Below are positions 1 to 24,755 of a stretch of 24,755 nucleotides of DNA, in pieces. Position numbers and translations under genes: made by a program. The stretch lies in the IMG/VR virus record IMGVR_UViG_3300044723_007303, positions 1 to 24,755 of that record; one strand, 5' to 3'. A model generated the notes under the pieces. It was given only the letters and a program-made list of their open reading frames with translations. It searched no databases and was not told where the DNA came from. Positions within the stretch are counted from its first letter, which is position 1. Each line of letters starts with the position of its first letter. The DNA is from a virus (lineage: Duplodnaviria; Caudoviricetes).

Positions 1-2
1 CA

Positions 3-3000
3 TGGAATCAGTTTAGAGAAAAGTGCTCTAGAGATATTGGATATTTTATAGATGCTGTAGAACATGATATTAGATTTGGAGGAAACTTTAAGAGCATTTC
101 AGCAGCTGAATCTTATTATAATAATAATAATGCAGTAGATCATATTACAGATCAAATCACAGAATCTTTAGATGCTTTTAAATATGCAGCAAAACTATGT
201 GCAGCAGCAATAAGAAACTGGGATTATACTGTTACAAACGCAGTAATTGCTCCAAACAATGAAACTGATATTATCCAAGTTGATTCTACATTTGGTATTG
301 TTGTTGGAATGAACATTAGTAGTGGTTCTCAATATGTTGAAGGAACTACGGTAACTGAAATTGTTAGTGATACTCAGGTAAGAGTTTCAAATAATTCTCT
401 CAATGCTTATATTGCAAATTCATTAGATGTCCAAGCAGGACAAACTGTAATTATTTTACTAAATGAGGTTTATGCAGGTGTACAAGTACAAGATACAGGA
501 ATCATAGAAGTTGGAGATGTTAATGTAGCGCAAGTTGGAGCTGCTACTTTAACATCAGTAACATCTTTCTTTACTATTCCACAAGTAACATTTTCTTTAA
601 GTAAAATAAACAATGGAACATTTTATGATGCATCCAATTTAATTGAGAAAAATAAATTATACATTCAAGAAGAAACTCTTGGATATATTAAAGCACAATA
701 TCCAACACTAGTCATACCAGACGAAACAAAGTGCAAGAGAGATACTGGTTACCTAGTAGATGCTATTGTGTATTCTTTAAGATATGGTGGAACTGAAAAG
801 ATAATTGAGTTTGCAAAGGCTTATTATGATGGAAACACTTTAAAATTTATTAATAGCGAACTTACAGAATCTGTTGAAGCATTTGAATATGCAGTATCAT
901 TAATGGTTTTGGCAATGAGAACTTTATTGCCAATTGGAACTTATACCTCAGAAATACCTTTTACAGGTCAAAATATTTTATCAGATCCAGAACCATTCTT
1001 AGCATCATGTATTGAAGTAGAATCTTCATTAGATTCTTATTCAAATATTGTAAGAACTTTACTTCTTAATGGCATCGGTATAATTCAACCAGAACCAGAA
1101 AATAGTCAGAGATCTGGAAACTGGACAAACAGAAAGACATATTCTAATTACGACATTATTGCAGATTCTAAATTGTTATCATATCCAGATTATGATGATT
1201 CTGTTGGATCAAAAGAATGTGATGACGTAGTAGATTCTATCTCGTCTCTTTATGGCGGATTAGAATCTGTATTATTAAATGGTATAGATTCTGTAATTAA
1301 AACAAATGCAGATTATATTGATGGCGAAACAAAAGATTTTGAATTATATTACGAAGACTCTTCTATAGTTAAAACAGATGAAAATGAAGATCTTCTTGTA
1401 TTCTTAAATGGCGTTTTGCAATTACCAAAATCTTATAATATTATAAGATCTAGTGATGAAAATGAACCAGATATTATATCATTCACAGAAGCACCGAAGT
1501 GGGAACAAAATTTAAATTCTATAACTACACAAGAACCAATAGCTATTGACAAAACTTTTATTACTAGAGTTGGTAGTTATGAATCTTTAACAATAGATAA
1601 CGAAAGAGTATCTATCAAAAAAACAGGACCATTTTTAATCTTTGATAGTAAAACAAATATTCCAAGAAAAATTGATGATACTAGATATGCTTATGTTTTT
1701 ATAGATGGTGTTTTACAAAATGCATCAAAATCTTATATAATCAGTGGCGCTACCATTACATTTAAAAAACCACTTCCATATCATATACTTGATGATGGAA
1801 CTCAAATTTCACCAAGAGTTGATATCTTACTATTCTATGGTAGGGATATTGAGAAAAAATTAACTTTCTATGATTTTGAACCAGAAACTTATTATAACAA
1901 AGTTAATTTTAGTATTACAGATTCTAGTATAGGTGCAACAGAGTACAATAAAATTGTACAATATTTCCAATTATTTGCTCCATCAAATTATAATTTTTCT
2001 AAAGTTGTAAACGGTATTGCATTACTTGAATTAAATACAACTACTGGAGAATTAAATATAATTGGAAATATCAAAAAAGTATTTTTTGATCAAAACTTAA
2101 ACAGAGTAGATTTTGTTCTTGCTAGCAATAATATTATGGTTGGCAATGAGTTTGGTATATTGGATCCAAATGGAACTCATATTTTATCATATGATGGTTC
2201 ATTAAGCAATCCTAATAATGTAAGTTACCAATTAAGTAATGAAGTAACTGCAGATTTTACTTATGATTTAGATGCAGAGACAGGATTAAGGAGACTTCCA
2301 AGAACTGCCTCTCCATTTGCATATGATACTGCACATGCAAAGAAAGAGTGGGATTTAAGACCATCAATGATTCCAAACTTAAAAGAAGGTGATAAGATTA
2401 AAATTGATGGAGAATCTGACTTTAGAGAAATAACTTCAATACCTGATACTGTATTCTCAAAAGATTTTAGACCTGGAGCTATTGTACATAATGAAATATA
2501 TGCAAAAGTATCAGCAACTAATTATAACGGATTTACGAAAGGAATTGGTTTAGGTATAGTTGCTGAACTATCAAATGGATCAGTTTCTAATTTAGTCTGG
2601 AATAAAAGAGATTACAATTTATATACTGAATTTGGAATAGTTGATAAATCAACTGCTTATGGATACATGTATCCACCAGAAATTGAATTTATTCCTGTTG
2701 ATAATAATGGTGGCGGAGCTAAAGCAGAAGCCATAGTATTAAATGGTATGGTAGTTGACATTGTATTAACAAATCCTGGATCTGGATATACACAACCACC
2801 AAGAGTAGTAGTTTCTCGTGGATATTTTAGAGACAAAGATCATAGAAAGATTGATTATTATATTACTTTCTTCAAAGTTGCTGCAGAAACAAATGTAAAA
2901 TCAAGTAATTTTGTTGTATCAACAATTACAGCAATAGTTGGTGGGTATCAACCAGATGGTGTTGTATTATATGCTTCTGTTTCTTCACCTGCAGAACTTA

Positions 3001-3680
3001 ATAATGAATTTGTAGGTGTCAATCAAATAACTATTGAAAATGAACTAGATGTTTCTGTTTCTCATGAAATTGTAAGTAAAATTGATGCTTCTGCAAAAGA
3101 AATATCAATGTCTTCAACTACTTTCAGCACTGCTGTTAATGTTGTTGAAGTTGATGCAAAACTTGTTGATGTTTCTATTGATAGAACAATTATAAACTTT
3201 ACAAAATTACTTGGATCTGTTGATAAAGCATTTAATGAATATCCAGATTTTTATAATCAAGATATCTTAGGAAATAGTTTACGAACGTTTGAAGGATTTA
3301 AATTTGTTGAAACAGGATACTCAGATGTGTCTTTACTAACAATTGAGGATTATTCAAATCTATATCCAGATTTGACGATTGGAGATTTTGATGAACCTGG
3401 AACTGTTCGTGTAAATACTACACTTGATCTCAGATTTACTTCTGCATATCCATCAATACAAAATTTTGCATCGTATCTAGATATTGCAGTAAATGCAACT
3501 GATAATACAATATACATTCCAGATACAAGTAGATTTGCATCATCAGGAAAACTTTTGCTTGGCGATGAAATAATTGAATATACATCTAAATTAATAGATC
3601 GTTTTATTGGAGTTACTAGAGGTGTAGATGGAACTACAGCAAAACCACACGATGCTGGAGATTTAATCAGAACCTTTTAA
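3..3680 (+). CDS. gp7: Large baseplate wedge initiator-like structural protein (cyanophage gp7-like), 5'-truncated by the window
   Basis: The frame of ORF 309..3680 is open back to base 3 (WNQFREKCSRDIGYFIDAVEHDIRFGGN...), so Met309 is internal. Has KCxRDxGYxxDA..GG repeats, 'LLVFLNGVLQ'/'VFIDGVLQ...ITF' modules, a GSGY module and a C-terminal 'RGVDGTTAKPH' motif; lies directly upstream of gp8. The gp7 label rests mainly on synteny. Confidence 0.7.
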   Translation, partial: WNQFREKCSRDIGYFIDAVEHDIRFGGNFKSISAAESYYNNNNAVDHITDQITESLDAFKYAAKLCAAAIRNWDYTVTNAVIAPNNETDIIQVDSTFGIVVGMNISSGSQYVEGTTVTEIVSDTQVRVSNNSLNAYIANSLDVQAGQTVIILLNEVYAGVQVQDTGIIEVGDVNVAQVGAATLTSVTSFFTIPQVTFSLSKINNGTFYDASNLIEKNKLYIQEETLGYIKAQYPTLVIPDETKCKRDTGYLVDAIVYSLRYGGTEKIIEFAKAYYDGNTLKFINSELTESVEAFEYAVSLMVLAMRTLLPIGTYTSEIPFTGQNILSDPEPFLASCIEVESSLDSYSNIVRTLLLNGIGIIQPEPENSQRSGNWTNRKTYSNYDIIADSKLLSYPDYDDSVGSKECDDVVDSISSLYGGLESVLLNGIDSVIKTNADYIDGETKDFELYYEDSSIVKTDENEDLLVFLNGVLQLPKSYNIIRSSDENEPDIISFTEAPKWEQNLNSITTQEPIAIDKTFITRVGSYESLTIDNERVSIKKTGPFLIFDSKTNIPRKIDDTRYAYVFIDGVLQNASKSYIISGATITFKKPLPYHILDDGTQISPRVDILLFYGRDIEKKLTFYDFEPETYYNKVNFSITDSSIGATEYNKIVQYFQLFAPSNYNFSKVVNGIALLELNTTTGELNIIGNIKKVFFDQNLNRVDFVLASNNIMVGNEFGILDPNGTHILSYDGSLSNPNNVSYQLSNEVTADFTYDLDAETGLRRLPRTASPFAYDTAHAKKEWDLRPSMIPNLKEGDKIKIDGESDFREITSIPDTVFSKDFRPGAIVHNEIYAKVSATNYNGFTKGIGLGIVAELSNGSVSNLVWNKRDYNLYTEFGIVDKSTAYGYMYPPEIEFIPVDNNGGGAKAEAIVLNGMVVDIVLTNPGSGYTQPPRVVVSRGYFRDKDHRKIDYYITFFKVAAETNVKSSNFVVSTITAIVGGYQPDGVVLYASVSSPAELNNEFVGVNQITIENELDVSVSHEIVSKIDASAKEISMSSTTFSTAVNVVEVDAKLVDVSIDRTIINFTKLLGSVDKAFNEYPDFYNQDILGNSLRTFEGFKFVETGYSDVSLLTIEDYSNLYPDLTIGDFDEPGTVRVNTTLDLRFTSAYPSIQNFASYLDIAVNATDNTIYIPDTSRFASSGKLLLGDEIIEYTSKLIDRFIGVTRGVDGTTAKPHDAGDLIRTF

Positions 3681-3690
3681 TGCTTAATTG

Positions 3691-3698
3691 TATAAATA
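3691..3698 (+). promoter_or_regulatory. T4-type late promoter (gp55 sigma) core
   Basis: Exact TATAAATA in the intergenic gap, about 30 nt before the gp8 ATG. Confidence 0.88.
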
Positions 3699-3727
3699 TA
3701 TCAGAAATTGTAGAAGAGATTTTTTAA

Positions 3728-5536
3728 ATGCCTGCCATCATCTCAGAAAAGTTTAGAATTTTTAATGCGAAGCAGTTTATAGAGTCTTTTACTGAAGGCA
3801 GTGGAGAGTCTGATACCGCTAGAACCAGAATGTATTTCTTTGTAGGTCGTCCTCAAAGATGGGATGCATATCTAGAAATTTACAGTCAAAATGCTACAGC
3901 ATTTAATGTTGGAGACGAAGTTTTCGTTGGTGCTAACTACGGATCTTCAACTTTCAGAGCAAAAGTAAGACAAGTTTTTGCAGAAAGTCTTCTTCTCTAT
4001 GATGTAAATGGTGCGGCAGGAATCTCTAGCACACCAAGTGTTGGTTCAACTTTACTTGGTTACTCGGGTGGAGTTAACACTGGTGCGCAAGCTGTAACAG
4101 GAGTTTACAGATATGCTACAGATGAAATTCCACCTCAACCACTAGATAACCAGACAGAAAAGTATGCTGTCTATGACGACCTAATTTCTGCGAAAAGAAT
4201 TTCATCTGATTATGTTAGAACTGTAGTAACTAGATATAATTGGATTGCAGGCACAATCTATGACATGTGGAAACCAGACTACTCAGGTGTTTCTACTGGA
4301 AGAACTGGCAAGACAGCGGCAAATGGAGCTCCATCAATTTCTTCAGCGAAATATTATGTAATGAATAGTTCTTATCAAGTTTGGTCTTGTGTTCAAAATT
4401 CAAATGGATCACAATCAACTGAAGAACCTTCTATTACTCCATCTGTAGGAACTTATGATTCTGGAACAGGATTGTTCAGAGAATCTACTGGTACATATGT
4501 GTGGAAATATATGTATACTATTCCAACAGATGACGTTATGAGATTCCTCACAACTGATTTTATGCCAATTGTATTGCCAACAGAAGCAACTAGAGCAAAC
4601 GTTTTGGCAACACAAGTTGTTGACGGAGCAATTGATGCATATGTAATTGAAGATGAAGGAACTGGATTGACCAACGGAACTTATTATGCTCCAGTTGTTG
4701 GTGATGGATCTGGTGCTATTGCAGTAGTTACTGTTAGTGGTAATGTTATTACATCTGTAGAAACATATTCAACTAATAGAGGTTCTGGTTATACATACGG
4801 ATCTATTACATTTGCTACTGGTACAGGATCTGGTGCAACTGCTAATGGACTATTTGGCAACCCTACTTTGACTACACCAGCAAATCCAGGTGGTCAAGCA
4901 AATATTGAAGTTGTAATTCCACCTCAGGGAGGATATGGTGCTGATATGGAGTTAGAATTGAATGGAAAGAGAGTTCTAACAAACATTCGTTTGGCATCAA
5001 ATGAAGGAAGTGGAGATTTCCCTGTTGATAATGATTTCCGCAGAATTGGTATTATTCAAGACCCAACTTCAAATGGATCTCTTGCAATTGCAGACACCTT
5101 GAATGGATTGACTGCATTGAAGATTACAGGAGCTGGTGCTGATTATATTGTAGATGAAGTTGTAACTCAAGATTTGGGTGGCGGACTAACTGCAAAAGGA
5201 ACCGTTGTTTCTTGGGAACCAGATACTGTAGGTTCTTTCAATGGTGTGTTAAAAATATTCCAATCCACAGAATATCACAAAGATAATGGTGTTGTAAGAG
5301 CATTTAATTCTTCACTTTCTGCGACTGTTGATGGAACTGATTCTGTTACTGCAGGAACTATTGATAACACTTACAATGCTACATCTGGTCCAAGTTTGTT
5401 TGGAACATTTACTAATGGCATTTCACTTCCTGAAATTGACAATAATAGTGGAGATGTCATATACATAGAGAATAGAAGACTAATCACGAGAGCTCCTGAT
5501 CAGATTGAAGATATCAAACTAGTTATAGAGTTCTGA
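3728..5536 (+). CDS. gp8: Baseplate wedge subunit gp8
   Basis: N-terminus MPAIISEKFRIFNAKQFIES, 'YFFVGRPQRW', 'RYNWIAGTIYDM', 'YVWKYMYTIP', 'FRRIGIIQDP' and C-terminus 'SGDVIYIENRRLITRAPDQIEDIKLVIEF' match cyanophage gp8. Confidence 0.92.
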   Translation: MPAIISEKFRIFNAKQFIESFTEGSGESDTARTRMYFFVGRPQRWDAYLEIYSQNATAFNVGDEVFVGANYGSSTFRAKVRQVFAESLLLYDVNGAAGISSTPSVGSTLLGYSGGVNTGAQAVTGVYRYATDEIPPQPLDNQTEKYAVYDDLISAKRISSDYVRTVVTRYNWIAGTIYDMWKPDYSGVSTGRTGKTAANGAPSISSAKYYVMNSSYQVWSCVQNSNGSQSTEEPSITPSVGTYDSGTGLFRESTGTYVWKYMYTIPTDDVMRFLTTDFMPIVLPTEATRANVLATQVVDGAIDAYVIEDEGTGLTNGTYYAPVVGDGSGAIAVVTVSGNVITSVETYSTNRGSGYTYGSITFATGTGSGATANGLFGNPTLTTPANPGGQANIEVVIPPQGGYGADMELELNGKRVLTNIRLASNEGSGDFPVDNDFRRIGIIQDPTSNGSLAIADTLNGLTALKITGAGADYIVDEVVTQDLGGGLTAKGTVVSWEPDTVGSFNGVLKIFQSTEYHKDNGVVRAFNSSLSATVDGTDSVTAGTIDNTYNATSGPSLFGTFTNGISLPEIDNNSGDVIYIENRRLITRAPDQIEDIKLVIEF

Positions 5537-5578
5537 TTAAGTCTGTTTATTAATAACAAAAGTAGATAGACTCGTAAA

Positions 5579-8500
5579 ATGCCACAGAAGACTAACCTCA
5601 ATGTAGATCCCTACTTTGATGATTTTGATCCATCCAAGAACTTTTACAGAGTTCTTTTTAGACCTGGATATTCTATCCAAAGTAGAGAACTTACTACTTT
5701 GCAGTCTATTTTGCAAAATCAGATTGAAAGTTATGGTAAGTTCCAGTTCAAACAAGGAGAACTTGTTGTACCTGGAGAAGTTGGTCTAAACAATAATCTG
5801 GATTATGTAAAATTATCTTCTGTATCAGAAATTGCTGTTAATGTTGACGGTGAAATTGTTTATCGTAAATATGATATAAAGCAACTAGTAGGTGAAAAAT
5901 TACAAGGCATTACTTCTGGAGTTATAGCTACTGTTATAGAGGCAGATTACGCTACAGAATCAGAAGCAGATACACTTTACGTAAAGTATACCACAAGTGG
6001 CGATGCTGCCACTGAGAAGACCTTCAGGCAGGGTGAAACACTTGAAGTAGTAAATGGTATCAATACTCCTTTATTGATCGTTGGAACCGATGGTAGCGTC
6101 CTCCCAACTAGCATATCTATTGTAGATCCAGATACTGGAGAAGTATCTAACGAATTAAGTCCTGCAATGGGACATTCTTCAGCTGTAAAAGTTGAAGAAG
6201 GTATTTATTTTGTTAATGGGTTCTTTGTTCGTAATGACGAAGAAATACTTATTATAAACAAGTATTATAACAAACCTTCAGCAAAAGTAGGATTTAAAAT
6301 TTCAGAATCTTTGATTTTTGCTGAGGAAGATAGTTCTTTATATGATAATTCACGAGGATATTCAAACTTTGCATCTCCTGGAGCAAGTAGATTAAAAATA
6401 TCTCTTTCTCTAGAAAAGTATGATTACTCTCAAATTACAGATAAAAACTTTATTCAGATATTAAAAGTAAAATCTGGTATTATTGAAAAGCAGATCAAGA
6501 AAGCAGATTATACATTAATTGAAGATACTTTAGCAAAAAGAACGTATGACGAATCTGGTGATTATGTAGTAGATAATTTTTCTGTAAATGTCAGAGAATT
6601 TTATCAAAATGATACTAATAACGGAGTTTATGATTTAAACACTGATAATACTGTTAACGGTATCTCTCTGGACGAAGCAAAGAAAAAGATGATTGCTTCT
6701 ATTGGTCCAGGAAAAGCATACGTAAAAGGTTATGAAATTGTTAATAAAGACACAAAGTTTTTAGAAATTGATAAAGCAAGAGATAGTCTTGATAGAGATA
6801 ATGTTACATTAAAGGGAAGAGGAGTATCTGATTTTAAAATTACAAATACATATGGATCTATTCCTTTAAATGCAGATGGATCTGAATTGACTTCATATCC
6901 AGATGCATACTTATACTCTACATTTAATGACGGTAGTATTGGTCTCAATGGATCTTCAAATGATTACAAAACTACTGTTTCTAGAAGAGGAGAGCAATAT
7001 TCTTATATTTCAGACACCACAACATTTTCAAATGAAGACATTGGTATTAAAACAATTTACTTGGAGTTAAGTTTAGATTCTCCAATTAACTTTGGTGATG
7101 TAGCTTCATCTAGTGATTTTAGAACTTTAATTGGAGATCTTTGGTTTAAAAGATCAGAAACTGAAGTTTCTTTGGTAAAATCTATTGCATATTCTCTTGT
7201 AAAAAGACCAGAAATTGATGGATCTGGTCAAACAGATTACATGGAGTTAACAGTTTATGGAAATAAAAATGATTTAAATATATTCTTTAAAGAATATAAT
7301 GAAAACGTATCAGTAAACCAAACTGTTCTTTATAGATCAAAAGAAGATGCAGAATCAAGTTCTAATGGATTTGCTACAATTAGAGACTATAATGAAATAA
7401 TTACTCCTTTGGTTGGAATTTCAAAACCAAAGAATTTTTATTTTAAAGATCTTCCTACAGGATTTAATTCTAACGTTGATAAAATTATTTCCAAAGGTGT
7501 CAATGGATATGATGGTACTTTTTCTTATAGTTACTTCAATCCAATATTCTTTACAAAGATAACATTAGATGATGTAGTTGCTTCAAATACATTCCTTCCT
7601 GGAAAATATATTACAGGATCAAAGAGTGGTGCTTATGGAGTTATTGAAGGAACTTCTGGTGGAGCATTTTCTTTTGCAAATCAGTTATTTGTAAAAACTT
7701 TATCTGGTAATTTTCTTCCTGGTGAAACAATTTCCGATGAAGATAATAATGTAAGAAGAATCGCGATTGAGAATACAATCTCCCATTTTATTGTTACTAG
7801 AAAACAATCTGGATATCCTGCAGGAAACACTACAATTTCTTTGAATGGTATTGAATATGACAATTCTAAAATATCATTAGGAATTTCTGGAGATCAAACT
7901 TTATATAAGGTTGCAATTGCAGACAGAAATGCAACATTGCAAACTTATGCAACTCCACCTACAGTAAAAGCTTTAGTTAATGGGTCTACAGCATCTCTAG
8001 ATCCAGAAGCAACAATTATTGCTGTATTGTTTAAAAACACAGTAATTAACTATTCTCCAAATAATGTAAAATCTTTATACTCTGTATTTGGATCTGGCAA
8101 TACAAATAAGTTTAGCGCTGACATTGATTTAAATAGAGAAAAATATTCTAATGTTTCACAAGTAACCTCATTTACTTTTTCTGGAACAAAAGGTTATAAG
8201 TATCTAGAATCAAATGGATTTGGTGATGACGCATCAAAATATTTACAGCAAGGAGATTTAATTCAATTTACAGATTCTACTGGAAATGTAAATAAGTCTA
8301 TTGTACAATATACAACTAGTCCAGAAGGAACTATAAAAACAAGAATTTATTTAGATTCTGCTTTACAAGAAAATGTATTAAATTCATCTGTTGTTTCTGT
8401 AAGACCAAAACAATCAAATACAACAAAATCAACTTTACTATTCCCGACAGGAAGTAAGCAGACAAAATCTTTAGTAAAAGATGTATCTGATTCTAAATTT

Positions 8501-11500
8501 AAATATTATTTTAGAAGAGATTTTGTCGTTGAAGCTACTTCTTCTGGTGGCAATTTAACTTTTGCTGCTCAATTGCCATTTGGAACACAAAGATTTGTAA
8601 AATACGAAAAAGAAAATTATATCATTACTGTCTTAGATAAAGGAAATTCAACTGAAGTAGAAAAAGGCGACATTCTTTATGTTGATGAAAGTTATGTAAA
8701 TATTTCTACTTCTACAGATTCTACAAGTGGTCTCACTTCTGGAAGTGTTACTATTAATCTTCCTAACAATTTCTTTGGTGAGAATCTTTCAGCACCTTTC
8801 CCAACATTAAAACTAACTGCAACATTAGAAGTTTCAAAAGCAAAACCAAGATTAAAAACCTCAATTGCTAATAAGAGAATTGTTATTACATCCAGTGGAG
8901 ATAGAGTAATTCCACTTAGAGGATATGATTATGACACAGAAGATACCGAATCATATAGTTACTCTGATGCATACAAGTTAAGATATGTTTATGTTGGTGG
9001 TGCAAATCCACCTGTAGTTGATCTAAGTGGCAATTTAATTAGTGGCGAAGATGTAACAAATAGATTTACATTTGATAATGGACAAAGAGATACTTTTTAT
9101 GATATTTCCAGAATTGTATTAAAACCTGGATTTGAACCTCCAAACGGTCAATTAGTTGTTGGGTTTGATTATTTTGAACACTCTCAAGGAGATTTCTGCA
9201 CAGTAGATTCATACCTACATGAAGCAGGTGTTGGAGAAGAAGAAATTCCAGATTTTAATTCTTCTGTTTATGGCAACCTTTTACTTAAAGATGTTGTTGA
9301 TTTTAGACCAAAAGTAGATGCGACATCTTTAATAACTGGATTCCAAGACAATTCTATTTTAAGTAAGTCTAATTTTATTAGTTTCAATGGACCTGGTGGT
9401 GTATCAAGTAGCACTCCAGCAATTGATTCAAATATTGATTATACAATTTCATTCAGTCAATCGCAATATTTAGATAGAATTGATGGTATTTTCCTGACGA
9501 AGAAAGGAGATTTTGTTATTAAAAAAGGAAATTCTTCTTTAAACCCAACAAAACCAGAATCTATAGATGATAGCATTCCTTTGTATTATGTTTATATTCC
9601 TGCATTTACTAATTCAAGTGAAGATGTAAAAATTATTGCGGTTGATAATCGTAGATATACGATGCGCGACATTGGTAAATTAGAAAAACGTATTGAACGT
9701 CTTGAACATTATACTACATTGAGCATTCTAGAGCAACAAGCTTTAAACATGCAAATTAAAGATGAAGTTGGTATTGACAGATTTAAGGTTGGATTTATTG
9801 TTGATAATTTTGAATCTCATAAAGTTGGCAACTTATCTTCTATTGACTACAAGTGTTCTATTGATACACAACAGTCTGTCTTAAGACCAGAAGCAAAAGA
9901 AGATTCTTTAAACATTGAAGAGTTATATCAATCAGATGAAGAAAGATCAATTAGTGGATATGTTAATAATGATGGAATTGTTACTTTACCATTCACAAAT
10001 TTAAATCTTGTTCAAAATCAATTTGCTACAAAGAAAATTAATCCAAATCCATTTGTAGTAATTCAATATGCTGGTGACGGATCTTTAAGTCCACAAGTAG
10101 ATCAATGGTATGACAATACAACAAAACCATTAATTGTTAATGATAATGTTGGATTGTTCTCTATTTTTTCTGCAAAGCAAACTACTGATTCTGCTACATC
10201 AAGTATTTACAATAATTATATTGTTAACTGGGTGGGAACAGATAGAACCTTCTATAATATTGACCCTCTTACATCTTTGAATGCAGAAAAATCTAAAACA
10301 AGTATAGATTTGGCTTCAATTTCTAGTAGTTCTAATATAAGTCCTCAAAATTATGAACTTGCTCAAGGTATTAATAGAAATGTTATTGGAAACAAATCTG
10401 TATTAAATGCTGTTCAATATTATGCAAGAACACAGGCAGTCAAATTTACTGTTGGTAGAATGAAACCAGAAACTGAAATATTTGTTTTCATGGAAGGAAC
10501 AAATATTGGAAGATGGGTTAATCCCGACTTTAAGTTTACTGGTATTGCTGGAAACTCTTCTACTGCCTTTGGAAGATCTATTGTTACAGATGAAAATGGA
10601 AATGCAAGTGGTGTTATTGTCATTCCAGCAGGATATGCTCCAGTAGAAGGATCTTCTTGGAATAACAGCATAGAATCTATAAATTATGATACTACAGGAA
10701 AATCATTAAGATTCCCTACTGGTATAAAAACTATTAGATTTACATCAAGTTCTGAAAACGAAAGTAAAAATACTGTAGAAACTTATGCAGAAGTAAAATA
10801 TTACGCTACAGGTATTATTCCACAAAGTCCTCCTTCAATTATTTCAACACGACCATCTTACTTTAAATCAAATGAAGGAGTACAATTAATTGATAGTAAT
10901 ACTGATATTGAAGTAAGACCAAATCCACTAGCACAAACTTTCAAAATTGAAAATTATGAAGGTGGCGTTTTTGCTACTGGTGTAGATCTATTCTTCAACA
11001 AAAAAAGTTCTGATATTCCTATCAGAGTTTATTTGACAAATATAGATTTAGGAAAACCAGCAAAAAATATTATTCCAGGAACTGAGTGTTCTTTGAATCC
11101 AGAAACTAAATTAAAAGTATATACAAGTGGTTCTTTGCCTTTGAAAATTGGCGAACTTATCAATGGCGTAAAATCAGGTGCTTCTGGTCCACTTGCAAAG
11201 GTATATGATAAAAATAATTCAGAGGTTGTTGCTTCTGCTAGCGGGATTGTGACTTTAAATAATGAACAGGTTTATACATTAGTTCTTTCAAACTATAATG
11301 GAATTTACTTCTCTCAGAATGAAAAGTTAACAAGTGATACATTAACTTCCGAAAATAATCTAAAAGGTACTAATTTGACAGTAACCATTGCAAAAGATTC
11401 TGGAAAGATTTCCGAAATATCAATTGATTCAGTGGGTAATAATTATGATAATGCTATTTTAAGTATTGAAAGTCCACAATTGCCAGGAGGAACATCTGCT

Positions 11501-13663
11501 TCAGCTTCATGTAAAGTTTCTGGTGGTAAAGTATATGCAACAGAATTAATAATTCCTGGTAGCGGTTATACAGAAAATCCATCAATTGTTGTGAGAGGAA
11601 CAGGATCTGGTGCTGCTGGTGCAGTAGTTAAAGCAAAGATTGAAATTGATACTCCTGCAGTTATCATGGGTGTAGCAAATGACGACTTTGATATATTTGC
11701 AGTAACTGATTCTACTACACCAACTAGATTTAACTTTAAATATCCAGTATATCTTCAAAATAATGCTAACTATGCTTTGGTGGTAGAAACTGATTCTACT
11801 GAGTATGAAATGTGGTCTTCTAAGTTAGGCGATTCTGATATTTCTACTAACATTACTGTTACAACTCAACCTGCATTAGGATCTTTATATAAGTCACAAA
11901 ATATTGACAATTGGACAGAAGATCTTTTTGAAGATGCAAAGTTTACTCTATACAGAGCAGAATTTGATATCAGCAGAACAGCAGATTTGTTCATTAAAGA
12001 AAAATCTTTAGGATTTGAATCTTTAGAAATAGATCCAATTGAAACCTCATCTATATCTGAATCAACTGCCACTTCAACGTTGTTTAAAAATAACAACGCT
12101 ATTGTAAAAGTTAATCATAAGAATCATGGATTTGAGGATAAAGGAAACTCTTATGTATTCTTTGATAATGCACAAGATGTTGGTGGAGTAACATCTGAAA
12201 CATTAAATTCAACATTGTTTGAAGTAACAAACGCAGGTGTTGATTCATACAATATTCAAATTCCTTACAGAGCTGGTAGTAGTGTTTTTGGTGGAGGTAA
12301 TTTAGTTGCTTCTTATAACAGAAAATATGAAAAACTATATGCACAAGTTCAGTATATTCAATCTGAAGGAACATCTATCAATTCATTTGTAAAAACAACT
12401 AATATTGTTCCTGTTGATTCATCAACACAAAATTATACTTCATATTCAATGTCAGATTATGAAAAAACGTTTTTAAATGAAGAACATATCTTTACAAATC
12501 AAAAAGTAGTTGTTTCTGATATTAATAAAACTTTAAATAATATTAATAATTCTTTAACTTATAAGATTCAACTTTCATCAACTGTTTCTTATTTGTCTCC
12601 TGTAATAGATGTCGCATCATCTTCAATTAAAACTTCAACAAATAGAGTTGAAAATGCAAGTGGTAAAGAAGATCGTTTTGGTAAGAGATATCAAAAACTT
12701 AAGTTCTATCCAATTTATACTTTTGTTATTACTGGTAATCAATCCAATAGTATTAATTTAAATCAAACTATTGAAGGTGTATCTTCAAAAGCAAAAGGAA
12801 GAGTAATTAAGTATGAAAATAATAATGTAACAATTAAATTGACAAGTATTAATACGTTTGAATCAAATGAAGAATTGCAATTCTCTACTAATTCTTTCAA
12901 TAATCCTGTTAATATTTCTGGCAATGTAACAGAAATTATTCCAGATTTTGTAATTGGTTCAACTGTTACATCTATGAATAGTAGTAATAACACAGTTAAA
13001 TATGAAAATAAAATATCTGGAAAAGTTGTTTATTGGGATCCTCAATTTGGAGAACTAATTGTAGAGAATAACAAACAACCTATTAATAATGATTTTGAAT
13101 CTGTGATAACAATTGGAAGTTCTTTTTCTAGAAGTTCTGTTGCTGAAAATCAATTAAATGATATTTTTAGAGTGGGTGACTTTTTATACACAACAGGCGA
13201 TTCTCAGTTTATTGAAGTTTCTTCAATGAAGTTTGAAAATGGTGTAGATTATATTGATGAAACTGGTTCAAAGAATAGTTCTTCTATTGCAAAATATATC
13301 ACTAAAGAAGTTTCATTAAATAATAGCGGATCTTCAATTGATGTAAGACTTACTGTTAACTTGAAAGATGTTAATAACGTTAAGGTATTTTATAAAACAA
13401 AGAACTCTTCCGAACAAGATAATTTTGAAGATATTAACTGGGTTCCATTTAATATTGATGGCAATCCAGATACCGATGAGATTGCAACAGCAACAAATTC
13501 TATTTCTGGAGAATTTGAAGATCAAAAGTCTTATCAAGAACTAAAATACAGTGCATCTGATTTAACAGAGTTTGGTTCTTATGGAATCAAAATTGTTATG
13601 AAAACAGATGATCCAGCATATGTTCCAAAGATTCAAGATCTAAGAGCTGTTGCTTCATACTGA
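5579..13663 (+). CDS. Giant virion structural protein, VrlC-like / DUF4815-type (2694 aa)
   Basis: N-terminus MPQKTNLNVDPYFDDFD...LFRPG..IQSRELTTLQSILQNQIE, 'RTYDESGDY', 'RRYTMRDIGKLEKRIERLE', 'PLAQTF', C-terminus 'VPKIQDLRAVA'; position after gp8 as in T4-like cyanophages. Confidence 0.85.
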   Translation: MPQKTNLNVDPYFDDFDPSKNFYRVLFRPGYSIQSRELTTLQSILQNQIESYGKFQFKQGELVVPGEVGLNNNLDYVKLSSVSEIAVNVDGEIVYRKYDIKQLVGEKLQGITSGVIATVIEADYATESEADTLYVKYTTSGDAATEKTFRQGETLEVVNGINTPLLIVGTDGSVLPTSISIVDPDTGEVSNELSPAMGHSSAVKVEEGIYFVNGFFVRNDEEILIINKYYNKPSAKVGFKISESLIFAEEDSSLYDNSRGYSNFASPGASRLKISLSLEKYDYSQITDKNFIQILKVKSGIIEKQIKKADYTLIEDTLAKRTYDESGDYVVDNFSVNVREFYQNDTNNGVYDLNTDNTVNGISLDEAKKKMIASIGPGKAYVKGYEIVNKDTKFLEIDKARDSLDRDNVTLKGRGVSDFKITNTYGSIPLNADGSELTSYPDAYLYSTFNDGSIGLNGSSNDYKTTVSRRGEQYSYISDTTTFSNEDIGIKTIYLELSLDSPINFGDVASSSDFRTLIGDLWFKRSETEVSLVKSIAYSLVKRPEIDGSGQTDYMELTVYGNKNDLNIFFKEYNENVSVNQTVLYRSKEDAESSSNGFATIRDYNEIITPLVGISKPKNFYFKDLPTGFNSNVDKIISKGVNGYDGTFSYSYFNPIFFTKITLDDVVASNTFLPGKYITGSKSGAYGVIEGTSGGAFSFANQLFVKTLSGNFLPGETISDEDNNVRRIAIENTISHFIVTRKQSGYPAGNTTISLNGIEYDNSKISLGISGDQTLYKVAIADRNATLQTYATPPTVKALVNGSTASLDPEATIIAVLFKNTVINYSPNNVKSLYSVFGSGNTNKFSADIDLNREKYSNVSQVTSFTFSGTKGYKYLESNGFGDDASKYLQQGDLIQFTDSTGNVNKSIVQYTTSPEGTIKTRIYLDSALQENVLNSSVVSVRPKQSNTTKSTLLFPTGSKQTKSLVKDVSDSKFKYYFRRDFVVEATSSGGNLTFAAQLPFGTQRFVKYEKENYIITVLDKGNSTEVEKGDILYVDESYVNISTSTDSTSGLTSGSVTINLPNNFFGENLSAPFPTLKLTATLEVSKAKPRLKTSIANKRIVITSSGDRVIPLRGYDYDTEDTESYSYSDAYKLRYVYVGGANPPVVDLSGNLISGEDVTNRFTFDNGQRDTFYDISRIVLKPGFEPPNGQLVVGFDYFEHSQGDFCTVDSYLHEAGVGEEEIPDFNSSVYGNLLLKDVVDFRPKVDATSLITGFQDNSILSKSNFISFNGPGGVSSSTPAIDSNIDYTISFSQSQYLDRIDGIFLTKKGDFVIKKGNSSLNPTKPESIDDSIPLYYVYIPAFTNSSEDVKIIAVDNRRYTMRDIGKLEKRIERLEHYTTLSILEQQALNMQIKDEVGIDRFKVGFIVDNFESHKVGNLSSIDYKCSIDTQQSVLRPEAKEDSLNIEELYQSDEERSISGYVNNDGIVTLPFTNLNLVQNQFATKKINPNPFVVIQYAGDGSLSPQVDQWYDNTTKPLIVNDNVGLFSIFSAKQTTDSATSSIYNNYIVNWVGTDRTFYNIDPLTSLNAEKSKTSIDLASISSSSNISPQNYELAQGINRNVIGNKSVLNAVQYYARTQAVKFTVGRMKPETEIFVFMEGTNIGRWVNPDFKFTGIAGNSSTAFGRSIVTDENGNASGVIVIPAGYAPVEGSSWNNSIESINYDTTGKSLRFPTGIKTIRFTSSSENESKNTVETYAEVKYYATGIIPQSPPSIISTRPSYFKSNEGVQLIDSNTDIEVRPNPLAQTFKIENYEGGVFATGVDLFFNKKSSDIPIRVYLTNIDLGKPAKNIIPGTECSLNPETKLKVYTSGSLPLKIGELINGVKSGASGPLAKVYDKNNSEVVASASGIVTLNNEQVYTLVLSNYNGIYFSQNEKLTSDTLTSENNLKGTNLTVTIAKDSGKISEISIDSVGNNYDNAILSIESPQLPGGTSASASCKVSGGKVYATELIIPGSGYTENPSIVVRGTGSGAAGAVVKAKIEIDTPAVIMGVANDDFDIFAVTDSTTPTRFNFKYPVYLQNNANYALVVETDSTEYEMWSSKLGDSDISTNITVTTQPALGSLYKSQNIDNWTEDLFEDAKFTLYRAEFDISRTADLFIKEKSLGFESLEIDPIETSSISESTATSTLFKNNNAIVKVNHKNHGFEDKGNSYVFFDNAQDVGGVTSETLNSTLFEVTNAGVDSYNIQIPYRAGSSVFGGGNLVASYNRKYEKLYAQVQYIQSEGTSINSFVKTTNIVPVDSSTQNYTSYSMSDYEKTFLNEEHIFTNQKVVVSDINKTLNNINNSLTYKIQLSSTVSYLSPVIDVASSSIKTSTNRVENASGKEDRFGKRYQKLKFYPIYTFVITGNQSNSINLNQTIEGVSSKAKGRVIKYENNNVTIKLTSINTFESNEELQFSTNSFNNPVNISGNVTEIIPDFVIGSTVTSMNSSNNTVKYENKISGKVVYWDPQFGELIVENNKQPINNDFESVITIGSSFSRSSVAENQLNDIFRVGDFLYTTGDSQFIEVSSMKFENGVDYIDETGSKNSSSIAKYITKEVSLNNSGSSIDVRLTVNLKDVNNVKVFYKTKNSSEQDNFEDINWVPFNIDGNPDTDEIATATNSISGEFEDQKSYQELKYSASDLTEFGSYGIKIVMKTDDPAYVPKIQDLRAVASY

Positions 13664-13875
13664 TGTTAAAAGTCAAAGGTCATGAGGGGTTGTATAGAGA
13701 CCCCTCTACTGGTGCTATTATTAACCTAGAAAAACCTAGTAAACAAACGATTTCAAAGAAACTAAGTACTGCAATAGATGATATAAATACTTTGAAGAGT
13801 GAGATTTCTGAAATAAAAAATCTTTTAAGTCAATTAATAAAAAATGGCAGTAGCAGTTCCAGTATTAAAGACTGA
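13663..13875 (+). CDS. Small conserved T4-like cyanophage protein with C-terminal coiled coil (70 aa)
   Basis: TGATG stop/start overlap with the upstream gene; 'KVKGHEGLYRDPSTGAIIN' followed by heptad-like 'INTLKSEISEIKNLLSQL'. Confidence 0.8.
   Translation: MLKVKGHEGLYRDPSTGAIINLEKPSKQTISKKLSTAIDDINTLKSEISEIKNLLSQLIKNGSSSSSIKD
13782..13789 (+). promoter_or_regulatory. T4-type late promoter core inside the 70-aa gene, serving the 594-aa gene
   Basis: Exact TATAAATA about 55 nt upstream of ATG 13844. Confidence 0.75.
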
Positions 13876-15628
13876 CACCTTTGAAATTCAAAGGCAAAAA
13901 ATTAATGACATGGTGGCGTATCTTAATGGTACGTCACCTGTAAATATCATTTATGTTACAAAACAAGGAGATGATGCTAATGATGGATTGACTGAAGCAA
14001 CTGCAAAAGCAACGATTGAAGGTGCGTTGGCAGCAGTTGACATAGACAACATTACAATTAAAGTTTATCCTGGTGTTTATGTTGAAAACAATCCATTAGT
14101 TCTTCCTGATCAAGTTAGTATTATAGGAACTTCTCTTAGAGAAGTCACTGTAACTCCTGCAAATAGTCCAGGAGATTTATTTTATGTAAGAAACGGTTGC
14201 TATATTGCCAACATGTCTTTTGTTGGTAACAGCAATACAGGAGCAATGATATCATTTAATCCAAATGATCCTCCTTATATTGATCAATCTCCATACATTC
14301 AAAATTGCACAAATTTTGTTCCAGATAGTATTGGATTGAAAGTGAATGGTGACGATGCCATAGGTCCCCTAAAATCAATGGTTGTTGATTCTTATACTCA
14401 ATACAACGCAAATGGAATAGGAGCAAGTATTAGTAATGAATCATATGCACAACTTGTTTCTATGTTTACTATATGTACAGATAAAGCTATTGAATGTTTG
14501 AATGGTGGAAGTTGCGACTTAACTAATTCTAATTCTTCTTTTGGAAATTATGGTCTCATTGCAGATGGTGTTAGCGATTTAAAATATACTGGTAGTGTTT
14601 CTGTTGCAACAGATGCAGATGTAGATACTGTAAGGGTTGATATTTCAACAACTTCTTTCAGTATTAGTAGTGCAACATATGACAATTTGACTGGATTGCT
14701 TACAGCAACAACAACTGCCAATCATGGGTTCCAGGTTGGAATGGATGTAAAGGTAGAAAATTTAATTTTTAGTTGCACTTCTGGTGGTTCTACATCAAAC
14801 CAAGCATTTCCGTCTGGTGCTTATGGATACATTTTTACGGTAGAGTCTACACCTGCAGCAAATCAATTTGTTGTAAATGTAGGAACATCTGATATTGTTC
14901 ATACTTACCAAAGCGGAGGAACTGCACAAGTAAACAATGTTAGACCATTTGATGGTCAAGTTGTTTATTTTGATACTTTATATTATGAGTTGTTAAGAAT
15001 TGACATTACAAATGGTGGAAGTGGTTATACATCAGTTCCAAACGTCACGATTGGAACACAATCAGAAGCATGGGGAATTAATGCAGAAGCAATTGCTGAA
15101 GTAAAGAATGGAGTAGTTACTGCGATTGATATTGTTTCTACTGGTAGAGGATATTCAGTAACTCCACCATCTATTACAATTGATCCACCAACTAGTGGTG
15201 TAACAGCGACTGCAGATGCTGTAATGGTTCCTTCTTATTTTATTGTATCTGAATCAACAGAAATTTCTACTGATGTATATGATATTACTTTTGCCAATGA
15301 AATTCCACTAGCACTTTCTGTTTCTGATACTTGTTATTTTTACAAACAATCTAGATTACTTGCTTCTTCTCATGCTTTCCAACAAATTGGTTCTGGAACA
15401 AATATTACTACAGCGGTTCCGCAAAATGGAGGAATAACTATTCAAGAAAATGAAACTGTTAGTGTTAATGGTGGCATAGTAGTATATACGAGCACAGATC
15501 AATCAGGAAATTTTAGAATTGGTGATGGTGTGGTTATTAATCAGAGTACAGGAACTGTCTCTGGTGAATCCTACACAAAGAGTTTATTCTCTACAGTAAC
15601 ACCCTATATTCTAGCATTAGGAGGCTAA
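13844..15628 (+). CDS. Tailspike / tail-fibre-like protein with pectin-lyase-like beta-helix (594 aa)
   Basis: N-terminal 'DTFEIQRQKIN' anchor-like motif; 'IYVTKQGDDANDG...AKATI..AL', 'TIKVYPGVYVE', 'SPYIQNCTNF', 'SNSSFGNYGL.ADG' typical of cyanophage beta-helix virion proteins; C-terminus 'YTSTDQSGNFRIG...ILALGG'. Confidence 0.72.
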   Translation: MAVAVPVLKTDTFEIQRQKINDMVAYLNGTSPVNIIYVTKQGDDANDGLTEATAKATIEGALAAVDIDNITIKVYPGVYVENNPLVLPDQVSIIGTSLREVTVTPANSPGDLFYVRNGCYIANMSFVGNSNTGAMISFNPNDPPYIDQSPYIQNCTNFVPDSIGLKVNGDDAIGPLKSMVVDSYTQYNANGIGASISNESYAQLVSMFTICTDKAIECLNGGSCDLTNSNSSFGNYGLIADGVSDLKYTGSVSVATDADVDTVRVDISTTSFSISSATYDNLTGLLTATTTANHGFQVGMDVKVENLIFSCTSGGSTSNQAFPSGAYGYIFTVESTPAANQFVVNVGTSDIVHTYQSGGTAQVNNVRPFDGQVVYFDTLYYELLRIDITNGGSGYTSVPNVTIGTQSEAWGINAEAIAEVKNGVVTAIDIVSTGRGYSVTPPSITIDPPTSGVTATADAVMVPSYFIVSESTEISTDVYDITFANEIPLALSVSDTCYFYKQSRLLASSHAFQQIGSGTNITTAVPQNGGITIQENETVSVNGGIVVYTSTDQSGNFRIGDGVVINQSTGTVSGESYTKSLFSTVTPYILALGG

Positions 15629-15632
15629 TCAA

Positions 15633-15962
15633 ATGGCATTAAAATTAAATAATTATAAAACTATTACTGAAGTCGTTGCAATATCACCAACGGTTGTATA
15701 TACAGCTCCAACTGGATATACTGGAGTTGTTTTGTTGGGACAAATTGCTAATATTAGTTCTACATCTTATGACGTAACTTTACTACATAGGAGAGGGGGA
15801 ATAGATACTGAAATTGTAAAAGATTTCCCAATTGCTGGTAATGATACTATCAATTTAATATCTGGAAAATTATTTTTAGAAACAGGTGACCAACTAGTAT
15901 TATCTGGCAGTGATGCAACAAACTTGAAGTTTATCTCTTCAATTTTGGAAACATTAAATTAA
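15633..15962 (+). CDS. Small conserved virion-associated protein (109 aa), partner of beta-helix/fibre genes
   Basis: GGAGG Shine-Dalgarno at the end of the upstream gene; 'VYTAPTGYTGVVLLGQIAN...GKLFLETGDQL...SILETLN' pattern. Confidence 0.75.
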   Translation: MALKLNNYKTITEVVAISPTVVYTAPTGYTGVVLLGQIANISSTSYDVTLLHRRGGIDTEIVKDFPIAGNDTINLISGKLFLETGDQLVLSGSDATNLKFISSILETLN

Positions 15963-15986
15963 TTACGATAAAAGTACCTAATTAAA

Positions 15987-18131
15987 ATGACACCATTTAT
16001 TTCCTCCAGAGTAAGAAAATTAGACGTTGGTATTTCGGGATATACAGATACCGATAGCGTCTTGAATGTTACTGGAAAAGTATCTGTAGGTACTGCAATA
16101 GATTTTGTTCCTTACGATAGTATAAACAACGGGACATTAAGGTTAGAAGGATCTGCTGGTACTTTATTTTCTATCAGTAATAATTTAACAAATGGATCTA
16201 TTTTTTCTGTTAATGATGCAACTGGTGTTCCTAGTTTAGATGTAAATGCAAACGGAACTATTTTATTAGCACCTTTTGGTCAAACAGAATATATTGGTAT
16301 TGGTAAAGTAAATCCAACAGAAAAAGTAGATGTTGAAGGTAGTATAAAATTATCTGGTGATATTTTTATTACTGATAATAACGAATATTCTTACAATATA
16401 CAATTTGTAACTCCGACTAAAGATAGAGAAATAGTAATTCCAGATGCAACTGGTACTGTTGGTTTGGTTGCAGGTTCTACTGGAATGATTCAGTATAATG
16501 ATGCTGGCAAACTTGCTGCAAGTGGAAATTTTGTTTATGCAAATGATAATGTTGGAATCGGAACACAAAGTCCAACAGAGAGTTTGGATATATCTGGAAC
16601 CCAAAATAAGTATATACAAATTACTAGCACAAATTCGCAAAGAACAGGATTATTATTCAGTAATACTTCTCCAGGTGTTGGAAAAATTTATTATAATCAT
16701 GATGATAACACTCTTAGAATTGAAACAAATAGTTTAGAAAGAGTGCGCATCGACGGCTCCGGCAGAGTGGGCATCGGGACGAGTTCTCCAGATGTAACTC
16801 TCCATTTAGGAACTACTCCAGCTGGTGCAGGCAGTGCCGGTGTTATCGGATTTGGAGATATTTCTAATTACAGAGTTGCCGAAATTGAAGGATACCGAGA
16901 GAACGGATCTTTTGCTGGATCACTTATTTTCAAAACCCAACCATCAGTAAGTTCGGGCAGCTCTGGCGCCGAACGAATGCGCATCACCAGCGCTGGCAAC
17001 GTGGGTATTGGGACGAGTAGCCCTGGCACTAATTTCCATCTAAACAACAATCCCTCTTGGGTGGCTCCAACAGGAGGAATCCCCAACAACACACAAGTCT
17101 GGATTTCTTCTAGCACTTTTACGGGACTTGGTATTCAAGGCTCCTCCGCTGGGGCATCTTATGTTTTGTTTAGTGATGAAAATGATGGTGACGTTGGTTA
17201 CATAAGCTATCAGCATACTGACGATTCTTTGCGGTTTGGAGTCAATGCCCAAGAACGCCTGCGCATCGACAGCACTGGCAACGTGGGCATCGGAACAACA
17301 AACCCACAATATAAGTTAGATATTGTAGGAACACTTAGAGTAAGTGAGACCACAAGAATTGGTGATGTAATTGATATTGTTCCTTATGACAATTTAAATA
17401 ATGGTACGCTGTCATTTGAAGGATCTGCTGGTCAGTTATTCTCAATCACAAATAATTTAACTTCTGGTTCTATATTTGCTGTAAATGATGTTTCTGGTAT
17501 TCCAAGTCTTGATATTGATGCAGATGGAACTATAAGTATTTCAGAATTTAGCGGTAATGTATTTTTTGCTGGTCTATCAACAGATACAGTATTTGTTGGA
17601 ACAAATAATAATACAAACACAAATAATTCTAGATTAGTTGTAAATGGTGGAATTTCAGAAACAGTTAATGGCATACAATATCCAGTAGTATCTCAAGTTA
17701 ATATAGGAACAGATCCTAATCAAATACCTTTAAATCAATTCTTGGGAAGCATGGCATTTGCTGATTTCCCATTTTTACAAACAACAACTAGTACTGATGG
17801 CGCAACTGCATCAATTACAGTTAATGCAGAATCAACAGATCTTTATTCACAGATTGCAGATTATACAACCGATGTTGTTTATGATATTTTAAATTTAACT
17901 TCTGGAAGAGAAATAAAATTATATTTAAGAAATACAAATGCTTCTGCAAGAACAATAACAATTAGAGCTTCTGCTACAAATACAGGATTTGCTAATGTAA
18001 ATCTAGCACCTGGAGCAGGAACTATGGGAGCAGCAAGTACTAGTACAATTTCTCTAGCAGCAACATCTGGTACAACACTAATTTACGTAGCAAATATTGG
18101 TGGTAATATTGTTGGAGGAATTCTGGCATGA
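15987..18131 (+). CDS. Modular tail fibre-like protein (714 aa)
   Basis: Five (N/R)VGIGT.SP-type repeats, three preceded by 'ER(M/V/L)RI(D/T)', typical of trimeric phage fibres; duplicated ~60-aa domain; 'IGTDPNQIPLNQFLGSMAF' motif. Confidence 0.8.
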   Translation: MTPFISSRVRKLDVGISGYTDTDSVLNVTGKVSVGTAIDFVPYDSINNGTLRLEGSAGTLFSISNNLTNGSIFSVNDATGVPSLDVNANGTILLAPFGQTEYIGIGKVNPTEKVDVEGSIKLSGDIFITDNNEYSYNIQFVTPTKDREIVIPDATGTVGLVAGSTGMIQYNDAGKLAASGNFVYANDNVGIGTQSPTESLDISGTQNKYIQITSTNSQRTGLLFSNTSPGVGKIYYNHDDNTLRIETNSLERVRIDGSGRVGIGTSSPDVTLHLGTTPAGAGSAGVIGFGDISNYRVAEIEGYRENGSFAGSLIFKTQPSVSSGSSGAERMRITSAGNVGIGTSSPGTNFHLNNNPSWVAPTGGIPNNTQVWISSSTFTGLGIQGSSAGASYVLFSDENDGDVGYISYQHTDDSLRFGVNAQERLRIDSTGNVGIGTTNPQYKLDIVGTLRVSETTRIGDVIDIVPYDNLNNGTLSFEGSAGQLFSITNNLTSGSIFAVNDVSGIPSLDIDADGTISISEFSGNVFFAGLSTDTVFVGTNNNTNTNNSRLVVNGGISETVNGIQYPVVSQVNIGTDPNQIPLNQFLGSMAFADFPFLQTTTSTDGATASITVNAESTDLYSQIADYTTDVVYDILNLTSGREIKLYLRNTNASARTITIRASATNTGFANVNLAPGAGTMGAASTSTISLAATSGTTLIYVANIGGNIVGGILA
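16098..17555 (+). repeat. Intragenic direct repeat of a ~60-aa domain (copies ~16098-16280 and ~17370-17555)
   Basis: IDFVPYDSINNGTLRLEGSAGTLFSISNNLTNGSIFSVNDATGVPSLDV vs IDIVPYDNLNNGTLSFEGSAGQLFSITNNLTSGSIFAVNDVSGIPSLDI. Confidence 0.92.
16737..17305 (+). repeat. Three GC-rich ~55-bp repeats encoding ER.RI..SG.VGIGT..P (~16737-16790, ~16971-17024, ~17252-17305)
   Basis: TGCGCATC in all three (16744, 16978, 17260); CTGGCAACGTGGG in copies 2 and 3; separated by mutually dissimilar spacers of about 60-75 aa. Confidence 0.88.
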
Positions 18132-18264
18132 GCATAAAAAATTTATATCCCACAACATTTCCTGTCTCAAGTATTGATTTTGTGAATGGAGATAAAACTT
18201 CTTCTGCTTCACCTACTGGCCCAAGAGACTACCAGATGGTGCTTTGAAATACATAACTCAATAA
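18128..18264 (+). pseudogene. Internally deleted remnant of a third adhesin paralog: N-terminus joined out of frame to the family C-terminus
   Basis: ATG 18128 overlaps the upstream stop (ATGA) with GGAGGA 8 nt before it; reads MSIKNLYPTTFPVSSIDFVNGDK... and stops at 18247 (39 aa). The -1 frame 18196-18264 reads NFFCFTYWPKRLPDGALKYITQ*, matching NISRFTYFPTRLSNALLQKLTK* and HISRLTYFPERLPDATLQAITS* of the next two genes; 18196-18216 is 18/21 nt identical to 19510-19530. Confidence 0.85.
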
Positions 18265-18272
18265 TATAAATA
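18265..18272 (+). promoter_or_regulatory. T4-type late promoter core
   Basis: Exact TATAAATA immediately after the remnant's TAA; AAGGAG SD at 18309-18314 and ATG 18322 follow. Confidence 0.88.
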
Positions 18273-18321
18273 CCAAAAGATTGATGTATACTAGTTTTCT
18301 AAGATTTAAAGGAGAGTTTTT

Positions 18322-19578
18322 ATGGGCTTGAATATTTTTAATCCGTCAAGCACTAGTGCTCTTCGCGATAATATGTATGGAAATACTAATTCAGGACCAT
18401 CACTAGATTTACAATTTGCAAAATACAAATCTCTTGAAGATTATGTAACTGGTAAGAATTTAATTACATTTACCAGAGGTTCTGCAGCAACTTATGTTGA
18501 TTCTAATGGAGTAATCCAAACTGCTGCTACAGATGAACCACGATTTGATCATGACCCCGTGACTGGTGAAAGTCTGGGGTTGTTGGTTGAAGAGAGTAGG
18601 ACGAATCTGCTAAAGTATAGCTCTGATTTAGTAACAAATTGGGTGCCTGTATTTGCTACGAAAACAGCAACGGCAGCAACAGCGCCAAATGGGGTTTTGG
18701 AAGCAATAAAACTAATGCCGGATGCAACCATAGCGTCACATTATGTGTACCAAACGGTATCTACTGGAGGTGCGTACACCTTCAGCACTTACGTCAAGGC
18801 AGCGGGGTATAACATAGTTTCCTTATATGCCGGCGGGCAATCTTATGCTCGATTCAATTTGGCCACTGGATCGGTAATTGGAGAAAATGCATTTTCATCA
18901 TCTAGGATTGAAAATCTGACTAATGGTTGGTTTAGGATTTCGGCATTTATTGACAACATAGGCGCCTCAGCGCAGTATCGCATCTATGCGTGGGACGATG
19001 CAGATTTTGGCAATTACTCTGGTGACGGCACCTCCGGCATCTACATCTGGGGCGCCCAACTAGAAGCAGGATCCTTTCCAACCTCCTACATCCCAACTAG
19101 CGGATCAACAGTAACCCGTGCTGTTGATGTGGCAAGTATTACGGGGAGTAATTTTAGTAGTTGGTATAACCAGAGTGAAGGGACCATAGTTGCGTCGTTC
19201 CCACAGCAAACATACGCAACAGGTGGTGCAAAAAGAATTCTTTCCTTTGCTAACGATGACATAGATTCTATGTCGGCAGGATCTGGAATTATTTTTGGAA
19301 GTCACACCGGAGGCGTAACTGAACAACGATGGAGAATAAGGGGAGATGTTGTTAGGGGTTTTAGCATTTCTACTGGAATCAATAATACTGGACTTGCTTA
19401 TGCTGCAAATGACTCTGCAATGGTCTTTGATGGTGGAACTGTAGAAACTATAGCAGACGTATCACTTTCTGTATCTTTGGATAGGTTAAAGATATTTCCA
19501 CTTAATGCGAACATCTCCCGCTTCACCTACTTCCCAACCCGCCTCAGTAACGCACTACTTCAAAAACTCACCAAATAA
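18322..19578 (+). CDS. Putative adhesin / spike-fibre protein with carbohydrate-binding-like and LamG/ConA-like domains (418 aa)
   Basis: PSLDLQFA; FTRGSAATYVDSNG; RFDHDPVTGESLGLLVEESRTN; variable beta domain; IWGAQLEAGSFPTSYIPT; TVTRAVDVASITG.NFSSWYNQSEGT; second beta domain; ISRFTYFPTRL. Good SD. Fold assignments are inferred from motif pattern only. Confidence 0.7.
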   Translation: MGLNIFNPSSTSALRDNMYGNTNSGPSLDLQFAKYKSLEDYVTGKNLITFTRGSAATYVDSNGVIQTAATDEPRFDHDPVTGESLGLLVEESRTNLLKYSSDLVTNWVPVFATKTATAATAPNGVLEAIKLMPDATIASHYVYQTVSTGGAYTFSTYVKAAGYNIVSLYAGGQSYARFNLATGSVIGENAFSSSRIENLTNGWFRISAFIDNIGASAQYRIYAWDDADFGNYSGDGTSGIYIWGAQLEAGSFPTSYIPTSGSTVTRAVDVASITGSNFSSWYNQSEGTIVASFPQQTYATGGAKRILSFANDDIDSMSAGSGIIFGSHTGGVTEQRWRIRGDVVRGFSISTGINNTGLAYAANDSAMVFDGGTVETIADVSLSVSLDRLKIFPLNANISRFTYFPTRLSNALLQKLTK

Positions 19579-21511
19579 ATAACAATAACATAACATTTAG
19601 AAGATGGCAACGATATACGGAACAAATAATGATTTTCAAGTTCCATCACTAGACTTAAGGTTTGCTGATCGTAAGAATCTTGTTGATACGATTAGTGGTA
19701 GGAACTTAATCACTTTCAGTCGTAATTCAATTGGAACTTATGTAGATGAGAATGGTGTCATCCAAAGTGCTACGGCTAATGAGGCACGATTTGATCATGA
19801 CCCGGCTACTGGGGAGAGTCTTGGGTTGTTGGTAGAGGAGAGTAGGACGAATGAATTAACTTACAGTGATAAATTATCTCAATCACCATGGGTCCTGTAC
19901 AATTCTACAGGCACCTTAACTCCTAATTCCACTATTGCTCCAGATGATACTAATAGCGCATATTTGTTTACTCCAGACAGTACGACTGGGGCATATATTA
20001 TTAGGTATCCGTTTTCTTTTAATACTGGTATCACTTACACTGTTAGTTGTTTCGTGAAAGCTGCTGGTCGTAGATATGTACATTTGGCTGTTGGGGGGCT
20101 GGCCCTTGGTACTCCAAATTATACATACCGCAGAGGTGTATTTGACCTAGTAGATGGGGTTGTGTACGATCAACCGACAAGTGACATTTCACACCCCGCT
20201 AGCGCCGATATCCAATCATATGGCAATGGGTGGTATAGGTGCAGTTTTACGATTAGAATTGAGCTTGGAGGAAATGCAAATTTTGACATTTATCATGCTG
20301 ACAGTTTAGATCCAACAACTAACAGTGTAAGTGATGGGAATAGTGTTGACGGCATCTACGTCTGGGGAGCTCAACTAGAACAAGGTTCTTTCCCCACCTC
20401 CTACATCCCAACCCCTGCAACCTTCACCAGTCGCGCCTCTAATGCCACGTACTATGACGCCTCTGGTGTTATTCAGACGGCAGGTATTGATGTAGCACGG
20501 GATAATGCTTATTTCCCTGATGAGAATGGCGTGATGCAACCGGCGGGGTTGTTGTTGGAGGGAAGTGGGACTAATTTGGTTACTTATAGTGAGAATTTTA
20601 CCACAAGTGGGTGGTGGGATACTAGCCAAAACAACACAGTAACACCCAATGCCACTGCATCGCCAACAGGAGCAACTGATGCTTCTTTGTTTACTAGCTC
20701 AGGCGGAGGCACGGGATCTTCTTTTGTAAGAAGAACTGGATATTCATTGAGTGGAGCAACATATACTTTGAGCGTATTTGCTAAAGCCGCAAACTCTAGT
20801 ATTATATGGGTTTCAATTTATAACGATGGGTTTAAGTACTTTGATCTAAGCAATGGAACCAAAAGTGGAACTGGAACAGAAATCCAAGAGCTAGTAAATG
20901 GGTGGTACAGATGTTCAGTTACAGCAACGTCTGGACCCTCAAACATTGGAATGGGTCTTTGTGATGCTTTCGGGAGTACAAATTGTACACTAGATGGGTC
21001 AAAAAGTGTTTATTTCTGGGGTGCCCAAATAGAAGAATCCCCCTACCCCACCTCCTACATCCCCACCGCAGGTTCTACCGTCACCCGTGCTGCTGACGTT
21101 AGTAGTAGTTCTACGGTGACAAGGGCGGCGGATGTGGCGAGTATTACTGGGACTAACTTTAGCTCTTGGTATAACCAAAGTGAAGGGACAGCGTTTGCTG
21201 AGTATGATGGTCTTAAAGACTACGCTAGAGTGCTTTTTTTAAATACTAATAAAGTATTCATAACTAGTAGATCAACAATAAATCAAGCATACGATGGCGT
21301 CACAGATATTGCCAGTGTGATCGACCCTCAGATAACACTGGGCGATACAAGAAAATCAGTAACTGCATATAGCGGGACCACTGTCACTCTTACTGTAAGC
21401 GGCCTTATTCCGAATACAGGTAACCTTGACTTTACATCAACAACCAACACTGGGGCATATCTTGGCGGTCAAGGAGGCAGTAGCAACGTCTTAAACGGCC
21501 ACATCTCCCGC
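18539..21511 (+). repeat. Dispersed short exact DNA repeats at domain boundaries of the adhesin paralogs
   Basis: CACGATTTGATCATGACCC at 18539 and 19785; GAGAGTAGGACGAAT in both genes; ACCTCCTACATCCC at 19081, 20396 and 21050; TTGGTATAACCA at 19161 and 21166; ACATCTCCCGC at 19511 and 21501. Confidence 0.9.
19574..19581 (+). promoter_or_regulatory. Late promoter core variant AATAAATA overlapping the stop of the 418-aa gene
   Basis: NATAAATA, 22 nt before ATG 19604. Confidence 0.65.
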
Positions 21512-21568
21512 CTCACGTACTTCCCCGAGCGTTTGCCCGACGCAACTCTTCAGGCAATTACAAGTTGA
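19604..21568 (+). CDS. Paralogous adhesin / spike-fibre protein with one extra module (654 aa)
   Basis: Same conserved blocks as 18322..19578 but two GLL.E...TN / variable / WGAQ.E..PTSYIPT units and a duplicated STVTRAADV. Confidence 0.72.
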   Translation: MATIYGTNNDFQVPSLDLRFADRKNLVDTISGRNLITFSRNSIGTYVDENGVIQSATANEARFDHDPATGESLGLLVEESRTNELTYSDKLSQSPWVLYNSTGTLTPNSTIAPDDTNSAYLFTPDSTTGAYIIRYPFSFNTGITYTVSCFVKAAGRRYVHLAVGGLALGTPNYTYRRGVFDLVDGVVYDQPTSDISHPASADIQSYGNGWYRCSFTIRIELGGNANFDIYHADSLDPTTNSVSDGNSVDGIYVWGAQLEQGSFPTSYIPTPATFTSRASNATYYDASGVIQTAGIDVARDNAYFPDENGVMQPAGLLLEGSGTNLVTYSENFTTSGWWDTSQNNTVTPNATASPTGATDASLFTSSGGGTGSSFVRRTGYSLSGATYTLSVFAKAANSSIIWVSIYNDGFKYFDLSNGTKSGTGTEIQELVNGWYRCSVTATSGPSNIGMGLCDAFGSTNCTLDGSKSVYFWGAQIEESPYPTSYIPTAGSTVTRAADVSSSSTVTRAADVASITGTNFSSWYNQSEGTAFAEYDGLKDYARVLFLNTNKVFITSRSTINQAYDGVTDIASVIDPQITLGDTRKSVTAYSGTTVTLTVSGLIPNTGNLDFTSTTNTGAYLGGQGGSSNVLNGHISRLTYFPERLPDATLQAITS

Positions 21569-21576
21569 TATAAATA
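21569..21576 (+). promoter_or_regulatory. T4-type late promoter core
   Basis: Exact TATAAATA immediately after the TGA of the 654-aa gene, 28 nt before ATG 21605. Confidence 0.88.
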
Positions 21577-21604
21577 ATTCATCATATCATTCTACATAAA
21601 AGAC

Positions 21605-21790
21605 ATGGATACTGAAACATTAAAGAAAAATTTTGAAGAACAACTTTCTCAGGCAGAAAAACAAATTTCAGAACTTGAAGAAAATCTTTTCAAAGCAAAA
21701 GAATATAAACTAAAACTGCAAGGTGGTCTAGAAACACTCAGTCTTCTAGAAGGAAATTCAGAACCTAAAGAAGGTTCTCCAGCAGAATAA
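21605..21790 (+). CDS. Small coiled-coil protein (61 aa) upstream of gp13
   Basis: Own late promoter; heptad pattern 'LKKNFEEQLSQAEKQISELEENL...KLQGGLETLSLL'. Confidence 0.8.
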   Translation: MDTETLKKNFEEQLSQAEKQISELEENLFKAKEYKLKLQGGLETLSLLEGNSEPKEGSPAE

Positions 21791-21797
21791 GTCCCAG

Positions 21798-21832
21798 ATC
21801 CCTTCTTCCTAAATAGGTAAGAAGGGATTTTT
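21798..21832 (+). terminator. Intrinsic terminator-like hairpin with a late promoter core (CTAAATA) at its apex
   Basis: ATCCCTTCTT (21798-21807) pairs perfectly with AAGAAGGGAT (21819-21828), extended by CCT/AGG around an AAAT loop with one bulged T; short T-run 21828-21832. Confidence 0.7.
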
Positions 21833-21839
21833 GTGTGTA

Positions 21840-22640
21840 ATGGCATCTCCAAGTTCAAGAGCTGATCTCATCACTTATTGTAAGAGACAGCTTGGCGAAC
21901 CTGTACTCCAAGTTAATATTGACGACGAGCAGGTAAATAATGTAATAGACGATACCATACAATTCTTTCAAGAGAATTGTTATAATGGTATGGAGCGTTG
22001 TTATCTAAGGCATAACATGACTGCTGAAGATACAACAAGATTTGCTGGAGAAGTTACTACAACTACAGGAACAACTGATTGGGAGGAAGCAACAAATTAT
22101 ATTCCTATCCCAGATCATGTTGTAGGCATTACAAAAGTATTTGGTCTTGTTAGCAATTCAATTCGTTCAAATCTTTTTGGTGTTGAATACCAACTATTTT
22201 TAAATGATCTATATGCATTTGGATCTCTTGATATTTTAAATTATTATATGACAAAACAATATCTAGAAACACTAGATATGGTTCTTAATAATGGATCATT
22301 TCAGCAATTTAGATATACTATGCGTCGTGATAGATTGTATTTGGATATCAATAAAGATTTTTTAAATGAAGGAAAATATTTGTTGATTGAAGCACATCGT
22401 TTGATTGATCCAAATGATGCTACAGAAATGTATAATGATATGTTTGTGAAGAGATATGCTACTTCTCTCATGAAGAAGCAGTGGGGTATGAATTTGATCA
22501 AATATAATAATGTTCAATTGCCTGGTGGTATTACTTTAAATGGCAGACAAATTTATGAAGATGCCATCAGAGAAATTGAAAAAATTGAATCTGAAGTTTT
22601 AAGTAAGTATGCAATCCCGCCAATGGACATGATCGGATAA
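21840..22640 (+). CDS. gp13: Neck protein gp13
   Basis: MASPSSRADLITYCKRQLGEPVLQVNIDDEQV; C-terminal 'KKQWGMNLIKYNNVQLPGGITLNGRQIYEDA...PPMDMIG'. Start placed at ATG 21840 rather than TTG 21831. Confidence 0.93.
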   Translation: MASPSSRADLITYCKRQLGEPVLQVNIDDEQVNNVIDDTIQFFQENCYNGMERCYLRHNMTAEDTTRFAGEVTTTTGTTDWEEATNYIPIPDHVVGITKVFGLVSNSIRSNLFGVEYQLFLNDLYAFGSLDILNYYMTKQYLETLDMVLNNGSFQQFRYTMRRDRLYLDINKDFLNEGKYLLIEAHRLIDPNDATEMYNDMFVKRYATSLMKKQWGMNLIKYNNVQLPGGITLNGRQIYEDAIREIEKIESEVLSKYAIPPMDMIG

Positions 22641-22646
22641 AGAAAT

Positions 22647-23525
22647 ATGCCTACTAGTCCCTATTTTCCAACATATTATCAAGGAGATTCTGGTGAGCAA
22701 GGTTTGTATCAAGACCTTGTTGATGAACAGATCAAATTGTTTGGTTCTGATATCTACTACATGCCAAGAACAATTTTGAAAGACAATACTCTTGATGATA
22801 TTGTTTATTCAAAATATCAAAGTCAATTCCAAATTGAAATGTTACTAAGTAATGTAGAAGGTTTTGGAGATACTTCAGAATTTATTAGTAAGTTTGGTCT
22901 ACGTATTACAGACGAAGTTAAGTTTAGAGTCTCTACAAGGAGATGGGATGAAGCATCTGCATCATATAATCTTACAGTAAATGGCAGACCAAATGAAGGT
23001 GACTTGCTTTATTTTCCATTAACTCAAGATTTATATGAAATAAAATTTGTAGAGAGAGAAAGTCCTTTTTATCAGTTTGGTAAGATTCAATTCTATACTA
23101 TGACTGCAGAAATTTATGAGTTAGGTAGTGATGATATTTCAACAGGCGTTGCTGAGATTGACGAAATTGAAACCTTATTTAGCAGCGCTATCGCTCTTAC
23201 TCTTTCTGTGGGCGGGACTGGAAGTTATGCAGTGGGGGAGACAGTTACAGGGACGACGACGGACATCACTGCAGAGGTTAAGTCTTGGGACGAAACGTCA
23301 AGAATCTTACAAGTCATTAATAGAACTGGAACTTTTGCTACAGGAGAAGGATTAACTGGCAACGATAATGGCGCTGTCTGGGTTGTTGGCACATTTGACA
23401 CTCTAAATAATACTAACAGCGAATACGATCAAAATAGAGAAATTGAAGATTCTGCTGACAATATAATTGATTGGACTGAAGTAAATCCATTTGGTGAGTT
23501 TGGAAATTTTACAGGTAGTATCTAA
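22647..23525 (+). CDS. gp14: Neck protein gp14
   Basis: 'EQGLYQDLVDEQIKLFGSDIYYMPR', 'SKFGLRITDE', 'RPNEGDLLYFP', 'PFYQFGK', C-terminal 'IIDWTEVNPFGE'; between gp13 and gp15. Confidence 0.92.
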   Translation: MPTSPYFPTYYQGDSGEQGLYQDLVDEQIKLFGSDIYYMPRTILKDNTLDDIVYSKYQSQFQIEMLLSNVEGFGDTSEFISKFGLRITDEVKFRVSTRRWDEASASYNLTVNGRPNEGDLLYFPLTQDLYEIKFVERESPFYQFGKIQFYTMTAEIYELGSDDISTGVAEIDEIETLFSSAIALTLSVGGTGSYAVGETVTGTTTDITAEVKSWDETSRILQVINRTGTFATGEGLTGNDNGAVWVVGTFDTLNNTNSEYDQNREIEDSADNIIDWTEVNPFGEFGNFTGSI

Positions 23526-24328
23526 TGTTAGGATCACATTTTTATAACGAGATTACTCGCAAAAATATTATTGCTTTTGGAACTCTCTTCAATAATATTA
23601 CTTTAAAGAAAAAAGATCCACAAACTGGTGATGTTTTAGAAGAAGAAAAAGTTCCTTTGGCTTATGGTCCAAAGCAAAAGTTTCTTACTAGATTAGAACA
23701 AAATCCAGATGTTGGTAGAAAAGTTGCAATTACTTTGCCACGTTTATATTTTGAGATGACAGGAATTGATTACGATTCAACCCGTAAAACTTCACCAATT
23801 CAAAAATACAAAGCGATCCTTGATGATAATGGTAATGAAGTCAAGGTTCAATATGTTCCTGTTCCTTATAATATGAGTTTTGAACTTGGTATTATTGGAA
23901 AGTCACAAGATGATGCTTTACAAATTATAGAGCAGATTCTACCATATTTCCAACCATCTTTTTCTGTCACTCTTAATATGATTCCAGACATGAATGAAAA
24001 AAGAGATGTTGCAATTGTATTAAACAATATTAACTATGAAGATGAGTGGGACGATAGTTTTTTACAAAGAAGATATATCGTATATACTTTAAACTTTACT
24101 GCTAAAACTTATTTCTACGGACCTTACAGTCAATCTGATGTCATTAGAAAAGCAATTGTCTATGAAACCATTGGAGATCTTAGCGTCAATAGAAGGGCAA
24201 TTGAAAGAACATATACACCTAAAGCACTTACTGATCTTGATGGTGACGGAGACATTGACGCGCAAGATGACGCAATCTTAACAGCAGTTGATGATTTTGG
24301 ATTTAATGAAGGGATTAAATACTTATGA
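23525..24328 (+). CDS. gp15: Tail sheath stabilizer / tail terminator gp15
   Basis: 'FYNEITRKNIIAFGTLFNNI', 'KVPLAYGPKQKFL', 'LPRLYFEMTGIDYDSTRK', 'PVPYN', 'QIIEQILPYFQP'. Confidence 0.94.
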   Translation: MLGSHFYNEITRKNIIAFGTLFNNITLKKKDPQTGDVLEEEKVPLAYGPKQKFLTRLEQNPDVGRKVAITLPRLYFEMTGIDYDSTRKTSPIQKYKAILDDNGNEVKVQYVPVPYNMSFELGIIGKSQDDALQIIEQILPYFQPSFSVTLNMIPDMNEKRDVAIVLNNINYEDEWDDSFLQRRYIVYTLNFTAKTYFYGPYSQSDVIRKAIVYETIGDLSVNRRAIERTYTPKALTDLDGDGDIDAQDDAILTAVDDFGFNEGIKYL

Positions 24329-24735
24329 AACTAGAAGATAATATGGAAGAGATCCTCAATATTAGTGCTGAACCAGTTGAGGAAAGTAAACCGATCAAAC
24401 CAAAACCACCAGAGGTGGATAAGGATGACCGTACAAAAGATTATGAATATACCAGAGGTGAGTTATACAGCCTCATAGATCAGGGTCAGGAGGCGGTCAA
24501 AGGCGCTTTAGAGGTCGCTCAGGAGTCAGGGCACCCAAGAGCGTATGAAGTCGCTGTAGCGGCAATGAAGCACGTTGCAGACATGACTGAGAAACTCCAA
24601 GACCTACATAAGAAGATGAAAGATCTTGATGAAGAGAAGAAAGGTCCAACCAAGGTCACCAACAACGCTATGTTTGTTGGCAGCACTTCTGAACTACAGA
24701 AGATGCTAAAAGAAATGAGCGGCGGCAAAAGATAA
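24325..24735 (+). CDS. gp16: Terminase small subunit gp16
   Basis: 'DYEYTRGELYSLI', 'ALEVAQESGHPRAYEV', 'TNNAMFVGSTSELQKML'; ATGA overlap with gp15. Confidence 0.94.
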   Translation: MKLEDNMEEILNISAEPVEESKPIKPKPPEVDKDDRTKDYEYTRGELYSLIDQGQEAVKGALEVAQESGHPRAYEVAVAAMKHVADMTEKLQDLHKKMKDLDEEKKGPTKVTNNAMFVGSTSELQKMLKEMSGGKR

Positions 24736-24738
24736 ATA
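24731..24738 (+). promoter_or_regulatory. Late promoter core variant GATAAATA overlapping the gp16 stop
   Basis: NATAAATA at the gene end; would drive the next gene outside the window. Confidence 0.62.
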
Positions 24739-24755
24739 GTAAAAAAACAGATCCA

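Follow-up and report, generated by a model that had tools for sequence, protein, structure and literature searches.

Mirror-image G- and C-rich tracts bracket exchanged fibre domains in aquatic phages

Introduction

The closest known systems to the genes described here are adhesin shuffling in T-even phages and GRINS. In T-even gp37 and gp38, hypervariable segments lie between conserved motifs, with exchanges occurring in or near those motifs (Trojet et al., 2011, PMC3157838). The two paralogous fibre genes of the present window, a 24,755-nucleotide stretch of viral DNA (Caudoviricetes; IMG/VR record IMGVR_UViG_3300044723_007303), resemble them in that conserved motifs alternate with hypervariable segments, exchange ends in or near motifs, and no dedicated recombinase appears to be involved; unlike them, they encode unrelated proteins in which whole folded domains of 95–160 aa move. 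The passages of that paper drawn on here mention no nucleotide polarity, and small samples of the T-even genes were without it, with gp38 showing no pattern (only 4 non-redundant sequences, 14 loci) and the polarity of g37 not being clear in a small sample.

GRINS (2021, PMC8256042) are repeats of more than 500 bp and more than 80% identity within one cluster, and are marked by third-position GC skew, partly correlated TA skew, and abrupt switches from G+T to C+A on one strand. In the relevant parts of that report, the skew is linked to homologous exchange between modules, its cause is given as unknown, and strand deamination is held not to account for both skew signs on one strand. The phage tracts are similar in that their third-position skew is tied to homologous exchange and confined to the exchanging stretches, but they are 30–100 nt long and pool-wide: repeats in the window span 53–210 nt at 66–77% identity (one 25-nt copy, 92%), the longest exact match between paralogous tracts is 18 nt, and TA skew exceeds 0.15 in only 2 of 21 windows, with opposite tracts cancelling at that scale. 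Furthermore, the sign of a phage tract is set by the side of the variable domain on which it lies, an edge rule absent from ten PKS GRINS in 3 loci (C-rich left edge in 0/10), the survey having taken in 95 loci, of which 17 contained 47 duplicated tracts.

A comparable layout, x-(domain)-y, with conserved flanks of 14–53 bp and domains that change position or locus, has been described by Furuta et al. (2011, PMC3077401) under the name DoMo, or domain movement, for the specificity genes of restriction-modification systems. These are bacterial chromosomal genes, and the word "skew" is absent from the portion of PMC3077401 used here. As for the protein itself, the head spike fibre protein of RcGTA, Rcc01080, binds capsule (PMC10218006, in the part cited); in the phage genes, unlike in Rcc01080, a LamG-like domain comes after the homologous module, which occurs as swappable tandem cassettes and is predicted to bind sugar.

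Gene and domain organization

The coordinates of the genes, variable modules, and tracts are collected in Table 1. Gene A matches phrog_5939 (tail; E 8e-90) and Rcc01080 (E 4e-32), with model and fold matches besides, and gene B matches phrog_5939 across three stretches (E 1e-118). The scaffold and CBM-like module are homologous to Rcc01080 (PDB 6tb9; profile 9e-66), further relatives being Pseudomonas phage E217 gp45 and Pa193 gp46. V2 gave an Atlas feature match of 0.98 to PF13385 clusters, in which the family is found on 41% and 15% of members, and its fold matches include laminin-G folds. A Pfam search of genes A and B returned no match, and a CBM_4_9 match was obtained in 3 of 55 homologues. 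On the basis of homology and fold, the variable modules are predicted to be sugar-binding fibre domains.

Table 1. Genes, variable modules, and skewed tracts of the locus (window coordinates)
Feature	Position	Strand	Remarks
Gene A	18322..19578	+	418 aa; N-terminal scaffold, CBM-like module V1, LamG-like module V2
Gene B	19604..21568	+	654 aa; paralog of A; CBM-like V3, V4; LamG-like V5
V1, CBM-like jelly roll	18612..19024	+	approximate borders
V2, LamG/ConA-like	19185..19494	+	approximate borders
V3	19853..20345	+	variable module; contains perfect 22-nt inverted repeat, 20030-20051 / 20314-20335
V4	20585..21005	+	approximate borders; 29-34% identical to V1 and V3
V5	21190..21490	+	LamG-like by position; 18% identical to V2; contigs join across V5
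Entry 1 (GLLVEESRTN), G-rich	18575..18611	+	p ≤ 0.0005; joints leave at 18602-18611
Exit 1 (GIYIWGAQLE..PTSYIPT), C-rich	19025..19097	+	z −5.0 at 19025; p 0.0065 for 19073-19097; joints rejoin at 19042-19080
Entry 2 (NFSSWYNQSEGT), G-rich	19119..19184	+	p ≤ 0.0005; joints leave at 19178-19184
Exit 2 (ISRFTYFPTRL), C-rich	19510..19572	+	p ≤ 0.0005
V3 entry, G-rich	19811..19852	+	p 0.003; joints leave at 19840, 19852
V3 exit, C-rich	20350..20440	+	p ≤ 0.0005 for 20392-20428; joints rejoin at 20351, 20389
V4 entry, seven G-ending codons	20540..20575	+	
V4 exit, ten C-ending codons	21010..21075	+	z −5.0 at 21032
V5 entry, G-rich	21112..21189	+	z +4.4 at 21112; joints leave at 21189, 21201
V5 exit, C-rich	21490..21550	+	p 0.001; joints rejoin at 21490-21503
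Three ERxRI..GNVGIGT linkers (16737, 16971, 17253)	16737..17305	+	in upstream fibre gene 15987-18131

The 22-nt inverted repeat in V3 is not a trait of the family, a repeat of at least 13 nt being present in 1 of 134 modules; inverting the segment between its arms introduces stops from residue 151. With regard to an invertase shufflon or a DGR, no long near-identical repeat was found in the window, which belongs to a record about 13% complete.

Skew within the window

In the original prediction, every variable domain was said to be bracketed by a G-rich entry tract and a C-rich exit tract made from synonymous codons, and this observation is confirmed. A recount of all ten tracts agreed with the base counts claimed, as did that of the codon runs: from 20540, seven codons in a row end in G, and at 21038–21067 ten end in C. 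Measured against 2000 synonymous permutations within the same gene, the skew exceeded that of the shuffles in 10 of 10 tracts (p 0.0005–0.0065) and therefore goes beyond amino-acid composition, which contributes roughly 15–60% of the raw G–C excess in the tracts (in 19073–19097, for example, −13 was observed and the null was −8.0). The gene-wide extremes also hold after scan correction (p ≤ 0.001).

Several details needed revision. Raised GC3 is found throughout genes A and B (0.34–0.36; of ten further genes scored, nine lie at 0.12–0.24 and the last gene at 0.45) and extends beyond the linkers. The C-rich exits are present but start earlier than had been listed, the strongest window in gene A beginning at 19025; the inward strands, described as GT-rich, show mainly a gain of G rather than of T; and exact repeats between paralogous tracts, put at 14–19 nt, were measured at 9–18 nt at their longest. 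The domains between the tracts are indeed highly diverged, with interiors at 18–38% protein identity.

Skew in homologues and other families

The polarity expected in homologues was observed, with skew of the predicted sign at the entry of 124/134 CBM-type and 63/65 LamG-type domains and at the exit of 119/134 and 63/65, respectively. These sets were obtained by removing near-duplicates and modules with profile coverage below 75% (CBM; 190 to 134) or 90% (LamG; 89 to 65), the ERxRI, junction, and further LamG sets being de-duplicated likewise. Conserved motifs inside the modules of the same sets showed no skew, and in an unbiased scan the extreme windows at the four tracts carried the predicted sign in 194/195 cases. 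The tract homologues are not independent, the largest cluster holding 113 of 131–134, so column z-values overstate certainty.

At fourfold third positions, exit 1 (A.28, C.47, G.10, T.15) is the mirror of entry 1 (A.15, C.10, G.48, T.26), and the codon choice of every amino acid flips with the skew between entry and exit; proline changes from CCG.38/CCC.09 to CCG.12/CCC.51, and glutamine from CAG.65 to CAA.71. Third-position G−C for the four tract types is +0.54, −0.65, +0.14, and −0.57, and T−A, which runs in the same direction and is weak in two of the four, is +0.25, −0.35, +0.45, and −0.04; interior third-position values are about −0.17 and +0.18. Purines make up 0.59–0.76 of the inward strand, compared with about 0.47. 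The interior of the CBM module shows a faint gradient in the same direction (+0.06 to −0.04), and that of the LamG module none.

Predicted signs were found in nine of nine tracts scored, from four motif families. At the fibre-chaperone junction, where the sign was predicted before counting, it occurred in 66/73 cases, and another LamG cassette gave 12/14 and 11/14 at entry and 12/14 at exit. The ERxRI linkers of homologues showed the same sign in 177/219 and 149/219 cases; those in the window have a C-rich first half (z −1.8, −4.4, and −3.9), followed in two of three by a G-rich second half (z +1.5, +2.7, and −0.6). Other motif clusters carried the expected sign in 37/69 and 44/78 cases, which is not significant, and a gene-agnostic boundary test of other motifs gave a weak signal of +0.14 (94/160) and −0.47 (89/151), with −0.17 and −0.25 in controls with similar flanks. 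The polarity is thus real and general to four fibre motifs in many aquatic phages, but not universal.

Tracts as seams of domain replacement

The tracts are swap seams: they mark the ends of domains that have been replaced or that different genes have in common. Different contigs have 24–43% of 18-mers in common at entry 1, exit 1, and entry 2 and 13–14% at exit 2, compared with at most 5% in interiors. Two ACG-2014j isolates have flanks 97–98% identical and differing domains, with shared islands of 32 and 36 nt at the exits. V1 itself recurs at about 98–99% identity in contigs of other depth and context, a tandem context included, with ends at 18530/18591 and 19075–19076, and two loci (L031 and L038) have a 420-nt module in common at 95% but at different offsets. 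Of 26 joints, 12 of the 15 listed depart within a G tract and come back within a C tract; these joints come from other phages at 90% likeness in four marine runs (X2–X5), which may include the source sample or derive from one campaign. Domain interiors have little or no coverage in the four runs, and such holes were not counted as evidence, only joints and pieces being used.

Matches of at least 90% have 136 internal ends, of which 61 fall no more than 15 codons from the centre of a motif, versus 14% expected, although the pairs are not independent. Mosaic ends thus map to the tracts rather than falling at random, as the original prediction anticipated; homology and constraints on the fold would, however, by themselves place ends at conserved motifs, so that such ends do not show a causal link between skew and recombination.

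Origin of the skew

The mirror-image skew is likely a footprint of directional recombination at the seams. The explanation that we tentatively prefer is cassette exchange by homologous recombination, in which the domain-ward strand is the invading 3′ tail and the skew arises as a by-product. After a break in a domain or next to it, resection would leave as a single-stranded 3′ tail whichever strand runs 5′ to 3′ into the domain, namely the top strand at an entry and the bottom strand at an exit; this tail would pair with any co-infecting or paralogous donor having the same tract, and the donor's domain would be copied into the recipient. Over repeated rounds, G would be enriched and C depleted on the tail strand through mutation specific to that strand or a bias in which mismatches are retained, with pool-wide homogenization maintaining the skewed tracts, which would act like very short, sign-predictable GRINS and make a dedicated recombinase unnecessary. 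The purine gain on the inward strand is not explained by transitions alone. Toy models built on mismatch tolerance, on GC only, or on transitions only could not separate the explanations, neither of two fitting all four tracts, and outward-pointing C-rich donor tails would yield an identical map of joints.

The main rival, possible but less probable, extends the model of the original prediction: the skew would be selected, with G-rich inward 3′ tails loading or holding RecA/UvsX better, tolerating mismatches with diverged donors, or acting as a degenerate Chi, and polarised seams would in consequence recombine more frequently. RecA filaments at low RecA are reported to be most stable on TGG and least stable on CCA repeats, but the same passages of that paper report no nucleation gain from TTG repeats or Chi (PMC3763553), and TGG in the tracts is no richer than their codon usage gives (129/125, 389/375, 116/112, and 134/131). 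Among invading bases, G is best and C worst by ViennaRNA DNA energies, yet the mismatch model fits poorly at entry 1. The E. coli Chi points inward in 25/134 exit-1 tracts and outward in none (null 8–10; rank 4 of 4325 octamers), and recBCD is reported from marine Synechococcus and Prochlorococcus (PMC5101192, in part); the window itself, however, lacks Chi, none of the other five tract types is enriched in it, and no single word is shared by every tract. Synonymous sites are also better conserved in tracts (0.41–0.49) than in interior motifs (0.34–0.39), mean codon identity in the tracts being only 0.43–0.47. The by-product is considered at least as likely as selection, and is favoured over it, because there is no shared word, codon identity is low, skew is weak in those CBM modules that fall outside the main pool of tracts (8/13 and 13/19), the interior of the CBM module has its faint gradient in the same direction, and GRINS tie such skews to gene conversion (PMC8256042, in the parts cited).

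The remaining accounts are less probable still. Looping out of the domain, by pairing of a G-rich entry with a C-rich exit or by a G-quadruplex, R-loop boundary, or junction hairpin, appears improbable: own pairs of entry 1 and exit 1 form a slightly better duplex (−9.1, against −8.1 for cross pairs and −8.5 for base shuffles), and the two correlate in strength (rho −0.58), but entry 2 and exit 2 show no own-pair gain (p 0.22; rho 0.04), hairpins were found neither at 65 junctions (p 0.07, 0.16) nor in 110 of the 199 ERxRI linkers (p > 0.7), and the C tract of the chaperone junction has no G partner in the 60 codons upstream. Likewise, 57/134 exit-1 tracts reach a G4Hunter-like score of 1.2, whereas four GGG runs occur in 0/132, 14/134, 0/65, and 4/65 tracts; reduced self-structure was significant only for exit 2 (p 0.02). 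That one ancestral tract was spread by concerted evolution, with incidental skew, is very unlikely; most tracts do fall in one linked cluster, CBM outliers are weakly skewed, and several families lack the rule, but the consistent sign in four motif families, the same skew being carried by different codons, and its retention in a divergent subfamily argue otherwise. Least credible is a pacing of domain folding by slow entry codons (AGG/CGG, TTG, and GGG are favoured) and fast exit codons (TAC, ATC, GGC, and CGC): Pro, Gln, Leu, Val, and Ala track skew against the choice that high-GC optimality would predict, and the skew persists across contig GC classes and beyond the stop codon, the C excess extending 30 nt past it (−0.28 and −0.30, n = 64; −0.01 and −0.10 in 635 other genes). 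Codon optimality, G-quadruplexes, a fixed entry–exit stem, and a shared Chi-like word are therefore not supported, and the interpretation in the original prediction, which had named quadruplexes and entry–exit pairing as alternatives, is partly supported.

Implications

No paper describing a G-entry/C-exit polarity at swap seams was found in the literature, in line with the original prediction, which was aware of no description of it, although skew linked to gene conversion was already known as GRINS, which that prediction did not cite. It seems doubtful, though conceivable, that an evolved and enzyme-free cassette code is common to aquatic phages, with silent codons making the inward strands around every swappable host-binding domain G-rich as degenerate recombinase-loading or Chi-like signals; if so, unrelated phages would trade such domains from a common pool, seams and the invading strand could be read from sequence by the sign, and the sign switches of GRINS would be explained. 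In four phage fibre motifs, position predicts the sign, and the tracts are short enough to recode, so that the link between recombination and skew can be put to a direct test. Swap seams in fibre genes of uncultured phages may also be recognizable by this signature from single sequences. The same polarity, in weaker form, was observed in 32 GTDB modules.

The Tail-Region Genes of the Window

The AT-rich window, a 24.8-kb fragment (~13% complete), is assigned to a T4-like phage by a gp8 match, and its closest DNA matches are Synechococcus myoviruses; the host is putative. The first module type of genes A and B (see the table) is homologous to the head spike fibre of RcGTA, which binds capsule (PMC10218006). 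The structure model of gene A shows two confident beta domains, and the low-confidence stretches that link them fall on the tracts. CBM4/CBM61 and laminin-G folds are among its weak structural and Atlas matches, and sugar binding by the modules is predicted. The last gene (24325-24735) has a GC3 of 0.45, far above its neighbours.

Coordinates of the paralogous genes and of Chi-bearing exit islands in three compared loci
Feature	Position	Product	Family
Gene A	18322-19578	Tail-region protein	phrog_5939
Gene B	19604-21568	Tail-region protein, paralog of gene A	phrog_5939
Exit island, L283	10537-10568		
Exit island, L284	12803-12844		
Exit island, L286	10382-10420		

Polarized Skew at the Module Seams

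The polarized tracts, G-rich at the entry and C-rich at the exit of each variable module, are real and reproducible. The base counts of the original prediction were reproduced on recount, and 10/10 tracts exceed synonymous permutations of their own gene (p≤0.0065), with extreme windows still significant after scan correction and amino acids accounting for part of the raw skew. GC3 is raised over the whole of both genes and not in the linkers alone, and the longest exact repeats between paralog tracts measure 9-18 nt, not 14-19 nt. In gene B, a short TVTRAADV linker is duplicated (21097-21130), copy 1 being C-leaning and copy 2 G-rich, so that the sign flips. The AT-rich fibre gene upstream (15987-18131) contains a GC-rich island (16700-17330) bounded by ERxRI linkers, and an internal 173-nt repeat (16089/17361; 74%).

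The polarity extends to homologues, scored against codon usage of the same locus in the window and in 119 viral loci (for gene A, the top 80 among 421 matches); tracts of one family are non-independent. Across all GC classes, entry 1 was G-skewed in 124 and exit 1 C-skewed in 119 of the 134 CBM-type modules retained, and entry 2 and exit 2 each had the predicted sign in 63 of 65 LamG-type modules, compared with 79/134, 70/134, and 72/134 for conserved interior motifs. Entry 1 and exit 1 mirror each other at fourfold sites, and an unbiased scan gave the predicted sign in 194/195 extreme windows at the four tracts. An unrelated fibre linker, ERxRI..GNVGIGT, starts C-rich (177/219) and continues G-rich (149/219), as in a second, partly overlapping sample (32/37 and 27/37); a further LamG cassette has a positive entry in 12/14 and 11/14 and a negative exit in 12/14. 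The junction between fibre and chaperone (S74) is C-rich in 66/73, with G avoided at Leu, Lys, and Glu. The polarity has limits, with no clear sign of it in T-even gp38, other motif families, and PKS GRINS. In L138, L177, L192, L199, and L173, shared stretches have further C-rich fibre motifs at their left ends, among them GDISFYEDTG and FGDNDKAIFG, each with positive skew in 0/6 cases.

Exchange at the Seams

Mosaic breakpoints map to the tracts, as had been proposed: of the internal match ends, 61/136 fall close to a motif, versus 14% expected, and 12/15 joints shown from four marine studies (short sides; other phages) run from G tract to C tract. The 18-mers common to several contigs concentrate at tracts. 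ACG-2014j isolates have 97-98% identical flanks, different domains, and common islands at exits, and ACG-2014j and S-WAM2 have 39-nt islands in common at entry and exit. Whole modules are 92-97% identical between otherwise different genes in three pairs of loci (L031/L038, L056/L076, and L092/L107). In estuary runs, V1 recurs at ~98-99% identity in contigs of other depth and context, ending at tracts, and V5 is bridged by 3/5 joints. This shows exchange at seams; that skew drives it does not follow from these data.

Short contigs of far more abundant phages (depth ~800-1750 vs. ~33) match tracts 18530-18600 and 21133-21189 at ≥95%, which suggests a community-wide tract pool. V3 carries a perfect 22-nt inverted repeat (20030-20051/20314-20335, 262 nt apart), with arms in different frames, and its inversion breaks the ORF; found at such length in 1/134 modules, it is possibly a one-off template switch.

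Origin of the Skew

Codon flips at the tracts track skew rather than optimality, and the C excess continues beyond the stop codon, placing the signal at the nucleic-acid level. There is little evidence for a hairpin at the junction or for the two alternatives of the original prediction, G4 and entry-exit pairing in a fixed stem. No single word is common to all tracts; Chi is enriched and inward in exit 1 only. An exit island common to cultured Synechococcus phages carries an inward E. coli-type Chi octamer.

The skew is best read as a by-product of directional recombination, because it varies with membership of the tract pool, has no motif of its own, spills over into non-coding DNA, and is similar to GRINS. 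Two observations speak against a simple version of this by-product reading: the inward strand gains purines, and an edge test on PKS GRINS failed. The mechanism is inferential. The G-rich strand would be the single-stranded invading tail, on which three rationales agree: single-strand deamination is one, and the computed mismatch tolerance of G another. RecA filament stability is the remaining one (PMC3763553).

A search of mostly open-access literature gave no account of a skew set by position at the seams of phage cassettes. In its working the tract system is akin to T-even adhesin shuffling and DoMo, and in appearance to a small-scale GRINS, although it falls outside GRINS by length and window criteria. 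One compared locus (L311:783-13948) is a modular PKS with strong, uniform G/T-skewed GRINS, its GC skew reaching +0.70.
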